Part shown: in pieces, positions 1 to 64,000 of the stretch
How positions within the stretch are numbered: position 1 is the first letter of the stretch
How the letters are laid out: each line of letters starts with the position of its first letter
Assembly (NCBI GenBank): GCA_018673915.1
Contig: JABHBK010000001.1
Location: 68,069 to 132,068, forward strand
DNA length: 64,000 nucleotides
Source of the DNA: Nitrospina sp.
GTDB lineage: Bacteria > Nitrospinota > Nitrospinia > Nitrospinales > VA-1
Direction: 5' to 3'
Program-made: the position numbers and the translations under genes
Notes under the pieces: model-generated
Told to the model about the DNA's origin: nothing
Databases searched by the model: none
What the model saw: the letters and a program-made list of their open reading frames with translations, nothing else

Positions 1-1232
1 TAGACCGGTTGTTTGAGCAGTTCATGGGAGCCGGAAATCTCAACAAGTTTTATCGGATTTATGACGGGTCGGGAAATGTGGGATCTCGATCTAAAAATAT
101 TGATGCCTCCCAGTTCCCATTATCCCAGGTCGCTTATGCCGAAGCTCTTAAAGGGGAAAACTCCTACGAAACATTTTTGGTAGAGGGAAAACATTCCATT
201 CGGGTTATCACCATGCCCATCATTAGGGAAAAGAAACTGGTCAACCTGGTTCAAGTGGGGACTTCACTGGAAGCCGTGCAGGAAACCCTGAGAAACCTGA
301 GAATTTTTCTGTTTACGGCTGTTCCTTCTGTACTTGTTCTAGCAACATTATTCGCTCGGTTCATGGCCCGGAGGGCTTTGAAACCGATATCCCGAATCAT
401 TCAAACAGCCCGCGATATAGGCCAGGGGCAAGAGTTGAACCAGCGTATACCCGTACTTAAAGTCCAGGATGAACTGGGGCAGTTAGCTCTTACCTTTAAT
501 GAAATGATGGACCGGTTGGAAAATTCTTTTGCCCAGATGCGTCAATTTAGCAGTGACGCTTCGCATGAGTTGAGAACTCCTCTGACAGTGTTGAAAGGCC
601 AAAATGAACTGATCTTGAGCAAACAGCGCGATCCGGAAGAGTATCAAGAAGTGATAGCTAGCAACCTTGAAGAGATTAACTATATGTCAAAAGTGCTGGA
701 GGACTTGTTCATTCTCTCGAAGTCAGACGAAAACCAGATTCACCTGAATTGCAAGCGCATGGATCTTAGGGACCTGGTGGAGGAAGTGTGCAAACATGCC
801 GAAGTGTTAGCAGGTGATAAAGATATCCCCATCACCATTGCCTTTCTTGAGTCTGTGACAATCAATGGCGATGAAGTGCGGCTCCGGCAAATGATCTGGA
901 ACATTCTGCACAACGGTATTAAATATACGCAACCGGGAGGCGAGCTGAAAGTATCTTTGCAGGATGAAGGGGAGTTTGCCCTGTTATCGATACAGGATAC
1001 GGGTATTGGAATACCAGAAAAAGACCTGCCATTGATATTTGATCGGTTCTATCGAGTAGATAAGGCCCGGTCACGGGATGAAGGTGGGAGCGGCTTAGGA
1101 CTCAGTATCTGCAAGCACATTGCCGAAGCTCATAAAGGTAAGGTCGAGGTCGAAAGTAAACCAAGTGTAGGCACCCGTTTCAAAATCCGCATCCCCAGCA
1201 TTACGCGTGCGGCGAATGAGCAAAAACTTTAG
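1..1232 (+). CDS. two-component sensor histidine kinase, 5' end cut by window edge
   Basis: The frame is open to position 1. A TM helix (FLFTAVPSVLVLATLF) is followed by a HAMP-like linker and the H-box SDASHELRTPL. HATPase motifs are NGIKYT, DTGIGI and GGSGLGLS. Confidence 0.9.
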   Translation, partial: DRLFEQFMGAGNLNKFYRIYDGSGNVGSRSKNIDASQFPLSQVAYAEALKGENSYETFLVEGKHSIRVITMPIIREKKLVNLVQVGTSLEAVQETLRNLRIFLFTAVPSVLVLATLFARFMARRALKPISRIIQTARDIGQGQELNQRIPVLKVQDELGQLALTFNEMMDRLENSFAQMRQFSSDASHELRTPLTVLKGQNELILSKQRDPEEYQEVIASNLEEINYMSKVLEDLFILSKSDENQIHLNCKRMDLRDLVEEVCKHAEVLAGDKDIPITIAFLESVTINGDEVRLRQMIWNILHNGIKYTQPGGELKVSLQDEGEFALLSIQDTGIGIPEKDLPLIFDRFYRVDKARSRDEGGSGLGLSICKHIAEAHKGKVEVESKPSVGTRFKIRIPSITRAANEQKL

Positions 1233-1299
1233 CGGGCTGGCGAACATTTTTTTCGGCTCAACGAGCTTTTGCTAATTGCCATCGGCGGCTCGCCGGCGT

Positions 1300-2814
1300 C
1301 TAGTGCAGTTGGAGGATGACGTTTTTGACCTGGGTATAGTTTTCCAAAGCGTGAATGCCCATTTCCCTGCCATACCCGCTGTGTTTGTAGCCTCCAAAAG
1401 GTGCCGCAGCATCGAATATATTGTGACAGTTTACCCACACGGTACCGGCTTTAAGACCTTTAGCCACTTTGTGAGCCTTGTTGATGTCTTGGGTCCACAC
1501 GCTGGCCGCCAGTCCATAAACGGTATCGTTACCACGGGCAATGACCGAATCAAGATCTTCAAAGGGTGCTGCTACCACTACGGGACCAAAAATTTCTTCC
1601 GCCACTATTTTCATTTCGGGATTAACATTGTCAAAAACAGTGGGTTCAACGTAGCATCCTGATTCCATTTCCCCACCTGGAGCGTTACCACCTGCTCGGG
1701 TTTTGGCACCTTGCTGAGTTCCTGACCGGATAAAATTCATGACCCTTTCCTGTTGCTCGCGTGAGACCAAGGGGCCCATGTCTGTATCGGAACACATGCC
1801 CGGTCCAATTTTGATATTTTTAGCCAGTTCGGAAACGCGCCCTATCAGGTCCTCATAAATATTTTCATGCGCCAGAAGTCGGGAACCTGCGGCACAACAT
1901 TGTCCGTGGTTGAAAAATATGGCACCAGCTACTCCCTGGGCGGCGAGGTCCAAGTCTGCATCGGGGAAGACGATGCAGGGTGATTTGCCTCCCAACTCTA
2001 ATGAGACCCGTTTTAGGTTTCCGGCAGAGGATTTGACGATCTCATGTCCGACTTCTGTGCTTCCTGTGAAAGCGACCTTGTCTACATTTTCATGACGGGC
2101 AAGCGCTTCGCCCGCATCGCCGAATCCGGAGACGATGTTGACCACTCCATCGGGGAACCCCGCTTCGGCGAACAGGTCTGCAAGATATAAAACGGATAAG
2201 GGCGTTTGTTCCGCCGGTTTTAAAACCACGCAATTACCTGCGGCCAGAGCCACGCCCAGTTTCCAGGTGGCCATGAGTAATGGGAAGTTCCAGGGAATGA
2301 TTTGCCCGACCACACCCATGGGTTCGCGTAAAGTGAAATCAAGAAATTCGGCACCCGGAGCGTAAGGAACGCTGATGTCAATGGTTTCGCCATGAATCTT
2401 TGTGGTCATCCCGGCGTAATAACGGAAGTGGTCCACAGTGAGCGGAACATCGGCAGCACGGGAGATGTTTAGTGGTTTGCCATTATCGAGAGTTTCCAGT
2501 TGTGCGAACTCTTCGGTGCGCTGTTCGATCAGGTCTGCCAATTTCCACATCAGCTTGCCTCTCTCCGAGACGGTTATTTTTCTCCAGGGGCCTTCGAAAG
2601 CCTTGCGTGCTGATTTTACAGTTCGATCTATATCTTCCTTCTCTCCCTTGGGAACACGGGTCAGGACACTGTTGTCGGAAGGATCCAGGACTTCAAAAGA
2701 TTCTCCATTGGAAGCGTCAACACGTTTCCCATCGATCAATAGTTTTTGTGGGGAGGCGAGAAAATCTTTGATCGCCGAAAGCGGTGCGATTGCTGTGGTC
2801 ATGGCTAGCTCCAA
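1300..2814 (-). CDS. NAD(P)-dependent aldehyde dehydrogenase
   Basis: 504 aa. Carries the ELGGKSP motif and the catalytic-Cys motif FFNHGQCCAAGSR, plus FTGSTEVG and a PFGGYKHSGYGRE tail. Confidence 0.93.
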   Translation of the reverse strand: MELAMTTAIAPLSAIKDFLASPQKLLIDGKRVDASNGESFEVLDPSDNSVLTRVPKGEKEDIDRTVKSARKAFEGPWRKITVSERGKLMWKLADLIEQRTEEFAQLETLDNGKPLNISRAADVPLTVDHFRYYAGMTTKIHGETIDISVPYAPGAEFLDFTLREPMGVVGQIIPWNFPLLMATWKLGVALAAGNCVVLKPAEQTPLSVLYLADLFAEAGFPDGVVNIVSGFGDAGEALARHENVDKVAFTGSTEVGHEIVKSSAGNLKRVSLELGGKSPCIVFPDADLDLAAQGVAGAIFFNHGQCCAAGSRLLAHENIYEDLIGRVSELAKNIKIGPGMCSDTDMGPLVSREQQERVMNFIRSGTQQGAKTRAGGNAPGGEMESGCYVEPTVFDNVNPEMKIVAEEIFGPVVVAAPFEDLDSVIARGNDTVYGLAASVWTQDINKAHKVAKGLKAGTVWVNCHNIFDAAAPFGGYKHSGYGREMGIHALENYTQVKNVILQLH

Positions 2815-2960
2815 ACAGGTTGGGAAATCAAAATTAAAATTGAACTATAGCTCAATTATTATATTGATTGGTGGCGAAATAAAGAGTTTTTTGAAATTAA
2901 AAGAGAAGATAAGCTTTGTTTCTGGCAATTTAAAATCTAGGTTAGTGAGGTATTTAACTT

Positions 2961-4805
2961 TTACAAGTTTTTTAGCCTTTGTGAGCGGGCAAGATTGAGG
3001 GCCGATTTGGGTTGGGAATCCTTCTGGTTTCTATTTTCAGATTTAGATTGGATATTTACATTCAAGCTTGTTCCACCGAGCCCCACTAAATTGGAAGGGG
3101 TGAAGGATGTGGAGGTACTTGCCGTGCTAATGTTTTCTGCAGGTTTGGAATTCTTGGATTCTGAATTATTCTGTGTTTTCTGACTCGCTTGTCCAGGAGG
3201 AGTGAATGTCTCGCTGCGAATAGATGATGTAGGAGAAGCATTGCTGCTGGAAGTGGTGCTGACTCCTCCGAGTCCATTAAACGTTCTTTCCCCTGAGGGT
3301 TTGGCTCGAGTGATGTTGCGGGTTCCAAAGTCTACTCCTCCGATTCCTATTGTAGGAGTAGTGATGTTGAAATTTTGGGCTACTTCCACTCCACCAATGC
3401 CTACCGCAGGGCTATTAGCGTTTCTTATAATGGAAGCGACTGCTGGTGTAGACGGTTTTTTAGGTTCTGGTTTAATTTCTAGTTTAATATCTGTTTTAGT
3501 TTTCATTTTCGTTTTAATTTCTACTTTGACTTCTGGCTGGGAAGATTTAGGGGTTATAATTTTTTCAATTTTAGAGGTGGCCTTAGGGATGTCAATGGTT
3601 CCATTTTTTGCACTTAAGGTTCCATATGATTCGGTAGTTCCTTTAACAACGATTTTCCCAGCCATTCCCCAATCCATGAGGGTGTCAGCGTTAACTTCGG
3701 AACCCATATTGATGAGGGTGCGATAGGAGTTTTGCGTGTTGCCATTTATATCCCCGCCTATATAAGCACTGCCTTGTCCGGCGTTAGAAGAAACATCCAC
3801 CCGCGCTCCATTACGCAAGGTGACATTTTTTCCTGCAACTCTTACCAGGCCGCCTTTTTCCTGCCATCCTTTTCCGGAAGCATCAAGTTGACCGGATACA
3901 TTTACCGTTCCCTGATCTCCACCATCCAGGATAATAGCTCCTTCCTGATTCATGGAGATGGATTTTGCTTGAATGATGCCATCCATATTGATGACCTGAT
4001 CGAGCGCGTTTTGTGCTGTTGCGACCTTTAGGGTAACGATGCCGCCATCGGCATAAATTTTCCCGCTATTGGATACCTGAGCATCGAGTTCTTCCCCATA
4101 CATTCCGGTTGCTTGTTTCATTACAGTGTCATTAACGCCCAGATTAATCAGTTGGTCGCCATAAAGGTCGAGGGTGAAGGTATTGCCTGAAACAAGGCTG
4201 ACTCTTCCAAGCCTGGCGTTGATAGTGCCGGAGTTGGAAACGCCAGGAGCTACCAATGCTACCAAACCACCCTCGCTAACGGTGATGATTCCTTTGTTGA
4301 TGACGACACCCCTGGAATTGTTAGAGGGAAGGTTGAAATTGAAATTATCGTTCATAAACTCCCAATTGCTGATGTCGGTGGTGGTAGCTACCAGACCTCG
4401 AACATCTACTCTGGCTGTGTCCCCGAAAATTACACCATTGGGATTGATCAACACGAGACGACCGTTTGAATTGAGACTACCTAAAATGGATGACGCTTGG
4501 TCTCCTGTAACCCGATTCAGGGTTATGCCATTTGTGGAGGATAACTTAAAATCGACAGCTTCGTTAACCCCGACGCTGAAAGACCGCCAATCTATAATAG
4601 CCTTATCGGAACTCTGGGTGACATTAAGCTGTTGGGCATTAGGTTGGCTAAATGTTACATCACCAGTCTGCTTTGTTGGGTCTTGCGGAAGAGCATAAGC
4701 CAGATGAGTAACCAACAACGGAGAAAGGAATAGTGCGAGAAAAGTAAGGAGAATTTTTCCATCGCTGCTTTTATTGTCTGATTTTAATTTAAATATTTCT
4801 TTCAT
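2961..4805 (-). CDS. two-partner-secretion (TpsA-type) exoprotein with filamentous haemagglutinin N-terminal domain
   Basis: Has an extended signal peptide and the TPS-domain signature LNRVTGDQASSILGSLNSNGRLVLINPNGVIFG. A beta-helix-like G/N/V-rich body follows. The C-terminus is a K/E/P then S/T/N-rich low-complexity tail. Confidence 0.8.
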   Translation of the reverse strand: MKEIFKLKSDNKSSDGKILLTFLALFLSPLLVTHLAYALPQDPTKQTGDVTFSQPNAQQLNVTQSSDKAIIDWRSFSVGVNEAVDFKLSSTNGITLNRVTGDQASSILGSLNSNGRLVLINPNGVIFGDTARVDVRGLVATTTDISNWEFMNDNFNFNLPSNNSRGVVINKGIITVSEGGLVALVAPGVSNSGTINARLGRVSLVSGNTFTLDLYGDQLINLGVNDTVMKQATGMYGEELDAQVSNSGKIYADGGIVTLKVATAQNALDQVINMDGIIQAKSISMNQEGAIILDGGDQGTVNVSGQLDASGKGWQEKGGLVRVAGKNVTLRNGARVDVSSNAGQGSAYIGGDINGNTQNSYRTLINMGSEVNADTLMDWGMAGKIVVKGTTESYGTLSAKNGTIDIPKATSKIEKIITPKSSQPEVKVEIKTKMKTKTDIKLEIKPEPKKPSTPAVASIIRNANSPAVGIGGVEVAQNFNITTPTIGIGGVDFGTRNITRAKPSGERTFNGLGGVSTTSSSNASPTSSIRSETFTPPGQASQKTQNNSESKNSKPAENISTASTSTSFTPSNLVGLGGTSLNVNIQSKSENRNQKDSQPKSALNLARSQRLKNL

Positions 4806-4848
4806 TGTATTTTATTATATAAAAATTATTAATTTATATAATTTTAAA

Positions 4849-4864
4849 TACAATTTCTGTGCCA
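4849..4864 (-). promoter_or_regulatory. candidate sigma-54 promoter upstream of the TpsA gene (imperfect -12)
   Basis: The minus strand reads TGGCAC-agaaa-TTGTA. The -24 element is perfect and the spacing correct, but the -12 GC is GT. It lies about 44 nt upstream of the ATG at 4805. Confidence 0.3.
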
Positions 4865-5080
4865 ACGTAACAATTTTGTGATAAATTGAGGTATTCTATT
4901 GATTTTAAAGCCTTTAAGATTTAGATTGGCGAGCGGTGCGGAGGAGGTAGATGCATTGAATTTTATAAATAGTATGAATTATTTATAAAAATTTATACTA
5001 ATGTGGGAATGTGTTGCATATTTCTAGCCTTAATAGGGGGTGGGTGGAGCGAGGGAGGGTTTGAAGTTTTAGGGGGAGGG

Positions 5081-5533
5081 TTATTGTATCCAGACAAGGG
5101 GTCGGTAGATCCAGGCTTTGTCTCCGGCGGCGTCTTCAACATGGACCCAATTGTTCTTGATTTTGAGGACTTTCATGGAAAAAAATTTATCTACCGGTGC
5201 CCAGCTCACTTTGGGAAATTTGGTGCCGGGTCCTTCTCTGAGATTGGTTTTATTATTTTTGATGACGGCGCATTTGAATTTTTGGGTGGTGAGGGGAGCG
5301 TGGACCCAATACGCGTCTCCATCCAGATCCTGCACCTGTTTCCAGTCATTTCTGGTTTTTAATAGTTTAAAGGGCATGTATCGGAATACCTGCCAGAGTT
5401 TTTCGTGTTTGGTGCCGGGTCCTTTTCGCAAATTAGCTTTCTCGCTTTTGATGCAAAGAGCCAATGCGGGGCTGACCTCAAAACATAAAAAGATCAAGGC
5501 CAATAAAGAAGCGGATATAGAAAATTTAGTCAT
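5081..5533 (-). CDS. secreted protein with two bacterial SH3 (SH3b) repeats
   Basis: Signal peptide present. Two repeats of the type ANLRKGPGTKHEKLW...NDWKQVQDLDGDAYWVH and TNLREGPGTKFPKV...NNWVHVEDAAGDKAWIY. Confidence 0.75.
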   Translation of the reverse strand: MTKFSISASLLALIFLCFEVSPALALCIKSEKANLRKGPGTKHEKLWQVFRYMPFKLLKTRNDWKQVQDLDGDAYWVHAPLTTQKFKCAVIKNNKTNLREGPGTKFPKVSWAPVDKFFSMKVLKIKNNWVHVEDAAGDKAWIYRPLVWIQ

Positions 5534-5583
5534 AGTGTTCCGATGTAGAGGGTATGTAGGTAGATCAGTGAATTAATTCTCGT

Positions 5584-6306
5584 TTATGTTCTTCCATATT
5601 CTAAAACGAACAAACCGCAAGAAATGACTCCGTATATCATGAAAATCTGAAGCAGAAAACGTGAAGAGGTAACCGGTTGAACTTCTTTACCGTTGACTTT
5701 GAAGGTGAAGGAAAACGCCTGCTTTTCTATGTGGTCATCTTTTTCAAGCATATCAAATAACTCAGCCTTAATCCGTTTTTTCTTTTCTTTCCCTTCAGAG
5801 GTTTTGACGATTACCTTGTAAGAAATATTTTGAAACAGGCCCGTATCTATCTTCTTTTCCAACACGGTTCCATCCATCACTGAAAAAAACTTAAAAAATA
5901 TCAGAGCACCCAAAAGGGAAACCATGAGAGTTTTCCCGTTGAGAAAAGTGGTGCGCAGCGTTTCTTTGTTGTTTTGTCTTTGCTGGTGTCCCATGAAGAA
6001 GGTATGCATGGCTGGAGTGAAAATATCCCATTGAAAATAAGGGTAGCCGGAGTAATGCGGACGTGTGTACCAAGGTTGGGCTTGCTCTTTGTGTTGAAAG
6101 TCATCATAAGCCCGTCTGCGCTTCAGGTCTGACAATACGGAGTAAGCTTCGGCGATTCGGGAAAATCGTTCCTGGTCGACAGGGCTGGGATTCTGAATCC
6201 GGTCAGGATGATATTGCTTCGCCTGTTCTCGATAGGCGGATTTGATTTCCAGATATCCCGCATTTTCTGTCACGCCGAGTAAGGCATAGTAATCAGGATT
6301 GCTCAT
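5584..6306 (-). CDS. J-domain (DnaJ-like) membrane protein
   Basis: N-terminal DYYALLGV...IKSAYREQAKQYHPDR with an HPD motif. Hydrophobic helices sit mid-protein and at the C-terminus. There is a 4-nt overlap with the upstream DedA gene. Confidence 0.8.
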   Translation of the reverse strand: MSNPDYYALLGVTENAGYLEIKSAYREQAKQYHPDRIQNPSPVDQERFSRIAEAYSVLSDLKRRRAYDDFQHKEQAQPWYTRPHYSGYPYFQWDIFTPAMHTFFMGHQQRQNNKETLRTTFLNGKTLMVSLLGALIFFKFFSVMDGTVLEKKIDTGLFQNISYKVIVKTSEGKEKKKRIKAELFDMLEKDDHIEKQAFSFTFKVNGKEVQPVTSSRFLLQIFMIYGVISCGLFVLEYGRT

Positions 6307-6881
6307 GATGAAGAGGGAGCCACTTTTTTGGTGAGCCAGATCATTATTACAATAAACGCCAGGGTCAGAAGGATAACGCTGGCTTTAAATGGGTTCAAGG
6401 TGTTGATCAATACTTTCCCCAATGACAGACTCAAAAAAGTATAAGCGACCGAAAAAAGGATATTGCCCGCGAACGAATATAAAATGTAACGCCGAATATC
6501 GTATCGGATCATCCCTGCAAAGGGAGGGATGATTTTAGAAACCACGAACAGAAAACGTCCAAGGATGACCATCGATGCAGGGTGGCTTCGAAAAGCACGT
6601 TGAGTCCAACGGATGGGTTTTTCCAGTTTACGGACAAAACCAAACTGCATCCAATAGTCCAGTCCGGTTTTGTAACCCAGAAAATATAAAAACAGGTCGG
6701 CGATCCAGCCTCCTGCAAATCCGCAAAACAGGACTCCATACGGGCTCAACAAATCCTGCGAAGCGGCGATACCTCCAAAAACGAGGAATAGGGGAATTCC
6801 ATAATGATCGAAATAAGTGCCGATCAGGATCACTACGTATCCGTAATCCCGGACCAGCGGTTCGATGGATTCAGGGGACAT
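6303..6881 (-). CDS. DedA/SNARE-associated family membrane protein
   Basis: 192 aa and polytopic. DedA-like motifs include GYVVILIGTYFDHYGIPLF and GRFLFVVSKIIPPFAGM. Confidence 0.75.
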   Translation of the reverse strand: MSPESIEPLVRDYGYVVILIGTYFDHYGIPLFLVFGGIAASQDLLSPYGVLFCGFAGGWIADLFLYFLGYKTGLDYWMQFGFVRKLEKPIRWTQRAFRSHPASMVILGRFLFVVSKIIPPFAGMIRYDIRRYILYSFAGNILFSVAYTFLSLSLGKVLINTLNPFKASVILLTLAFIVIMIWLTKKVAPSSS

Positions 6882-7165
6882 TATTCGCAGGAGTCACACA
6901 ACATATTGGTCAGCGCATTCATACAACAACAACCAGCATAGGTGCCTGCCCCGGACACAGCACTGTGTTTAAAAGTTTCTTTCATGTCCGGACGTTGGTT
7001 GTAATATTGTTGTGGAGGCGGCGATTGCCTGTATTGCTGGGGAATTTCTGTTTCACCCTGTTGTTGCGGGGACTCGGCATTAGGGTCCTGATTCAATCCT
7101 TTTCCACACTGGGTGCAGAAATTAGACTCTTCACTGTTTTCGGCTCCGCAATTTCCACAAAACAT
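6881..7165 (-). CDS. zinc-ribbon protein with Q/P-rich linker and Cys-cluster tail
   Basis: An internal ATG gives MFCGNCGAENSEESNFCTQCG (CxxC-x12-CxxC). The tail is GCCCMNALTNMLCDSCE. The longer track ORF (to 7228) would overlap the upstream gene. Confidence 0.55.
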   Translation of the reverse strand: MFCGNCGAENSEESNFCTQCGKGLNQDPNAESPQQQGETEIPQQYRQSPPPQQYYNQRPDMKETFKHSAVSGAGTYAGCCCMNALTNMLCDSCE

Positions 7166-7175
7166 ATTGGCTCCT

Positions 7176-8111
7176 TTAAAAATCTTTACAGTTGAACAGG
7201 GTTCGTTCAGGATTTTGTTTTTTCTCAATCATGGATTCAAACACTTTTCCTGTTTCCTTGTCAAGACAGTGAGTGATAATATTTTCGACCACGGGAAACG
7301 ATTCGTTCAGGCTCAAAGCGGGGAGGCAAGTCAGTAGTGCCTGTTTTTCGTTGGCAATGAGTTGGCTGTATTTATCATAGGTTTTCTCAAGCCGGGCTCT
7401 ATCTTCGGGGTCTACTGCTTCCTCTGCGTGTTGAATTAAATTGAACCGCCCTGCTTTTAAATCGGAATGAAAATCCTCCATTGCATCGAGTAGATTGATG
7501 ATTTTCCCCAGTCCTGTAAAAAGCACTTCCAGAGCGGAAAGGCGGGAAGGGTCGACTTTGTCTTTAAACGGTTGAGTCATGATATAGGCAAAAGTTTCGC
7601 CCCAGCATTCCTGGATTTCAGAAAAACTTTTGGAACTCTCTTCCAGTCTGTTCAGTACTTTTAGTCTTTCCTGTATTTGTTCGACATCTATGTTGAAGAT
7701 TTGGTATTGATCAATATTGGCATCAAATGTTTTTTGAAATCGGGACTGGAGAGCTTTGTTGTAGCGGGTAACCCAAAACCCTTTCTCGTCATCGAGGTTG
7801 TCTTGAAACTTTATTTGGAAAGCCAATAGGCTAATCAAGGCTCCAAGTCTTACGGCTGGATGGTCTGAGGACAGGGACGCAACTTTAGCAATGGGCATTC
7901 CTGAGCAACGATCCTTGACCGCACGGATGTCTTGCACTACCATTTCGTTATACAACATGGCGATCAGGGTGCCCTCATAGGTATTCACAAAGGCGTATAA
8001 GCGGTTGTGGGTTTTCACCATATGGCGGCAAATACTACAGTAGTAGAGCTTGTAGTACAGGCAGTCCTTGAGCAGAAGCTCCATTTTTTCCGGTTTTAAA
8101 ATTCCGATCAT
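7176..8111 (-). CDS. DUF5685-like protein of unknown function
   Basis: The N-terminus MIGILKPEKMELLLKDCLYYKLYYCSICRH matches my recollection of the DUF5685 start pattern (MxGxxxPxxxEL...Y..YCxxC). The rest is helical. Confidence 0.45.
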   Translation of the reverse strand: MIGILKPEKMELLLKDCLYYKLYYCSICRHMVKTHNRLYAFVNTYEGTLIAMLYNEMVVQDIRAVKDRCSGMPIAKVASLSSDHPAVRLGALISLLAFQIKFQDNLDDEKGFWVTRYNKALQSRFQKTFDANIDQYQIFNIDVEQIQERLKVLNRLEESSKSFSEIQECWGETFAYIMTQPFKDKVDPSRLSALEVLFTGLGKIINLLDAMEDFHSDLKAGRFNLIQHAEEAVDPEDRARLEKTYDKYSQLIANEKQALLTCLPALSLNESFPVVENIITHCLDKETGKVFESMIEKKQNPERTLFNCKDF

Positions 8112-8189
8112 GGGAAAGTTGGATGGGTTGATTCAGAAGTTGGTATCATTATAGGTCATCCGGTTTCCTCGATCAAAAGGGAAGGTCTC

Positions 8190-9320
8190 TTGCTACAAAT
8201 ATTGACATTACTGCAACTGGTATTAATTGTGGGGATAATCGTCTACCTGACGGCGAACATGATTTATCTGGTTCGCCTTGAACCTGTTTCCCATCTGCTG
8301 GATGATCCCCCTATGGTTTCGGTATGCGTCCCGGCACGAAATGAGGAGCGAGGTATTCGGGCTTGTTTGGAATCCCTTTTAAAGCAGGATTACCCCCAGT
8401 TTGAAGTGATCGTGGTGAACGACCATTCCACAGATCGTACCGGCGAATTGATCAATGGCCTGAAAGACCCTCGTTTAATTGCGCTAGAAGGAGAGCCCTT
8501 GCCTGATGGCTGGCTGGGGAAACCTTTTGCCCTGTATCAGGCTTTTCAGAAGGCAAAAGGAGACCTGCTATTGTTCACCGATGCCGACCCTGTTTTTGAA
8601 CCTCATGCTTTAAGTACCGCTGTGTTCACCATGAGAGAACGCGAGCTGGACGCCTTGACTTTGATGCCCAAAGCGGAATTCGGTTCTTTTTGGGAGAGGG
8701 CGGTGCAACCCGTTATCTTTGGTTTTATCGGCTCCTTGACACGATTCAGAAAAGTGAACAGCCCCGATCACAAAAGCGCGATGGGATTCGGTGCATTCCT
8801 GATGTTCAAACGTTTTGCTTATGAATCCATCGGGGGACACGAGGCTGGAAAAGCCGATGTGCTGGAAGATGTGTTGATCGCTAAACGGCTTAAAAAGGCA
8901 GGATTCAAACTTCTCGTTGCCGATGCCAAGCGTTTGTTTTCTATCCGCATGTATTATGGGTTCCGTGAAATCTGGACGGGCTGGCGAAAAAATATGTTCC
9001 TGGCTATGAGACGGTCTGTTCCACGCGTGCTTTATTATGTATCCATGGTGCTGGCGTTTGTGCTAACCCCTTATCTGATTCTGGCTTGGAATGTGGCAGT
9101 TGGAACGGGTATTTTGTGGCTGGGGCTCTCCCTTTTCGGGGTGATCATGGTTTTTGCAGCATCGATAAAAACCTGCGATGAGTTGGAGATGCACCGTATC
9201 AACGCCTGTCTGTTCCCGATAGGTGCCGTTGTGATGGCGGCAATCATGATAAACTCCATGATCCAGATCCTGGTATTTTCCCGTGCTGAGTGGCGGGGAA
9301 GAGTTTATTCAATGAAATGA
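8190..9320 (+). CDS. family-2 glycosyltransferase with C-terminal membrane helices
   Basis: VSVCVPARNEERGI...DYPQFEVIVVNDHSTDRTGE and FTDAD (DxD) motifs, followed by several TM helices. Confidence 0.85.
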   Translation: MLQILTLLQLVLIVGIIVYLTANMIYLVRLEPVSHLLDDPPMVSVCVPARNEERGIRACLESLLKQDYPQFEVIVVNDHSTDRTGELINGLKDPRLIALEGEPLPDGWLGKPFALYQAFQKAKGDLLLFTDADPVFEPHALSTAVFTMRERELDALTLMPKAEFGSFWERAVQPVIFGFIGSLTRFRKVNSPDHKSAMGFGAFLMFKRFAYESIGGHEAGKADVLEDVLIAKRLKKAGFKLLVADAKRLFSIRMYYGFREIWTGWRKNMFLAMRRSVPRVLYYVSMVLAFVLTPYLILAWNVAVGTGILWLGLSLFGVIMVFAASIKTCDELEMHRINACLFPIGAVVMAAIMINSMIQILVFSRAEWRGRVYSMK

Positions 9321-9374
9321 TGACAAAACTAAACTCGATGGAATAATTAGACACTTTCCTTCCTCTAACTTGAT

Positions 9375-10277
9375 ATGCAAAATTATCCACGTCTTTTTAT
9401 AAAAGCAGGTCTTATCTATGCATTGATTGGGGCTCTGCTTGGCATTGTCATTTCGATCAATCCATCGCTTTCGCATCCGCTTCGGTTTATTCATATTCAT
9501 CTGAACCTGCTTGGGTTCATGACCATGATGGTGGCGGGTGTCGCCTACCACGTGCTGCCCCGGTTCAGCGCAAGAACCCTACCTTGGCCAGGAGGAATGA
9601 AGGTCCAGTTTATTTTGCAGAATACAGGGCTCATCGGAATGGTTGCCGTGCAGGGATTCGGCAGTTGGCGAGGCGGAGAGCATCAGCCCATTTTTGTTTT
9701 CTTTGCTTTACTCGCCGGAGTGGCATTTGGAATCATGTTTTACAATCTCTATTTTGTCCTCTCCCCGAGCGCAGAAGAAGAGGCGCCCCCTACAAAAATT
9801 ACTGGCGATATGAAAGTGGGGATCGTACTCGACCAATTCCCCTCCTCCTTGACTATTTTTATTGAGAATGGATTCCAGGCTCTGGCTAATCCCACAGCAC
9901 GGCAAACCTTTGCCAAAATGGTGTCCATAGATAAAGCCTGCGAAAAACATGGTGTGTCTTCTGCAGAGTTTCTGGAAAAACTTAATCAGGAAATTTTTAG
10001 CAAAGAAACATCTTCGGCATCCGGAGAAACTGACTCAGCAGGGCAGGAAATTCAGCGTGGGGAAATGTGTGAGGGAGATACCCGGGTGGGGAGTTTGATT
10101 AAAACTTATCTCACGACCAAGTCTGTTTTCGAAAAGCATTATGGCGAAGGCTGTTTCTCTTGTCCCGGTCAGGTCTATGAGACCGTGGCACAAACCGCCA
10201 GCATGCATAATGTCGATCTGGAACTAATTTTGGCGGAAATCAATATCGAAATAGAGAAAGAATTGAAAGCTTCATGA
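9375..10277 (+). CDS. 4-TM protein with haem-copper-oxidase helix-X-like His motif fused to two DUF1858 domains
   Basis: TM2 reads HIHLNLLGFMTMMVAGVAYHVLP. The C-terminal half has DMKVGIVLDQFP...MVSIDKACEKHGV and DTRVGSLIKTY...CFSCPGQVYETVAQTASMHNVDL, which are ScdA_N/DUF1858-like. Confidence 0.6.
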   Translation: MQNYPRLFIKAGLIYALIGALLGIVISINPSLSHPLRFIHIHLNLLGFMTMMVAGVAYHVLPRFSARTLPWPGGMKVQFILQNTGLIGMVAVQGFGSWRGGEHQPIFVFFALLAGVAFGIMFYNLYFVLSPSAEEEAPPTKITGDMKVGIVLDQFPSSLTIFIENGFQALANPTARQTFAKMVSIDKACEKHGVSSAEFLEKLNQEIFSKETSSASGETDSAGQEIQRGEMCEGDTRVGSLIKTYLTTKSVFEKHYGEGCFSCPGQVYETVAQTASMHNVDLELILAEINIEIEKELKAS

Positions 10278-10281
10278 CATT

Positions 10282-10596
10282 GTGAATTCAAAAAACGAAT
10301 TCAAAGAATATGTTCTGGATCAGCTTTGTCGGTTGAATGGTGTGGAATGCAAACATATGTTTGGCGGATTCGGCCTGTATTGCAACGGGGTGTTTTTCGC
10401 CATCATCGCTGATGGCTGTGTTTATTTTAAAACGAATGCCACCACCGTTGACGCTTTTAAGGCAAGAGGCATGCAACCTTTCAAACCCTCCGCTAAACAG
10501 ACCTTGAAAAACTATTACGAAGTCCCCGCCGAAATCCTCGAAGATGAAGATCAACTTGCCGAATGGGCAAAAAGAGCTTCGGCAAGTGACAAGTAG
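10282..10596 (+). CDS. TfoX N-terminal domain protein
   Basis: KHMFGGFGLYCNGVFFAIIADGCVYFK fits the TfoX_N pattern MFGG.GLY..G..FA.I.D..LYFK. Confidence 0.7.
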   Translation: MNSKNEFKEYVLDQLCRLNGVECKHMFGGFGLYCNGVFFAIIADGCVYFKTNATTVDAFKARGMQPFKPSAKQTLKNYYEVPAEILEDEDQLAEWAKRASASDK

Positions 10597-10682
10597 ATTT
10601 ATTAAAAAATGAGCTATTGTCTTTGAGCTACCAGATAAAAAGACTAAAATTTAATTTTGAAAAAGTAAGTTTGTAGTATCGA

Positions 10683-11117
10683 ATGAGCTATAAATATTTA
10701 CTAAAAGGAGAGGAGATGGACGACCCAAAAAAAGAATTTGAGCGCCTGAGACTTCTGTTTGACTATACAAAGTTCCATATAGGGATGTACACAACGATTA
10801 TTGGTATTTCTATAGGTGTGATTAAGATTGGCCCTGGTAATATAGAGATTAATATTTCTATTTTTGTCGCTGCGATTATATTATTTCTAATTGCTGGTTT
10901 AGCGGGGGGAGTGATAGCGAGTAGCACTCCAGAGTACACAAGTTACACTGAATTTTTGAAGGCAGAAATATTTCCCGGTAAAAGGGGATGGCTTAAGTTT
11001 ACGGCGAAAAGCTGGATTCGTAAAGAGCATAGGTGTTTCTGGATTGCTGTGGCTCTGCTATTACTATCTTTTTGGAATCCATTATTCTTGAGATCGCTGG
11101 ATATTATTTGTAAATAA
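10683..11117 (+). CDS. hypothetical membrane protein
   Basis: 144-aa ORF with 3-4 hydrophobic helices. I do not recognise the family. Confidence 0.45.
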   Translation: MSYKYLLKGEEMDDPKKEFERLRLLFDYTKFHIGMYTTIIGISIGVIKIGPGNIEINISIFVAAIILFLIAGLAGGVIASSTPEYTSYTEFLKAEIFPGKRGWLKFTAKSWIRKEHRCFWIAVALLLLSFWNPLFLRSLDIICK

Positions 11118-11121
11118 AAAT

Positions 11122-11544
11122 TCAGGCAATTAAGGCTTGTGCTCCTGCTTCGGCTACTGCGTGATCGTTTTCAACGGAAGAGCCAGACACGCCAATAGCG
11201 CCCACAATATTTCCTTCTTTATCTTTCAGCGGAACGCCGCCGGGGAAGGTGATTAATCCACCGTTGGAATGTTCGATGTTAAAGAGTGGTCCGCCGGGTT
11301 GGCTGAGTTTGCCAATCTCTCCAGTGTTCATATCAAAGAAGCGTGCGGTTTTTGCTTTTTTGATTGAGATGTCAATGCTCCCCAACCAGGCACCTTCCAT
11401 CCGGAAAAAAGTTTTTAGGTTTGAGCCCGCATCTACCACGGCAATATCCATTTTGCAATCTATCTCTCTTGATTTCTCCATCGCTGCTCTTAAAACTTTT
11501 CTTGCTGCTTCGTCAGAAATATCTTTGGTTGTAACCTGTTCCAT
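11122..11544 (-). CDS. GlcG/HbpS-like (DUF336) haem-binding protein
   Basis: [39 protein letters not shown] and [19 protein letters not shown] are typical of the family. Confidence 0.8.
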
Positions 11545-11670
11545 TTTTTCTCATTCTCCGTCTAGAAATTATATTTAAATGCATATTTCATATGTGTATT
11601 TAATAGAAGGGGTATAGCAGACTACAGTCGACGGGGCAACAATATTGGTTGTCTGATAGGTGTCGGCCTG

Positions 11671-12459
11671 TTAGATGGGGGGCTTATCCTGTTTCGCTTC
11701 TTGCCAGTATTTTTCCAGTTCCTCGAGGGGGGTGTCTTTTAGCTCCTGGCCACGTTTGGCGACTTGTTCTTCGATATATTGGAAGCGCTTGATAAATTTG
11801 TTATTGGTCATGCGCAGGGCTTCTTCGGCATCGATCTTTTTGAATTTAGCGATGTTGACCAGCACGAATAGGATGTCTCCCAGTTCGCCTTCGATATCAG
11901 CTTCTTTTCCTGAAAGTACTGCTTCTTTGAACTCGGCGACTTCTTCATCGAGTTTGTCGAACACTGCGGTGATTTCATCCCAATCGAACCCTTGCTTGGC
12001 GGCTTTCTTTTGCAGTTTTTGTGCGCGCAGGAGTCCGGGCAGATGTTTTGGAACCCCATCCAGTACCGATTTTCTGTGAGCATTATTTTTTTCCTGCTTT
12101 TTAATTTCTTCCCATTGCGTGACGACTTCGTCCGGGGTTTCCAGATTGCCTTCCTGGAAAACATGCGGGTGGCGGCGGGTCATTTTTTCGCTGATGGATT
12201 GCACTACATCTTTAATATTGAACTCCCCTCTGTTTTCTGAAATTTTTGCGTGGAACAAAATTTGATAGAGCAAATCTCCCAGTTCGTCCTTTATTTCTTC
12301 CGGATTATTTCCATCCAGAGCTTCCAGTGCTTCGTAGACTTCCTCGACCAGGTAAGGTTTCAGAGATTCGCGCGTCTGGACTTTATCCCACGGACAACCG
12401 TTTTCGCTCATCAGTGTGTCGACAATTTCGGTTAGTTTTTTAAATGCTGAATCACTCAT
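11671..12459 (-). CDS. mazG: nucleoside triphosphate pyrophosphohydrolase MazG
   Basis: Tandem MazG domains: CPWDKVQTRESLKPYLVEEVYEALEA...ELGDLLYQI and EELGDILFVLVNIA. Confidence 0.9.
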   Translation of the reverse strand: MSDSAFKKLTEIVDTLMSENGCPWDKVQTRESLKPYLVEEVYEALEALDGNNPEEIKDELGDLLYQILFHAKISENRGEFNIKDVVQSISEKMTRRHPHVFQEGNLETPDEVVTQWEEIKKQEKNNAHRKSVLDGVPKHLPGLLRAQKLQKKAAKQGFDWDEITAVFDKLDEEVAEFKEAVLSGKEADIEGELGDILFVLVNIAKFKKIDAEEALRMTNNKFIKRFQYIEEQVAKRGQELKDTPLEELEKYWQEAKQDKPPI

Positions 12460-12465
12460 GAATTA

Positions 12466-13602
12466 TTAAGCCAGAAATTTTAAGATGACCGAGTCGGCGA
12501 TGAAAAGTCCTTTTCTCGACAGGGCCATTCGGTTTTGATTGAAAGTGATGAGACCTTCGTTGAGCAATGGGTCGACCACTTTTCCGTAAACATTTTTAAA
12601 AGAGATCTGGAACCGATTTTCGAAGTCTTCAATTGAGATGCCCTTGAGACGCCGCAGACCCAGCATAATGGTTTCGCCCATAGCGTGTAAAAGGTCAAGC
12701 TTTTCGGTGGATTCCACTGCTGACCCTTTTGCCTGCACTTCACGGATGTAGCGGGAGGGCAGATTGGTATTTTTGAAACGCTCACCCTTTAAATAGGAGG
12801 AGGCACCGGCCCCGAGGCCGAGGTATTCGCCGTTATCCCAATAGTTGAGATTGTGTCTGCATTCGAATCCGTGCCTGGAAAAATTTGAGATTTCATACTG
12901 CTCATACCCTGCGGATTGTAATGTTTCAATAGTTGTCTGAAACATTTCCAGGTGGGTTTCTTCGGGAGGCAGGGTGAGGAGTCCTCGTTCCTGCAATTTA
13001 AAGAATGAGGTCGTAGGCTCTATGGTCAATCCGTAGGCAGAAATATGTTCGGGCTTCTTGTCGAGTGCTTGTTGTAAATGAGATTGCCATATTGCCGGGG
13101 ACTGACCGGGAAGGCCCGACATTAAATCGAGAGAGAGGTTATCGAATCCGGCTAAACGTGCTCGATCTACTGTGGTGTGGATCTCTTCCTCATTGTGTAC
13201 GCGTTCTAAAAGCTTCAGCTCATCAAGGTCGAAGGATTGCACGCCTATGCTGATGCGGTTGAACCCTGAGGAACGGATTTGTTCCAGCGTCTCCTGCTTT
13301 ATGGTTGCCGGGTTGGCTTCGATGGTGATTTCGCAATCGGCGCTGAGATTGAAATGTTGCTTCACTTTGCCGAGAATTTTATCCAGGCTGGCGGGAGGCA
13401 GAAGGGTGGGGGTGCCGCCGCCAAAAAACACAGTGGGGACGGTTTGAGGGGCTAGTTTCTGCGCGTAATGTTCGATCTCCAACAACAGAGCGGGAACATA
13501 AACCTCTGATTCCTCCTGATTTTCTGGATGGGAATTGAAATCACAGTATCCGCATTTGTGCAGGCAGTATGGAATGTGAATATATATTCCCAATGGGTTC
13601 AT
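12466..13602 (-). CDS. hemW: radical-SAM haem chaperone HemW (coproporphyrinogen III oxidase-like)
   Basis: IHIPYCLHKCGYCDFNS (CxxxCxxC), GGGTPT and a HemN_C-like tail. Confidence 0.88.
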   Translation of the reverse strand: MNPLGIYIHIPYCLHKCGYCDFNSHPENQEESEVYVPALLLEIEHYAQKLAPQTVPTVFFGGGTPTLLPPASLDKILGKVKQHFNLSADCEITIEANPATIKQETLEQIRSSGFNRISIGVQSFDLDELKLLERVHNEEEIHTTVDRARLAGFDNLSLDLMSGLPGQSPAIWQSHLQQALDKKPEHISAYGLTIEPTTSFFKLQERGLLTLPPEETHLEMFQTTIETLQSAGYEQYEISNFSRHGFECRHNLNYWDNGEYLGLGAGASSYLKGERFKNTNLPSRYIREVQAKGSAVESTEKLDLLHAMGETIMLGLRRLKGISIEDFENRFQISFKNVYGKVVDPLLNEGLITFNQNRMALSRKGLFIADSVILKFLA

Positions 13603-13710
13603 GATATGATTAAAAATTAACAGGTTTTGAAACCATCTCCAGTAAAATTTATCTTACACTGTAGGTTGTTTCATTTTGATGTTTAATCTCGTCTTATATT
13701 ACAGATAATT

Positions 13711-14613
13711 ATGACAGATACTTTCAAGTCTGGCTATGCCAGTATAGTTGGCAGACCCAATGTGGGCAAGTCCACACTGTTGAACCGTTTGTTGATGCAA
13801 AAGGTTGCGGTGACGTCCAGACGCCCTCAGACCACCCGCAATAAAATCACAGGCGTTTTGCACCTCCCCAATGCGCAGATCATCTTGGTGGACACACCAG
13901 GAATTCATCAGTCAGAAAGGACTTTGAACGAAATGATGGTGCGAGCAAGTGTGAGCACTTTTTCGGATGTGGACCTGATTCTTGTGATGCTGTCTGCCGA
14001 TGCGGGGTTTTGCGATGACGATGAGTTTGTTTTAAATTCCATGAAGCAGGTTAAAACAAAAAAGGTTCTGGTAATCAATAAGATAGACTTGGTTGAAAAG
14101 CCCATCCTTCTCTCGTTGATGAATGAGATGAACCAGAAATCTCTCTTTGAGGAAATTATTCCCATATCGGCCCTTAAAGAGGATGGGCTGGACCAATTAA
14201 AAAGCCTGATTTTAAGTTACCTGCCCGAAGGACCGGAGTATTTCCCCAAGGATATGGTGACGGATTGTCCGGAAACCTTTCTTTTTGGTGAAATCATTCG
14301 TGAAAAAATATTGAATCTCACTCGGTTTGAGGTGCCGCATTCAGTAGCGGTAGTCGTGGAAGACATGCATGAGCAGGAAAATGGAGTGGTGCAGATCGAT
14401 GCTACGATTTTTGCGGAGAAGGACTCACAGAAAAAAATATTGATCGGTGAGGGAGGAAACATGCTAAAAAACATTGGACGCCAGGCTCGTCAAGAGTTAG
14501 AAAAGCGCCTGGGTGCTAAGATATTTTTGAAACTATTTGTTAAAGTAAAAGCCAACTGGAGAGACCAGAGTCGCGCTATAAAGGAGTTCGGTTATACCCA
14601 TGATTCATTTTAA
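13711..14613 (+). CDS. era: GTPase Era
   Basis: G1 GRPNVGKST, DTPG and NKID motifs. The C-terminal KH domain reads VVVEDM...IIGEGGNMLKNIG. Confidence 0.95.
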   Translation: MTDTFKSGYASIVGRPNVGKSTLLNRLLMQKVAVTSRRPQTTRNKITGVLHLPNAQIILVDTPGIHQSERTLNEMMVRASVSTFSDVDLILVMLSADAGFCDDDEFVLNSMKQVKTKKVLVINKIDLVEKPILLSLMNEMNQKSLFEEIIPISALKEDGLDQLKSLILSYLPEGPEYFPKDMVTDCPETFLFGEIIREKILNLTRFEVPHSVAVVVEDMHEQENGVVQIDATIFAEKDSQKKILIGEGGNMLKNIGRQARQELEKRLGAKIFLKLFVKVKANWRDQSRAIKEFGYTHDSF

Positions 14614-15364
14614 AACCGATGAAGAAATAGAAGTCATGAAGGAAAGCTGCAAGCTTGCGGCAGAAGTCCTGATAATGATTGAGCCTTATGTAAAACCCGG
14701 AGTGACCACCGAAAGACTGGATCAGATTTGCCACGATTATATTGTGTCCCAGGGGGCGATTCCTTCACCCTTGAACTATCGTGGCTTTCCCAAGAGTATT
14801 TGTTCCTCCGTCAATGAAGAGATTTGTCATGGCATTCCTTCAAGCCGTAAGCTGCGTAACGGGGATATTGTCAACCTGGATATCACCACTTTCCTAAAAG
14901 GATTTCATGGGGATACCAGTCGCACGTTTTTTGTGGGAGCACCCCGTAAAAAAACTGAAAAACTTGTTGAGGTATGCAGGGAAGCCTTGCAAAAAGGAAT
15001 TGAATGCGTCAAGCCCGGTGGCCGCTTGGGAGATATTGGTGCAACGATCCAGCAACTTGCCGAGGGCCATGGATACTCAGTAGTACGCGAATTCTGCGGG
15101 CATGGGATTGGAAATAATTTTCACGAAGAACCCCAGATTCTACACTACGGAAATTTTGGAGATGGCCTGGAAATAAAAAAAGGCATGGTGTTTACCATTG
15201 AGCCTATGATCAATATGGGGAAACCAGACTTGAAAATTCTTTCCGATAAATGGACTGCTGTGACTGAAGACAGTAGCCTCTCTGCCCAGTTTGAACACAC
15301 CCTCTGCGTCACGGAATCGGGCGTAGAAGTCATGACCCGCCTTGATGGCCGCACTCAGTTTTAG
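14600..15364 (+). CDS. map: type I methionine aminopeptidase
   Basis: Pita-bread motifs GDIVNLD, HGDTSRTF, FCGHGIG, FTIEP and FEHT. Overlaps era by 14 nt. Confidence 0.95.
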   Translation: MIHFKTDEEIEVMKESCKLAAEVLIMIEPYVKPGVTTERLDQICHDYIVSQGAIPSPLNYRGFPKSICSSVNEEICHGIPSSRKLRNGDIVNLDITTFLKGFHGDTSRTFFVGAPRKKTEKLVEVCREALQKGIECVKPGGRLGDIGATIQQLAEGHGYSVVREFCGHGIGNNFHEEPQILHYGNFGDGLEIKKGMVFTIEPMINMGKPDLKILSDKWTAVTEDSSLSAQFEHTLCVTESGVEVMTRLDGRTQF

Positions 15365-15542
15365 CTTGTTTTTCTTCTGTTAGATTCGAAGCTTTTAGGA
15401 GAAACATGACTCAAACCCAGCGTGGTCATCTCCTCTTCATAATTTTGTGTGCCACAGTATAAAAACTTTATTCCGCGAATTTTAGTTTGGGTGGTCCAGA
15501 GTGAGGAGCCTTAAATTTATTTTTTCGCTGACCCATCCCAAC

Positions 15543-15557
15543 TGATAAGGCTTATCA
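15543..15557. promoter_or_regulatory. Fur-box-like 15-bp palindrome about 235 bp upstream of bfr
   Basis: TGATAAGGCTTATCA has the same TGAYAA-N3-TTATCA architecture as the four boxes at 16971-18393. Confidence 0.45.
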
Positions 15558-15791
15558 ATTCTGAAATTTATTCAAGGATACAACCCCTGGCTCACCTTGG
15601 TTTATTGGCGGATAGTGTGAAATGATATAGAGCGCAAATTTTTTAAAGCAATTTGTTGATACAAATTCTCATTATTAGGATCAATTGTAACCTGTTATAA
15701 ATAAAGGGGTTGACTTTGTTTTTAGGTTTGGTATTTTTGGTGGCAGAAGATCGTTTCGTAAACAAATTATTAAAAGTTCAGGAGGGATTAG

Positions 15792-16271
15792 ATGAAGGGT
15801 GACAAGGCGGTGCTCAGTGCTTTGAACGATGTATTGATGGCGGAATTAACGGCGATCAATATTTATTATATTCATTATAAAATGCAGGTAGATTGGGGAT
15901 ATGACAAGGTGGCGGCCCACTCGCGAGAAGAGTCTATGGGTGAAATGAAACATGCCGACCTAATGATTGATCGCATCCTGTTTCTGGATGGGGTTCCGAA
16001 TATGCAAAAATACGATACCGTTCTTGTGGGGAATAATGTCGAAGCTCAATTGAAGAATCAATATAAAATTGAAATCGCTCATGTGACCCGTCTTCGAAAA
16101 CATATTAAAACCTGCCTGGACAAAAATGATTTTGGTACAAAGGAAATTCTGGATGGCATTCTCGAAGATACGGAAGAGAGTGTGGATTGGATAGAAACGC
16201 AGTTCAATCGCATCAAAGACATAGGGATACAAAATTACTTGACGGAGAGCATGAACAAGGAAGGTAATTAA
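15792..16271 (+). CDS. bfr: bacterioferritin
   Basis: MKGDKAVLSALNDVLMAELTAINIYYIH...EESMGEMKHAD. The ferroxidase E/H ligands and the haem Met are in the usual places. Confidence 0.93.
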   Translation: MKGDKAVLSALNDVLMAELTAINIYYIHYKMQVDWGYDKVAAHSREESMGEMKHADLMIDRILFLDGVPNMQKYDTVLVGNNVEAQLKNQYKIEIAHVTRLRKHIKTCLDKNDFGTKEILDGILEDTEESVDWIETQFNRIKDIGIQNYLTESMNKEGN

Positions 16272-16298
16272 AAGAAAAATCAGTCGTTAATGGCAAGT

Positions 16299-16342
16299 AA
16301 GCCCCATTCCTATCAGAGTATTGATGGGATGGGGCTTTTTTT
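16299..16342. terminator. bidirectional stem-loop terminator between convergent bfr and fur
   Basis: AAGCCCCATTCC pairs with GGGATGGGGCTT (12 bp, one G-U) across a 15-nt loop, followed by TTTTTTT. Confidence 0.6.
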
Positions 16343-16366
16343 GTGACAAGTGAAGGATGAGGGCGC

Positions 16367-16795
16367 TTACTTGAGGCAATTTCGACAAATGCCAAATAAT
16401 TCCATTTTATGATTTTTTAAAGTAAATCCATATTGTTCGCAAATTTGGAGTTGGTATTTTTCAATGAGAGGGTGTTCAAATTCTATTGTTTCCCCACAAC
16501 ATGTGCAGATTAAATGGTCATGATGGCGAACATGAAACATGCGCTCGTATGTTTTCTTCCCATTCTGAAAGGAATGTGCTTCGACCAATCCACAATCCGT
16601 CAATAACTTTAAGGTGCGATACAGAGTTGCGATTCCCAGATCGGGCTGATGTAACCGAATTTTATTTTTGAGCGACTCTATTTCAACATGTCCCTCGAAG
16701 GATAAAAAAACTTCGAGTATCATTTTTCTTTGCGGTGTCCAACGAAGATTTTGTTGACGAAGGAAGTCTTTAAAGAGGTCAAACTCGTTCAGCAT
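16367..16795 (-). CDS. fur: Fur-family metalloregulator
   Basis: Winged-helix N-terminal region. HHDHLICTCCGETIEF...C..C metal-site motifs. Confidence 0.9.
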   Translation of the reverse strand: MLNEFDLFKDFLRQQNLRWTPQRKMILEVFLSFEGHVEIESLKNKIRLHQPDLGIATLYRTLKLLTDCGLVEAHSFQNGKKTYERMFHVRHHDHLICTCCGETIEFEHPLIEKYQLQICEQYGFTLKNHKMELFGICRNCLK

Positions 16796-16942
16796 ATTTT
16801 TAGTTGAGAAAGATTATCAAAGTCATAATATTGTGAAAAAAGTATAATAAAACCTGAAAAAATACAAGCTTTATGAGATAAAAGGTTTTAACTCGTTATA
16901 AATAGGGGGTTTAAAGAAATAAAAAATAATTGCGCATAGGGG

Positions 16943-16985
16943 TTGACAGGAGAGGTTTTTTTATCTATATTGATAACCGTTATCA
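16943..16985 (+). promoter_or_regulatory. sigma-70 promoter with overlapping Fur box 1
   Basis: TTGACA (16943-16948), a 17-bp spacer, then TATATT (16966-16971). The palindrome TGATAACCGTTATCA (16971-16985) overlaps the -10 and the start site. Confidence 0.7.
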
Positions 16986-17005
16986 ATTTAAAAGGCGGTG
17001 ACTCA

Positions 17006-17269
17006 ATGCAAGAACAAAATGTGAGAATTTGTAAGGGGCCGGGTTGCAAGGCATGGTCATCGGACCAAATTGCCAGAGAGTTGCTGGAGATTGGGGAAGC
17101 TTTAGATCTCGAGCAGTTAAAAGTTTGTCGCGTCCCTTGCATGAAAGTATGTGGTGGTGGGGCATCTTTTCGCGTCAATGCAAAATCTGCAATTATTAAA
17201 CTGAAAGAAGTGGACGATGTTTTGAATGTTTTAGGCATCCGTGAGGGAGCTGTAACTTGCCAGGCTTAG
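17006..17269 (+). CDS. thioredoxin-like [2Fe-2S] ferredoxin-family protein
   Basis: An internal ATG lies after AAGGCGG. The Cys pattern C-x4-C...C-x3-C (ICKGPGC ... VCRVPCMKVCGGG) is typical of TRX-like ferredoxins. Confidence 0.6.
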   Translation: MQEQNVRICKGPGCKAWSSDQIARELLEIGEALDLEQLKVCRVPCMKVCGGGASFRVNAKSAIIKLKEVDDVLNVLGIREGAVTCQA

Positions 17270-17295
17270 GCTAAAAAAATTTGCTTTTTTTATTT

Positions 17296-17325
17296 ATGAC
17301 AATGATTATCAAAATTAAATATAGT
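17296..17325 (+). promoter_or_regulatory. promoter with Fur box 2 in front of the DUF2325 gene
   Basis: ATGACA-18 bp-TATAGT. The palindrome TGACAATGATTATCA (17297-17311) covers the -35 and spacer. Confidence 0.6.
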
Positions 17326-17363
17326 TAACGTTTCTGCTTGGTTTTGAGAAAGGAGCCGGGTTT

Positions 17364-17660
17364 ATGAGTGTTGCAATAGTGGGCGGTTTGGATCGACTAA
17401 AAAGACTTTATGAGAAGAAGTGTGTGGATATGGGATATCAGGGCAAAGTATTTAGTAAGCGTGTCCCTAACCTTGCTAACAGGATGACCGGAGTCAATGG
17501 AATTGTCATTTTTACCGGTACGGTGGCACACCCCATGGTTGAAGAGGCCACCCGTGTGGCACGGATGTGGAATATTCCTCTTGAGCGCAGTCATTCCAGT
17601 AGTGTTTCAGCTTTAAAACGTTGCCTGGAGGGTTTTTCTGATGGTGAGAGGGCGGTATGA
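17364..17660 (+). CDS. DUF2325 domain protein
   Basis: VAIVGGLDRLKRLYEKK...VNGIVIFTGTVAHPMVEEATRVARMWNIPLERSHSSSVSAL fits my recollection of DUF2325. Confidence 0.55.
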   Translation: MSVAIVGGLDRLKRLYEKKCVDMGYQGKVFSKRVPNLANRMTGVNGIVIFTGTVAHPMVEEATRVARMWNIPLERSHSSSVSALKRCLEGFSDGERAV

Positions 17661-18058
17661 ATATTTTTCCAAGAAAAATTCTAATGGCTCATGGGGATAA
17701 GGAAGAAAGGGGAAAGCTGGCTATTATGTTAGCCCGCTTTGGTCATTGCATTTCATTTGCAGATGCCATTAGCAGGTCAAAGTTTTCCGTTGATGAATAT
17801 GATTTGATCATTGTGGATGAACATTTGGCCCAAAGCGCATGGTTTGCTTTTCTGCAACATCTTTCAAGCGAAAACCAGGCTAAAACCATTTTTTTGTCGA
17901 GCGAAGGCAAAAAAGAGAGAAGATTATTTCGCGATTCCATGGGTATCTATGAATGCCTGCAAAAGCCTGTGATACCGATTGACCTTGCAGTTGTGGTTTG
18001 TGATTTTTTTATATCATGTTTTCCAAATACAAAAATTGCTACTCCAATGAGTTTATAG
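17657..18058 (+). CDS. atypical (pseudo-)receiver domain protein
   Basis: REC-like layout KILMAHGD / DLIIVDEHL / TIFLSS / CLQKP. The usual N-terminal DD pair is HGD. The ATGA overlap with the DUF2325 gene suggests translational coupling. Confidence 0.45.
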   Translation: MNIFPRKILMAHGDKEERGKLAIMLARFGHCISFADAISRSKFSVDEYDLIIVDEHLAQSAWFAFLQHLSSENQAKTIFLSSEGKKERRLFRDSMGIYECLQKPVIPIDLAVVVCDFFISCFPNTKIATPMSL

Positions 18059-18190
18059 ATTGTTATGTTCCCGGAAGTTTTCTTTCAGGAACTTGGGCGG
18101 GTAAGAGGGAGTTGCGCCCCTTTTTGCCCGCTCACTCAGTTGTTTCAACTTACAGGTAAGTTACCAGATGTAAGGAAGCTATTTTATTTA

Positions 18191-18205
18191 TGATAATTGT
18201 TATCA
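18191..18205. promoter_or_regulatory. Fur box 3
   Basis: TGATAATTGTTATCA, preceded by a possible TTACCA-17/18-TATTTA promoter (18161-18190). Confidence 0.55.
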
Positions 18206-18332
18206 AAAAAGATTGCAACTTGTATGAATCCTGACCGTTATATAACTGTCTGAAATATTTGAAGTTATTTGTGGGTAGGTGGGGCTTGACTTAAAGAATG
18301 GCTCGAAACTCTTTGAAATCTATAATTTTAAA

Positions 18333-18393
18333 TTGACATAGGCTTAAATATTGATTATAAATAGTCGTATTATAAAAGTGATAACCATTATCA
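18333..18393 (+). promoter_or_regulatory. sigma-70 promoter plus Fur box 4 in front of the porin gene
   Basis: TTGACA (18333-18338), 17 bp, then TATAAA (18356-18361). The palindrome TGATAACCATTATCA (18379-18393) lies just downstream. Confidence 0.65.
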
Positions 18394-18478
18394 AAATTAA
18401 ATTATAAACTAATTTGCATCTTTTTTAATAATCATTTGTAGCTGAGTAATTTTTTTAGGAGAAGAAAGGAGTGGGTAA

Positions 18479-19732
18479 ATGAAACAAAATCTAGGTTTAG
18501 GGGTGTTGATGGTGTTGGCGTTTTTATTAATAACAACGCCGGGCTATTCTGCCAATACAGAGGAGCTGGAAAGGAAAATTGATCTGCTGGCCGATGAGGT
18601 GGACGATTTGAAAAGCCACGGTGCTGGCGGCGGTACATCTGACCATAACCGTGTCAGTGTGCATGGCTATGGGGAAATGCATTTTAACCATAATACCAGC
18701 TCGGGAACAACGCAAATTGACAATCACCGCTTTGTCATCGGGGTGCATGCTCTTTTATCCGACTGGATTCACCTCAATGCCGAAATCGACTTTGAACATG
18801 CGGCGCAGGAACTTGAGTTTGAATTTGGACATTTGGATTTTTTGCTGGACCCGGCCCTCAATATTCGTGCCGGAGTCATGCTGGCTCCCGTTGGACTGCT
18901 CAACGAATTCCATGAGCCGAATCTGTTCTGGACATCGGAACGGCCCTTGTTACAAAGCCGGTTGATTCCCACTAGTTGGAGTGCTGGAGGTGTGGGCATT
19001 TTTGGAACCCCCATGGAAGGTGTGAGCTACCGGCTTTATGCCATGAATTCTCTACAATCCATAACGGCTGATACTACGGCAAACGGGTCCGGTACAGGAG
19101 GGAATGGTGGATCAGGGGATTCTTTTTCCAGTAACGGTATTCGTGGCGGCCGTAAACAGGTCAATGATGCCATTGCCGATGATTTTAGTGTGTTTGCACG
19201 TGTAGAACTCACCAAGCTTTATCCCGGTCTGCAATTAGGTTTTTCCTGGGTGAACGGGGATACCACACATAATCTCATCAAAGAAGGCGGTAATATGAAC
19301 CTCCTTGAAGCAGATATAAGGTATCGCTGGAATTGGTTCGACATGAATGCTTCCATTGTGAATACCAGTGTTGATAATACATTAGAACTGAATAGATTTT
19401 GTACCGCAGCTACCAGTGGTTGTTCAGCCGGAATTGCTGAAAACAATTTTGGTTATAATGTTCAGGCGGGCGTGCATCTTCCCCAGTTGTTAGGGTGGAA
19501 GACCTCGCATGATATCGTCCCGCATTTCATGTTTGAGAGAGTACGAACTCAGGATGAGATGAATGGCGAGACAGCGCCCGACTACTCTAAAAATAGAGAT
19601 GCTGTTTATACTTTTGGAGTGGCCTACTTGCCAATTCCAGAGGTTTCTCTGAAGGTGGACCATACCATCACCAATACACAAGATGGAAAAACTGCTGACC
19701 AGTTTAATATGGCTGTCGCTTATATGTACTAG
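18479..19732 (+). CDS. iron-regulated outer-membrane porin-like beta-barrel protein
   Basis: Signal peptide, then an N-terminal coiled coil (NTEELERKIDLLADEVDDLKS). Alternating beta-strand pattern with a C-terminal aromatic end ...MAVAYMY. Two Fur boxes lie upstream. Confidence 0.65.
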   Translation: MKQNLGLGVLMVLAFLLITTPGYSANTEELERKIDLLADEVDDLKSHGAGGGTSDHNRVSVHGYGEMHFNHNTSSGTTQIDNHRFVIGVHALLSDWIHLNAEIDFEHAAQELEFEFGHLDFLLDPALNIRAGVMLAPVGLLNEFHEPNLFWTSERPLLQSRLIPTSWSAGGVGIFGTPMEGVSYRLYAMNSLQSITADTTANGSGTGGNGGSGDSFSSNGIRGGRKQVNDAIADDFSVFARVELTKLYPGLQLGFSWVNGDTTHNLIKEGGNMNLLEADIRYRWNWFDMNASIVNTSVDNTLELNRFCTAATSGCSAGIAENNFGYNVQAGVHLPQLLGWKTSHDIVPHFMFERVRTQDEMNGETAPDYSKNRDAVYTFGVAYLPIPEVSLKVDHTITNTQDGKTADQFNMAVAYMY

Positions 19733-19979
19733 TAGGTTGATGACTGTCCCTTTGGACACCATATCCTGGCACCTTGCAATGCTTGCTCCTCCAAGTATTT
19801 TGGGTGTCAGGATTTTTTGTTTCATTCCAGGATAGCGGAAGAGAAGATTTATAAAATCTTTGCGTCCCGGGGTGCTTTGCGGTAAAAAGCTCAGGGTCGG
19901 TGGGGCTATAATGACCTCTAGTTTTTTTTGACCTGCCTGAAATAATGACTGTCCAGATTTTCTAAGGTTTATACGTTTT

Positions 19980-20564
19980 ATGTTTTTAAGTAAATCAAAA
20001 ATTTTACTGACTTTTTTGATCGTGGTTTCAATGTTTGGCTTTTTTATTCCAGCCTCATTTTCAGGCGAGGAAGAAAAAGTGCTGGATGTTCAGGTTTATC
20101 TCACGAAAAAGCAGGCATTTGAAATCGCTTTTCCGGGAGCGGACAAAGTAGACCGGGAAAAAAAATGGCTGACGGATGCCCAGAAAAAAGCCATTGGCGA
20201 ACTTTGTTTGCAAAGTATTGAGACCAACCGGATCACTTTTTATGTGGGAAAACGAGGTGGGGTTACCATTGGTTACGCCATCATAGATCATGAGATTGGT
20301 AAATCGTTTCCTATCACCTTTATGACGGTTCTTAACGAAGAGGGTACGGTTCGGGATGTCGAGATCATGGTCTATCGCGAACCGCGCGGATGGGAAGTGA
20401 GGTATCCCTCCTTCATGGATCAATTTGCCGGGAGAACGGCGGATTCGGATTATCGCACTGTTAATTCCATTACCGGCGCTACCCTGTCGGTAAGGGCGAT
20501 GGTGAAGGGAGTTTCTCGCGCGACGGCGGCTTATAAGGTGTTGTATCTTTCCCAAAAACCCTGA
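19980..20564 (+). CDS. exported FMN-binding domain protein
   Basis: Signal anchor present. The C-terminal VNSITGATLSVRAMVKGV matches the FMN_bind flavinylation-site region (S/T-G-A-T). Confidence 0.65.
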   Translation: MFLSKSKILLTFLIVVSMFGFFIPASFSGEEEKVLDVQVYLTKKQAFEIAFPGADKVDREKKWLTDAQKKAIGELCLQSIETNRITFYVGKRGGVTIGYAIIDHEIGKSFPITFMTVLNEEGTVRDVEIMVYREPRGWEVRYPSFMDQFAGRTADSDYRTVNSITGATLSVRAMVKGVSRATAAYKVLYLSQKP

Positions 20565-20650
20565 GTCATTCGTTACATTTCTTTCCTTTTTTATAAAGGA
20601 TTTAGGGTTTATACTTTTCTATATATTTTCTCTTCCTTATCTTGGAAACC

Positions 20651-21343
20651 ATGAAAAATTGGATTTGCATTTTTGCGTTATTGATTTCAGCCTGTGCATC
20701 GTCCCCGTTAAGCAGGTCGAACCCTTTTGAGCACACCGAGCTTCTTTTAGACTCCGAAGAAGCTATTGAAGGGGTGATCGATGTTTCTGGAGAAGGGATT
20801 CCGCAAAAACTTTTAAATCGTACTAAGGCTATTGTGGTGTTCCCAAACTTGGTGAAGGCGGCTATGATAGCCGGCGCCCGAGTTGGAAAAGGGGTGGTGA
20901 TTGTTCGCTCACCGAAGACTGGAAAATGGAATCCTCCGGCTTTTGTAAAATCCCGGCAAGCCAGTTGGGGTCTTCAGGCGGGTATTCAGAAAGCCGAGTT
21001 GGTGCTTTTGATTATGACCAATAAAGGACTCAAGCAATTATTCAGGACGCAATATAATCTAGGGTCGGGGCCACAGATAGCGCTCGGGACAGTGGGGGAA
21101 ACTTTAAACTTGAATCTGGCTCTTAAAGAAAATGATATTTTTGCCTATTCCCGCATTAAAGGTCTGTTTGCAGGGCTTTCCTTTGATGGGACTATCATTT
21201 CTTCTGACAAGAATGCAAATTTTGAGTATTACGGGGAACCGGTTTCTAATCGGAATCTGCTCGCAGGCCATAAAGGAATCAAGGTTCCTGAATCCGGGCA
21301 GGCTTTTCTTGGAAGAATGAACCACCTTGCTCCTCCCTATTAA
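20651..21343 (+). CDS. SYLF (Ysc84/DUF500) domain lipoprotein
   Basis: Lipobox LLISAC. AIVVFPNLVKAAMIAGARVGKGVVIVR...WNPPAF...SWGLQAGIQKAELVLL. Confidence 0.65.
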   Translation: MKNWICIFALLISACASSPLSRSNPFEHTELLLDSEEAIEGVIDVSGEGIPQKLLNRTKAIVVFPNLVKAAMIAGARVGKGVVIVRSPKTGKWNPPAFVKSRQASWGLQAGIQKAELVLLIMTNKGLKQLFRTQYNLGSGPQIALGTVGETLNLNLALKENDIFAYSRIKGLFAGLSFDGTIISSDKNANFEYYGEPVSNRNLLAGHKGIKVPESGQAFLGRMNHLAPPY

Positions 21344-22317
21344 GAGCCAAGTCTTTCAATCGCATCTACCACCCTTATCAGCCCTTTTCCGTCAATCAGA
21401 CTTTTACCGGCCTGACTCATTTTCTTCAAAGTCTCCGGGCTTGCATTCAGGATTTCTGGAAGGCGACTTTCGTTCCATGACTCTGCCATTCCAAGGTTCA
21501 TGGCGGCACCCTGCGCACGTTTTGTTTTCAATTCTTGATGAGAAACCTGATTAATCACAAAGGCAGGAGTCCCCACCGCCATGGCTTCATCCAGTGTGAC
21601 TCCGCCGGAACAGAACACGGCGTCGTGATCGAACAAGGTTTGTGCCATTTGTGATGTGGATTCCAGCAATTTCACCGTTTTAGTTTGCAGATTTTTTAAG
21701 GCAGGGATGTTTTCACACCCCGGGCCTGCAAGAAGGGTTATGGGTAATTCAGGCTGGATTTGTAAAAGTTTTTCGGTAAGGGAACCCGTCAGAGAATGGG
21801 GGTCAGTGCCTCCCATAGTGATCAACACAGACTCGATGGGATTACTGAATTCGCGCTTTTTTGCATGAAATGTTGCAAAATTCTGCGCGAGGACGCAATA
21901 GCGATTACTAAAAAGCGTCTGAACCCTATTCGGGAGTTCTGCTGATTTTTCTTCATCTAAATTGCAGTCGATCAGTAGGTTGACGTGATTACGCCCTTCT
22001 CCAAGGTCTTCAAAACTGACCACGGGTTTATTGTTTTGCGCAATATTTTTGATGAAGGTTTCGGGGGTGTCCTGAATGTCCAAAAGGATGAGGTCCAGAA
22101 GTGCTATATCTTTTGCTGTGACAGACAGAGGGTCCTTTAAAGTTTTTCTAAGAAATCGACATTGGTCCAGCCAGGTTTGTGCGGGAGGGTAGTCGGGAAT
22201 GAAGAAGGTGACTTCGGCCCCTCGGTCTTGCAAAATTTTTGCAATATGGGATTGCCGGACCACATGGCCCATGCCTTGAGAAAATGAAGTTTTACAGAAA
22301 ATTCCTATTTTAGACAT
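21340..22317 (-). CDS. PseG-like / GT28-type GT-B glycosyltransferase
   Basis: An internal ATG gives MSKIGIFCKTSFSQGMGHVVRQ (Gly-rich N-terminal loop). The C-terminal half has ITMGGTDP and CSGGVTLDEAMAVGTP. Confidence 0.55.
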   Translation of the reverse strand: MSKIGIFCKTSFSQGMGHVVRQSHIAKILQDRGAEVTFFIPDYPPAQTWLDQCRFLRKTLKDPLSVTAKDIALLDLILLDIQDTPETFIKNIAQNNKPVVSFEDLGEGRNHVNLLIDCNLDEEKSAELPNRVQTLFSNRYCVLAQNFATFHAKKREFSNPIESVLITMGGTDPHSLTGSLTEKLLQIQPELPITLLAGPGCENIPALKNLQTKTVKLLESTSQMAQTLFDHDAVFCSGGVTLDEAMAVGTPAFVINQVSHQELKTKRAQGAAMNLGMAESWNESRLPEILNASPETLKKMSQAGKSLIDGKGLIRVVDAIERLGS

Positions 22318-22413
22318 GATATTGCGGAAAACCTTTGCTGGTAACAAGGCTATGCCTTGAGGAAATGAGCCCTAGCTTTTTCAGGTTGCAACAACGCATC
22401 TAGGGAGATATAG

Positions 22414-23373
22414 CTAGTTGGCCCCACGCCCAGTGGCAGGCCGGTTGATATTGATCTTTTGTAAAATTTCATGGTCGCTGAAAATAACATCCCGTTTTTC
22501 TCGCCTTCGTGCCCTGAGAATAGAGGGCAGTCTTTTTAAGGCCATGTAAAAGGCAACCCAGAACCGGCTTTTCAGACGGAAAAGATCACGAAGCAGAAAA
22601 AGGGGAATATAAAACAGGAACTGACAGGTCAAAGGTCGATCGAGAATATTCTTCCAGACAAAAAGATAATTATTGCGGGCGGAGATCAACCCAATTCTCT
22701 TTTCCTGTCGGGTAATGGTGGACTGCACCTTGTGATAGGCGACGGACTTGGGCTCATAGAGCACCTTCCATCCTCTTTTAAGAGCGCGGTACGAAAGGTC
22801 TATCTCTTCGTAGTACAAAGGATGATAAATAGGATCGAACCCTCCCAGTTTCAGGTAGCGTTCCCGGTCCACCATGAAAGCTCCCCCACAGGCGAACAGG
22901 GTTTGACTGGAGTCATCCGGTTCTTTTTCGTAGAGGTAAAAGTGCCCGTTACGAAAATAACCTCCGCGGTTACCATAGAGAAAGGTGGTTCCATCAAACG
23001 CATAGAATTTTCCACTGACTGAAAAGGTGTCTTTCCCGTCCTCAAAATATTCCGCCAGGTGATAGAGAGCATCCTCGTCTAGTTTTATATCGTTGTTCAT
23101 TGGCATGATGAGACGAGACCGTGCCAGGTTGGCTCCAAAATTATTAGCCCCATGAAACCCATAGTTGACAGGAGTTTTTTCTGCTCGAACGCTGGGGAAT
23201 TCCTTTGCCAGGATTTCGAGACTGTCATCGGAACTGCAATCATCCACGACCATAATTTCATAGGAACGCTTCTTATCGTAGGCGACGGATTTGAGAACAC
23301 TGGGCAAACATTCTTTCAGCAGTTCTCTGCCATTCCAGTTTGTGATGATAAGAGTGATATCGGGAATATTCAT
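22414..23373 (-). CDS. family-2 glycosyltransferase
   Basis: ITLIITNWNGRELL...YEIMVVDDCSSDDS, NNDIKLD, and the EEIDLSYR motif typical of GT2. Confidence 0.85.
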   Translation of the reverse strand: MNIPDITLIITNWNGRELLKECLPSVLKSVAYDKKRSYEIMVVDDCSSDDSLEILAKEFPSVRAEKTPVNYGFHGANNFGANLARSRLIMPMNNDIKLDEDALYHLAEYFEDGKDTFSVSGKFYAFDGTTFLYGNRGGYFRNGHFYLYEKEPDDSSQTLFACGGAFMVDRERYLKLGGFDPIYHPLYYEEIDLSYRALKRGWKVLYEPKSVAYHKVQSTITRQEKRIGLISARNNYLFVWKNILDRPLTCQFLFYIPLFLLRDLFRLKSRFWVAFYMALKRLPSILRARRREKRDVIFSDHEILQKININRPATGRGAN

Positions 23374-24425
23374 GAAAGTATTTGATGTACGGATTCTAAA
23401 ATTTCAACTTCCCCGTTTAGAGGTACTTTATCCTTAACGGTCAAACTGAGAGCTGTCTTGATGCCTGTCTGCCAATTGCCCGGGTAAAAATCTTCATCCT
23501 CAATAATAACTCCTGTCTGGGTTTTCTGTAAATATTCGCGAATGGCCTTAAATTCATAAAAATCTTTTCTTTCACAGGTAATGACGGGTTTGTGGCTGGC
23601 GAAAGCCGAACCCAGGGTGGAGTAGCCTCCTTTGGTGCATATCAGGTCAACACTGGCAATGAGATCGGGGAACGGGAACCGGTCATCTAAATAATGGAGA
23701 TTGGGAACCTTCTTCTCAATGGAGTCACGGGTTAGATAAAGACAGTCTTTATGCTGGGCCAGGTTTTCCCACAACACTGAACCTGCGCCATATTGCCCCA
23801 GATAAATAAATGTCAGAGTTTTACCCGCAAATGAAATATTCAGGTGATGCTCGAGATCTTTTCGGATGCTTTTCCCTTTTTGTGCAATGAATCCCACTTC
23901 TTTGGTTTTTTTGGCTAGCGATTTTGGGAGATGACATTGCGGAAGAATTTGCAGGTCGGCGCAGGCGTATTCTTCCTCCAGCTCATGCAGTAAATTTTTT
24001 TGCTCCTCAGCACCTGGCAGATGACTATATATATCATGCCAGGTAAAGTTTCCTATCAGGATTGCAGGAATGCCAAGTTCATGAGCCGCTTTAATAGGCA
24101 TGCTGGCGATATCGGATAGAACCAAAGCTATCTGGTTTTCTCGAAGCCATTTTTTTTCTGCTTCTGCTCTTGCACTCCTTTGGAAAATATTAAAATCTTT
24201 AAATGTTTTTTCGGCATCAATATTTAAGGAGTTTGAATGCCTGCATCCCACATCCACAGGCTGCAGCCAATGGTTGGCATCCAGATGTTGTTTGAACAAA
24301 AACTCTGGGACTTCTGTTTTAATATGTAAGTTGAATTCAGAAACAAGTTGCTTAAGAACAGGTAGGGATCGGGCGTAATGCCCATAGCCGTGACCGCTGA
24401 TGTAGTAGGCAAGGTTTTTGTCCAC
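23370..24425 (-). CDS. GT-B fold glycosyltransferase (family uncertain)
   Basis: GTG start. N-terminal YYISGHGYGHYARS loop, and C-terminal ICTKGGYSTLGSAFASHKPVI. 4-nt overlap with the downstream GT2 gene. Confidence 0.5.
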   Translation of the reverse strand: MDKNLAYYISGHGYGHYARSLPVLKQLVSEFNLHIKTEVPEFLFKQHLDANHWLQPVDVGCRHSNSLNIDAEKTFKDFNIFQRSARAEAEKKWLRENQIALVLSDIASMPIKAAHELGIPAILIGNFTWHDIYSHLPGAEEQKNLLHELEEEYACADLQILPQCHLPKSLAKKTKEVGFIAQKGKSIRKDLEHHLNISFAGKTLTFIYLGQYGAGSVLWENLAQHKDCLYLTRDSIEKKVPNLHYLDDRFPFPDLIASVDLICTKGGYSTLGSAFASHKPVITCERKDFYEFKAIREYLQKTQTGVIIEDEDFYPGNWQTGIKTALSLTVKDKVPLNGEVEILESVHQILS

Positions 24426-24532
24426 TAGGCGTGGGGCCAGCGTGCAATAGCTTTCATTGGCGAGTAAAGAGTTATTTCGGCTTAATGGGTGTTTGCCCTG
24501 TTCCTGCCCACGCAGGGGGGGCCTCGAAGGAG

Positions 24533-25180
24533 CTACTTATCTTTTTTGGGCTTGTAGTCGAATTGGCAAACAGAACCCAGTTGCGCGAAAAGGTTGCTCA
24601 ATTTCAAATCGACATAATCCTTCCGGGCTTCCCAGGGAATTTTGTCAAAACCACAGGCCGTCTGGATATAGTCGGTTCTACCGAAGCGAATAAAATATTG
24701 GGCAAACCAGCATTTTTTCATTTTATAAACCCAGTTTTTATCGCTGACGGTTTTGTGTTCGAGAAGAAAATGTCTCCATGTATGTATTTCATCAACCTGG
24801 GGTTGGTGGTTTTCAATAAATTCTTTGAACGGATTTTCCGAAGCTTTTTCCTGCTCGATCATCTTGTCGCGTTCCGTTTGCTTCCATGCTGCAAGTGCAG
24901 AGATAATCATCGCCCGCGCTCTATCGATTCTTACATTGGCATCATCCAACACATTATGGGCATTGTAAATGAAACACGCTACTGTGGTCATGAACTGTTC
25001 TTCGTCTTCCAGCTCGTCTGCTTTATCATATTCCCAGATATCTATGAATTTATTGCGAATGAGGTCCTTGTCGACTTCGGCATCTCCGACATCAAGGTGA
25101 TTGAGAATGGGGTCAACGCGCTGTCCGGCGCTCTCTCGGGTTTCTGTACTGTCCTGACTTGTTTCTGTTTTTTCGTTCAT
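24533..25180 (-). CDS. hypothetical protein, C-terminal ATC-hydrolase-like region
   Basis: The acidic N-terminal half looks like real coding sequence. The C-terminal KKCWFAQYFIRFGRTDYIQTACGFDKIPW resembles the L-2-amino-thiazoline-4-carboxylate hydrolase family (weak recollection). Confidence 0.35.
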   Translation of the reverse strand: MNEKTETSQDSTETRESAGQRVDPILNHLDVGDAEVDKDLIRNKFIDIWEYDKADELEDEEQFMTTVACFIYNAHNVLDDANVRIDRARAMIISALAAWKQTERDKMIEQEKASENPFKEFIENHQPQVDEIHTWRHFLLEHKTVSDKNWVYKMKKCWFAQYFIRFGRTDYIQTACGFDKIPWEARKDYVDLKLSNLFAQLGSVCQFDYKPKKDK

Positions 25181-25344
25181 AATGTTTTTATAGGGAATAA
25201 CCTATTGAATTAGGATTAAAAGTGACTTTTTAAATTTGCCAATATGCTTTCTAAAATATCATAATCAGGTTTGAAGTGGAAGGGGCTTGATACTATTAGC
25301 CAGGCGTGGATTGTTTTTACTGGGTTAAGGATAAGGACTGTTTA

Positions 25345-26457
25345 ATGGAAAATAATGATTTTGATATTGTGGTCATTGGGTCGGGGGTAATCGGTCATAG
25401 TATTGCCTTTCGCCTTAAACAGGATGATCCTCAACTGAAGATTGCGGTTCTGGGCGACCCTGTTAACTCACTTCAGGCTTCCCGTGCGGCTGCGGGCATG
25501 CTTGCACCTTTTTGCGAATGCGACAAGGCCGACCGGTTCTTTAAGTTTTGCCGGGAGTCGCTGGATAAGTTTCCGGAATTCCTCAGGGAACTGGTCTCGG
25601 TCAGTGAAGTTCCCGTCCATTTTTCAATTGAAGGTTCTTTGATGCCTTCATCCAGCTACCGGGAGGCCTGGGAAGAACGAAAGGTGTTTTTTGCAGAGGA
25701 AGACATTCCCCATGAAGTATGGAGTAGCGATAAGGTTCGGCAGAAAGCACCCTATCTTTCAGACAACTGCGGTGAAGTGATGTGGGTTCGGGAGGGGCAG
25801 GTCAATAACCGGCAAATGCATGATGCGCTTATTCAGGCCTCTAGAAACCTGGGGAATCATGTTCTGGAAGCAAATGTTTCCGGTTTTATCCGCAAAGGTT
25901 CAACTCTTGCTTCGGCCGTTACGGATTCGGGAAACATTAACGGAGGACAGTTTGTTCTCGCATCGGGGAGTTGGTCCTCGCAGTTGGCTCGTGTGTTGGA
26001 GGTATCGATCCCCATGAAACCGATTAAAGGACAAATGTGTCGAGTGCAGTTGGAGGATCATTTTATGGACTATACTTTGCATGGAAAGATGACCTACATT
26101 GCACCTTGGAGGGAAGGGAATGGTTTTGTAATCGGCTCAACTATGGAAGACAAGGGCTTTGACCCTTCGGTCGAAGATGGGGTCATTGACCGGTTGATTG
26201 CTAATGCTGCTGAAATTCTCCCATGCCTTAAATCAGCTCCCTTGATCGAATCCTGGGCGGGCATGCGTCCTGCGGCTGAGGATCTTATGCCTATCATGGG
26301 TAAAAGCGGGAGGTATGATAATCTGTTTTATTCTTCCGGTCATTACCGTAATGGAATTTTACTGACTCCAAACCAGGCGGACTATATGTCTGGATTAATC
26401 AGGCAGACTTTGGATAATGAAAACTCTGAGTTTTCTCCCTCCCGGTACGATTTGTAA
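25345..26457 (+). CDS. FAD-dependent glycine/D-amino-acid oxidase family (ThiO-like)
   Basis: An internal ATG gives MENNDFDIVVIGSGVIGHSIA (GxGxxG). AAGMLAP and GHYRNGILLTP motifs. Confidence 0.7.
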   Translation: MENNDFDIVVIGSGVIGHSIAFRLKQDDPQLKIAVLGDPVNSLQASRAAAGMLAPFCECDKADRFFKFCRESLDKFPEFLRELVSVSEVPVHFSIEGSLMPSSSYREAWEERKVFFAEEDIPHEVWSSDKVRQKAPYLSDNCGEVMWVREGQVNNRQMHDALIQASRNLGNHVLEANVSGFIRKGSTLASAVTDSGNINGGQFVLASGSWSSQLARVLEVSIPMKPIKGQMCRVQLEDHFMDYTLHGKMTYIAPWREGNGFVIGSTMEDKGFDPSVEDGVIDRLIANAAEILPCLKSAPLIESWAGMRPAAEDLMPIMGKSGRYDNLFYSSGHYRNGILLTPNQADYMSGLIRQTLDNENSEFSPSRYDL

Positions 26458-26469
26458 TGAGGATTTTTC

Positions 26470-27810
26470 ATGATTTCTGAAAACCAATCCGAACTCATCC
26501 GCGACTTACACCATGTCTGGCACCCTTGCACTCAGCACAAGGATTACGAAACAACTCCCCCTATCCTGATTGAGAGGGCGGAAGGCATCTATCTTCAAGA
26601 CCGGCAAGGGAACCGGTATATGGACGTGATCGCTTCGTGGTGGGTAAACCTTTTTGGTCATAATCATCCTCGGCTCAATAAAGCACTCACCCAGCAGTTG
26701 GAAAAAATGGCACATGTAATGTTTGCCGGCATCACCCATCAGCCCGCCATAGACCTGGCCGACTCGCTGGTGGCTTTGTCGCCTTCGGGACTTGAGAAAG
26801 TATTTTTTTCTGACAATGGTTCCACAGCGGTGGAAGTGGCTCTGAAGATGAGCCTGCAGTACTGGCAGGAAAAAGGTGAATCTCAAAAGGTTCAGTTTGC
26901 TTATTTAAAAGGGGGATATCATGGCGAAACCTTGGGGGCACTTTCTGTATGTGGTCTTGAAATTTTCAGGGGAAAATTTGAAAAGGTTCTCCCCAGCCAT
27001 TTACCGGTAGAAGGACCGGACTGTTTTCGCTGTCCCTATGGATTACAACGCGAAAGTTGTAACGCCGAATGCTTCGAGCCTATGGAGAAAGCATTGGGTG
27101 AGAATTCCGATACCCTCGCCGGAGTGATTGTGGAGCCTTTAGTACAGGGGGCGGCTGGGATGATGATGTATCCGCCGATTTATTTGAAAAAACTTCAAAC
27201 GGTTTGTGAATCGTTGGGAATTCATATGATCTTTGATGAGATCGCGGTTGCTTTCGGGCGTACCGGCTCACTTTTCGTATGTGGGGCGCACGATTTGCGG
27301 CCGACTTTTTTGTGCCTGTCAAAAGGAATCACTTCGGGTTATCTGCCGTTATCCGCCACATTGACCACGGATGAAATCTATTCAGCCTTTTATGGCGAAT
27401 ATGATGACATGAAATTATTTATTCATAGTCATAGCTATTCGGCGAATCCTCTGGCCTGTGCTGTGGCCAATGAAACCTTGAAGATGTTGACGGAGAATAA
27501 TTTTCTGGAATCGCTGAAACCTAAAATCGCCACTTTAAAAGAATGTGGAAAACAGTTTGAGGGATTGAATGGAGAATTCCGGCAGACGGGCATGATAGCG
27601 GCAGTAGAATTGGTCAAGAATAATAAGGAGCGCCATCCTTTTGAAAAACGTATCGGCTATCAGGTATTCCTCGAAGGATTAAAGCGTGGACTCTTCATGC
27701 GTCCGCTGGGAGATGTGGTGTACTTCATCCCGCCTTTGGTCATCAGCGAAGCAGAAATTGAGACCATGCTGAATACGGCCCATGACTGCATTAATGCGGT
27801 GCTAAGATAA
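26470..27810 (+). CDS. bioA: adenosylmethionine-8-amino-7-oxononanoate aminotransferase
   Basis: Class-III aminotransferase with WWVNLFGHNHP, DNGSTAVE, FDEIAVAFGRTG and LSKGITSGYLPLSAT (PLP Lys). Confidence 0.85.
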   Translation: MISENQSELIRDLHHVWHPCTQHKDYETTPPILIERAEGIYLQDRQGNRYMDVIASWWVNLFGHNHPRLNKALTQQLEKMAHVMFAGITHQPAIDLADSLVALSPSGLEKVFFSDNGSTAVEVALKMSLQYWQEKGESQKVQFAYLKGGYHGETLGALSVCGLEIFRGKFEKVLPSHLPVEGPDCFRCPYGLQRESCNAECFEPMEKALGENSDTLAGVIVEPLVQGAAGMMMYPPIYLKKLQTVCESLGIHMIFDEIAVAFGRTGSLFVCGAHDLRPTFLCLSKGITSGYLPLSATLTTDEIYSAFYGEYDDMKLFIHSHSYSANPLACAVANETLKMLTENNFLESLKPKIATLKECGKQFEGLNGEFRQTGMIAAVELVKNNKERHPFEKRIGYQVFLEGLKRGLFMRPLGDVVYFIPPLVISEAEIETMLNTAHDCINAVLR

Positions 27811-27842
27811 ATATCTCTTAAATATTTTTCAGGGAGCTAAAA

Positions 27843-28211
27843 ATGTACGAGGTAACAGTTAAAACTGGATTTTCCGCCGCTCACCAACTCAGGTTGTATG
27901 ACGGCAAATACGAAAACCTCCATGGGCACAATTGGTCTGCTCAAGTCAAGGTTGAGGCCGATGAACTGGATGCTATGGGAGTGGGTATCGACTTTGTAAA
28001 ATTGAAACAGTTTGTCGGAGAGATCCTCGCCGCACTGGATTATCAAAATATCAACGAGGTGCCACCCTTTGACGAACTAAACCCCTCGGCAGAAAATATT
28101 GCCCGCTGGTTATTCTTACAACTCAAGCAAAAGGTCAATACGTCCGGTGTTCGTATAAAATGTGTGGAAATTTGTGAAATGGAAGGTTGTGGTGCCAGCT
28201 ATTTTGAGTGA
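27843..28211 (+). CDS. queD: 6-carboxy-5,6,7,8-tetrahydropterin synthase
   Basis: 122 aa. FSAAHQL...LHGHNW...EICE, the PTPS/QueD His-triad pattern. Confidence 0.85.
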   Translation: MYEVTVKTGFSAAHQLRLYDGKYENLHGHNWSAQVKVEADELDAMGVGIDFVKLKQFVGEILAALDYQNINEVPPFDELNPSAENIARWLFLQLKQKVNTSGVRIKCVEICEMEGCGASYFE

Positions 28212-28543
28212 ATTTTGGTTTTATCGATTTTTCTCCACTTGAACAGGTTTTTCAAGTTTCAATTCTTTCCCCTATCAAACCCTCTAAAGTTTTAAAATAA
28301 TTTCCCCGGGTTTCGGGGCTCGTGACGGGCCCGCCTAATCCTAACCCACCTTTATATTTAAAGTCTGATTTGGCATATATTTATAATCCCTCCCTGGTTT
28401 TGGTAATTACTATCGAAAAATCAATAGCTTGAGTGGGTGTTGATTTTGCTTTCAAGTAAAAATTTTTTATTCCATAACATATTTTAAAATAAGGCTTTAT
28501 AGGTATTTATGTCAAAATTGGTAAAAAAATAATTAGAAAAATA

Positions 28544-28572
28544 TTGACAAAAGTAATTGATTTCTTTATAGT
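28544..28572 (+). promoter_or_regulatory. near-consensus sigma-70 promoter inside a 577-bp intergenic region
   Basis: TTGACA (28544-28549), exactly 17 bp, then TATAGT (28567-28572). Confidence 0.55.
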
Positions 28573-28788
28573 TATTTCATTCTTGAAAAATTAATTAGAG
28601 TTTTCGGCGTCATTTGCGGGGTTTTTTTTCCTTGGTTTCTAAGGGATGGCCCCCAAACCATTTTGAACCTTGTATTGGGTTTAGTTGGGTTGAAGATTCA
28701 GCATTTATTACCGATAGGTTATTTGAGTAAAGTTTTTCTTTTGGAAAAACTGCATTTCTAGCAACCATTTTTTTAGGGGGATCGGATC

Positions 28789-29019
28789 ATGAAAGACCCG
28801 GTAGCCGATTTTTGGGGAAATATTGAGTGCGCATTGGATCAGGGAGGATTTCGATACATTCTAGACGATCTTGTGAGCAAGGTTCGGGCGCAATTGGATG
28901 ATTCATCCATGACAGCCCTGTCCATTGACAGGCATGACCCATATTCGGATATTGCCGCCATTGCGCAAAAGGATGGATTAGAGGATTTTGCTCTTGCCCT
29001 TCGTTTTGCTAATGATTAA
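28789..29019 (+). CDS. hypothetical 76-aa acidic protein
   Basis: ATG preceded by AGGGGGA, and followed by a very strong terminator. I do not recognise the family. Confidence 0.5.
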   Translation: MKDPVADFWGNIECALDQGGFRYILDDLVSKVRAQLDDSSMTALSIDRHDPYSDIAAIAQKDGLEDFALALRFAND

Positions 29020-29096
29020 GGCTAAAAAGTAACTCAAAAATATTTTTGTCGGGAGAATCCAACCCCTCCCGTTGTTTGGGCCTCATGTTTCATTTG

Positions 29097-29143
29097 GAAG
29101 CCCCTGTTCTTTTCAGGCAGAACAGGGGCTTCCTTATTGTTTG
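29097..29143 (+). terminator. Rho-independent terminator
   Basis: Perfect 14-bp stem GAAGCCCCTGTTCT / AGAACAGGGGCTTC with an 8-nt loop, followed by a T-rich tail CTTATTGTTT. Confidence 0.8.
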
Positions 29144-29240
29144 ATATCATTCCTTCCCCTTCTCAAATCCATCGGTATAATACCTGAAGAAGGTTTTGTC
29201 TTTCCCAACTGCGTTACTTTTATTCTCGGGCGAATTTATG

Positions 29241-31226
29241 GTCCATTTGATTGAAGACTTAGCCGTACTACTTCTGGTTTCCCTTCCGATAAACCTGCTA
29301 TTCCATAAAATTAAATTGCCCTCGGTCATGGGTTATCTTATTGCTGGGGTTTTAATCGGTCCCTATGGATTGAAATTGATCTCTGATGTGCCTTCCGTTA
29401 AGGAACTGGCCGAAATTGGAGTGATCTTACTTCTATTTGTAATTGGGTTGGAATTTTCTCTTGGACGCATACTCAAAAGTTTAGCCTCGATTTTAGGGGT
29501 CGGGGGTTTGCAACTGGGGCTGACAACGGCTTTTGTCTGGTTCATCTTCATCAAGATGGGGTATCAGCAAAACCAAAGCATGGCTTTGGGGTTGATTGTT
29601 GCTTTGAGCAGTACTGCAATCGTCATGAAAATGATTACTGATCGGGCAGAAATAGATACTTTGCACGGCAAGCTTTGTATTGGCACTCTTCTTTTTCAGG
29701 ATTTATGTGTGGTTCCCATCATGCTTCTTATGCCTCTTCTTGCGCAGTCAGAGGTTACCTCCGCCACTGATTTTATATTCGCAATGGTTAAGTCTCTGAC
29801 AGCTGTGGTCGCGATATTTTTTCTATCCCGGTTGATCGTTCCAAAAGCTTTGGTGTGGGTTGCCCGTGTTGGAAATAAGGAACACCTTACGCTTTCCGTA
29901 CTTTTTATAATTCTTGCTACGGGCTGGGCATCACAGAAAATGGGTTTGACCCTGGCGATGGGAGCCTTGATCGCAGGGATGATCATTTCGGAGTCCGAGT
30001 ACAACCACCAGATTATTCTCGATATCCTTCCATTACGGGATTATTTCAGCAGCATCTTTTTTATTTCGGTTGGAATGCTTTTGCAAACGCAGATATTTGT
30101 GGAATCTATTTGGGTCTGTGTAGCACTCGCTGTTCTGGTGATATTGCTAAAAGCAGGGCTGGCAGGCCTGGCCTGTTTGTTGGTACGAGTGCCTTTGAGG
30201 ATTTCTTTTGTGGTAGGACTGCGCTTGGCGCAAGTGGGTGAGTTCTCTCTGATTCTTTCTGCGATGGCACTGGATCAGGGTTTGTTCGACTCCCATCAAT
30301 ACCAGCTCTTGCTCATTGTTTCGATTCTCTCTATGCTTTTTGCTCCCCTGATGATTCAGCTATCTACGGCACTTTCCATCAGAATATTTTCCAAGTGGAA
30401 AACAGAAGAAACTGATTCCGAGCAGAAACAGGATCTTAAAGGACATGTCATCATAGTAGGATATGGCCTGGGTGGCCGAACGCTTGCCCAGGTGCTGCTT
30501 GAAACACAGATTCCCTTCCTCGTTCTGGATCTGGATGGTGAGCAGGTGAAACGGGCTTTGACAGAAGGAATCCAAACTCATTATGGAGATTGTACTCAGG
30601 AAGAAACCTTAAACCGCGTGGGTTTGCAGGAGGCACGGATGATTGTGTTTTCTATCCCGGATTATACGGTGATGGAAAAGGCCGTGCGTCTTGCCCGAAA
30701 GGTGAACCCTCAGATCAAGATCATGGTTAGAACCCGATTGACTGCACAAGTTGAAGAATTAAAATCGGCGGGAGCGGATGAAGTAATCCCTGAGGAGTTT
30801 GAAACCTCCATTGAAATTTTTTCGCGGGTATTACGCGACTACCGTATTCCCAATAATGTTATCGAGCAGCAGGTGGAATTGATCCGGCTTGAAGGGTACA
30901 GCATGTTCAGAGGGCTGTCTTTAAACACTGAAAGCTTGAAAAAGTTTTCAACCTATCTCACGGCCACCCTCACCGAATCATACCTGGTTTTGGAAAGCAG
31001 TTGGGCGCGGGAAAGGATGCTGGGAGATATAGATGTCACCACTATAACGGGAGCGGTTGTCATCGCGGTAGTAAGGAAAAATAAACCTCATCCTAACCCC
31101 AGTTCAGAATATGTCGTGGTATCTGGAGATATCCTTGTTCTATTCGGCAGTCATATGCAACTGGATCGGGCGATCACCTATTTGGAGTCGGGTCAGTGTC
31201 CAATCAATAAACAGGATCCAAAATAA
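29241..31226 (+). CDS. CPA2-family cation:proton antiporter with RCK (TrkA-N/TrkA-C) domains
   Basis: About 12 TM Na_H_Exchanger-type helices, then HVIIVGYGLGGRTLA (Rossmann) and a C-terminal TrkA-C-like GDILVLFG. Start chosen at MVHLIEDL. Confidence 0.85.
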   Translation, partial: VHLIEDLAVLLLVSLPINLLFHKIKLPSVMGYLIAGVLIGPYGLKLISDVPSVKELAEIGVILLLFVIGLEFSLGRILKSLASILGVGGLQLGLTTAFVWFIFIKMGYQQNQSMALGLIVALSSTAIVMKMITDRAEIDTLHGKLCIGTLLFQDLCVVPIMLLMPLLAQSEVTSATDFIFAMVKSLTAVVAIFFLSRLIVPKALVWVARVGNKEHLTLSVLFIILATGWASQKMGLTLAMGALIAGMIISESEYNHQIILDILPLRDYFSSIFFISVGMLLQTQIFVESIWVCVALAVLVILLKAGLAGLACLLVRVPLRISFVVGLRLAQVGEFSLILSAMALDQGLFDSHQYQLLLIVSILSMLFAPLMIQLSTALSIRIFSKWKTEETDSEQKQDLKGHVIIVGYGLGGRTLAQVLLETQIPFLVLDLDGEQVKRALTEGIQTHYGDCTQEETLNRVGLQEARMIVFSIPDYTVMEKAVRLARKVNPQIKIMVRTRLTAQVEELKSAGADEVIPEEFETSIEIFSRVLRDYRIPNNVIEQQVELIRLEGYSMFRGLSLNTESLKKFSTYLTATLTESYLVLESSWARERMLGDIDVTTITGAVVIAVVRKNKPHPNPSSEYVVVSGDILVLFGSHMQLDRAITYLESGQCPINKQDPK

Positions 31227-31232
31227 AATCTG

Positions 31233-31970
31233 ATGAGTCAAGTTATCACTAAGGCAGTTATCCTCGCCGCCGGAATGGGGTTGAGAATGAAAGAGATGGG
31301 CGAGGAAATTCCTAAAGGCTTTATCCGGCTGGGAAAATCACCCATTATCGAACATTCACTCAAGGCTTTGATCTCGTGTGGTATCAAAGAAATCATCATC
31401 GTTACGGGTTATAAGGGCGAGTATTATGAGAACTTGAAGGAAACATATCCCCAAATTAAAACTGTTGAAAATACCAGGTTTGCTAAAACCGGTACCATGT
31501 ACTCTCTCTGGTGTGCGCGGGAATATGTTGATTCCGATTTTATTCTGCTTGAATCAGATTTAATTTATGCTTCGGGAGAGATAGCCAAAATAATAAATGT
31601 GCCCTTCGGTGATTGCCTATTATTGTCGGGAACGACCCATGCCGGGGATGAGGTTTATGTGGAAGCTGTTGAAAACCGCGTTTCCCAGATATCAAAAAAC
31701 CGGGAAAAAATAAAAAATTCTATCGGGGAATATATTGGGATCGCTAAAATTTCAAAGCCCCTGTTCAGCAAGTTAATTCAAATAGCCGAGTCCCAGTTTG
31801 ATACAGACCCAAAGATCAGTTATGACATGGATTGCCTGGTTCAAGTCGCAAATGAATATCCGATTAATTTTTTACAGATGGATGGATTGGATTGGGCTGA
31901 GATCGACGACCTCGCGCAATTAGAAAGAGCTCAAAAAGTTTGGCAGAGAATAAAAGCCAAGCGACCATAA
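31233..31970 (+). CDS. sugar/alcohol-phosphate nucleotidyltransferase (NTP_transferase fold)
   Basis: KAVILAAGMGLRM signature. LicC / cytidylyltransferase-like length of 245 aa. Confidence 0.7.
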   Translation: MSQVITKAVILAAGMGLRMKEMGEEIPKGFIRLGKSPIIEHSLKALISCGIKEIIIVTGYKGEYYENLKETYPQIKTVENTRFAKTGTMYSLWCAREYVDSDFILLESDLIYASGEIAKIINVPFGDCLLLSGTTHAGDEVYVEAVENRVSQISKNREKIKNSIGEYIGIAKISKPLFSKLIQIAESQFDTDPKISYDMDCLVQVANEYPINFLQMDGLDWAEIDDLAQLERAQKVWQRIKAKRP

Positions 31971-32001
31971 TCCCTCCCAAACCTTTCTTGCCCTCCGGAT
32001 T

Positions 32002-32403
32002 CTAAATATTGCTCATGAACTCCGGTTCGATGAGGTTCCTGATAATATCCCCGCGAGAAACTACCCCAACCAGCTTCTCATCTTTAACGACCGGAAGACG
32101 GATGATAGAAAACTCCTCCATCATTTTAATCATTTCAGTTATGGGGGTATCCGGGTTTACCGTTGCAACATCCGGGGTCATGATGTCACCCGCGTTGAGG
32201 TGCGAAAGTTCATGCCCATCGTTAAGGGCTTTCAGAATGTCTATTTCCGTTACAATGCCGATGACTTTGCCATCCTCCTCGGTAACAGGCATTCCGCTGT
32301 ACTGCTCATTTATAAATTGAAGGGCGATATCCCGTGCAGAGGCTTTCAACTTGGCTGATATTGCAGGGCGTGTCATGATTTCAGAAGCGGTTCTATCTTC
32401 CAT
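32002..32403 (-). CDS. CBS-pair domain protein
   Basis: Two CBS motifs: IMTRPAISA...GMPVTEEDGKVIGIVTEIDIL and IMTPDVATV...RLPVVKDEKLVGVVSRGDII. Confidence 0.88.
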   Translation of the reverse strand: MEDRTASEIMTRPAISAKLKASARDIALQFINEQYSGMPVTEEDGKVIGIVTEIDILKALNDGHELSHLNAGDIMTPDVATVNPDTPITEMIKMMEEFSIIRLPVVKDEKLVGVVSRGDIIRNLIEPEFMSNI

Positions 32404-32530
32404 AATCTATCACTTCCTTTCTGGTTGAACAGGTAGATTCCAAACCTTTAGTAACTGTCCTATTGGGATAGATATCTAAATAGAAAAATTAATTCCCGCA
32501 AAAATGAAGAAATTGGGAGGGAGAAAAAGA

Positions 32531-33190
32531 TTAACCGAACTCGTATTCCGTATCAGAAATCCATACGATGGATAAGTTTTCAGGGAACAACGTTTCTTTA
32601 TTAATGAAGGTGGTTTCTATTTGATCCGGGGTGAGATTTTTTGCTTGCTGGAGGTTGGCACCTGAAAGATTGGCGTGGTTCATATAGGTGTTTTTAAAAT
32701 TGGCGCCGGTAAGGTTGCAGTTTGTCAGGTCAGCGGCAATGAGTTCTGCATTGGAGAAATTGGCACCTGAAAGATCCGCGTTGGATAAAAAAACTCCTGT
32801 CATATTGGTGTCGCTGAGGTCAGCATTTTTAAAGGTGGAGTTTTGCAGGTCGGCTCCTTCAATGTCGGACTCTTTCAGATTGGCCTGACTAAAGTCTGCG
32901 GAAACCATATTAGCCTCGACCAGATTCGCTTGGGTCAGAATAGCCCCGACAAATTTGGTGCCTGGGGCGCGGGATCGATATAGAAGTGTTCTGTGGAGCC
33001 GAGCGCCCTCAAAGTTGGCAGAGCTGATATCGGCCTCACAGAGGTCGGCCTCGCTCAGATCGGCATCCTTTAAACATGCCTCAATCAAAACCCCTGAACT
33101 CAAGTCGGCTTCTTTTAAGTCGGCTCCTGTGAAGTCAGCTTCATGCAGGTTTTTTTTGGAGTTTTCTGCTCTGGATTTTTCTGAGCTCAT
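32531..33190 (-). CDS. pentapeptide-repeat protein
   Basis: Long run of A(D/N)Lxx pentapeptides (ADLKEADLSSGVLIEACLKDADLSEADLCEADIS...). Confidence 0.9.
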   Translation of the reverse strand: MSSEKSRAENSKKNLHEADFTGADLKEADLSSGVLIEACLKDADLSEADLCEADISSANFEGARLHRTLLYRSRAPGTKFVGAILTQANLVEANMVSADFSQANLKESDIEGADLQNSTFKNADLSDTNMTGVFLSNADLSGANFSNAELIAADLTNCNLTGANFKNTYMNHANLSGANLQQAKNLTPDQIETTFINKETLFPENLSIVWISDTEYEFG

Positions 33191-33330
33191 AACAAGTCTT
33201 TGATAATGGAACCAGGGAGTCTAGGCTAAATCCTGACTGGAGTTTCGTCAAGGGAGAAGTCTAAAAAAATCAGGTGCCTGCGGTTCCTGTCCATGATAAT
33301 CTGTGTTTCAAACTTGGAATGGAGAAAACA

Positions 33331-33711
33331 ATGTCTGAAAATGATTTTATCAAATTATCTGTCCCGAAGAATTCGGGACCGGAACTTGATTTGCTCCTTG
33401 CTTTGCATATGGGTTGGAAACACTGGTCTGGCAGCGAGTTGACCCTAAAGATGCATTTAGAAGAAATCAGCAATAATCCGGCAGTGATTGTTCCTAAATT
33501 CTCAACGGACCATAATGCTTTTTTTGATCATGTGGTGGCCCATTTTGTAAATCTGGATATGGGTTTTGTTGCCAGCTATGGAGTGGAAGATCAAATGTGG
33601 CATGTTGAGATCAAAGTTGGAAATGAAAGCTTTATAGGCAAAGATTATGAGTTGCCCCATGCCGGTTCGTTGGCTGCAATCCCTGCATTACGCAAAATCA
33701 AACAAAGCTAA
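33331..33711 (+). CDS. phage ABA-sandwich-domain-like protein
   Basis: Start chosen at ATG after GGAGAAAACA. ELDLLLALHMGW...VPKFSTDHNAFFDHV...ELPHAGSLAAIPAL resembles the ELDALVAEKVMGW...PxYSTD...A..A.LRA pattern. Confidence 0.45.
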   Translation: MSENDFIKLSVPKNSGPELDLLLALHMGWKHWSGSELTLKMHLEEISNNPAVIVPKFSTDHNAFFDHVVAHFVNLDMGFVASYGVEDQMWHVEIKVGNESFIGKDYELPHAGSLAAIPALRKIKQS

Positions 33712-33737
33712 ACAGTTTTCTCGAGGTAGTAATTAGT

Positions 33738-34250
33738 TTGTTTAACAAAATGAAAATAACAACCCTGTTATTGCTTGTCCTGCTGGGGGGGACCGTCAAT
33801 CCGGTTTTTTCTGCCACGGACAAAACCGAGGACATTCGTAAACTGCTTAAAGTTTCCGGTATTCTGGACCAATTGGATTATATGCAGGACTCTCTCCTGA
33901 ACAATGTCTCAATGATGGTGACGGGGAGCTTTCCCAAAGTTCCCGAGGCGTTCTGGGGGGATTTTAATAAATTGATGGGAAAGAAAGAAATGGATGAATT
34001 GGTAGAGCGGGTGATTCCGGTTTATGAAAAGCATATGTCGCCCGAGACAGTCAAAAAACTCATCACCATGTTTGAGACTCCGTTTTGGAATGAGTGGAAA
34101 GAACAAATGCCCAAGATCAGCCGCGAAGCAGGGCAGATTGGCAGTGAATGGGGCAGGGAGATCACCCAGTCCAAAGCATTCAATGAAAAACTGGAAGGCC
34201 TCATCAAAAAATACGAACTGGAAAAATTAAATAAGGCTGAACAAAAATAA
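33738..34250 (+). CDS. secreted DUF2059-like protein
   Basis: Signal peptide and a helical repeat. Family assignment is from weak recollection. Confidence 0.45.
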   Translation: MFNKMKITTLLLLVLLGGTVNPVFSATDKTEDIRKLLKVSGILDQLDYMQDSLLNNVSMMVTGSFPKVPEAFWGDFNKLMGKKEMDELVERVIPVYEKHMSPETVKKLITMFETPFWNEWKEQMPKISREAGQIGSEWGREITQSKAFNEKLEGLIKKYELEKLNKAEQK

Positions 34251-34283
34251 AAACCGGAGATAGGCCTAAGCCTACCCCCGGTT
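34243..34283 (-). terminator. Rho-independent terminator ending the sigma-54 peptide/cupredoxin/cytochrome c operon
   Basis: The minus strand reads AACCGG-ggg-TAGGC-ttag-GCCTA-tct-CCGGTT, then TTTATTTTTG. It lies 14 nt after the cytochrome c stop. Confidence 0.7.
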
Positions 34284-34297
34284 CCAAACCCCCACCT

Positions 34298-34726
34298 TTA
34301 CTTGACCCAGCTTTGGCGGATGTATTTCACGACATCCCAGATCTCTTTATCCTTCATAGATTTTTTGTGAGCGACCATCCCGGTTCCGGGGGAACCATTT
34401 TTGATGATCCAGAACATTTGTCCGGCCGAAACATCTTTCATGGTATCGCTACAAGTGAAGTTGCGAGGATTAGGTTTTAACGCTTTACCCAGTTTGCCCA
34501 TGCCATCGCCCTTTTTTCCGTGACACATTTTACAGGCCAAAGGTTTTGCTTTTTTGGCGTAGATCTTTTTGCCATTTTCCGCGTTCGCCTTGGCAGTTTT
34601 ATCCATCGATGCGATATTCGAAGGGGCCGATTTAGTTTTCCTTGGTTGTGGACAGTTGCTGGCCGCCCAGGTGGAGGTGGTGAAGAACAGGATGCTTATT
34701 GCAGTTATTAGTAAGGTTTTTTTCAT
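34298..34726 (-). CDS. class-I mono-haem cytochrome c
   Basis: Internal ATG MKKTLLITAISILFF (signal peptide). Haem motif CKMCHG, with a distal Met candidate in PGTGMVAH. Confidence 0.8.
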   Translation of the reverse strand: MKKTLLITAISILFFTTSTWAASNCPQPRKTKSAPSNIASMDKTAKANAENGKKIYAKKAKPLACKMCHGKKGDGMGKLGKALKPNPRNFTCSDTMKDVSAGQMFWIIKNGSPGTGMVAHKKSMKDKEIWDVVKYIRQSWVK

Positions 34727-34847
34727 TTTGGTTTCTCCTCTTTCTTGTTGATGAATACGTTTCTCAAGTTTTAATCCCAACCCCCTCGATCCCCCTTGCC
34801 TAGGGGAGGCTAATTTACCCATGACAAGGAGGATAGGGAGGCCGAAA

Positions 34848-35648
34848 TTACTTCGCTGTCAATTCAAAGTTAGCGTTGATTTTTGCTCCTTCTGCTACCG
34901 TGACTTCCTGAGTCATTTCCCCTACATAAGGATGCCATGCGGTGACTTTGTAAGTACCGGCAGGAATATTATCCAAGGTGAATGAGTCTGTGCTCACGGT
35001 GTAGTAAGGATTCCAAACGATTCGCGCATCTGCTTCCATGTAGTTATGCTGGTCGCATTGCAGGAAAAAATGGGAATCCTTTTTAGCTTTTAATCGCTTG
35101 AGGGACTTGGTGACATCGGCAATAGACCCTTTAGAAGGAAGCGGTTTATTAAACAGCGTTTTACGATTCGCTCCTTTAATGGAATAACCGTGTGGGTTGT
35201 GCAGAGTGTTCTCGTCTTGATTGGTCACTTGCACCAAGCCTTCTTTCATACCTTTTGGTGTTTTACGGATGACCGTTACCTTGGGGAAAATATCACATTG
35301 CCGGAAATCGAAATTCACAGTTTTTTCAGACCAGGCTTTGCCTTTGCTGATATTTTCGATCAGGATCACTGCGTTGTGAAGTTTTCCATCTTTAACCTCT
35401 ACTTTCTGCCTGGGTCGGATACCTCCCTCTTGTGTATCGGGGTGGGTGGCGCAGAACTCGGCATTTTTGCCTTTGCTCAAATCTTCCAGGATAGGCGCGG
35501 GGACGTTTCCTTTGAACATAACGCTTCCTGTAATAGACCCCCCATTGGAAACCTTTGCTTCTTCATAGCTGGCTTTCTTTGCGTGAACATTACCCGCCAG
35601 GGCCAGTGTGATTACGGTAGTGACTGCTATTAAGTTTAATTTTTTCAT
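34848..35648 (-). CDS. periplasmic cupredoxin-like (type-1 Cu) protein flanked by carboxypeptidase-regulatory-like segments
   Basis: Signal peptide present. VTNQDENTLHNPHGY plus the FFLQCDQHNYM loop (H ... C-x2-H-x2-M). GSITGSV... at the N-terminus and FTLDNIPAGTYKVTAW...ANFEL at the C-terminus. Confidence 0.6.
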   Translation of the reverse strand: MKKLNLIAVTTVITLALAGNVHAKKASYEEAKVSNGGSITGSVMFKGNVPAPILEDLSKGKNAEFCATHPDTQEGGIRPRQKVEVKDGKLHNAVILIENISKGKAWSEKTVNFDFRQCDIFPKVTVIRKTPKGMKEGLVQVTNQDENTLHNPHGYSIKGANRKTLFNKPLPSKGSIADVTKSLKRLKAKKDSHFFLQCDQHNYMEADARIVWNPYYTVSTDSFTLDNIPAGTYKVTAWHPYVGEMTQEVTVAEGAKINANFELTAK

Positions 35649-35686
35649 GATGATTCTCCTTCCTCTTGTTGTTGTTCCTGCTTGTC

Positions 35687-35869
35687 TTAATTAAATTTTG
35701 GGGTGGGGCCGGGAAAAGGAGGTCCATCCCGGCCCCAACTGCAGACAACGGGGAAGGCTCCGTTGCCCGCACTTGCACTCAGAAAAATTTGAATGCAAGT
35801 CGTTCCCTCGGGGCATGGTCCGGCACCGCTAGGTTGTGCCAGGGTTCCCTTTGAGATTAAGTTTTTCAT
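35687..35869 (-). CDS. 60-aa Cys/Gly/Pro-rich ORF, first cistron after a sigma-54 promoter
   Basis: ATG preceded by GAAAGGAAGG. Translation is MKNLISKGTLAQPSGAGPCPEGTTCIQIFLSASAGNGAFPVVCSWGRDGPPFPGPTPKFN. The region is GC-rich and could instead be a structured leader. Confidence 0.4.
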   Translation of the reverse strand: MKNLISKGTLAQPSGAGPCPEGTTCIQIFLSASAGNGAFPVVCSWGRDGPPFPGPTPKFN

Positions 35870-35907
35870 GGCTTGCCTTCCTTTCAAGTATTTCTAATCT
35901 ATTAGAG

Positions 35908-35923
35908 AGCAAGGCTCATGCCG
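35908..35923 (-). promoter_or_regulatory. sigma-54 promoter
   Basis: The minus strand reads CGGCAT-gagcc-TTGCT (GG-N10-GC spacing correct), about 40 nt upstream of the small-ORF ATG. Confidence 0.65.
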
Positions 35924-36069
35924 AAAAAGATGGAGAAAAAATAAAGTCTTTAAGCGGTTATTTAACAAGAGGTTTAGAGAAAGCTATTGCGGAAGGGAAT
36001 GGGGAGTCGATTCGGAAAATGCCATATCGGGACGAAGCCGTCCCATTATGGGATTGTGTCAGAGGGGAA

Positions 36070-37428
36070 CTAGGTTAACTGGTATTTTTTTAGCATGCGG
36101 TAAAACGTGCTGCGGCTGATTCCCAAAGCTTTCGCCGCACCGGGGATATTTCCGTCGGTTTGTTCCAAGGCCTGGTTTAGAGTTTGCTTGACCACTTCAT
36201 GGTAGGGAGTGAGACCCTCGGTTTTTGCATTTATCTTTTCATCAGTAGGAGCTGAAGAGTCGAAGACGTCTTCGGGTAAACAGTCGGCGTCCAGAGTGTC
36301 GTAGGAGGTGACGATCATGGCCTGATAAAGAGTGTTTTCGAGTTGGCGGATGTTTCCGGGCCAGGAATATTCCTGCAAAATCTGCATGGCTTCATCACTG
36401 ACTGACAGGATTTCTTTGCCAATATCTTTTTGATGTTTTTTAAGGAAATGGCTGCAAAGCGGAGGAATGTCTTCTACTCTATCCCGCAAGGCGGAGACTT
36501 CTATGGGAAAGACGGCCAGCCGATAATAAAGGTCTTCTCGAAAGGCTTCTTTTTCAATCAATGTTTTAAGATTTTTGTTGGTCGCACAGATTACCCGGGT
36601 ATCAACCTGTATTTTTTGGGTGTCTCCCACGCGCTCTAAATATTTTTCCTGCAAAAAGCGCAACAATTTGGCCTGGGTGGAGAGGCTCATTTCCGCCACC
36701 TCATCGAGAAACAGGGTGCCTCCATCTGCCAGCTCCAGTTTTCCGGGTCGAGATTCGGTGGCGCCGGTGAAAGCCCCTTTTTTATGGCCGAACAATTCGC
36801 TTTCCTGTAGTGATTCGGGAATGGCTCCGCAATTGATATCTACAAAAGGTCCTTTGGCGTAGGTGCTGTTACGATGAACGGCGCGGGCAATGAGTTCTTT
36901 TCCGGTTCCGGTTTCTCCGAGAATGAGTACGCTGGCTTTGGTGGGTGCGACCTGATGAACTTTTTTTAGTGTTTCATTTAACGCATTACTATTGCCTATG
37001 ATTTCATCTTTTCCGGATAGACGGTCCACTTCGCTTTGCAGGTGGTGGACTTTGCGGACCAGGTTTCTTTGTTCAAAGGCTTTATCCAGACAGGTAAAAA
37101 GACGGGTTTCATCAACAGGTTTTAAAAGATAGTCATAAGCACCTAGCTTGATCACTTCGACAGCGGTTTCGACTTTGTCAACGCTGGTGAGCATGACCAC
37201 AGGTATATCTGGGTGGGTGGCTTTGATTTGTTTTAAAGTTTCCTGGCCGCTCAGGCCGGGCATCATCACATCGAGGAGGATCAGAGAAGGATTGTCCTCC
37301 AGTGCGTCAAGCAAGGCTTTTCCGCTTTCGAATTTTTGCACTGCATAGCCCTGGTCTTCCAAAAGCGCCTTCATCAGGCCTCTCAGCGGGGAATCATCAT
37401 CGACTACGAATATCAACTCAGTGGCCAT
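36070..37428 (-). CDS. sigma-54-dependent response regulator (NtrC family)
   Basis: REC domain (VVDDD, LILLDVMMPG, KP). AAA+ domain with GETGTGKE, GAFTGA and LFLDEV. C-terminal Fis-type HTH. Confidence 0.93.
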   Translation of the reverse strand: MATELIFVVDDDSPLRGLMKALLEDQGYAVQKFESGKALLDALEDNPSLILLDVMMPGLSGQETLKQIKATHPDIPVVMLTSVDKVETAVEVIKLGAYDYLLKPVDETRLFTCLDKAFEQRNLVRKVHHLQSEVDRLSGKDEIIGNSNALNETLKKVHQVAPTKASVLILGETGTGKELIARAVHRNSTYAKGPFVDINCGAIPESLQESELFGHKKGAFTGATESRPGKLELADGGTLFLDEVAEMSLSTQAKLLRFLQEKYLERVGDTQKIQVDTRVICATNKNLKTLIEKEAFREDLYYRLAVFPIEVSALRDRVEDIPPLCSHFLKKHQKDIGKEILSVSDEAMQILQEYSWPGNIRQLENTLYQAMIVTSYDTLDADCLPEDVFDSSAPTDEKINAKTEGLTPYHEVVKQTLNQALEQTDGNIPGAAKALGISRSTFYRMLKKYQLT

Positions 37429-37548
37429 TTTAATTCAAATCAATAGGTTAGGCTTATCATTCATTGATTGTAGCCCACTCCGCAAAATTTAAGAAAAAAA
37501 TGATAAACTGATGGTGTTCACAATTTCAAGGAAAGGTGAAAATTTCAA

Positions 37549-39297
37549 ATGGGATCGTTGGCAAGTCAAACTAGAGGGGTTTTGTTGGCAGGATTGGTTT
37601 TGGCTATTGTGAGTTGGGGTATTGCTCGCGATCGTGCTCAGAAAACCTGGTTCAATGAATTGGAGCAGGAGGTTCTGGAAGACACTCTTATTCTGACTGG
37701 AGAACTGGAAGTAGTGAAGAGGGAATTGGGAGGCATAGTGTCCCTTTATAATTCTTCAGAATTTGTAAGTCGGGAAGAGTTTGGAGCTTATGTCCAGCCT
37801 CTTTTAAGGAACCATCCCTTCATTCAGGCCTTTGAGTGGATTCCGCTTATTGACCACTCGGAAAGGGAAGGGTTTGAAGGCATTACCCGTTCTATGGGAT
37901 ATGTAGAGTTTCATGTCTTTTCATCGTCAGGTCCCTCCGAGGCAAAGCAGGAATATTTTCCGGTACATTATGTAGAACCTATTCCCGGCAATGAGCAGAC
38001 GCTTGGCTTTGATCTGGCTTCTGATCCGAAATTGTTAGAACTCACCAATACCGCGAGAGATACGGGAAGAGAAGTTGCGGCTTCACGGTTTGGGCCGGTA
38101 CCCAACGCCCGATCACAATTGGATATGATAATTCTTGCTCCTTATTATAATGGAGGAAAGAACCCAGAACGAACTGAAGAAAGACGGGAGCATTTAAAAG
38201 GTTTTGTGCTTGGTATTTATCGAGTTGGGGACATGATTGATCAAATGCTCAATCCTTATATTCCCAATGGAATGAATTTAACTGTTTACGAGGAAGGTGA
38301 TCTGGTTCCAGAAAATCTACTTTATGGTAATTCTTTAAAAAATCCAGCCATGAAGATCACCAACGTTGTTACTGTTTCCAACCGTCGCTGGTTTTTGGTT
38401 TGGCAGGTTACTGAAGAGTTTCGCGGTGGGCCTCAAACATTAAATGCGTTTTGGGTGGGGCTTGCCATTTTATCAGGAGCCCTGTTTCTATCTATTATCA
38501 TCGAGATAATGGCATCGCGAACTCGTGTTGTGGAGAGTGAGGTTCGGGTTCGTACGGAAGAATTGACTCAGGCAAACCAGAAGCTGGTTGAGTTGAACGA
38601 TTTAAAAAATAAATTTCTTGGAATGGCATCGCACGATCTCAGGAATCCTCTTGCTTCGATTCGTGGTTATTCGAAATTTCTTTTAGATAAAGGAATGCAA
38701 GTCAAGGAGGATACACGACAGGAATTTTTAACAAGCATTAAAAATGTCAGTGGAAATATGTTGGAGTTGATCAGCAACCTTTTGGATATCTCGGTGATTG
38801 AGAGTGGGCAGTTGAAACTGAACCCCGAAAAAGCATCCATAAAAAAACTCGCTGAAGAGAAAATCCATCTGCAACAGATTTTGGCGGATAAAAAAAATAT
38901 TGTCCTCCATGCGGATTTGGAAGAGGTTCCGGAATTTTATTTTGACGCAAACCGTATGGGGCAGGTGATGGATAATCTTCTCAGTAATGCGGTTAAGTAT
39001 TCACCGCCGGATAAAGAGGTTTTTGTCAAGCTGGAGTCGACGGGAGAAATCATGACTGTCAGCGTAAAGGATGACGGGCCAGGGATTTCCCCAGATGAGC
39101 AGGGGCAGCTATTCCAGCATTTTCAAAAATTAAGCGCCCGACCCACGGGGGGTGAAAGCAGTTCTGGCTTGGGGTTGGCTATTGCTCAGAGAATTGTGGA
39201 AGAACATCAAGGTAGCATTGGTGTGGATAGCCAACTCGGTCAGGGGGCTACGTTTTACTTTTCTTTGCCCACTGGGAATCTGGAAACTACGGAATAA
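37549..39297 (+). CDS. CHASE-domain sensor histidine kinase
   Basis: The periplasmic region has FIQAFEWIP...FPVHYVEP...LGFDLASDP (CHASE-like). A TM helix follows, then H-box ASHDLRNPL and HATPase NAVKYS/DDGPGI/GLGLAI. Confidence 0.85.
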   Translation: MGSLASQTRGVLLAGLVLAIVSWGIARDRAQKTWFNELEQEVLEDTLILTGELEVVKRELGGIVSLYNSSEFVSREEFGAYVQPLLRNHPFIQAFEWIPLIDHSEREGFEGITRSMGYVEFHVFSSSGPSEAKQEYFPVHYVEPIPGNEQTLGFDLASDPKLLELTNTARDTGREVAASRFGPVPNARSQLDMIILAPYYNGGKNPERTEERREHLKGFVLGIYRVGDMIDQMLNPYIPNGMNLTVYEEGDLVPENLLYGNSLKNPAMKITNVVTVSNRRWFLVWQVTEEFRGGPQTLNAFWVGLAILSGALFLSIIIEIMASRTRVVESEVRVRTEELTQANQKLVELNDLKNKFLGMASHDLRNPLASIRGYSKFLLDKGMQVKEDTRQEFLTSIKNVSGNMLELISNLLDISVIESGQLKLNPEKASIKKLAEEKIHLQQILADKKNIVLHADLEEVPEFYFDANRMGQVMDNLLSNAVKYSPPDKEVFVKLESTGEIMTVSVKDDGPGISPDEQGQLFQHFQKLSARPTGGESSSGLGLAIAQRIVEEHQGSIGVDSQLGQGATFYFSLPTGNLETTE

Positions 39298-39309
39298 ATA
39301 AAAAAAGTA

Positions 39310-40947
39310 TCAGAGACCCCGAACTGTCTTTCCTTCAGGGTATTCCACTTGAAAATCCAAAGTCACTGTTTTACTTTCCTTGGGGGCAAGACGAATTTTC
39401 CAGGTAATAAAATTTTGTTTATCTTTTTGGTCAGGCGTGGGTTTGATTTGATTGATTTGTACCTTAATCTCTTCCTGATAAGAGAGGGGAAGTTGATCCT
39501 TTAGTTCAATTTGGATGGGCACATCTTTAAAGTTTTCCAAGCTGACTTCAAAAATGTAGCGCTGTTTTGCAGTTTGGTTGAAGATTCCTTCCTCGCCACC
39601 TTCCTTCTTGATAAGTTTGCGTTCAACCTTGATGGATTCATCCAGTCCCAGGCCCATTTCCATTTTTTGTCCCGGTGCTGTGTTTTTAATCCAGGACTTT
39701 CCAGCAAAACTTCCATCTACGAAATTTTTGATAGGGCCGGGTAACAAATGGTAAGGGCTTGAGTTTTGAGTTTTGGCCTTGAGAAATACCTTTTGAACGT
39801 TTTTAGGTATTGCTGTGTATATCAATTCCGCATCGAACCGGTCACTAAATATCAGGGAACGATAATTATTAGATCCCGTTGCAATAGTTTGTTTTTCAGG
39901 GATCTGATAGGTGAACGAAACACCTGACTGGATAACTTTTGTATTCATCAAAACAGCACTATCCCGTTGAGGTGCGCTTCGCTTTAGGGCGCGACTGTTT
40001 TCCTGAAATGAAAGGGCCTCCATTTTTGCGTGAGAGGGATAGTCTACAACCCAGGGGCGTAACTTTGGCGGGGTGGTTCCTCGCGAAGGTTGACTGGTTG
40101 TCAGCTCTAACGAGATATCATCCCAATCTTCACCCGTTTTTTGGCTTATTTGTCCGATGTATTCGAATGCGATTGATTGTTGTTGAGTGTCTGTGCGGAG
40201 CCTGTAAGCAGGTTTCCAACTTGTATTTCTTATTTGATAAGAGATGTCAATGTGGGTCGTAGTGGATTGATTCGATCTGAGGTTAACTTGGATATAGTTA
40301 GCCTCTTTTTTCGTTCCTGCTTTCATGTCGGCAAGTTTTTTCTCTTCTACCAAGAGAAATTTTTCTGCAACTTGAGATTTGATTAAAGTTTCTCTGTGGC
40401 GATCTCTTCTTATTTTTCCGCGAGTGGCTTTGAACTCAAGAACAGAGTCCCAATAATCCGGGCCAGGCAAAACATTGGATTGATTTTTTTCTCCGGAAAG
40501 ACTTTCAATATAGTTTAGCTGGTGCTCCAAATTGCCCAACTCATCTCTAATGGAATTATGTTTCAACCGCAACTGATCGACCCGGGCTTCCTGTTTTTGA
40601 ATTGAATCATCGAGGAATCTAGTTTGGTAAGTTTTTTGGATTGAAAAATTTCCTATTTGAATGAGGGAATCGGTTTCAGGCGAGATTCTTATAGAATCTA
40701 TAATCATTGAAGTTGGGAAAGGACCTATTACCGTATCCGAAGAGCCTTTAGGCAGGTGTATTGCAGTTTTCCGAAATATCTCTGCGCGATCTGTATACAA
40801 TCGGACTTTTTGGATTTTACCTGGTTTTATGGGTTGAGTTTGCTGGGAGGCTTCCAGGCCTGGAACATAAAAAACTAATAAGAAGAAAAGCCCTCGGAAA
40901 ATATTGAGCTTCCAGAGGGGAGTTTTTGATTCATTAAGGATTTTCAT
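39310..40947 (-). CDS. DUF4140/DUF4139 (TIGR02231, MuiA-like) exported protein
   Basis: Signal peptide when started at MKILNES. Central coiled coil and a long beta-rich C-terminal part. The architecture matches my recollection of the family. Confidence 0.55.
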   Translation of the reverse strand: MKILNESKTPLWKLNIFRGLFFLLVFYVPGLEASQQTQPIKPGKIQKVRLYTDRAEIFRKTAIHLPKGSSDTVIGPFPTSMIIDSIRISPETDSLIQIGNFSIQKTYQTRFLDDSIQKQEARVDQLRLKHNSIRDELGNLEHQLNYIESLSGEKNQSNVLPGPDYWDSVLEFKATRGKIRRDRHRETLIKSQVAEKFLLVEEKKLADMKAGTKKEANYIQVNLRSNQSTTTHIDISYQIRNTSWKPAYRLRTDTQQQSIAFEYIGQISQKTGEDWDDISLELTTSQPSRGTTPPKLRPWVVDYPSHAKMEALSFQENSRALKRSAPQRDSAVLMNTKVIQSGVSFTYQIPEKQTIATGSNNYRSLIFSDRFDAELIYTAIPKNVQKVFLKAKTQNSSPYHLLPGPIKNFVDGSFAGKSWIKNTAPGQKMEMGLGLDESIKVERKLIKKEGGEEGIFNQTAKQRYIFEVSLENFKDVPIQIELKDQLPLSYQEEIKVQINQIKPTPDQKDKQNFITWKIRLAPKESKTVTLDFQVEYPEGKTVRGL

Positions 40948-41210
40948 ATCAGCCATTATTCTAGAGAGAGTGAATCGGTTCAACAACTAATTTGACAATA
41001 TAAAAATAAGGGTAATCTCTTCTATTTATAGTTTTTTGGGTGAAAAAGCAATTCTGATACGAGTGAACCCATTTTCGCGCTGTAGGACAAATGCCTATCC
41101 CGTTCTCAGTTTAATGATGTAGGGCGCGAAGGTGAATGGCTGATACTTAAGAGCTCCTTCGGTCTTTATACTTATAAGGCTGAATATCGACTTAATGCAA
41201 AGGCCAAAAC

Positions 41211-41564
41211 ATGCGCATTACACAAATTATTTTTTGTTTGCTGTTTTCACTCGGCATTTCTGTGGGTCTGGTGAAGGCAGAACCTCGAGTGATATCCTTG
41301 AATGTGCTGGGACAGGGTCCTTTAAAAATTTTTCAAAATGTTCCTGTTCAAGTGAGCAATACCTTTCAAACAAACTTGTATAACTTGACCGTGACAAAAC
41401 CACCTATCGCCAAAGAAATCCTTTCCGTATCCAAATTCATTCCCGGGCAAACCTTTGACCTTTCTTTTTCCAAAGTGGGGGCCTATGAGATTTGCTTTTC
41501 CAAAGGAAAAAATGAGGCTCGGACCTGCCTGAACCTGGATGTTCTGAAAAGAACAGTTGCCTGA
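41211..41564 (+). CDS. small secreted beta-sandwich protein (cupredoxin_1-like shape, no Cu ligands evident)
   Basis: Signal peptide MRITQIIFCLLFSLGISVGLVKA. ...PGQTFDLSFSKVGAYEICFS. Confidence 0.45.
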   Translation: MRITQIIFCLLFSLGISVGLVKAEPRVISLNVLGQGPLKIFQNVPVQVSNTFQTNLYNLTVTKPPIAKEILSVSKFIPGQTFDLSFSKVGAYEICFSKGKNEARTCLNLDVLKRTVA

Positions 41565-41648
41565 TGGGCACACCTTTCCTGATTTCCCTGGTAAATTTTG
41601 GGTCTAGGAAGTTGTAAGCCTCCTTTATACGCAGGGGGGACGACCTGT

Positions 41649-42638
41649 TTAGGGAGCAACCCTCCAAATCGAGTTTACAAAATATTTCTGCGAATCAAAT
41701 AAATGTTCCTCGATTTGAAACCCGCTTTCAGTGGCGAGGCTTTCTATTTCCTCAAGAGTAAATTTAAAAGATTGTTCCGTCTGCATCGTTTCCCAAGCTT
41801 TAAAATGATAGTCTTCGTCTAAGGACTTAATATGTACAGTTTGGTTGCATGTGCTGTATAGATAACTTTCAACTGCGCGGGTATTTGGGTTGTATTGGCC
41901 TTGTTGCACAAAGTTATTTTTATTAAAGTTTGCTCCGAGCATCTGATTAATGCGATCCAGAAGATGCAGATTGAATTTTTCAAATAGCTGGTTATTGTAG
42001 GCAGAATAAAGCAGTTTAGGGTTTTTCATGAGGTCAAATCCAATCAATAAGTAATCCTTTGGTCCCAGCGTCTCGCATAAATTTTTGAGAAATGATCGGG
42101 CTGTATCCCGGTCCATATTGTTCAGGGTTACTCCTAAAAAGAGGACCAGGTTTTGCTTTGAACCTTCTTGTGTAATGGTGTTGAGACCATCAAAATAATC
42201 TCCGATCAAACCTGTAACTTGAAGGTGGGTGTCTTGCTGTTCAGCTTCCAGGGATCGAACCAGGTTTGTGACCGCTCCGCTGGAAATATCTATGGGGAAA
42301 TAATGAAAACCGAAATTTTCATTGAGTAAATGTTCGATGAGAATCCTGGTCTTACAACCATCCCCTGAACCCAACTCGATAAGGTTGAATTTGTCACCGG
42401 AAATAAGTTTTGCAATTTTGTTTTTATGGTTACGAATGATTTCAAATTCACATGCTGCGGGAAGATACTCTGCGAGCTCTGTTATCGCCTTGAAAATCAC
42501 ACTTCCAGCGCTATCAAAAATTAGCCAGGAGGGTAAACACTTGTTATCAAGTGAGAGGCCCTTATGAACTGCGCTTGCAAATTGATCCTCCTGAGAAATT
42601 GATGCGGACCCGGCTTTCAGGGTTTTTGTTTCAAACAA
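41649..42638 (-). CDS. EgtD-family (Methyltransf_33) SAM-dependent amino-acid N-methyltransferase
   Basis: TTG start after GAAAGGAG. LPSWLIFDSAGSVIF..ITELAEY, LIELGSGDGCKTRILIEHL, YFPIDIS, LFLGVTLNN, and TEQSFKF colinear with M. smegmatis EgtD as I recall it. Confidence 0.75.
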   Translation of the reverse strand: MFETKTLKAGSASISQEDQFASAVHKGLSLDNKCLPSWLIFDSAGSVIFKAITELAEYLPAACEFEIIRNHKNKIAKLISGDKFNLIELGSGDGCKTRILIEHLLNENFGFHYFPIDISSGAVTNLVRSLEAEQQDTHLQVTGLIGDYFDGLNTITQEGSKQNLVLFLGVTLNNMDRDTARSFLKNLCETLGPKDYLLIGFDLMKNPKLLYSAYNNQLFEKFNLHLLDRINQMLGANFNKNNFVQQGQYNPNTRAVESYLYSTCNQTVHIKSLDEDYHFKAWETMQTEQSFKFTLEEIESLATESGFQIEEHLFDSQKYFVNSIWRVAP

Positions 42639-42842
42639 GAGTGCAGCTCCTTTCTCGGCTGGGTGAATTTGACCCTGTTAATTTCATTTGTTATAGTACT
42701 TTTATGAACCTCTTTTTACACCTTATTTTATTAGCTCGATCAAATTCTGTAGGATAATTTTTCCTGCATTCATGATGTCTATTGGTTGATGGTTGTCGTT
42801 TAAACAGATAGACTCGAATTCTAATTTAAAATACTCAATTCA

Positions 42843-43904
42843 ATGCATTTTAATTCACAAACAGATTCTACAGCCCTAGATTATACCTACCAGGAATTGG
42901 AGGATGAGTTCGTAGGTTTGATGAATTTGAATAATCTGGATAGAGTCATTGCGGGAAACCCTGATCGGGTTGAAAGTTTTGAGTTGGAACTTGAAGTTTC
43001 TTTGTCTGCCGCATTTGAAAGTGGTGCGGGTTGCCCTCAAGCACGCTTGCTTTTGCAGAGAATTCTATATCGCATAAACCGTTTGAAACTTTTTTGGTAT
43101 GACGGATTAGACAATTATGCCAATGAAGATTCCAGTTTCCTGTTTTCATTACGAATGAAAATTGAGAATGCCTGGCAGGATTGGGAGGATGGTAATAACA
43201 TCATGCGCAATTCCGATGATCTCCGCGGGGCTCTTCGTGATCGTGTGCAGGATGACCTGCAACCCGAGCCGTCGCCGGATGGTTTGGTCATTCGTAATGA
43301 GATTTCAAAAGCCGGGTACCAGCAATTGCTCGCTATAACTTCCCTGGACGGTCTGGTGGAAGCGAGTCAGCTTTCCCGTATGCTTGGAGGTGTCGGAAAC
43401 GAAGTGCAGACGATGCTGACGCGGATTTTATGGGAAGAATATGGTAGTGGAAAATTTTCGCGAAAGCATTCCACACATTTCGCACTCATGCTGGAAGAAT
43501 GTGATTTAGATTCAAGGCCGGAAGTTTATTTTGATCTTGCGCCGTGGGAGGTGCTGGCAAATATTAACCATAGTTTTTTTCTTTCCGAGCGTAAGAAAAA
43601 CTTTTTACGTTATATCGGTGGTTTGCTCTACACGGAAGTTTCTGTTCCTGCTGCGTTTCAAAATATCAAAATGGCTGGTGAGCGTTTGGAAATGGGTGGA
43701 AAGGGGGTCAGCTATTGGGATCTTCATATCCAAGAGGATATCCGCCATGGGCAATGGATGCTGGATGATGTTGCCTTTCCCCTGATTGAAAAATATCCTG
43801 ATCAAGCCTGGGACATGGTAAAGGGGTATGACCAGCAAAAGTTTATCAGCTCCCGTGCGACCTCAGCCATTGTAGAGTCCATTCGACAACTGGAATTCTC
43901 CTGA
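42843..43904 (+). CDS. haem-oxygenase-like di-iron (iron-containing redox enzyme) family protein
   Basis: LWEEYGSGKFSRKHSTHF (E..E/H helix) and YWDLHIQEDIRHGQW (H-x2-ED-x2-H) are typical metal-ligand helices of the family. No Shine-Dalgarno sequence, so the start is uncertain. Confidence 0.6.
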   Translation: MHFNSQTDSTALDYTYQELEDEFVGLMNLNNLDRVIAGNPDRVESFELELEVSLSAAFESGAGCPQARLLLQRILYRINRLKLFWYDGLDNYANEDSSFLFSLRMKIENAWQDWEDGNNIMRNSDDLRGALRDRVQDDLQPEPSPDGLVIRNEISKAGYQQLLAITSLDGLVEASQLSRMLGGVGNEVQTMLTRILWEEYGSGKFSRKHSTHFALMLEECDLDSRPEVYFDLAPWEVLANINHSFFLSERKKNFLRYIGGLLYTEVSVPAAFQNIKMAGERLEMGGKGVSYWDLHIQEDIRHGQWMLDDVAFPLIEKYPDQAWDMVKGYDQQKFISSRATSAIVESIRQLEFS

Positions 43905-43920
43905 GAACTACCAATATTAA

Positions 43921-44352
43921 TCAGGAAGAAATATCCAAAGTCTTTTTTGTGTCAATGGTCAACAATAAGGCGTCCTTGAGTTTATAGACTCCATGAATCA
44001 ATTGGCGTGCTACGTCATCCAATGTTTCGGGAGGAGGCTCAAGGGCTTCATCCCCCACCTCGAGAACATCTCCGATGCGGTCAACCAGGAGGCTCACTAC
44101 ATCATCATCGGTCCTGATAACTACATTCATGGGTTTCTTGTCACCTGGAAGGTCTTTCATTCCTAGCCGACGTCTCAAATCAATGGCTGTAATGATTTGT
44201 CCTCTGAGATTGATCAATCCTCGAACCACTGAGGGAGCAAGTGGAACCTGCGTCATTTCCTGGTAGCGAAAAACTTCCTGCACCCGTTCCACTTCGACAC
44301 CAAAAAAACGATCCTCAAGGTAAAATGTGCAAAACTGTTTTTGATCATTCAT
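43921..44352 (-). CDS. cheW: chemotaxis coupling protein CheW
   Basis: 143 aa. FCTFYLEDRFFGVEVERVQEV...PLAPSVVRGLINLRGQIITAIDL. Confidence 0.92.
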   Translation of the reverse strand: MNDQKQFCTFYLEDRFFGVEVERVQEVFRYQEMTQVPLAPSVVRGLINLRGQIITAIDLRRRLGMKDLPGDKKPMNVVIRTDDDVVSLLVDRIGDVLEVGDEALEPPPETLDDVARQLIHGVYKLKDALLLTIDTKKTLDISS

Positions 44353-44476
44353 GGCTTACTTCCTCAAGTTTTTTTCAATCATGGAGCTGCATATTCTTTA
44401 TCTAAAGGAACGGAGTACAGCCAGCAATTGATTTCATATCGATCCTTTCATCAAGAATTAGAAACAGGAATGACCA

Positions 44477-47113
44477 TTAATGGGTTAAACTCAAAACCTC
44501 TTGGTGGTCATCAAAAAATGCTGGGTCCATTTCACGAACAATGCCCTCCATGTCAATCAAGTCCGTGACCAAATCTTGAACCACTACCGTTCCCAGGATT
44601 CCTTTCCGTGTAAGAGATCTTTTTACAGTTATATTTTCTTCGACAATATCAAGAATTTGATCGACCACCAGGGCTACACTTTTATTTTGGTGCGTGTATA
44701 TGATCGTTTGAATCGTTGCATTCTTTTTGACCTGTTGGCTGGAATCGAAAAAATTTAAAAGATCAATAAGAGGTATGATTTCTCCTCGGTATTGAATGAC
44801 GTCATTGTTTCCTGAGCGTTCAATGTCCGAACATTTGAATTCCTCCAGGCGTGCGACAGTAGAAAGCGGGATGGAGTTTCGTCCTTTTTCTCCAACTCTA
44901 AAGATCAATAAGGTTTCCTTGTCAGTAACCTCATTGTCTGCCAGGCTTTTATCTTTCGAATCTGCCATGGCTTGCTCCTGGTTTTCACGGACTACCTGTG
45001 CCTTTTGAGCCAGACCCATTATGTCAAGGATCAGTGCCACGCTTCCGTCTCCCATAATGGTTGCTCCAGAAAAACCTGCGATTCCCTTCAATTGGTTTCC
45101 CAAGGGTTTCACTACAATTTCCTCCGCATCACAGATCTGCTCAACGACGAGGCCAAACTGTCTTTCATTGGCGTTTAAAACAACAATATTGGTCGCTGTT
45201 TGAGCACTTTCATTTTTTGAAATTCCCAGTTCAGAATTCAAATTTATGATGGGCAAAAGGTTACCTCGAAGACGATATACCGGGGTCCCTTGAATCGTTT
45301 CGATCGCTTTTTCAGACTGCTCCTCATTCAAACGGACCAGCTCCAGCAGATTCACTTGAGGTATTGCATACTGGTTGCCTCCTGTTGAAACGATCAAAGC
45401 TGGAATAATTGCCAGGGTTAAAGGAATTCTTACTTTCAGGGTGGTGCCTTCCCCTTGACAGGTATGAATATCAACCGTTCCACCAATTTTATCAATATTG
45501 GTTTTAACCACATCCATCCCGACACCACGACCGGATACATTTGTAACTGCTTTCGCTGTAGAAAGCCCAGGCATGAAAATAAGGTTCACCAATTCGCGCT
45601 CGCCCATTTTTGCAGCCTGCTCGCTGGTGATCAAACCTTTGCTCAAGGCTTTTTCTTTGAGGATAGAGGGGTCAATTCCACCGCCATCATCTGTGATTTC
45701 AATAATGACCTGTCCTCCCTCATGGTAGGATTTCAGCTGTAAAACGCCTTCCTCAGGTTTACCTAGGTCGCGTCTTACATCGGGGATTTCTATCCCATGG
45801 TCTACTGAGTTACGTATAATATGTGTTAGCGGATCCTTAATCGCCTCGATCAAGGTTTTGTCCAGCTCCGTTTCTTTTCCTTCCGTTTCAAGGCGAATTT
45901 TCTTGCCGCATTCCATGGACAAATCACGAACTATTCTGGGGAACTTGCTCCAAATTCCGCCTATAGGCTGCATCCGCGTTTTCATCACTCCTTCCTGAAG
46001 ATCAGAAGTCACCAAATTTAAATGCTGGGAAGTTTCCATGAAGCTGGCATCATGGTGAGAGGAACTAAACTGCAGAACCTGATTTCTAGCTAAGACCAGT
46101 TCTCCAACCAGGTTCATCAGCTTATCAAGCAACTGGACATCAACGCGAATACTGGAATCCTCCAGCTTGCGCTCTTCCTTTTTTGCCGTACCTGAGCCAG
46201 AAGATTTTTTAACTTTTCCATTGGATGGGGTTACTTCAGGTTTTCCGTTCCCGGGCGTAAGACCTGACACTTCAGGAGCCTCTTTAGTTAGGGCTATTTC
46301 TTTTTTGGAGGGTTCTGATTTTGTTCGATTCAGAACATCATTTTTAACAGAAAGCGCTATGCGGGCCGCCTCCCCAATTAAATCACCGGGAACTTTCAAT
46401 TCCATCAAGGTCGTTCCAAAGTCTTCTATGACCGCATCAAAATGGCTTTCGTTCAGGCCTTTCTCTTCTACAAGATATTTGTGCGTTTCCCTGAGTCCTC
46501 TTCCGTCATAATTACTGGGGCCGCCAAACGCGAAAGCCAAAAACTCTTTTTGCTTATTCAGAAGGTGGTTCAAGTCTGCGCCTTCAAAAAAATGACTGAT
46601 ACGGTCGTCATTTAGAACTTTTGCGTAAAACAGGTTGACCGTTGCATCGACCGCTTCTTGTCCACCCATTCTCTCAAAAAGGGATGCAGGCTTTGCACCA
46701 TTCCCATTTCCTGAGGCTGGTTTTCCAGTCGCATCTGCCCGCAGGCGTTCCATGGACTCAATTAATCCAGAAAAATTATGATCTCCTTCATTTCCCTGTT
46801 TAGTTACAGATGTGAATATTCTGCGTATTGAATCTGACAGTTCATGCAGGATATTCATGATTTCTGGAGTTGGTGCTACCTTGCCCTGCTGAAGCGCATC
46901 TAGAAAGTTTTCACCAGAGTGGGTTAGAGATTCGAGCTTGGTGTAACCAATTAATCCGCAGCTACCCTTGATGTTATGGATAGTTCGAAAAATACCTTCT
47001 AATAATTCCGGGGAATGGGGAGTTTCTTCCAGGCTAATCAGGTCCTGATCAAACCGATCCAGGTTCTCACGACTCTCGGCCACAAACTCCAAGATCATTT
47101 CATTGGCTTGCAT
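44477..47113 (-). CDS. cheA: CheA-type histidine kinase with embedded truncated-globin domain and two CheW-like domains
   Basis: ATG at 47113 follows AGGAAGGA. Hpt domain (FRTIHNIKGS), globin-like insert, dimerisation helix, HATPase (NSVDHGIE, DDGGGI, GRGVGMDVV), then two CheW-like modules. Confidence 0.92.
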   Translation of the reverse strand: MQANEMILEFVAESRENLDRFDQDLISLEETPHSPELLEGIFRTIHNIKGSCGLIGYTKLESLTHSGENFLDALQQGKVAPTPEIMNILHELSDSIRRIFTSVTKQGNEGDHNFSGLIESMERLRADATGKPASGNGNGAKPASLFERMGGQEAVDATVNLFYAKVLNDDRISHFFEGADLNHLLNKQKEFLAFAFGGPSNYDGRGLRETHKYLVEEKGLNESHFDAVIEDFGTTLMELKVPGDLIGEAARIALSVKNDVLNRTKSEPSKKEIALTKEAPEVSGLTPGNGKPEVTPSNGKVKKSSGSGTAKKEERKLEDSSIRVDVQLLDKLMNLVGELVLARNQVLQFSSSHHDASFMETSQHLNLVTSDLQEGVMKTRMQPIGGIWSKFPRIVRDLSMECGKKIRLETEGKETELDKTLIEAIKDPLTHIIRNSVDHGIEIPDVRRDLGKPEEGVLQLKSYHEGGQVIIEITDDGGGIDPSILKEKALSKGLITSEQAAKMGERELVNLIFMPGLSTAKAVTNVSGRGVGMDVVKTNIDKIGGTVDIHTCQGEGTTLKVRIPLTLAIIPALIVSTGGNQYAIPQVNLLELVRLNEEQSEKAIETIQGTPVYRLRGNLLPIINLNSELGISKNESAQTATNIVVLNANERQFGLVVEQICDAEEIVVKPLGNQLKGIAGFSGATIMGDGSVALILDIMGLAQKAQVVRENQEQAMADSKDKSLADNEVTDKETLLIFRVGEKGRNSIPLSTVARLEEFKCSDIERSGNNDVIQYRGEIIPLIDLLNFFDSSQQVKKNATIQTIIYTHQNKSVALVVDQILDIVEENITVKRSLTRKGILGTVVVQDLVTDLIDMEGIVREMDPAFFDDHQEVLSLTH
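46328..46687 (-). other. group-I truncated haemoglobin (Bac_globin-like) domain inside CheA
   Basis: SLFERMGGQEAVDATVNLFYAKVLNDDRISHFFEGADLNHLLNKQKEFLAFAFGGPSNYDGRGLRETHKYL...HFDAV, colinear with M. tuberculosis HbN as I recall it. Confidence 0.75.
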
Positions 47114-47189
47114 GATTGATTCCTTCCTTATTTCTTTAGTATTCACGGGCCTTACCTCCAGATAAAGTTCCCGAAACTGTTGGGAGTTT

Positions 47190-47227
47190 ATTGAAGGGCT
47201 TCGGGTTTTTAACCGAAGCCCTTCAAT
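47190..47227 (-). other. perfect 15-bp intercistronic hairpin between mcp and cheA
   Basis: ATTGAAGGGCTTCGG, an 8-nt loop, then CCGAAGCCCTTCAAT. No U-run on either strand. Confidence 0.8.
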
Positions 47228-47242
47228 GCAAATACCGACTGT

Positions 47243-49264
47243 TTAGCCATTAAACTCGCTGACAATATTTTGCATTTCTGCCGCCAGTTTAGACAATTCA
47301 CTCGCTGCTGTTTGAGTATCCGTAGCACCTTCGGTGGTGCTATGAGCCGCCTGAGCCACACCGGCAATATTCTCGGCAATCTCTTGAGATCCGCGGGAGG
47401 CATCGGTGACATTACGGGTGATCTCGTTGGTGGTGGCCGACTGCTCCTCCACCGCACTGGCAATGGTGTTGGAGATATCGCTGATCTGGCCAATAACCCC
47501 GCTGATCTCACCAATAGCAGTTACAGCACTCTGAGTATCCGTTTGTATGGCGGAGATTTTACTGCTGATTTCCTCGGTAGCCTTGGCAGTCTGATTAGCC
47601 AGTTCCTTGACCTCGTTGGCGACTACGGCGAATCCTTTACCTGCTTCACCAGCACGTGCTGCTTCAATGGTGGCATTCAAGGCCAATAGATTGGTCTGTT
47701 CCGCAATCGAGGTGATGACTTTGATGACTTGGCCAATCTCAGCCGAACTGACTCCCAACTGGGTCACTGTCTTGTTGGTGGTCTCGGCCAACTGAACCGC
47801 ATCGCTGGTGACTTTGGTAGCCTGGTTGGCGTTATGAGCAATCTCTTTTATGCTTGCGCTCATTTCTTCCGAACCGGTAGCTACCGTTTGAATGTTCTGG
47901 TTCACCTGATCGGAGGCGGCAGAGACGACATTGGACTGAGCCGAAGTCTCTTCCGCATTTCCGGCCATTTGCTGGCTGGTGGCGGTCAACTCCTCTGAGG
48001 CTCCGGCAAGGGTCTGGGCTTTTTCCGCAACATTGTTAAGAACCTTCTGCATGTTTTCGTTCTGTTCTTTTTCGCGTTTTTCAGCCGCCAGTTTTTCGGT
48101 AATCACTTCCCAGGTAACCATGGGCCCGAGGTAATTTTTATCCTTATCATAGATAGCACTGACCAGAAGATCGAGGACCTCAGGACCCACTTGTATTTCT
48201 GCACGATGTGGCAGGTTATTGGGATCAGATAGAATTTTGCGCTGATGTGCAGGGTTCTTGTGGAAAACATCTATGGATGAACCCATTAATTGGTCCACTC
48301 GAATAGGAAGATGTTGTTCAATGGTTTTTAATGTTGTAACGGATGCTGGGTTGACGTAGGTGATTTGAAAGGTTTCTGCATCAGCAAAAAGCACGTTCAC
48401 TGGGGCATTTTCCATCATGGAGTTAACTCGGGCGACTTCATTCTCGGTCTTTAACTTTTGAGTTATAACGTCCCAAGTGACCATCGGTCCCAGGTAGTTC
48501 TTGTTTTCATCATAAATAGCGCTGACCAGAAGATCGAGGATCTCAGGCCCAACTTGTATTTCTGTACGATGCGGCAGGTTATTGGGATCAGAAAGAAGTT
48601 TTCTTTGGTGCGCGGGGTTCTTGTGAAAAACATCTATGCATTGTCCCATCAATTTATCCACAGGAATGGGTAAATATTGTTCAATGGTTTTTAACGTCTT
48701 TATGGAAGCAGGGTTGACATAGGTGATTTCAAAACTATCTTTATCGGCATATATGACGTTAACCGGGGCGTTCTCCATCATTGAGTTGACCCTATCCATA
48801 GCCCGTTTCGTGATATTGATTTTGGTGACATCTTCCCAGTTGACGACATAACCGGAAATCATACCATTGGAATCGTTGATTGAGTTTATGGTAGCGGCAA
48901 GCGTCACCCCACCAAAACCAAACTCAGCCGTGTGCGGCAAAGCAGAAGGATTGCGTAAAATTCTTTCAATCTTTTGCGGGTCTTTATGAAACCGGTGGAT
49001 GGAACCACCGACGATATCGTTCAGGTTAACCCCAAATGCTTCATTAATCTGGTCCTTGATGGTTTCCAAGGTGTTCACAGCACTTTGATTGGCGTAAACG
49101 AGAGTGAAATTTGTATCCGCCACCAGCACATTTGCTTGAACATTGTCCAGGCAGGAAAGCAGACCTCCCGAAGATTTCATTAAACCATTACTGCCATTTC
49201 CTCCACCAAACAGGCCGAGAAATCCAGATTTACTTGCAGATGATTGGGTGGCGAGCATATTCAT
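47243..49264 (-). CDS. soluble methyl-accepting chemotaxis protein with three N-terminal PAS domains
   Basis: No TM helix. Three PAS modules each carry FHK(N/D)P...W(D/E)(D/V). The C-terminal MCP signalling domain has ([29 protein letters not shown]). GGAGGA Shine-Dalgarno sequence. Confidence 0.92.
48092..48793 (-). repeat. tandem 363-bp duplication encoding PAS2 and PAS3 of the MCP
   Basis: GACCAGAAGATCGAGGA occurs at 48161 and 48524, an offset of 363. The protein copies differ at 20 of 113 aligned residues by my count. Confidence 0.9.
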
Positions 49265-49408
49265 TTTTTTTCCTCCAAAATATTTTGTGTAGTTAGGAAC
49301 TTATTTCGGGTAAAAGCTTATTCCCAATAATGGGTCCTAATTTAAGACAGGTAGTTAGTTTCCTTGATTAAACTCTAAATGCTTTTCACTTTAACTAAAC
49401 ATAAGTAA

Positions 49409-49424
49409 AGCAAAAGGTATGCCA
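49409..49424 (-). promoter_or_regulatory. sigma-54 promoter of the mcp-cheA-cheW operon
   Basis: The minus strand reads TGGCAT-acctt-TTGCT, about 145 nt upstream of the mcp ATG. Confidence 0.7.
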
Positions 49425-49733
49425 AAAACCTGATAATCTTATAAGGGCTTATTTAACAGTGTAGAGATAAAAATGCTGATGTTTTTTTGTTGTGATTTGT
49501 TCCAATTTTTTTATATTCACCAGTGAAGTGTGTTTAAATGTTTTTATAGGGAGAGGGCGCTTCAAAAATGAGGAGGCCCATTTTGATAGGGAGCAATGTG
49601 CCTTGAGAGTTACTAATGAGGTTAAAAAGTTTGTAGGAAAGGAAGCAAAAAGAGGAAAGCCCGCTTTGAGGGGCAATCCTTTTTCCATGAAAATTCTGGT
49701 TTTGGAGCGGATTTCCAAAAACCCATAGCCCGT

Positions 49734-51107
49734 TTAAATAAAATATTTACGTTTCAGGCCTAGAGCCTTGAGGCGATTGTAAAGAGTTTGCCGGGAAAGG
49801 CCCAAATTGGTATAAGTTTTTTTGATATCCCCTTTATTGCGAGTCAGTTCTTGAGAGATCAGACTTTTTTCTATAGCGGCTAATTGGTTATTCAATCCGG
49901 TAGGAGGATTCTTAAGTGTTTGTTGAATAGAAACCTGAATATCATTTTCTGCGCTTGGGGTGCTGGTATCGGGAAGGCCCAGGACGAATTTGTCGGCTTC
50001 ATTTTTAAGTTCACGAACGTTTCCCTCCCACTTGCGAGACTGGAGAGCAATAATAAGCTCTGGAGAAGGGACCGGCGGTGTTTTCTGATTGTAGCGTGAA
50101 CAGGCATCCAATATTAGATGATGAAACAATAATGGGATATCTTCAACCCGCTCGCGCAGAGGGGGGAGAGCGATTTGAACCACATTGAGGCGATAATACA
50201 AATCTTCCCGGAACAGGTTTTGTTCACTGGCTAATTTTAGATCTGTTTTTGTTGCGGCAATAATACGGATATCCAGAGGTATGAGTTCGTTGGAACCGAC
50301 TCGCTCAATCGCTTTTTCTTGAATCACACGGAGAAGCTTTACCTGAAGGTGCAGGGGCATACTTTCAATTTCATCCAGGAAAACGGTTCCTTTGTTGGAG
50401 TGCTCAAATTTTCCGATCCTTTTACGGTCTGCGCCGGTAAAGGCCCCTGCTTCATGACCGAACAACTCACTCTCAATAATATTTTCAGGCATAGCCCCGC
50501 AATTGATAGCTGTAAATTTATGATTGCTTCTTTTGCTGGACTGATGAATATTTTGAGCGATGAGGTCTTTTCCCGTTCCCGTTTCTCCAAAAATAAGTAT
50601 GTCGGCATCGGCATCGGCGATATTTGAAATAACCTGACGAAGACGTTCGATGGAAGGGGACTTCCCTACAATCATATTCTTAGTGTCGTTTTGGTGGTTG
50701 ATTTTGGATCGGAGGTTCCTCACTTCCATAACAAGGCGGCGCTTTTCCTTTGCCCGTTTAATGGCATCTATGAAGGTTTCGGTAGCAAAAGGTTTTTCTA
50801 AAAATTCATAAGCTCCGTTTTGGATCGCCTGGACTGCCATGGAGATATTCCCCTGGCCTGTAATGAGGATGACGGGGATTTCCGGGTCTACTTCTTTGAC
50901 TTTTTCCATCAAGGTCAGGCCATTCATTTTTGGCATTATTACATCGCTCACCAATACGCCTGGCCAATCTGGTGAAATGGAAGCCAGAGCATCTTGTGCG
51001 GAATCAAAATCTTCCACTTCAAAGTTTTTATTTTGAAGTTCTCTTTTGAGGGATAAGCGGACCACTTTTTCGTCATCAACTAAAAAAACTTTTTCGCTGG
51101 TACTCAT
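49734..51107 (-). CDS. sigma-54-dependent response regulator (NtrC family)
   Basis: REC domain (FLVDDE, VLVSDVIMPKMNG, KP). AAA+ domain with GETGTGKD, GAFTGA and VFLDEI. C-terminal HTH. Confidence 0.93.
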   Translation of the reverse strand: MSTSEKVFLVDDEKVVRLSLKRELQNKNFEVEDFDSAQDALASISPDWPGVLVSDVIMPKMNGLTLMEKVKEVDPEIPVILITGQGNISMAVQAIQNGAYEFLEKPFATETFIDAIKRAKEKRRLVMEVRNLRSKINHQNDTKNMIVGKSPSIERLRQVISNIADADADILIFGETGTGKDLIAQNIHQSSKRSNHKFTAINCGAMPENIIESELFGHEAGAFTGADRKRIGKFEHSNKGTVFLDEIESMPLHLQVKLLRVIQEKAIERVGSNELIPLDIRIIAATKTDLKLASEQNLFREDLYYRLNVVQIALPPLRERVEDIPLLFHHLILDACSRYNQKTPPVPSPELIIALQSRKWEGNVRELKNEADKFVLGLPDTSTPSAENDIQVSIQQTLKNPPTGLNNQLAAIEKSLISQELTRNKGDIKKTYTNLGLSRQTLYNRLKALGLKRKYFI

Positions 51108-51148
51108 ATTTATTATTCCCAAAAATATTGTTCTTAATAATTAGACCT

Positions 51149-52393
51149 TTAAATTGATTCTTCTCCATTTGAATTAATGGGAAGGGTGATTATGGATTGA
51201 GTCCCTCGTCCCTCGGTGCTTCGGACTTTTAAATCTCCGCCATGTTTTTTAATGATTCCGTAACTGACAGAAAGCCCCAGGCCTGTGCCTTTAACCTCTC
51301 CCTTAGTCGTAAAGAAAGGGTCAAAAATTTTTTCCATGTGTTGCTGTTTTATGCCCTGCCCGATATCCTCAATTTCTACTTCAACGTTTGAATTGAGAAC
51401 TTTGGTGCGAATAGTTATTGCTCCACCCTTTTTGCAGGCCTCATTTGAGTTTTGCAGGAGGTTTAAAATGACCTGTTTGAACTGGTCTTCCACCACTCTG
51501 ACATCGGGTAAACACTCAACGTACTCCTTGGTCAACTGTATATTCTCTTTGTTGAAATCATTCTTCTTGAGCATGAGCATGTCATCAATAGCATTATGAA
51601 GGTTCAAGGGTTGAGGTGTTCCCGAAGTAGGGCGGTAAAAGTCTTTAAGCTGATGAGCGAGGTTCATGACGCGATTGCTCTCATTGATTGAAAGCTCCAC
51701 CAGTTCTTTCAGAGAGTCTTCCATGGTGGTTCCCTGCTGAACCTGTTCAAGGGTATTGCGAATTCCCATCAGAGGGTTGTTGAATTCATGAGCGATACTT
51801 GCGGCTAATTGACCGAGAGCCGAAAGTTTTTCGACGTGCAAAAGTTGCTGATTAACATTTTGCAACTCTTTTTCTGATCGTTCCCGTTCGGCTATTTCTT
51901 TTTTAAGTTGTTGGTTAGCCAGTTTTAGATCGGCGGTTCTTTCAAGCACTCTCTGCTCAACAAAATCTTTTTGAGCTCCAAGGTTTTTATTCAGCAACCG
52001 CACTTCAAGAATATTTTGAATTCTGCAAAGCACCTCCGATAGATCCAGAGGTTTAGACAAGAAATCCCGAGCGCCGAACTGCAGTGCCTTGAGGCGAACC
52101 GATGGGTCAGATTCTGCAGTTAATACCAGAATGGGCGCATAAGAGTCATCATTTTCAATTTGCTTGATTTGCTCAATGACCTGAAAGCCATCCAAATGTG
52201 GCATTCTCAAATCTAGCAAAACAAGGTCTGGTTTAAGTTCCTGGTATAGAGATGCCGCTTTTCTGGAGTCTGTTGTGCTGGTGATGCAGCTATAATTTGC
52301 CTGTTTTAATGCCGACTCCAGGACAATGATGTTTGAGCTCTCATCATCTACCATAAGGATTTTGGCTTTTAAAATTTCAGCTTTATCTATCAT
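51149..52393 (-). CDS. hybrid protein: N-terminal receiver domain plus histidine kinase
   Basis: REC domain (ILMVDDE, LVLLDLRMPHLDG, KP), a coiled coil, H-box IAHEFNNPL, and HATPase NSNEAC/DIGQGI/GTGLGLS. Confidence 0.9.
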   Translation of the reverse strand: MIDKAEILKAKILMVDDESSNIIVLESALKQANYSCITSTTDSRKAASLYQELKPDLVLLDLRMPHLDGFQVIEQIKQIENDDSYAPILVLTAESDPSVRLKALQFGARDFLSKPLDLSEVLCRIQNILEVRLLNKNLGAQKDFVEQRVLERTADLKLANQQLKKEIAERERSEKELQNVNQQLLHVEKLSALGQLAASIAHEFNNPLMGIRNTLEQVQQGTTMEDSLKELVELSINESNRVMNLAHQLKDFYRPTSGTPQPLNLHNAIDDMLMLKKNDFNKENIQLTKEYVECLPDVRVVEDQFKQVILNLLQNSNEACKKGGAITIRTKVLNSNVEVEIEDIGQGIKQQHMEKIFDPFFTTKGEVKGTGLGLSVSYGIIKKHGGDLKVRSTEGRGTQSIITLPINSNGEESI

Positions 52394-52499
52394 AGCGGCG
52401 ATCCGAAAAACTTGAGTTTGTTCATGGAGCTACTTTAAGCGTTAAACTGAGCCACCTATTGGATGAATAGTCTTAAAGAAGTTATCTGCTGAAGTAAAG

Positions 52500-52515
52500 A
52501 GCAAGATAAGTGCCA
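52500..52515 (-). promoter_or_regulatory. sigma-54 promoter of the REC-HK / NtrC-type regulator operon
   Basis: The minus strand reads TGGCAC-ttatc-TTGCT (consensus -24 and -12), about 105 nt upstream of the ATG at 52393. Confidence 0.75.
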
Positions 52516-52901
52516 CAAATAGGCATAAGCTTATGATTTAAAATTCAAGCAATCAGAGACCAATATAAGTAATTGTATTTTAAATGATTACTTGTCTTAT
52601 CTCGGGTTGATAAAGTTAAATGGCGATAGGCAATGGAGTAAAAATGATCAAAATATCCGGGCAGAATGTATTGATTAGTTTACAAAATAAGCGGCTGCAT
52701 GTAAAAGAAATTTGCGGGAACTATGAGGGAGCTAATCGTCAGAATTATTCCCTAGCTGGGCTTTGCTTGGACTGGCGGCCTATGGCTGCTCCTTGGACTT
52801 GCTTTTTTATAGCGGTGTCTAATAATTTTGCAGGATAACTAGGAATGACTCTAAAGCAGGGGAAGTTTCTGTAAAGCCTGGTAAAACAAGTTTAATGATG
52901 C

Positions 52902-53414
52902 TTAGAATTGCAGGAGAAAATCATCGTCCATTTCTTCTTCCAGGTAATCGGGCAACTGGGTTTCCTTGTCTGTAATAGCTTGACTGAGCTGAGAGGTGCT
53001 AAGGCCGGTTGCAAACAAAAGGTTAGCTCCTTTCAGATTAGTTTGATTGAAGAGGGTGTCTTCATTAAACTGGGCCCCTTCAAGACTGGCATTTTCAAGG
53101 TTGGTATATTGAAGGTTAGCTTCAAGCATCCCCGCTCCTGATAAATTACATTTTTGCATGTGGGCACTTTGTAGGCAGGCTTCTTGTAGCTTACTTTTAG
53201 TCAGGTTCGCTTCTCCCAGTTGAGCTCCCGTCAAATTGGAAAATTGTAACTTGCTTTCTTTAAGATTGGTGTTGCCAAGATTGATTTTTTGCAGCTTTAC
53301 ACCCCTTAAGTCTGCCTGAGATAAATCTGGATGTATTTCAGGACACTTTTCCCTCCATGCATTCCAAATATCCACTCCTTGTTTGATGAGTTTTAAGTGC
53401 TCTTCGTTAGCCAT
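52902..53414 (-). CDS. pentapeptide-repeat protein
   Basis: ADLRGVKLQKINLGNTNLKESKLQFSNLTGAQLGEANLTKSKLQEACL... repeats. Confidence 0.88.
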   Translation of the reverse strand: MANEEHLKLIKQGVDIWNAWREKCPEIHPDLSQADLRGVKLQKINLGNTNLKESKLQFSNLTGAQLGEANLTKSKLQEACLQSAHMQKCNLSGAGMLEANLQYTNLENASLEGAQFNEDTLFNQTNLKGANLLFATGLSTSQLSQAITDKETQLPDYLEEEMDDDFLLQF

Positions 53415-53608
53415 GATTTATCTTTTTGTTTGAATCTTTTGGGTAAAAGTATAAAATATTAGTAGTTATGTGTTTGGTCAGGTTTTGCTAGGAACTAAAT
53501 CGAAAGGCATAGTGTTAAATATTTATGTAAGCCTTGAAGATGTTTTTTTGAACCAACTCTTAATAATTCAATGAGTTTGAAGCTGGCTCTGCTTTTGATG
53601 ATTGGGGG

Positions 53609-53737
53609 TTACATAAAAAACTCCATGTAGACCATCCAACCTATCATAGAAAGGATTAGGACCGCATAGCCAGTGTGAACCCAGACTGTGAAAATGGGGT
53701 TTTCTCTTCGTTTTTCCAATGGCTCTTTTTCTTTCAT
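53609..53737 (-). CDS. 42-aa single-TM small protein (below track threshold)
   Basis: ATG after GGGGAAATC. MKEKEPLEKRRENPIFTVWVHTGYAVLILSMIGWMVYMEFFM. Confidence 0.35.
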   Translation of the reverse strand: MKEKEPLEKRRENPIFTVWVHTGYAVLILSMIGWMVYMEFFM

Positions 53738-53823
53738 GATTTCCCCAATTAAAGCCGAAATAATACTATGGATAGACAAATAATCCCAATAAGAATTTGA
53801 GAATGTTCCCTCCTGAAATGCAA

Positions 53824-54996
53824 ATGAAGAAAAACTTCACAGCTACGTTAGTCCTTATGCTTGCACTGTTAGCAGTGCCGGCATTCGCAGATGACTTTCA
53901 AGATGGCCTGGATGCCGCTAACCGAGGAGATTTTAATGCGGCTTTCGATATTTGGGAACCTGTGGGGAAAAGAGGGAATGCCCTAGCTCAGTTTAACCTT
54001 GGACTGATGTATGACAAGGGGGAGGGCGTTAAGCGTGATTATAAAAAGGCTGTCAAATGGTACAAGCTTGCGGCAAGGCAGGGAATCTCTTCCGCACAGT
54101 TTAATCTTGGATGGCTTTATAGCAAGGGTAAAGGCATCCGGCAAAGTTTTAAAAGAGCCATCATGTGGTATGCCCGAGCCGCCAAGAAGGGTAACCCTTC
54201 GGCGCAATTTAACCTTGGACTGATGTATGACATTGGCGAGGGAGTGGCACCGGATTATAAGAGAGCGATAAAATGGTATCGTTTAGCGGCCAAGCAAAAC
54301 AACTCTCAGGCGCAATTCAATCTAGGTCAGTTGTATGAGTCTGGAGAACGAATTTCTCAGGATTACAATAGAGCGGTCAAATGGTATAAAGCCGCTGCGA
54401 AAAATGGGAATGAGTTGGCCCAGTTTAAGCTTGGGACTCTGTTTGAAAAGGGGAAGGGAGCTACCCAGAGCTACAAGAAAGCAGTCAAGTGGTACAAACT
54501 TGCGGCCAAGCAGGGTAATGAAATTGCCCAGTTTAACCTTGGCTATATGTTTAGCCGAGGCATAGGGATCCAGCGAAACTATCAAGATGCTGTCAAATGG
54601 TATCGGCTTTCAGCAGCGCAAGGTAATATTATAGCTCAGTACAATCTGGGTGTTTTTCATGTTGAAGGGAAGGGCGTTCGCCAAAGTTATTCCAAGGCCG
54701 CCAGTTGGTTCCGGCTGGCTGCAAAACGAGGGGATTCTGAAGCGCAATTTCGTCTTGGCATGATGTACGAAGATGGGGATGGAGTTGAAAAGAATCCAGA
54801 AAAAGCTGTTAGGCTCTATCGGTTTGCGGCGGATCAAGGTCATGCTCTAGCCCAAGGAAACCTGGGTTGGATGTATATCAATGGAAAAGGTGTTGAGGAA
54901 GATTTGGACGAGGCGGCGAAATGGTATCGGCGTTCTGAGCAATCCAGCAAAAACCAAAATAAACAGAGTGGGCAACCACTCTTTTCCCTGCGGTAA
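53824..54996 (+). CDS. secreted Sel1-repeat (SLR/TPR-like) protein, about 10 repeats
   Basis: Signal peptide MKKNFTATLVLMLALLAVPAFA. 36-aa units of the type AQFNLGxMYxxGxGVxxDYKKAVKWYxLAAxQG are repeated. The track ORF starts at 53797. Confidence 0.9.
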   Translation: MKKNFTATLVLMLALLAVPAFADDFQDGLDAANRGDFNAAFDIWEPVGKRGNALAQFNLGLMYDKGEGVKRDYKKAVKWYKLAARQGISSAQFNLGWLYSKGKGIRQSFKRAIMWYARAAKKGNPSAQFNLGLMYDIGEGVAPDYKRAIKWYRLAAKQNNSQAQFNLGQLYESGERISQDYNRAVKWYKAAAKNGNELAQFKLGTLFEKGKGATQSYKKAVKWYKLAAKQGNEIAQFNLGYMFSRGIGIQRNYQDAVKWYRLSAAQGNIIAQYNLGVFHVEGKGVRQSYSKAASWFRLAAKRGDSEAQFRLGMMYEDGDGVEKNPEKAVRLYRFAADQGHALAQGNLGWMYINGKGVEEDLDEAAKWYRRSEQSSKNQNKQSGQPLFSLR

Positions 54997-55039
54997 TTTG
55001 GGCAAATTTTATTTTTAAGTCAACAGGTCGTAAAAACTT

Positions 55040-55210
55040 TTATCGCGTTAGATTTGCAATTTTTTCGATATACTCTTCGCCGTAAATTTCAAGCATAGTA
55101 TGGATATTTTGCCTTTTTAAATCTTCTTCAAAACTAAACTTTTTCGAAGTGTAAGTCTTGGATTGAATTTGTGTTTCAGTTTTTTTTTGATTCTGTGCCA
55201 AATCTTCCAT
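55040..55210 (-). CDS. 56-aa hydrophilic small protein (below track threshold)
   Basis: ATG after GGAGAAAGATC. MEDLAQNQKKTETQIQSKTYTSKKFSFEEDLKRQNIHTMLEIYGEEYIEKIANLTR. Confidence 0.4.
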   Translation of the reverse strand: MEDLAQNQKKTETQIQSKTYTSKKFSFEEDLKRQNIHTMLEIYGEEYIEKIANLTR

Positions 55211-55433
55211 GATCTTTCTCCTGTTAAAACTCTTTCAATAGCTTACTTATCGGTCGATAAAAGCAAGACCTGTACTAGTTTTGAGATCAAAATTAGAGAA
55301 TAGTAAATTTCACTTAACCGATATTTGGGCAATTGAAAGATATAAATAGGCCTAAATGGGTGTGAAACACGTATAATGTTTAAGAATTTATCTGAATGTT
55401 TTGCTGATACTTTTAGGATTGATAAAATAAAAA

Positions 55434-56252
55434 ATGATTGAGTTTGATATAGATCAAATATCCGGAATGAAAATTCTCATTGTGGATGATATTTTGGAGA
55501 ATGTGGATATTTTGGGCCATATTCTTCAACGAAGTGGTTTGGAGATTTCTATTTCTCCAACGGGTGAAAAGGCTCTTGAGGTGATCAGCAAGAATAAGCC
55601 AGACCTGATTCTGATGGATATCAAAATGCCGGGTATGGATGGTTACGAAGTTTGTGCCAAGCTGAAAGCTGATGTGAAAACCAAAGATATTCCCGTTATT
55701 TTTATTACTGCCATGTCAAGTACCGAAGACCTGGTTCGGTCATATAATGCGGGTGGTATCGATTATATTGCCAAACCCTTTCAGGAACAGGAAGTCGTTT
55801 GCAGGATAACCACCCAGCTTAAACTCAAAAAAGCCCAGGATGAAGTAATGCGCCGGGAAAAATTTTATCGGGTCATTGTGGAGAGTGTGCCAGACCTGAT
55901 ATTTCAGTTGGACCCGGATCGGGAAATTATATTCGCGAATCCTGCCTTCCGCCTACTGGGTTATGACCCGGTTGAGCTAGTTGGTACGCCTATCGGAGAC
56001 TTGATCGAATCAGAGAATAAGGAAAGTCTTCTGCAAAGTCTTGCGACTAGAAATGTTGGTCCTCTGGCGATCAGCGACCTTGAGGTTAATTTGAAGGTCA
56101 GTAATGAAGTGAGTCTGGTAACCGAATTGTCAAACCAGAAGATTCTTGTTGATTCCGTCGGCCTTTGGAATGTTTCAGATGAAGACGTTTTCAGGGAGAA
56201 TGTAGATAAGAAGTTTTTAGGAACTCTTTGTGTAGGGAAAAAAGCCGAATAG
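55434..56252 (+). CDS. response regulator: receiver plus PAS domain
   Basis: ILIVDDILEN, LILMDIKMPGMDG, AKP. Then a PAS-like region YRVIVESVPDLIFQLDPDREIIFANPAF. Confidence 0.85.
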   Translation: MIEFDIDQISGMKILIVDDILENVDILGHILQRSGLEISISPTGEKALEVISKNKPDLILMDIKMPGMDGYEVCAKLKADVKTKDIPVIFITAMSSTEDLVRSYNAGGIDYIAKPFQEQEVVCRITTQLKLKKAQDEVMRREKFYRVIVESVPDLIFQLDPDREIIFANPAFRLLGYDPVELVGTPIGDLIESENKESLLQSLATRNVGPLAISDLEVNLKVSNEVSLVTELSNQKILVDSVGLWNVSDEDVFRENVDKKFLGTLCVGKKAE

Positions 56253-56276
56253 GATTTTTGCCTTATTACCTTCCCG

Positions 56277-56702
56277 TTATTTGCTTTTCTTTGCCGCAAC
56301 TTCCGCAGCATGCGCTTTGGCCCGTTTTAACATCGCCGCTCTTTCCTCGGGTGAGAAATCGCTTCTAGGTTTTGGGCCTGGCACTCCCCCACCAGTAGGT
56401 TTGGGCGTAGGGGCGGCTTTTGGAGATTCGGGTTCGATAGGAACTTCAGCGACAATGGCAGGAACGGTCTCGATATCTTCGGTTTCTTCCTCCAGTACCG
56501 GTTCCTCAATTTCTACAATGGGAGCCTGAGCGGCGCGGATTCGTTCTTCCTCTTGTTCTATTAATTCTTTCTTCTCCCGCTTACGTTCCTGAATTTCCAT
56601 TGCACGAAGAAAGGAGTCCTCATTATTGGCCATTTTGGCTTTTGAACCACCACCCGTACGAACATTTACATTAAAATGGAAATCCCTGACCTCCTCGTTC
56701 AT
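56277..56702 (-). CDS. hypothetical E/K/P-rich, probably disordered protein
   Basis: 141-aa ORF that fits the gap. I do not recognise the family. Confidence 0.4.
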   Translation of the reverse strand: MNEEVRDFHFNVNVRTGGGSKAKMANNEDSFLRAMEIQERKREKKELIEQEEERIRAAQAPIVEIEEPVLEEETEDIETVPAIVAEVPIEPESPKAAPTPKPTGGGVPGPKPRSDFSPEERAAMLKRAKAHAAEVAAKKSK

Positions 56703-56838
56703 TGCTCATTCTCCCTGGGTATTTAAATCTACGTATTCTGTTGCCTTATATTATAAGAAACCTTTTGGAAGTGCATGTTTATTTTTTTCTGCAATTGCTA
56801 TTTTGATTCAATGCGTCATCTGCCTTTGTGGCGAGTGG

Positions 56839-57948
56839 TCAGCAAAATTTTTCGGCTGAAGTGAATTCTTTGCCTAGCGCTTTGGCAACTTCCGGATGGG
56901 TAACCGCTCCAAGACAGACATTGAGTCCGGCTCTTAAGGCAGGGTCCTCTTTCATTGCTTGCTGATATCCTTTTTCTGCCAGTGCCAGAGCATATGGGAA
57001 GGTAGCGTTGGTGAGCGCGAAGGTTGAGGTTCGAGCTAGAGCACCCGGCATATTGGCCACGCAGTAATGAATCACTCCTTCGACTTCAAAAATGGGATCG
57101 CTATGTGTTGTCGGACGTGAGGTTTCGAGGACACCCCCTTGGTCAATTCCAACATCAACCACAACCGATCCTGCTTGCATGTGGGTTAGCATTTCTCGGG
57201 TGATAAGGCGCGGAGCTTTGGCGCCGGGAATGAGAACAGCCCCGATGACCAAATCTGCGGTACGGAGTGATTCCATTAAATTGAACCGATTTGACATCAA
57301 GGTTTTGAGCCGGCTTCCATGAATATCATCGAGATAGCGTAGACGTGGCAGGTTGACATCAAGCAGAGTGACCTGCGCCCCGGTTCCAATTGCCATTTTT
57401 GCAGCATTGGCCCCAACAATACCTCCTCCAATGATCACTACATGGCCCGGATCAACACCGGGCACACCGCCGAGCAGAATGCCTCGTCCCCCATTTTCTC
57501 GCTCAAGATATTTTGCGCCCTCGTGCACGGCCATACGGCCTGCTACTTCGCTCATAGGGATGAGAAGGGGCAGAGAACGGTCGGGCAATTGTACGGTTTC
57601 GTAAGCAATGCCCACGATTTTTTGGTCTTGTAGAGCCTGACACAACTCAGGAGCAGGAGCGAGGTGAAGATAGGTGTATAGGATCTGTCCCTCCCGGAGA
57701 AGGCCATATTCCTCGGGTAGCGGTTCTTTGACTTTTACGATCATTTCTGATTTCGAAAATATTTCCTGACGGGAAACAATTTTTGCCCCCTGTGCCAAAT
57801 AATCCTGATTGGGAATGCCACTCCCTTCTCCGGCCAAATCTTCCAGCAAAATCTGATGGCCTCTGGAAACCATATCGTGAACCCCGGCGGGGGTCATTGA
57901 TACCCGGTACTCATCGGTTTTAATTTCTTTGGGAACTCCAACGATCAT
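56839..57948 (-). CDS. ald: alanine dehydrogenase
   Basis: MIVGVPKEIKTDEYRVSMTP, VVIIGGGIVGANAA (Rossmann), VDVGIDQGG. 369 aa. Confidence 0.93.
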   Translation of the reverse strand: MIVGVPKEIKTDEYRVSMTPAGVHDMVSRGHQILLEDLAGEGSGIPNQDYLAQGAKIVSRQEIFSKSEMIVKVKEPLPEEYGLLREGQILYTYLHLAPAPELCQALQDQKIVGIAYETVQLPDRSLPLLIPMSEVAGRMAVHEGAKYLERENGGRGILLGGVPGVDPGHVVIIGGGIVGANAAKMAIGTGAQVTLLDVNLPRLRYLDDIHGSRLKTLMSNRFNLMESLRTADLVIGAVLIPGAKAPRLITREMLTHMQAGSVVVDVGIDQGGVLETSRPTTHSDPIFEVEGVIHYCVANMPGALARTSTFALTNATFPYALALAEKGYQQAMKEDPALRAGLNVCLGAVTHPEVAKALGKEFTSAEKFC

Positions 57949-58097
57949 TTCACTTCTCCAAATGGTTCAACCTCATTAACTTTATTATAAATGAAAGGAG
58001 AACAGGTGTTTGATCTTTTAAATAAAATCCTTTAGAGTAATCATAACAAAACACTCAAAACCTAAATCATTGATAAATTTATAGGAGTGACTCTCTG

Positions 58098-58904
58098 TTG
58101 GAAGAAGTCGTGAAATTTGAGCAAACCATTTTGGCCAATTTGACCGAGGATGGGAAACTGCTGGATTTGGAAGATAAAAATATCGGGCCGGAGGAACTGC
58201 GCCTGCTTTGCGAAGCCGAAGACCTGTCTTCGGTAGAACAACTCTATCTCAGTCAGAATCAGCTTTGCGGGGAGTCTATTGAGATCCTCAGTCAGGTTAA
58301 AGGGCTGACGGGCCTTAGGTCTCTATACCTTAATCACAATATTATTGGCGATGAAGAGGCCAAAGTTCTGGCCAACGCTGAAATATTGCAAAACCTGAAA
58401 TGTCTGATGCTGGAAGCCAATAATATCGGACCTCAGGGTGCCGAAATGCTGGTCAATTCCCCTAACCTGAAAAACCTGGAAATCCTCTTTTTGGACTCGA
58501 ATCCCATTGGCCCTGAGGGAGCGAGGGCCGTGGCCCGTTCAGAACAACTGCCGCGCTTGCAGGCACTTCACTTAGATAGCACCCGTATCGGTGATGAAGG
58601 AATCCAAGCGATTGCAGAAAGTCCCAATTTAACCGGCCTGACAAAACTGTATTTATGTTCGAATAAAATGGGGGATGCGGGCGCTATTGCTTTGGCCAAA
58701 TCTGAAAGCCTGAGAAACTTAATTGTCCTGAGTATCTGGCGCAACGAGATAAGGGATGAGGGTGGTAAAGCCCTGGCAGAATCACCAAATTTTATGAATC
58801 TTGAACGGCTTTATATGAGTCTAAATCTTTTTGAACGGCCTGTGCGCAAGATCATCCGCAGCTCAGAATTGGCAAAACGTTTAACTACCCTGGTGATGGA
58901 CTGA
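58098..58904 (+). CDS. ribonuclease-inhibitor-like leucine-rich-repeat protein
   Basis: TTG start. 28-aa units of the type NLKxLxLxxNxIGxEGAxxLAxSxxL are repeated about 7 times. Confidence 0.8.
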   Translation: MEEVVKFEQTILANLTEDGKLLDLEDKNIGPEELRLLCEAEDLSSVEQLYLSQNQLCGESIEILSQVKGLTGLRSLYLNHNIIGDEEAKVLANAEILQNLKCLMLEANNIGPQGAEMLVNSPNLKNLEILFLDSNPIGPEGARAVARSEQLPRLQALHLDSTRIGDEGIQAIAESPNLTGLTKLYLCSNKMGDAGAIALAKSESLRNLIVLSIWRNEIRDEGGKALAESPNFMNLERLYMSLNLFERPVRKIIRSSELAKRLTTLVMD

Positions 58905-58907
58905 TTC

Positions 58908-59036
58908 ATGACCGAACCAAAACAAGAATATAAATTTACGTATAGCCGGTTCTTCAACGTGTTTTTTCATGTTGGAGTGATCTTCAATGTCGTTCTGGTG
59001 ATCTGGATGATTCTGGTATTTACCGAAGTTCTTTAA
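58908..59036 (+). CDS. 42-aa hydrophobic small ORF immediately after the LRR gene
   Basis: ATG 4 nt after the LRR stop. MTEPKQEYKFTYSRFFNVFFHVGVIFNVVLVIWMILVFTEVL. Weak Shine-Dalgarno sequence. Confidence 0.3.
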   Translation: MTEPKQEYKFTYSRFFNVFFHVGVIFNVVLVIWMILVFTEVL

Positions 59037-59180
59037 CCCTCTGACGAGGGAGGTAAATAGCAATGGCTTTGTTTAGCAAATAAATTCTTTCTCGGCCTGA
59101 GAAGTTCTTGCTAGTTTACTCCGACATAAAGGTAATGATGGGAATATCTGGCCCTCCCACGGTGGTGGGTGGCTCGCCGG

Positions 59181-59858
59181 CTAGCGAATGGCTAGGTACC
59201 ATTTTGTTAGGATGTGTGGTGGGAATCCCAATCTGAACAAGATAGCGATTAAAACATTACGGGCGGTGGTAAAAATTATTCCTTCCTTGATCCAGCGTCG
59301 TGGGGATGTGTGTGCCTTTTCTTTTAACAGAATAACAGACCCTTTTTTCTTCAGACGCCGATAGAAATCAAGATCCTCGCAAATAGGAATTGGAGAGAAT
59401 CCCTGCAAGTCTTTGAAAATCTCTTTACGGACAAAAAATCCTTGGTCTCCGTAAGCAAGACCAAAGTATTTTGAGCGAATGTTTGCTAACAAGGTAATTA
59501 ACTTGAGCGACCATTTCCCAGAATCTATGCAGAGCGTGAATGCACCTCCAATCCATTTAGGATTTTCCATATACTCCAGCATTTTTTGGTAACTTTCTGG
59601 TTCGAGTCGGTTGTCGGCATGTAAAAAAAGTAGTAGATCTCCTGTAGCTTTATCGGCTCCGGCATTCATTTGCAAGGAGCGCCCGGAAGGGCTGGTGATG
59701 ACATGCTGGCTCAGCCTGGTGGCAATTTTACATGTGTCATCTTTACTCCCCCCATCGCTGACAATCACCTCATGAGGGGATAGTTGTTGAATCTGCGACA
59801 AAGTTTTTTCCAGAGCCAGCTCTTCATTTAGGGTGGGAACGATGATTGATACTTTCAA
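59181..59858 (-). CDS. family-2 glycosyltransferase
   Basis: A TTG start after GGAGAG gives (L)KVSIIVPTLNEE...VIVSDGGSKDDT...LHAD. The track ORF extends to 59942. Confidence 0.8.
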   Translation of the reverse strand: MKVSIIVPTLNEELALEKTLSQIQQLSPHEVIVSDGGSKDDTCKIATRLSQHVITSPSGRSLQMNAGADKATGDLLLFLHADNRLEPESYQKMLEYMENPKWIGGAFTLCIDSGKWSLKLITLLANIRSKYFGLAYGDQGFFVRKEIFKDLQGFSPIPICEDLDFYRRLKKKGSVILLKEKAHTSPRRWIKEGIIFTTARNVLIAILFRLGFPPHILTKWYLAIR

Positions 59859-60129
59859 ATCGGCAACTCTCCATAGGCAAAGGGTACTTATAAACTTTTG
59901 CGTATATGGAAGTTTCTCGCTTTTCAGATCCTGTCTACGCAAGCAAACTGCGAGGGAAGTTAATCACAAAACCAGTAGAATTTCAAACCGCATGAATCCA
60001 ACGGGTTTGAAATAGGAAGGAAGCTCAATTGTTTCTTATCCTTAGGTGTTATCTGGCGAAAAAATACGATAGAATATGAGTATTGTCGACAGATAAATTT
60101 TAAGGTTCCCCTCTTCTAAGAGAGGGAAT

Positions 60130-60918
60130 ATGAATATGCTAGCCCATTTTATCGATTCAAGAACATTTCAGTGTGGATACTTTAAGGATCGAAAATCTCT
60201 CTTTGAAGAGTATCTTCTTGAGGATGTCTCTGAGGTAGAGTTTGAATACTTGTTGGCTCACGGTATGCGCCATTTCGGAGATTATTTTTTTCGTCCGCGA
60301 TGCCAAAATTGTTACGAGTGTATTCCTATCCGCGTTCGGACCGATGAGTTCAAGCCAACCCGAAGTCAAAAACGGGCGTTGAATTCCTGTAAGAATGTTG
60401 AAGTTAGAATCGGAGACCCTCGATACACGCAAGAAAAATTCGAGCTTTATCTCAATCATAAGGAGAGGTTTTTCCCCCTGCAAGATGATGTGGAAGACAA
60501 ACAAAGCTTCAGGCTGTCGTTTTATGTCAATACACCCTTCGGAATTGAATTCGAATATTATATTGATGACAAGCTCATTGGGGTTGCTTTGGCCGATAAA
60601 ACTTCCCAATCATTTTCCGCCATATACACATTTTACAAGATTCCTGATAAAAAAATGAGCCTGGGAACTTTTAGTGTATTAAAGCAAATAGATTATGCTT
60701 TGCAAAACCGGATCAAAAATTTTTATCTCGGATATTATATTGCAGATAATTCGTCCCTGGTCTACAAAGCAAGGTTTAGGCCTAATGAGATATATATGGA
60801 CGGGGAATGGCGCCCGTTCCGAAATGCCGGAGGCGACTTTCTTATCCCCTCAGATAAGTTACAATGGAAAAATAACGATCAACTGGTTAAAGCCACATCT
60901 CATATTGAGTTCACCTAA
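60130..60918 (+). CDS. bpt: arginyl/leucyl-tRNA-protein transferase of the ATE/Bpt family (N-end rule)
   Basis: ATE_N Cys motif (CGYF...FRPRCQNCYECIPIRV) and an ATE_C region (SAIYTFY...SLGTFSVL..I......NFYLGYYI). Confidence 0.8.
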   Translation: MNMLAHFIDSRTFQCGYFKDRKSLFEEYLLEDVSEVEFEYLLAHGMRHFGDYFFRPRCQNCYECIPIRVRTDEFKPTRSQKRALNSCKNVEVRIGDPRYTQEKFELYLNHKERFFPLQDDVEDKQSFRLSFYVNTPFGIEFEYYIDDKLIGVALADKTSQSFSAIYTFYKIPDKKMSLGTFSVLKQIDYALQNRIKNFYLGYYIADNSSLVYKARFRPNEIYMDGEWRPFRNAGGDFLIPSDKLQWKNNDQLVKATSHIEFT

Positions 60919-61037
60919 CCGTGAGGTTTTCCGGCGAATGTTGAAGCGGGGAATAGGGTTGTATTGAAGCTCAGCAGTCCATATAATCAAACAGACAATC
61001 ATGTCAAATTTAACAGACCTCCATATTTTCAGGCACT

Positions 61038-61493
61038 ATGGTTAGAAAAAATTCCAGCGGAAAATCATCCTCCAAAATGAGTAAAAAGCAGATTTCATCT
61101 ATTGCGCTGGCCACTTTGGTCTGCCTGTTTGTGGGAGGTGTTTATATCGCGACCAAACCGAAGGTTTCGCCAGTGGCTCCGGCAACCGGTTTTTTAATTG
61201 AAACCCGTCCGCTCCTTTCTGATGCTGTTTTTACGGGACGGGTGGCCGAAGCCTACCGTATCGCCGCAGAAATTCCCAAAGTAATCGACAGCCTGTTTTG
61301 TTATTGCTATTGCAAAAAAAATCATCAGCATAAAACTCTGTTGACCTGCTATACCAACAAGCATGGCTCCAAATGTGATATTTGTTTGGGAGAAGTGTTT
61401 TACGCCTATGAGTTGTATAATCAGGGAAAGACCCTGGATGAAATTGTAATTGCCGTAGACAAAAAGTTTTATCGGCCTTATCGAAGAACTTGA
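61038..61493 (+). CDS. membrane-anchored PCYCGC-motif protein
   Basis: N-terminal TM anchor. Contains FCYCYCKKNHQHKTLLTCYTNKHGSKCDICLGE. Confidence 0.6.
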   Translation: MVRKNSSGKSSSKMSKKQISSIALATLVCLFVGGVYIATKPKVSPVAPATGFLIETRPLLSDAVFTGRVAEAYRIAAEIPKVIDSLFCYCYCKKNHQHKTLLTCYTNKHGSKCDICLGEVFYAYELYNQGKTLDEIVIAVDKKFYRPYRRT

Positions 61494-61501
61494 AATAAAT
61501 T

Positions 61502-62065
61502 ATGGAAAACGTAGTCGAAGATAAACCCATCAGCATTTATATACCCTACACTTTATTAGTGGCGGCACTATTATCAGTGTTCGTGATGTCGCTCAACAAA
61601 GTGGAGTTGAAACCCTTTGAGACTGAATATCCGGCAGAGGCATTTTTGTCTCCCCAATTTGAACTGCCTTCTCTGGCTGGAGGGAATGTGAAGCTTTCTG
61701 ATTACCGTGGAAAAGTGGTGTTCATCAACTTCTGGGCTACCTGGTGCGGAACCTGTGAAGTGGAAATGCCTTCTATGGAAAAATTGTACCGAAAATATAA
61801 AGACTTTGGCTTTGAGATGCTGACCATTAGTGTAGATAAAGATCAGAGCCTGATTGAACCCTTCATGAAGAAATTCAATTTAACGTTTCCGGTGTTGCTT
61901 GACCCTGAAAGCGAAGTCGCCAAGAAAGTTTATAAGACCACTGGCGTTCCAGAAACTTTTATTGTCAACAGAGAAGGTCTCATTGTCCACAAGGCTATTG
62001 GTCCACGGGATTGGGCCAACGATGAAACTCTGGAAGCTTTTTCACAAATGGTACTTGGGAGTTAA
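61502..62065 (+). CDS. TlpA/ResA-like thiol:disulfide oxidoreductase
   Basis: TM anchor. GKVVFINFWATWCGTCEVEMP (CxxC thioredoxin fold). Confidence 0.88.
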   Translation: MENVVEDKPISIYIPYTLLVAALLSVFVMSLNKVELKPFETEYPAEAFLSPQFELPSLAGGNVKLSDYRGKVVFINFWATWCGTCEVEMPSMEKLYRKYKDFGFEMLTISVDKDQSLIEPFMKKFNLTFPVLLDPESEVAKKVYKTTGVPETFIVNREGLIVHKAIGPRDWANDETLEAFSQMVLGS

Positions 62066-62067
62066 TT

Positions 62068-62502
62068 ATGAATTCTTTCCGTCATTCCTTGGCGGTTATT
62101 CTGACCATCCTTTTTCTTTTCCCAGCTGTACAATCTTTTGCTCATGGTGAGGGCCATAAGCCTGAGGCAAAAAATAACAAAATCGCCACGCCCGTAGATT
62201 CGATGTACTCCAACACAGAGAGTGAGAAAGACACCCTTTCGGACTCTGGTAATAGCCTTGATAATATGTTTTCTCCCACTGACCTGTTCACTCAAGATGA
62301 ACTGGTCTCTCCTGATCCTATGCCAATGGATGATAAGAAAATGGAGGGAAGTCATAACGATCAGACGGAGCATCAGCAGGTTAAACTTTCCCATCATGAG
62401 CGAGTTTCTTCTTCCAGTAAGGGATTCGGAGTTGCAGTAGGCATTACTCTGCTTGCTGGGGTAGTTTTTGCGGGTCTCACATTCATGCGACCGGGAGAAT
62501 GA
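62068..62502 (+). CDS. exported His/Met/Asp-rich protein with C-terminal TM anchor
   Basis: Signal peptide ending [28 protein letters not shown]-terminal helix [19 protein letters not shown]. Confidence 0.5.
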
Positions 62503-62506
62503 CCTG

Positions 62507-63520
62507 ATGGCCAATGGACTTTCAAAAATTTTGCAAGATCGGTTAGGCCTTCATCTTCTTGACTACGATATTCCAGAACACTCCAACTCCATAAAATACT
62601 CCCTGGGAGGCATGACCCTGTCGGCCTTTACTGTTCTGGTTCTCAGTGGTATTTTGCTGGCACAGTTTTTTGTGCCTGATCCGGAGCGTGCCAACCGAAG
62701 CCTGCATTATTTAGTCGACCAGGTATATTTGGGCTGGTTCCTGCGAGGCATTCATTTCTGGGCGGCAGAAGTGTTGACCGTAACTATGACTCTGCATGTG
62801 ATACGTGTGTTTTTCACTGCTTCTTATAAAAATCCTCGTGAAATAAACTGGTTGATCGGAATCGGTCTAATGTTGCTGATGGTGACTTTACTTTTTACCG
62901 GTACGGTTATTAAATGGGATCAGGAAGCCTATGAAGCGCTGGCGCATTTTCTCTGGGTGGCGGAGCAAATTGGCATTTTTGGCTTTCCACTAACTGAAGA
63001 ATTCGCGCAGGGAGTCCCACTGTTAAACCGGATTTATATGGCCCATATATCTTTGCTTCCGATCATCACTCTGTTGATGGTGGGCCTGCACCTGTTCTAC
63101 GTTAAATACCATGAGCTGTCGTCTCTGCCGGAAGCACCAGAGAAAAGTAAAAACATTCCTTTTACCCGACACATGGCTTACCTGCAAAGGGCAGGGGCCG
63201 GAGTGTTCCTGGTGATCTGCCTTTTAGCGCTCACCATTGCGCCACCTCTGGGAGAAGAACCTGTTTTGGGAATGGAAGTGACGAAACCCCCGTGGCAGTT
63301 TGTCTGGATCTTTGCTTTGGAAAACCTGTGGGTGCCATCTTTAATAGTTGCTCCTCCGTTAATCATTTTATTTTTGGCAGCCATTCCCTTTGTCGACCAA
63401 AATAAGCAACGGTACTGGAAAAAAAGACCATTTGCCATGTTGGTGCTGGTTACCTTCATCCTGCTTTTTGCTTTCCTCATTATCTGGGGTAAAGTAACCA
63501 CAATGACTCATTCGATGTAG
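62507..63520 (+). CDS. di-haem cytochrome b (b6-type spacing) with fused subunit-IV-like C-terminal half
   Basis: Start chosen at MANGLSK. Helix B reads [15 protein letters not shown] (H-x13-H) and helix D reads [16 protein letters not shown] (H-x14-H). About 8 TM helices. Confidence 0.8.
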
Positions 63521-63713
63521 CTGGCCAGCGGCCGGCGGTAAAAGGGTAATAGCCCGTTGAGCAGTCATGAATATTTGCTCGCCAGAAGGAGTTGTTGCTA
63601 TTTGCCTTCCCCTGCTAAGGGGCGCGTGAGGAGTCATCGCGGCTTAAAATAATCCTCCCCCTGACAAGGGGGATTGAGGGGGTTTAAAAATCTTTCCAAT
63701 TCGAATTGAAATT

Positions 63714-63944
63714 TTGACTAAAGCAGATTGTTGTCTTTGCGATGACGCGAAGGCAATTGTAGAACGTGTGCTCCCTGAATATCCTGCGACTCTGACTCTG
63801 ACAGATATTGAATCCGATCCTGTCTTGTTTGAATCTTATAAGGAATGCATACCGGTGGTGCGGATCAATGGCGAAGAGAGTTTTGTTTATAAGACGCACG
63901 AAACCACTTTGCGTAAAAAACTCGATAAACTTATGGAGTTATGA
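63714..63944 (+). CDS. glutaredoxin-like (DUF836) small thioredoxin-fold protein
   Basis: TKADCCLCDDAKAIV...IPVVRINGEE. TTG start, with no canonical start further upstream in frame. Confidence 0.6.
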   Translation: MTKADCCLCDDAKAIVERVLPEYPATLTLTDIESDPVLFESYKECIPVVRINGEESFVYKTHETTLRKKLDKLMEL

Positions 63945-63956
63945 AAATGGTAGAAA

Positions 63957-64000
63957 AGATAGCCCTTAGCGAAGAAGAGTTGGAAGATAAATTAAAAGAG
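63957..64000 (+). CDS. start of an unidentified CDS running off the window
   Basis: ATG after GGAG. MVEKIALSEEELEDKLKE... Only 14 codons are visible. Confidence 0.3.

Follow-up and report, generated by a model that had tools for sequence, protein, structure and literature searches.

A predicted soluble chemoreceptor of Nitrospina with three Aer2-type PAS domains joined to its signalling hairpin without a HAMP domain

The stretch of Nitrospina DNA analysed here (64 kb, referred to as the window) contains a gene for a 673-residue protein which, judged by its sequence, is a soluble MCP made up of three Aer2-type PAS domains followed by a kinase-control hairpin. We propose that this MCP senses gas in the cytoplasm through haem, as a chemoreceptor of the Aer2 PAS-haem type, a reading to which we assign a probability of roughly three in four. 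The features of the gene and its product are as follows.

49272..49276, minus strand: Shine-Dalgarno sequence GGAGG, 7 nt 5' of the MCP ATG
47243..49264, minus strand: MCP gene, 673 aa, open reading frame with ATG start
49172..49264, minus strand: N-terminal 31 residues, Gly/Ser-rich and predicted to be disordered (pLDDT 24–28 for residues 1–30)
48815..49171, minus strand: PAS1, residues 32–150, divergent (phmmer and column analysis)
48986-48988 and 48836-48838, minus strand: codons of the PAS1 ligand-position residues His93 and Trp143
48452..48799, minus strand: PAS2, residues 156–271 (phmmer)
48623-48625 and 48473-48475, minus strand: codons of the PAS2 ligand-position residues His214 and Trp264
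48089..48436, minus strand: PAS3, residues 277–392, the unit joined to the output (phmmer)
48260-48262 and 48110-48112, minus strand: codons of the PAS3 ligand-position residues His335 and Trp385
47645..48088, minus strand: unbroken helix from PAS3 to the hairpin tip, residues 393–540 (AF2, residue count, Pfam)
47246..47644, minus strand: C-terminal arm of the hairpin, residues 541–673, with the methylation-type motif SAVEEQSAT

The initial annotation had placed the reading frame at 47243-49264 and had described the product as lacking a TM segment. The coordinates proved to be exact, on the minus strand, and a TM segment is not predicted because the highest hydropathy value is just 1.22 (Kyte-Doolittle, 19 residues). 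Pfam analysis of the open reading frame identified MCPsignal (PF00015, E 3e-35) along with PAS_8, PAS_9, and PAS_4. The start codon is supported by the GGAGG sequence 7 nt upstream and by conservation of the N-terminus at the protein level, which extends across approximately 70 homologues of 669–684 aa; the sequence of the first 31 residues is itself kept in P0002 and other homologues. NCBI gene models from the MAG begin at Met135 or Met156, so that PAS1 is halved or missing, and the start reported here therefore amends the public annotation.

Each of the three PAS units contains the motif F-H-K-(N/D)-P followed by a later Trp, as had been noted on first inspection, and all six of the strings quoted at that time are present in the translation. 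The distance from His to Trp had been given as 50–51 residues; it is exactly 50 in PAS1, PAS2, and PAS3, so that the value of 50 stands and that of 51 does not. Trp143, Trp264, and Trp385 are the sole Trp residues of the entire MCP. Repetition of the motif by chance was ruled out, the three PAS units that hold the copies being homologous. Identity between PAS2 and PAS3 is 81% at the protein level and 76% at the DNA level, and PAS2 is probably a recent duplicate of PAS3. The junction that follows I-beta, where the DxT motif links a PAS domain functionally to the domain after it, reads W-E-D-V-T in PAS1, which is the canonical DxT form, W-D-V-I-T in PAS2, and W-E-V-I-T in PAS3, the Asp of the DxT motif thus being absent from PAS2 and PAS3.

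We compared the PAS units with solved Aer2 haem-PAS domains. In phmmer searches PAS1 matched 4hi4 (E 2.5e-11), 3vol (1.9e-10), and 6ceq (7.6e-8), PAS2 matched 6ceq (E 4e-15) and 3vol (3.5e-13), and PAS3 matched 6ceq (E 1.9e-15) and 3vol (5.8e-14), with alignments to these structures that span the full length of each unit. The initial annotation had given the PaAer2 residues H234 and W283 as lying 49 residues apart, which agrees with our hand numbering of the 4hi4 chain, and had named an alignment in which the His and Trp miss the Aer2 ligand positions as the result that would speak against its proposal. In every unit the motif His falls on H234 and the Trp on W283. The column of PaAer2 L264, the H-beta Leu that sits in the distal pocket, is matched by Leu in PAS2 and PAS3. 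Note that in the 6ceq chain the Trp column is occupied by Leu, this crystal probably being that of the VcAer2 W276L mutant. PAS2 and PAS3 share 38–40% identity with the two Aer2 PAS domains of known structure (PaAer2 and VcAer2 PAS2), the value for PAS2 being 39% in both cases, and these two domains share 34% identity with each other; identity of PAS1 to known Aer2 haem-PAS domains is approximately 30%. The AF2 model (pLDDT 79.5) gave as its best single-domain PDB matches by Foldseek 6ceq (TM 0.83, 1.5 Å), 4hi4 (0.83, 1.8 Å), and 3vol (0.78). Short helices at residues 89–92, 210–213, and 331–334 in the AF2 models each stop just before the motif His, and a short helix preceding the E-eta His is a hallmark of Aer2 PAS domains (PMC10107281). 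The NCBIfam equivalog model for aerotaxis transducer Aer2 (NF041847, Vibrio) was the top family by a wide margin (E 7e-101, residues 32–395, colinear with the three PAS units); its score of 338.8 bits lies far below the curated cutoff of 1200 bits.

Conservation across the family was determined by a column analysis of 396 PAS units from 121 proteins. The motif His is conserved in 395 and the Trp in 394 of the 396 units. At the junction, Thr or Ser is found in 395 units (Thr in 373), and the Asp of DxT in 71; at the H-beta column 315 units have Leu and 79 have Ala. These data bear on whether the PAS units bind haem at all. The generic PAS_8 and PAS_9 assignments made by Pfam would be consistent with units that are cofactor-free or that hold another ligand such as FAD, the His and Trp then being a relic of the fold. 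We consider this very improbable, given that the two residues are approximately 99% conserved over 396 units in several phyla while their surroundings drift to 30% identity, and given how closely the units resemble, in sequence as well as in fold, the Aer2 PAS domains solved with haem bound (4hi4, 3vol, and 6ceq). All nine of the Aer2 PAS domains that have been tested bind b-type haem through the E-eta His and also bind O2 (PMC10107281).

A second question is how many of the units sense gas. PAS1 is just 30–35% identical to PAS2 and PAS3 and has Ala at the H-beta position where both of these have the signalling Leu. In VvAer2, an O2 sensor with three PAS-haem domains (Stuffle et al. 2022, PMC10107281), PAS1 oxidises readily and is largely dispensable, and PAS3 alone suffices for signalling. 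It is thus possible that only PAS3, or PAS2 together with PAS3, senses gas and that PAS1 serves in structure, dimerisation, localisation, or modulation. We regard this as doubtful because all six ligand residues (three His and three Trp) are invariant across 31 orthologues with identities down to 53%, the PAS1 pair His93 and Trp143 included (31/31), because PAS1 still aligns to 4hi4 with the E-value given above, and because VvAer2 PAS1, though dispensable, binds both haem and O2.

The absence of a HAMP domain between PAS3 and the hairpin, which had also been proposed from first inspection, is borne out by three lines of evidence. No match to HAMP or HAMP_2 was found by Pfam in the MCP at E≤0.1, although HAMP_2 was readily found in relatives with long linkers, which served as a positive control. 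The segment from the end of PAS3 to the tip residue Glu540 is 148 residues and the C-terminal arm is 133, leaving an excess of only about 15 residues. The full-length AF2 model predicts one helix from residue 389 to 672, with a dip in pLDDT at approximately residue 540. From the Pfam null, the lack of room, and the continuity of the helix we rule out a hidden divergent HAMP domain after PAS3. Residues 393–540 instead comprise a charged neck of about 2–3 heptads and then the N-terminal arm of the hairpin, with methylation-type motifs including TGSEEMSAS. Linker lengths among relatives step by multiples of 7 (114, 128, 135, 142, and 149 residues), and in some relatives the linker is longer by 52 residues and contains an insert. 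For P0021 and P0056 we term this 52-residue insert HAMP-like, since it gave weak phmmer matches against the PDB (Tsr HAMP, E 0.009; Aer2 HAMP, E 0.096) and no match to Pfam HAMP.

The hairpin has the conserved MCP tip together with Glx-Glx methylation-type motifs. Its C-terminal arm of 133 residues corresponds to approximately 19 heptads (about 38H by length alone), and alignment to Tsr indicates that each arm is shorter by one heptad near the tip. The protein ends in IVSEFNG, and the C-terminal xWxxF pentapeptide is absent. The Glu/Gln pairs in both arms suggest adaptation based on methylation, by a CheR and a CheB that would be encoded elsewhere.

Receptors with three PAS-haem domains have already been characterised, namely VvAer2 (PMC10107281) and LiAer2, so the idea of three gas-binding sites in one receptor is not itself new. 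VvAer2 resembles the window MCP in being soluble, as are PaAer2 and VcAer2, in having three tandem PAS domains each with an E-eta His and an I-beta Trp, in the helices that join the PAS units, and in its methylation-type sites. It differs in having a di-HAMP between PAS3 and the hairpin, EWEEF at its C-terminus, and CheY/R/D/B in an F7 cluster, none of which is found for the window MCP; the VvAer2 hairpin is of the 36-heptad kind, against about 38H by length here. The most similar pair of domains also differs, being PAS1-PAS2 in VvAer2 (59%) and PAS2-PAS3 here (81%), and for this reason the triplication looks independent. LiAer2 of Leptospira interrogans likewise has three PAS-haem domains in one receptor but is membrane-embedded, with a periplasmic domain, hexacoordinate haem, and a di-HAMP. 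PaAer2/McpB (4hi4, 3vol) shares with PAS2 and PAS3 the PAS-haem fold, 38–39% identity, and His234, Leu264, and Trp283 in register, but has one PAS domain, three N-terminal HAMPs, and a C-terminal di-HAMP. VcAer2 PAS2 (6ceq) is the best match for PAS2 and PAS3 in both sequence and structure (39–40% identity, E 2e-15); VcAer2 itself contains two PAS domains and a di-HAMP, and its penultimate PAS domain is a modulator, which makes it the likely model for PAS2 of the window MCP.

The Aer2 core has been defined as the last PAS-haem domain followed directly by a di-HAMP and a 36-heptad kinase-control module, in the setting of an F7-type cluster with CheA, CheW, CheY, CheR, CheD, and CheB and with a C-terminal xWxxF (Stuffle et al. 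2022, PMC10107281). The literature searched yielded no receptor of the Aer2 type that lacks a HAMP domain, and signal transfer through a plain helix is consequently an extrapolation. A direct junction of sensor and kinase-control hairpin is shared by HemAT and Azospirillum AerC, soluble aerotaxis receptors that also lack HAMP domains; the sensor of HemAT is a sensor globin and that of AerC is two FAD-binding PAS domains, neither being an Aer2-type haem-PAS.

The genes surrounding the MCP provide information on its likely partners and outputs.

44477..47146, minus strand: CheA kinase, 889 aa, 96 bp downstream of the MCP gene (Pfam)
46388-46684, minus strand: group-1 truncated haemoglobin of CheA, residues 155–253 (Pfam)
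43921..44352, minus strand: CheW coupling protein, 143 aa (Pfam CheW, E 4e-30)
49409..49424, minus strand: sigma-54 promoter-like element TGGCAT-N5-TTGCT, 145 bp upstream of the MCP start
49734..51122, minus strand: sigma-54-dependent response regulator REC-AAA-HTH, directly upstream of the MCP gene (Pfam)
51149..52393, minus strand: REC-HisKA-HATPase hybrid kinase, first gene of a conserved three-gene module (Pfam)
52500-52515: sigma-54-like promoter of the hybrid kinase, kept in L002 and L003

The MCP, CheA, and CheW genes lie in this order on the same strand, with gaps of 96 bp and 124 bp, an arrangement that is operon-like. By Pfam the domain order of CheA is Hpt, group-1 truncated haemoglobin, dimerisation domain, ATPase, and two CheW-like domains, the globin being placed between the phospho-accepting Hpt and the dimerisation domain in the stretch that is usually occupied by P2. 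The globin is complete, carries TyrB10 and GlnE11, and aligns to GlbN (2hz2/1s69; E 1e-34), the proximal His being in register. Nothing relevant to a fusion of CheA with a truncated haemoglobin emerged from a literature search, a weak negative, and dozens of CheA clusters from Nitrospinota contain this fusion. Receptor and kinase could together form a two-tier haem sensor, with three PAS-haem sites per MCP chain and one globin per CheA, such that CheA would be under the control of the receptor and also, directly, of a gas, for instance O2 or NO; we offer this as a tentative and rather unlikely extension. If it is true, CheA would have a built-in sensory cofactor domain, and the two tiers could enable a nitrite oxidiser to tell O2 and NO signals apart, or to integrate them, at oxygen-minimum-zone interfaces.

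The globin also bears on the identity of the signal, as the MCP might bind haem and yet respond physiologically to NO, or to CO or the redox state of the haem, rather than to O2. NO is a plausible cue for a nitrite oxidiser such as Nitrospina at oxic-anoxic interfaces, and the TyrB10 and GlnE11 of the partner kinase belong to a group-1 truncated haemoglobin, a class often tied to NO chemistry. In addition, the ready oxidation of VvAer2 PAS1 led its authors to suggest a role for that domain in sensing redox or another ligand (PMC10107281). We nevertheless consider a signal other than O2 unlikely, because the O2-stabilising I-beta Trp is present in 394/396 units and because every characterised Aer2 receptor signals on O2.

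An alternative to taxis is that the MCP and CheA feed the neighbouring REC domains (sigma-54 activator, hybrid kinase, HD-GYP) and so control gene expression or c-di-GMP. The sigma-54-like element has just two matches in the 64 kb, with 0.17 expected, and promoters of this type lie ahead of both units in the window. The REC-AAA-HTH regulator also stands beside the MCP gene in L001, L002, L003, and the P0123 contig; the order RR-HK, sigma-54 EBP, MCP is kept in relatives, in some of them as one operon with an EBP-MCP gap of 50 bp, and two relatives have REC-HD-GYP and hybrid kinases downstream of CheA-globin. CheA and CheW alone adjoin the MCP, with no CheD among the neighbours and no CheY, CheB, or CheR found within the 64-kb window, and the Aer2 systems of Pseudomonas and Vibrio do not drive flagella directly. 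The linkage to the EBP may, on the other hand, merely reflect control of MCP transcription by the EBP; the methylation-type motifs are retained in the MCP, distant relatives lie within full CheA-W-Y-B-R clusters, and the Nitrospinae core genome contains flagellar and chemotaxis genes. A regulatory rather than a tactic output is a substantial possibility, somewhat short of even odds.

To place the locus in context we scanned a genome collection for the family with the pattern AGEAGKGF, which confirmed at least 16 loci and gives a lower bound on the taxonomic spread. PAS-haem MCPs adjoin CheA(2xP5)-CheW together with CheB-CheR or CheY-CheB-CheR in Planctomycetota, Opitutales, and other phyla, and one PAS-haem MCP locus also adjoins the haem-synthesis gene hemA. 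An MCP orthologue of 91% identity has no che gene alongside, from which it follows that the partnership with CheA may be strain-specific. In L002 a 278-aa ORF occupies the place of CheA-CheW and was rejected as a CheA remnant, as it is unrelated and beta-barrel-like; similarly, the PAS-rich protein of 1323 aa encoded beside CheA-globin in L004 was identified as a Cache-PAS hybrid histidine kinase rather than a giant MCP. In relatives the globin is found instead at the N- or C-terminus of the MCP itself. The close relatives P0001, P0056, and P0059, which unite PAS and truncated globin in a single cytoplasmic MCP, resemble Corallococcus Cc_4972, described in silico as a cytoplasmic MCP with PAS, Bac_globin, and MCPsignal, whose PAS was not named as an Aer2-type haem domain (PMC6194562). 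The globin of Cc_4972 is on the MCP, whereas that of the window is on CheA.

Taking the MCP to be a haem-based gas chemoreceptor of the Aer2 type, we propose the following mechanism. By homology each PAS domain would bind one b-type haem, through His93, His214, and His335, and the most likely ligand is O2, with NO and CO as possibilities. Binding of O2 to the ferrous haem of PAS3 would cause Trp385 to swing in and hydrogen-bond the ligand, with displacement of the H-beta Leu and a consequent shift of the I-beta/'xVIT' junction. In published Aer2 receptors the PAS motion is relayed through a di-HAMP; here it would travel down the continuous coiled-coil helix of residues 389–540 into the hairpin, with approximately 19 heptads per arm, and together with CheW the hairpin would determine how fast the neighbouring CheA autophosphorylates. 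The most likely role of PAS2 is to modulate PAS3, the part played by the penultimate PAS domain in VcAer2 and VvAer2, and PAS1, being divergent and having Ala for Leu at H-beta, is probably an accessory or differently tuned site. The output may be flagellar or regulatory; in the second case it could run, for example, through the hybrid kinase or through the sigma-54 activator nearby, which contains a REC domain.

Aer2 receptors serve as a model for how haem-PAS domains convert gas binding into a conformational signal and, to our knowledge, published work on them all presumes an architecture of PAS, di-HAMP, and kinase-control core. The window MCP and its many HAMP-less relatives suggest that a plain coiled-coil, varying in length by heptad steps, can suffice for the same sensor to drive the hairpin, and such a link would make a simpler system for studies of PAS-to-kinase coupling. 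Nitrospina predominate among marine nitrite oxidisers and do well where O2 is very low. The putative multi-haem O2/NO pathway, with its haemoglobin-bearing CheA and sigma-54 control, is a testable candidate for how these bacteria may locate or adapt to oxygen-minimum-zone interfaces.

The chemoreceptor (MCP) gene was found at exactly the coordinates proposed in the initial annotation, and all of the peptides quoted there were present in its translation. The gene and its three PAS units are positioned as follows.

47243..49264, minus strand: MCP, open reading frame with an ATG start, 673 aa
48815-49171, minus strand: PAS1, residues 32-150 of the MCP
Residues 156-271 of the MCP: PAS2
Residues 277-392 of the MCP: PAS3

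A GGAGG box lies 7 nt 5' of the ATG and the entire N-terminus is kept in approximately 70 homologues of 669-684 aa, indicating that the 673-aa full-length reading is right. A near-identical NCBI MAG entry from Nitrospina sp. (P0055, 539 aa) starts at Met135, such that PAS1 is halved, and other NCBI entries of 518 aa (e.g. P0083) start at the equivalent of Met156, such that PAS1 is lost. The part missed by the public gene model beginning at Met135 corresponds to window 48862-49264 (residues 1-134). Pfam matches were to MCPsignal (E 3e-35) and to generic PAS families. The peak 19-residue hydropathy is only 1.22, so the protein lacks a membrane segment, as had been proposed. Glx-Glx methylation-type motifs occur in both arms of the hairpin (a 27-residue stretch and SAVEEQSAT), which suggests adaptation by CheR/CheB; a C-terminal xWxxF tether is absent from the MCP.

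We compared each PAS unit, one at a time, with all PDB sequences. Essentially just three entries were matched, these being 4hi4 (the PAS domain of P. aeruginosa Aer2, PaAer2), 3vol (its PAS-HAMP) and 6ceq (PAS2 of V. cholerae Aer2, VcAer2), in full-length alignments with E-values of 2.5e-11 to 7.6e-8 for PAS1, approximately 4e-15 to 5e-13 for PAS2, and approximately 2e-15 to 9e-14 for PAS3. PAS2 and PAS3 are 38-40% identical to the PaAer2 PAS and VcAer2 PAS2, the mutual identity of which is just 34%. In an NCBIfam search, 'aerotaxis transducer Aer2' (NF041847) was the top family by far (E 6.7e-101), with MCP residues 32-395 aligned to profile positions 37-413, at a score of 339 bits that is far under the 1200-bit equivalog cutoff. 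Within the MCP, PAS2 and PAS3 share 81% protein and 76% DNA identity and thus represent a recent tandem duplication; the identity of PAS1 to either is 30-35%.

A His-Trp pair had been proposed for each unit, with a spacing of 50-51 residues. The pairs are present in all three units, with motif histidines H93, H214 and H335 and with W143, W264 and W385 as the sole three Trp residues of the MCP, and the spacing is exactly 50 in each case. PaAer2 numbering was set by hand from the 4hi4 alignment (Met at chain position 4 = residue 172), which makes the FHKNP His H234, the VQWTDRT Trp W283 and the FSLDVV Leu L264, in agreement with the H234 and W283 given in the initial annotation. Profile alignment to the Aer2 ligand positions placed the His on H234 and the Trp on W283 in three of three units; the L264 column contains Leu in PAS2 and PAS3 and Ala in PAS1. 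In PAS1-type units, the H-beta Leu, which occupies the distal pocket in Aer2, is replaced by Ala, and an additional His (H90) lies three residues ahead of the ligand His; these two features may mean that ligand access or coordination differs.

An AlphaFold2 model of residues 28-420 (mean pLDDT 79.5) contains three canonical PAS folds with 18-residue helices between them. The best single-domain PDB matches to the model were the Aer2 haem-PAS structures: 6ceq_A (TM-score by target 0.83, rmsd 1.5 Å, identity 38%), 4hi4_A (0.83, 1.8 Å, 36%) and 3vol (0.78, 2.8 Å, 33%). DosP, PpsR, NifL and others ranked higher, these being multi-PAS matches with an rmsd >9 Å that reflect the tandem arrangement only. 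A short helix is found right before the motif His in each unit (89-92, 210-213 and 331-334); a 'short E-eta helix' is considered a hallmark of Aer2 PAS domains by the Watts laboratory (PMC10107281).

A protein search with the MCP recovered >7000 relatives, the nearest of these from Nitrospina and Nitrospinaceae MAGs. Using an HMM built on the three window units, we extracted 396 PAS units from the query and the best 120 of these relatives. The ligand His is present in 395 of the 396 units, the Trp in 394, and the junction Thr or Ser in 395, with the Asp of DxT, the motif after I-beta that couples the PAS to the next domain, present in just 71. Leu occupies the H-beta position in 315 units, and 79 units, those of the PAS1 type, have Ala there. 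All six ligand residues of the MCP are unchanged in 31 orthologues with identities down to 53%. An exhaustive search with PAS3 of 1.84 billion cluster representatives identified 3562 proteins at E<=1e-3 (583 at E<=1e-30), with as many as seven units per chain. Relatives with 4, 5, 6 or 7 tandem Aer2-type PAS units include P0001, P0004, P0068 and P0246 among others; the His is present in 7/7 units of P0004 (1125 aa), and some multi-PAS relatives have a globin added at the N- or C-terminus, which brings the predicted haem sites to as many as approximately 8 per polypeptide.

The absence of an obvious HAMP domain, also proposed initially, is supported in three ways. Pfam analysis of the MCP yielded no match to HAMP or HAMP_2. 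The tip Glu540 lies 148 residues beyond the end of PAS3 (residue 392) and 133 residues (approximately 19 heptads) before the C-terminus, so the approximately 15-residue excess of the N-arm over the C-arm leaves no space for a HAMP of approximately 50 residues, still less for a di-HAMP. In a full-length AlphaFold2 model (pLDDT 78.7), the I-beta strand of PAS3 stops at 387 and a single unbroken helix extends over 389-672, with a dip in pLDDT at approximately 540 marking the hairpin turn. In relatives, the last PAS and the tip are 114, 128, 135, 142 or 149 residues apart, values spaced by multiples of 7, which fits a register-dependent helical (coiled-coil) transmission. The separation is 194 (142+52) in relatives with a 52-residue HAMP-like insert that aligns weakly with the HAMP domains of Tsr (E 0.009) and Aer2 (E 0.096). 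Of 104 MCPs within the top 150 representatives, 59 have a distance <=152 with no space for a HAMP, 33 have a distance of 187-212 with space for one, and 12 have space for at least two; HAMP_2 was easily found by Pfam in the long-linker representatives scanned. Aer2-type receptors without a HAMP are thus common at the sequence level, and we found none in the experimental literature that could be searched. The 'Aer2 core' of published work consists of PAS-haem, di-HAMP and kinase control (PMC10107281).

By homology, the window protein probably works like Aer2 at the sensor level. Based on the characterised Aer2 receptors, each PAS would hold one pentacoordinate b-haem on its E-eta His; upon binding of O2, the I-beta Trp would turn and hydrogen-bond the ligand, the H-beta Leu would be expelled, and the C-terminal junction of I-beta would then shift. 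Motion of PAS3 would pass straight into the continuous coiled-coil and from there reach the tip that binds CheA/CheW, with PAS2 acting as a modulator of PAS3 and PAS1 as an accessory. Candidate ligands are O2, NO or CO, and candidate outputs are flagellar or regulatory. Tri-PAS-haem Aer2 receptors have already been characterised from V. vulnificus, where b-haem and O2 are bound by three of three domains, and from L. interrogans (PMC10107281), so the presence of three haem-PAS domains is not in itself new. The recent duplicate involves PAS2/PAS3 in the window protein and a different pair in V. vulnificus Aer2; for this reason the triplication looks independent of the Vibrio one. Unlike Aer2 receptors, the window protein lacks the di-HAMP, the pentapeptide and the matching cluster type, and falls under the NCBIfam cutoff. 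Judged from sequence, it is a HAMP-less, Nitrospina-type variant with multiple predicted PAS-haem domains.

The MCP gene lies in an operon-like arrangement with genes for CheA and CheW, on the same strand as the following features.

51149-52393, minus strand: REC-HisKA-HATPase kinase, first in order
49734-51122, minus strand: sigma-54 activator with REC domain, after the kinase
49287-49733: 447-bp spacer separating the sigma-54 activator from the MCP, bearing a promoter-like site
44477-47146, minus strand: CheA, after the MCP
43921-44352, minus strand: CheW, after CheA
52500-52515, minus strand: sigma-54 promoter-like site just upstream of the REC-kinase gene/sigma-54-activator pair
49409-49424, minus strand: sigma-54 promoter-like site 145 bp upstream of the MCP

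The two promoter-like sites are the only matches to TGGCAY-N5-TTGCW in the 64 kb (0.17 expected), both on the minus strand, and that at 52500-52515 is kept in the relatives L002 and L003. The kinase-activator-MCP order is shared with the 91%-identical relative (locus L002), where the activator-MCP gap is just 50 bp and the 447-bp spacer has no counterpart, and the activator-MCP order is shared with a 53%-identical four-PAS relative. Collinear DNA of the window and L002 is approximately 84-85% identical. In place of the 3.3-kb CheA(globin)-CheW segment (43911-47198), L002 has, within 12067-13214, an unrelated, beta-barrel-like 278-aa ORF with the flanks conserved; the segment is a strain-variable cassette. 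Genes for a Haem_oxygenas_2 iron-containing redox enzyme (42843-43904, plus strand) and a histidine-specific SAM methyltransferase (41649-42638, minus strand) flank the che cassette and are syntenic in relatives. The MCP-CheA(globin)-CheW adjacency was also found in another relative, on the P0005/P0123 contig, where genes for a hybrid kinase and a REC-HD-GYP protein come next. In other phyla, among the matches listed, a homologous PAS-haem MCP directly follows CheA(two P5 domains)-CheW, the taxa including Planctomycetota, Opitutales, Moraxellaceae, Gemmataceae and Alphaproteobacteria. Two such loci were annotated: in L013 the MCP is followed by CheB-CheR, and in L006 (6136-7431, from an Opitutales MAG) directly by HemA and then by CheY-CheB-CheR. 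The hemA gene encodes glutamyl-tRNA reductase, the first step of haem synthesis.

Pfam analysis of the CheA identified an Hpt domain with an H-x-x-K-G motif (residues 16-105) and a Bac_globin domain (residues 155-253; window 46388-46684, minus strand; E 3.9e-14). A low-complexity linker comes next, then the dimerisation and ATPase domains, with two CheW-like domains at the C-terminal end. The stretch between Hpt and dimerisation domain is usually occupied by P2, in whose place a complete group-1 truncated haemoglobin is found. It aligns over its whole length with the group-1 truncated haemoglobins of Synechocystis/Synechococcus (2hz2, 1s69, 1mwb; approximately E 1e-34), with the proximal His in register (RETHKYL versus REAHKEL) and, as read from the alignment, TyrB10 and GlnE11 present and the distal His46 of GlbN replaced by Lys. 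Dozens of Nitrospinota CheA clusters carry this fusion (46-100% identity), some on contigs >3 Mb. Some MCP relatives carry a globin on the receptor itself, N-terminally in P0001, P0056 and P0066 and C-terminally in P0059, and a PF00042 globin is found in P0085 and P0102. No account of a CheA with a globin domain was found in the literature that could be searched. The haemoglobin-bearing CheA partner is a more surprising element than the MCP itself.
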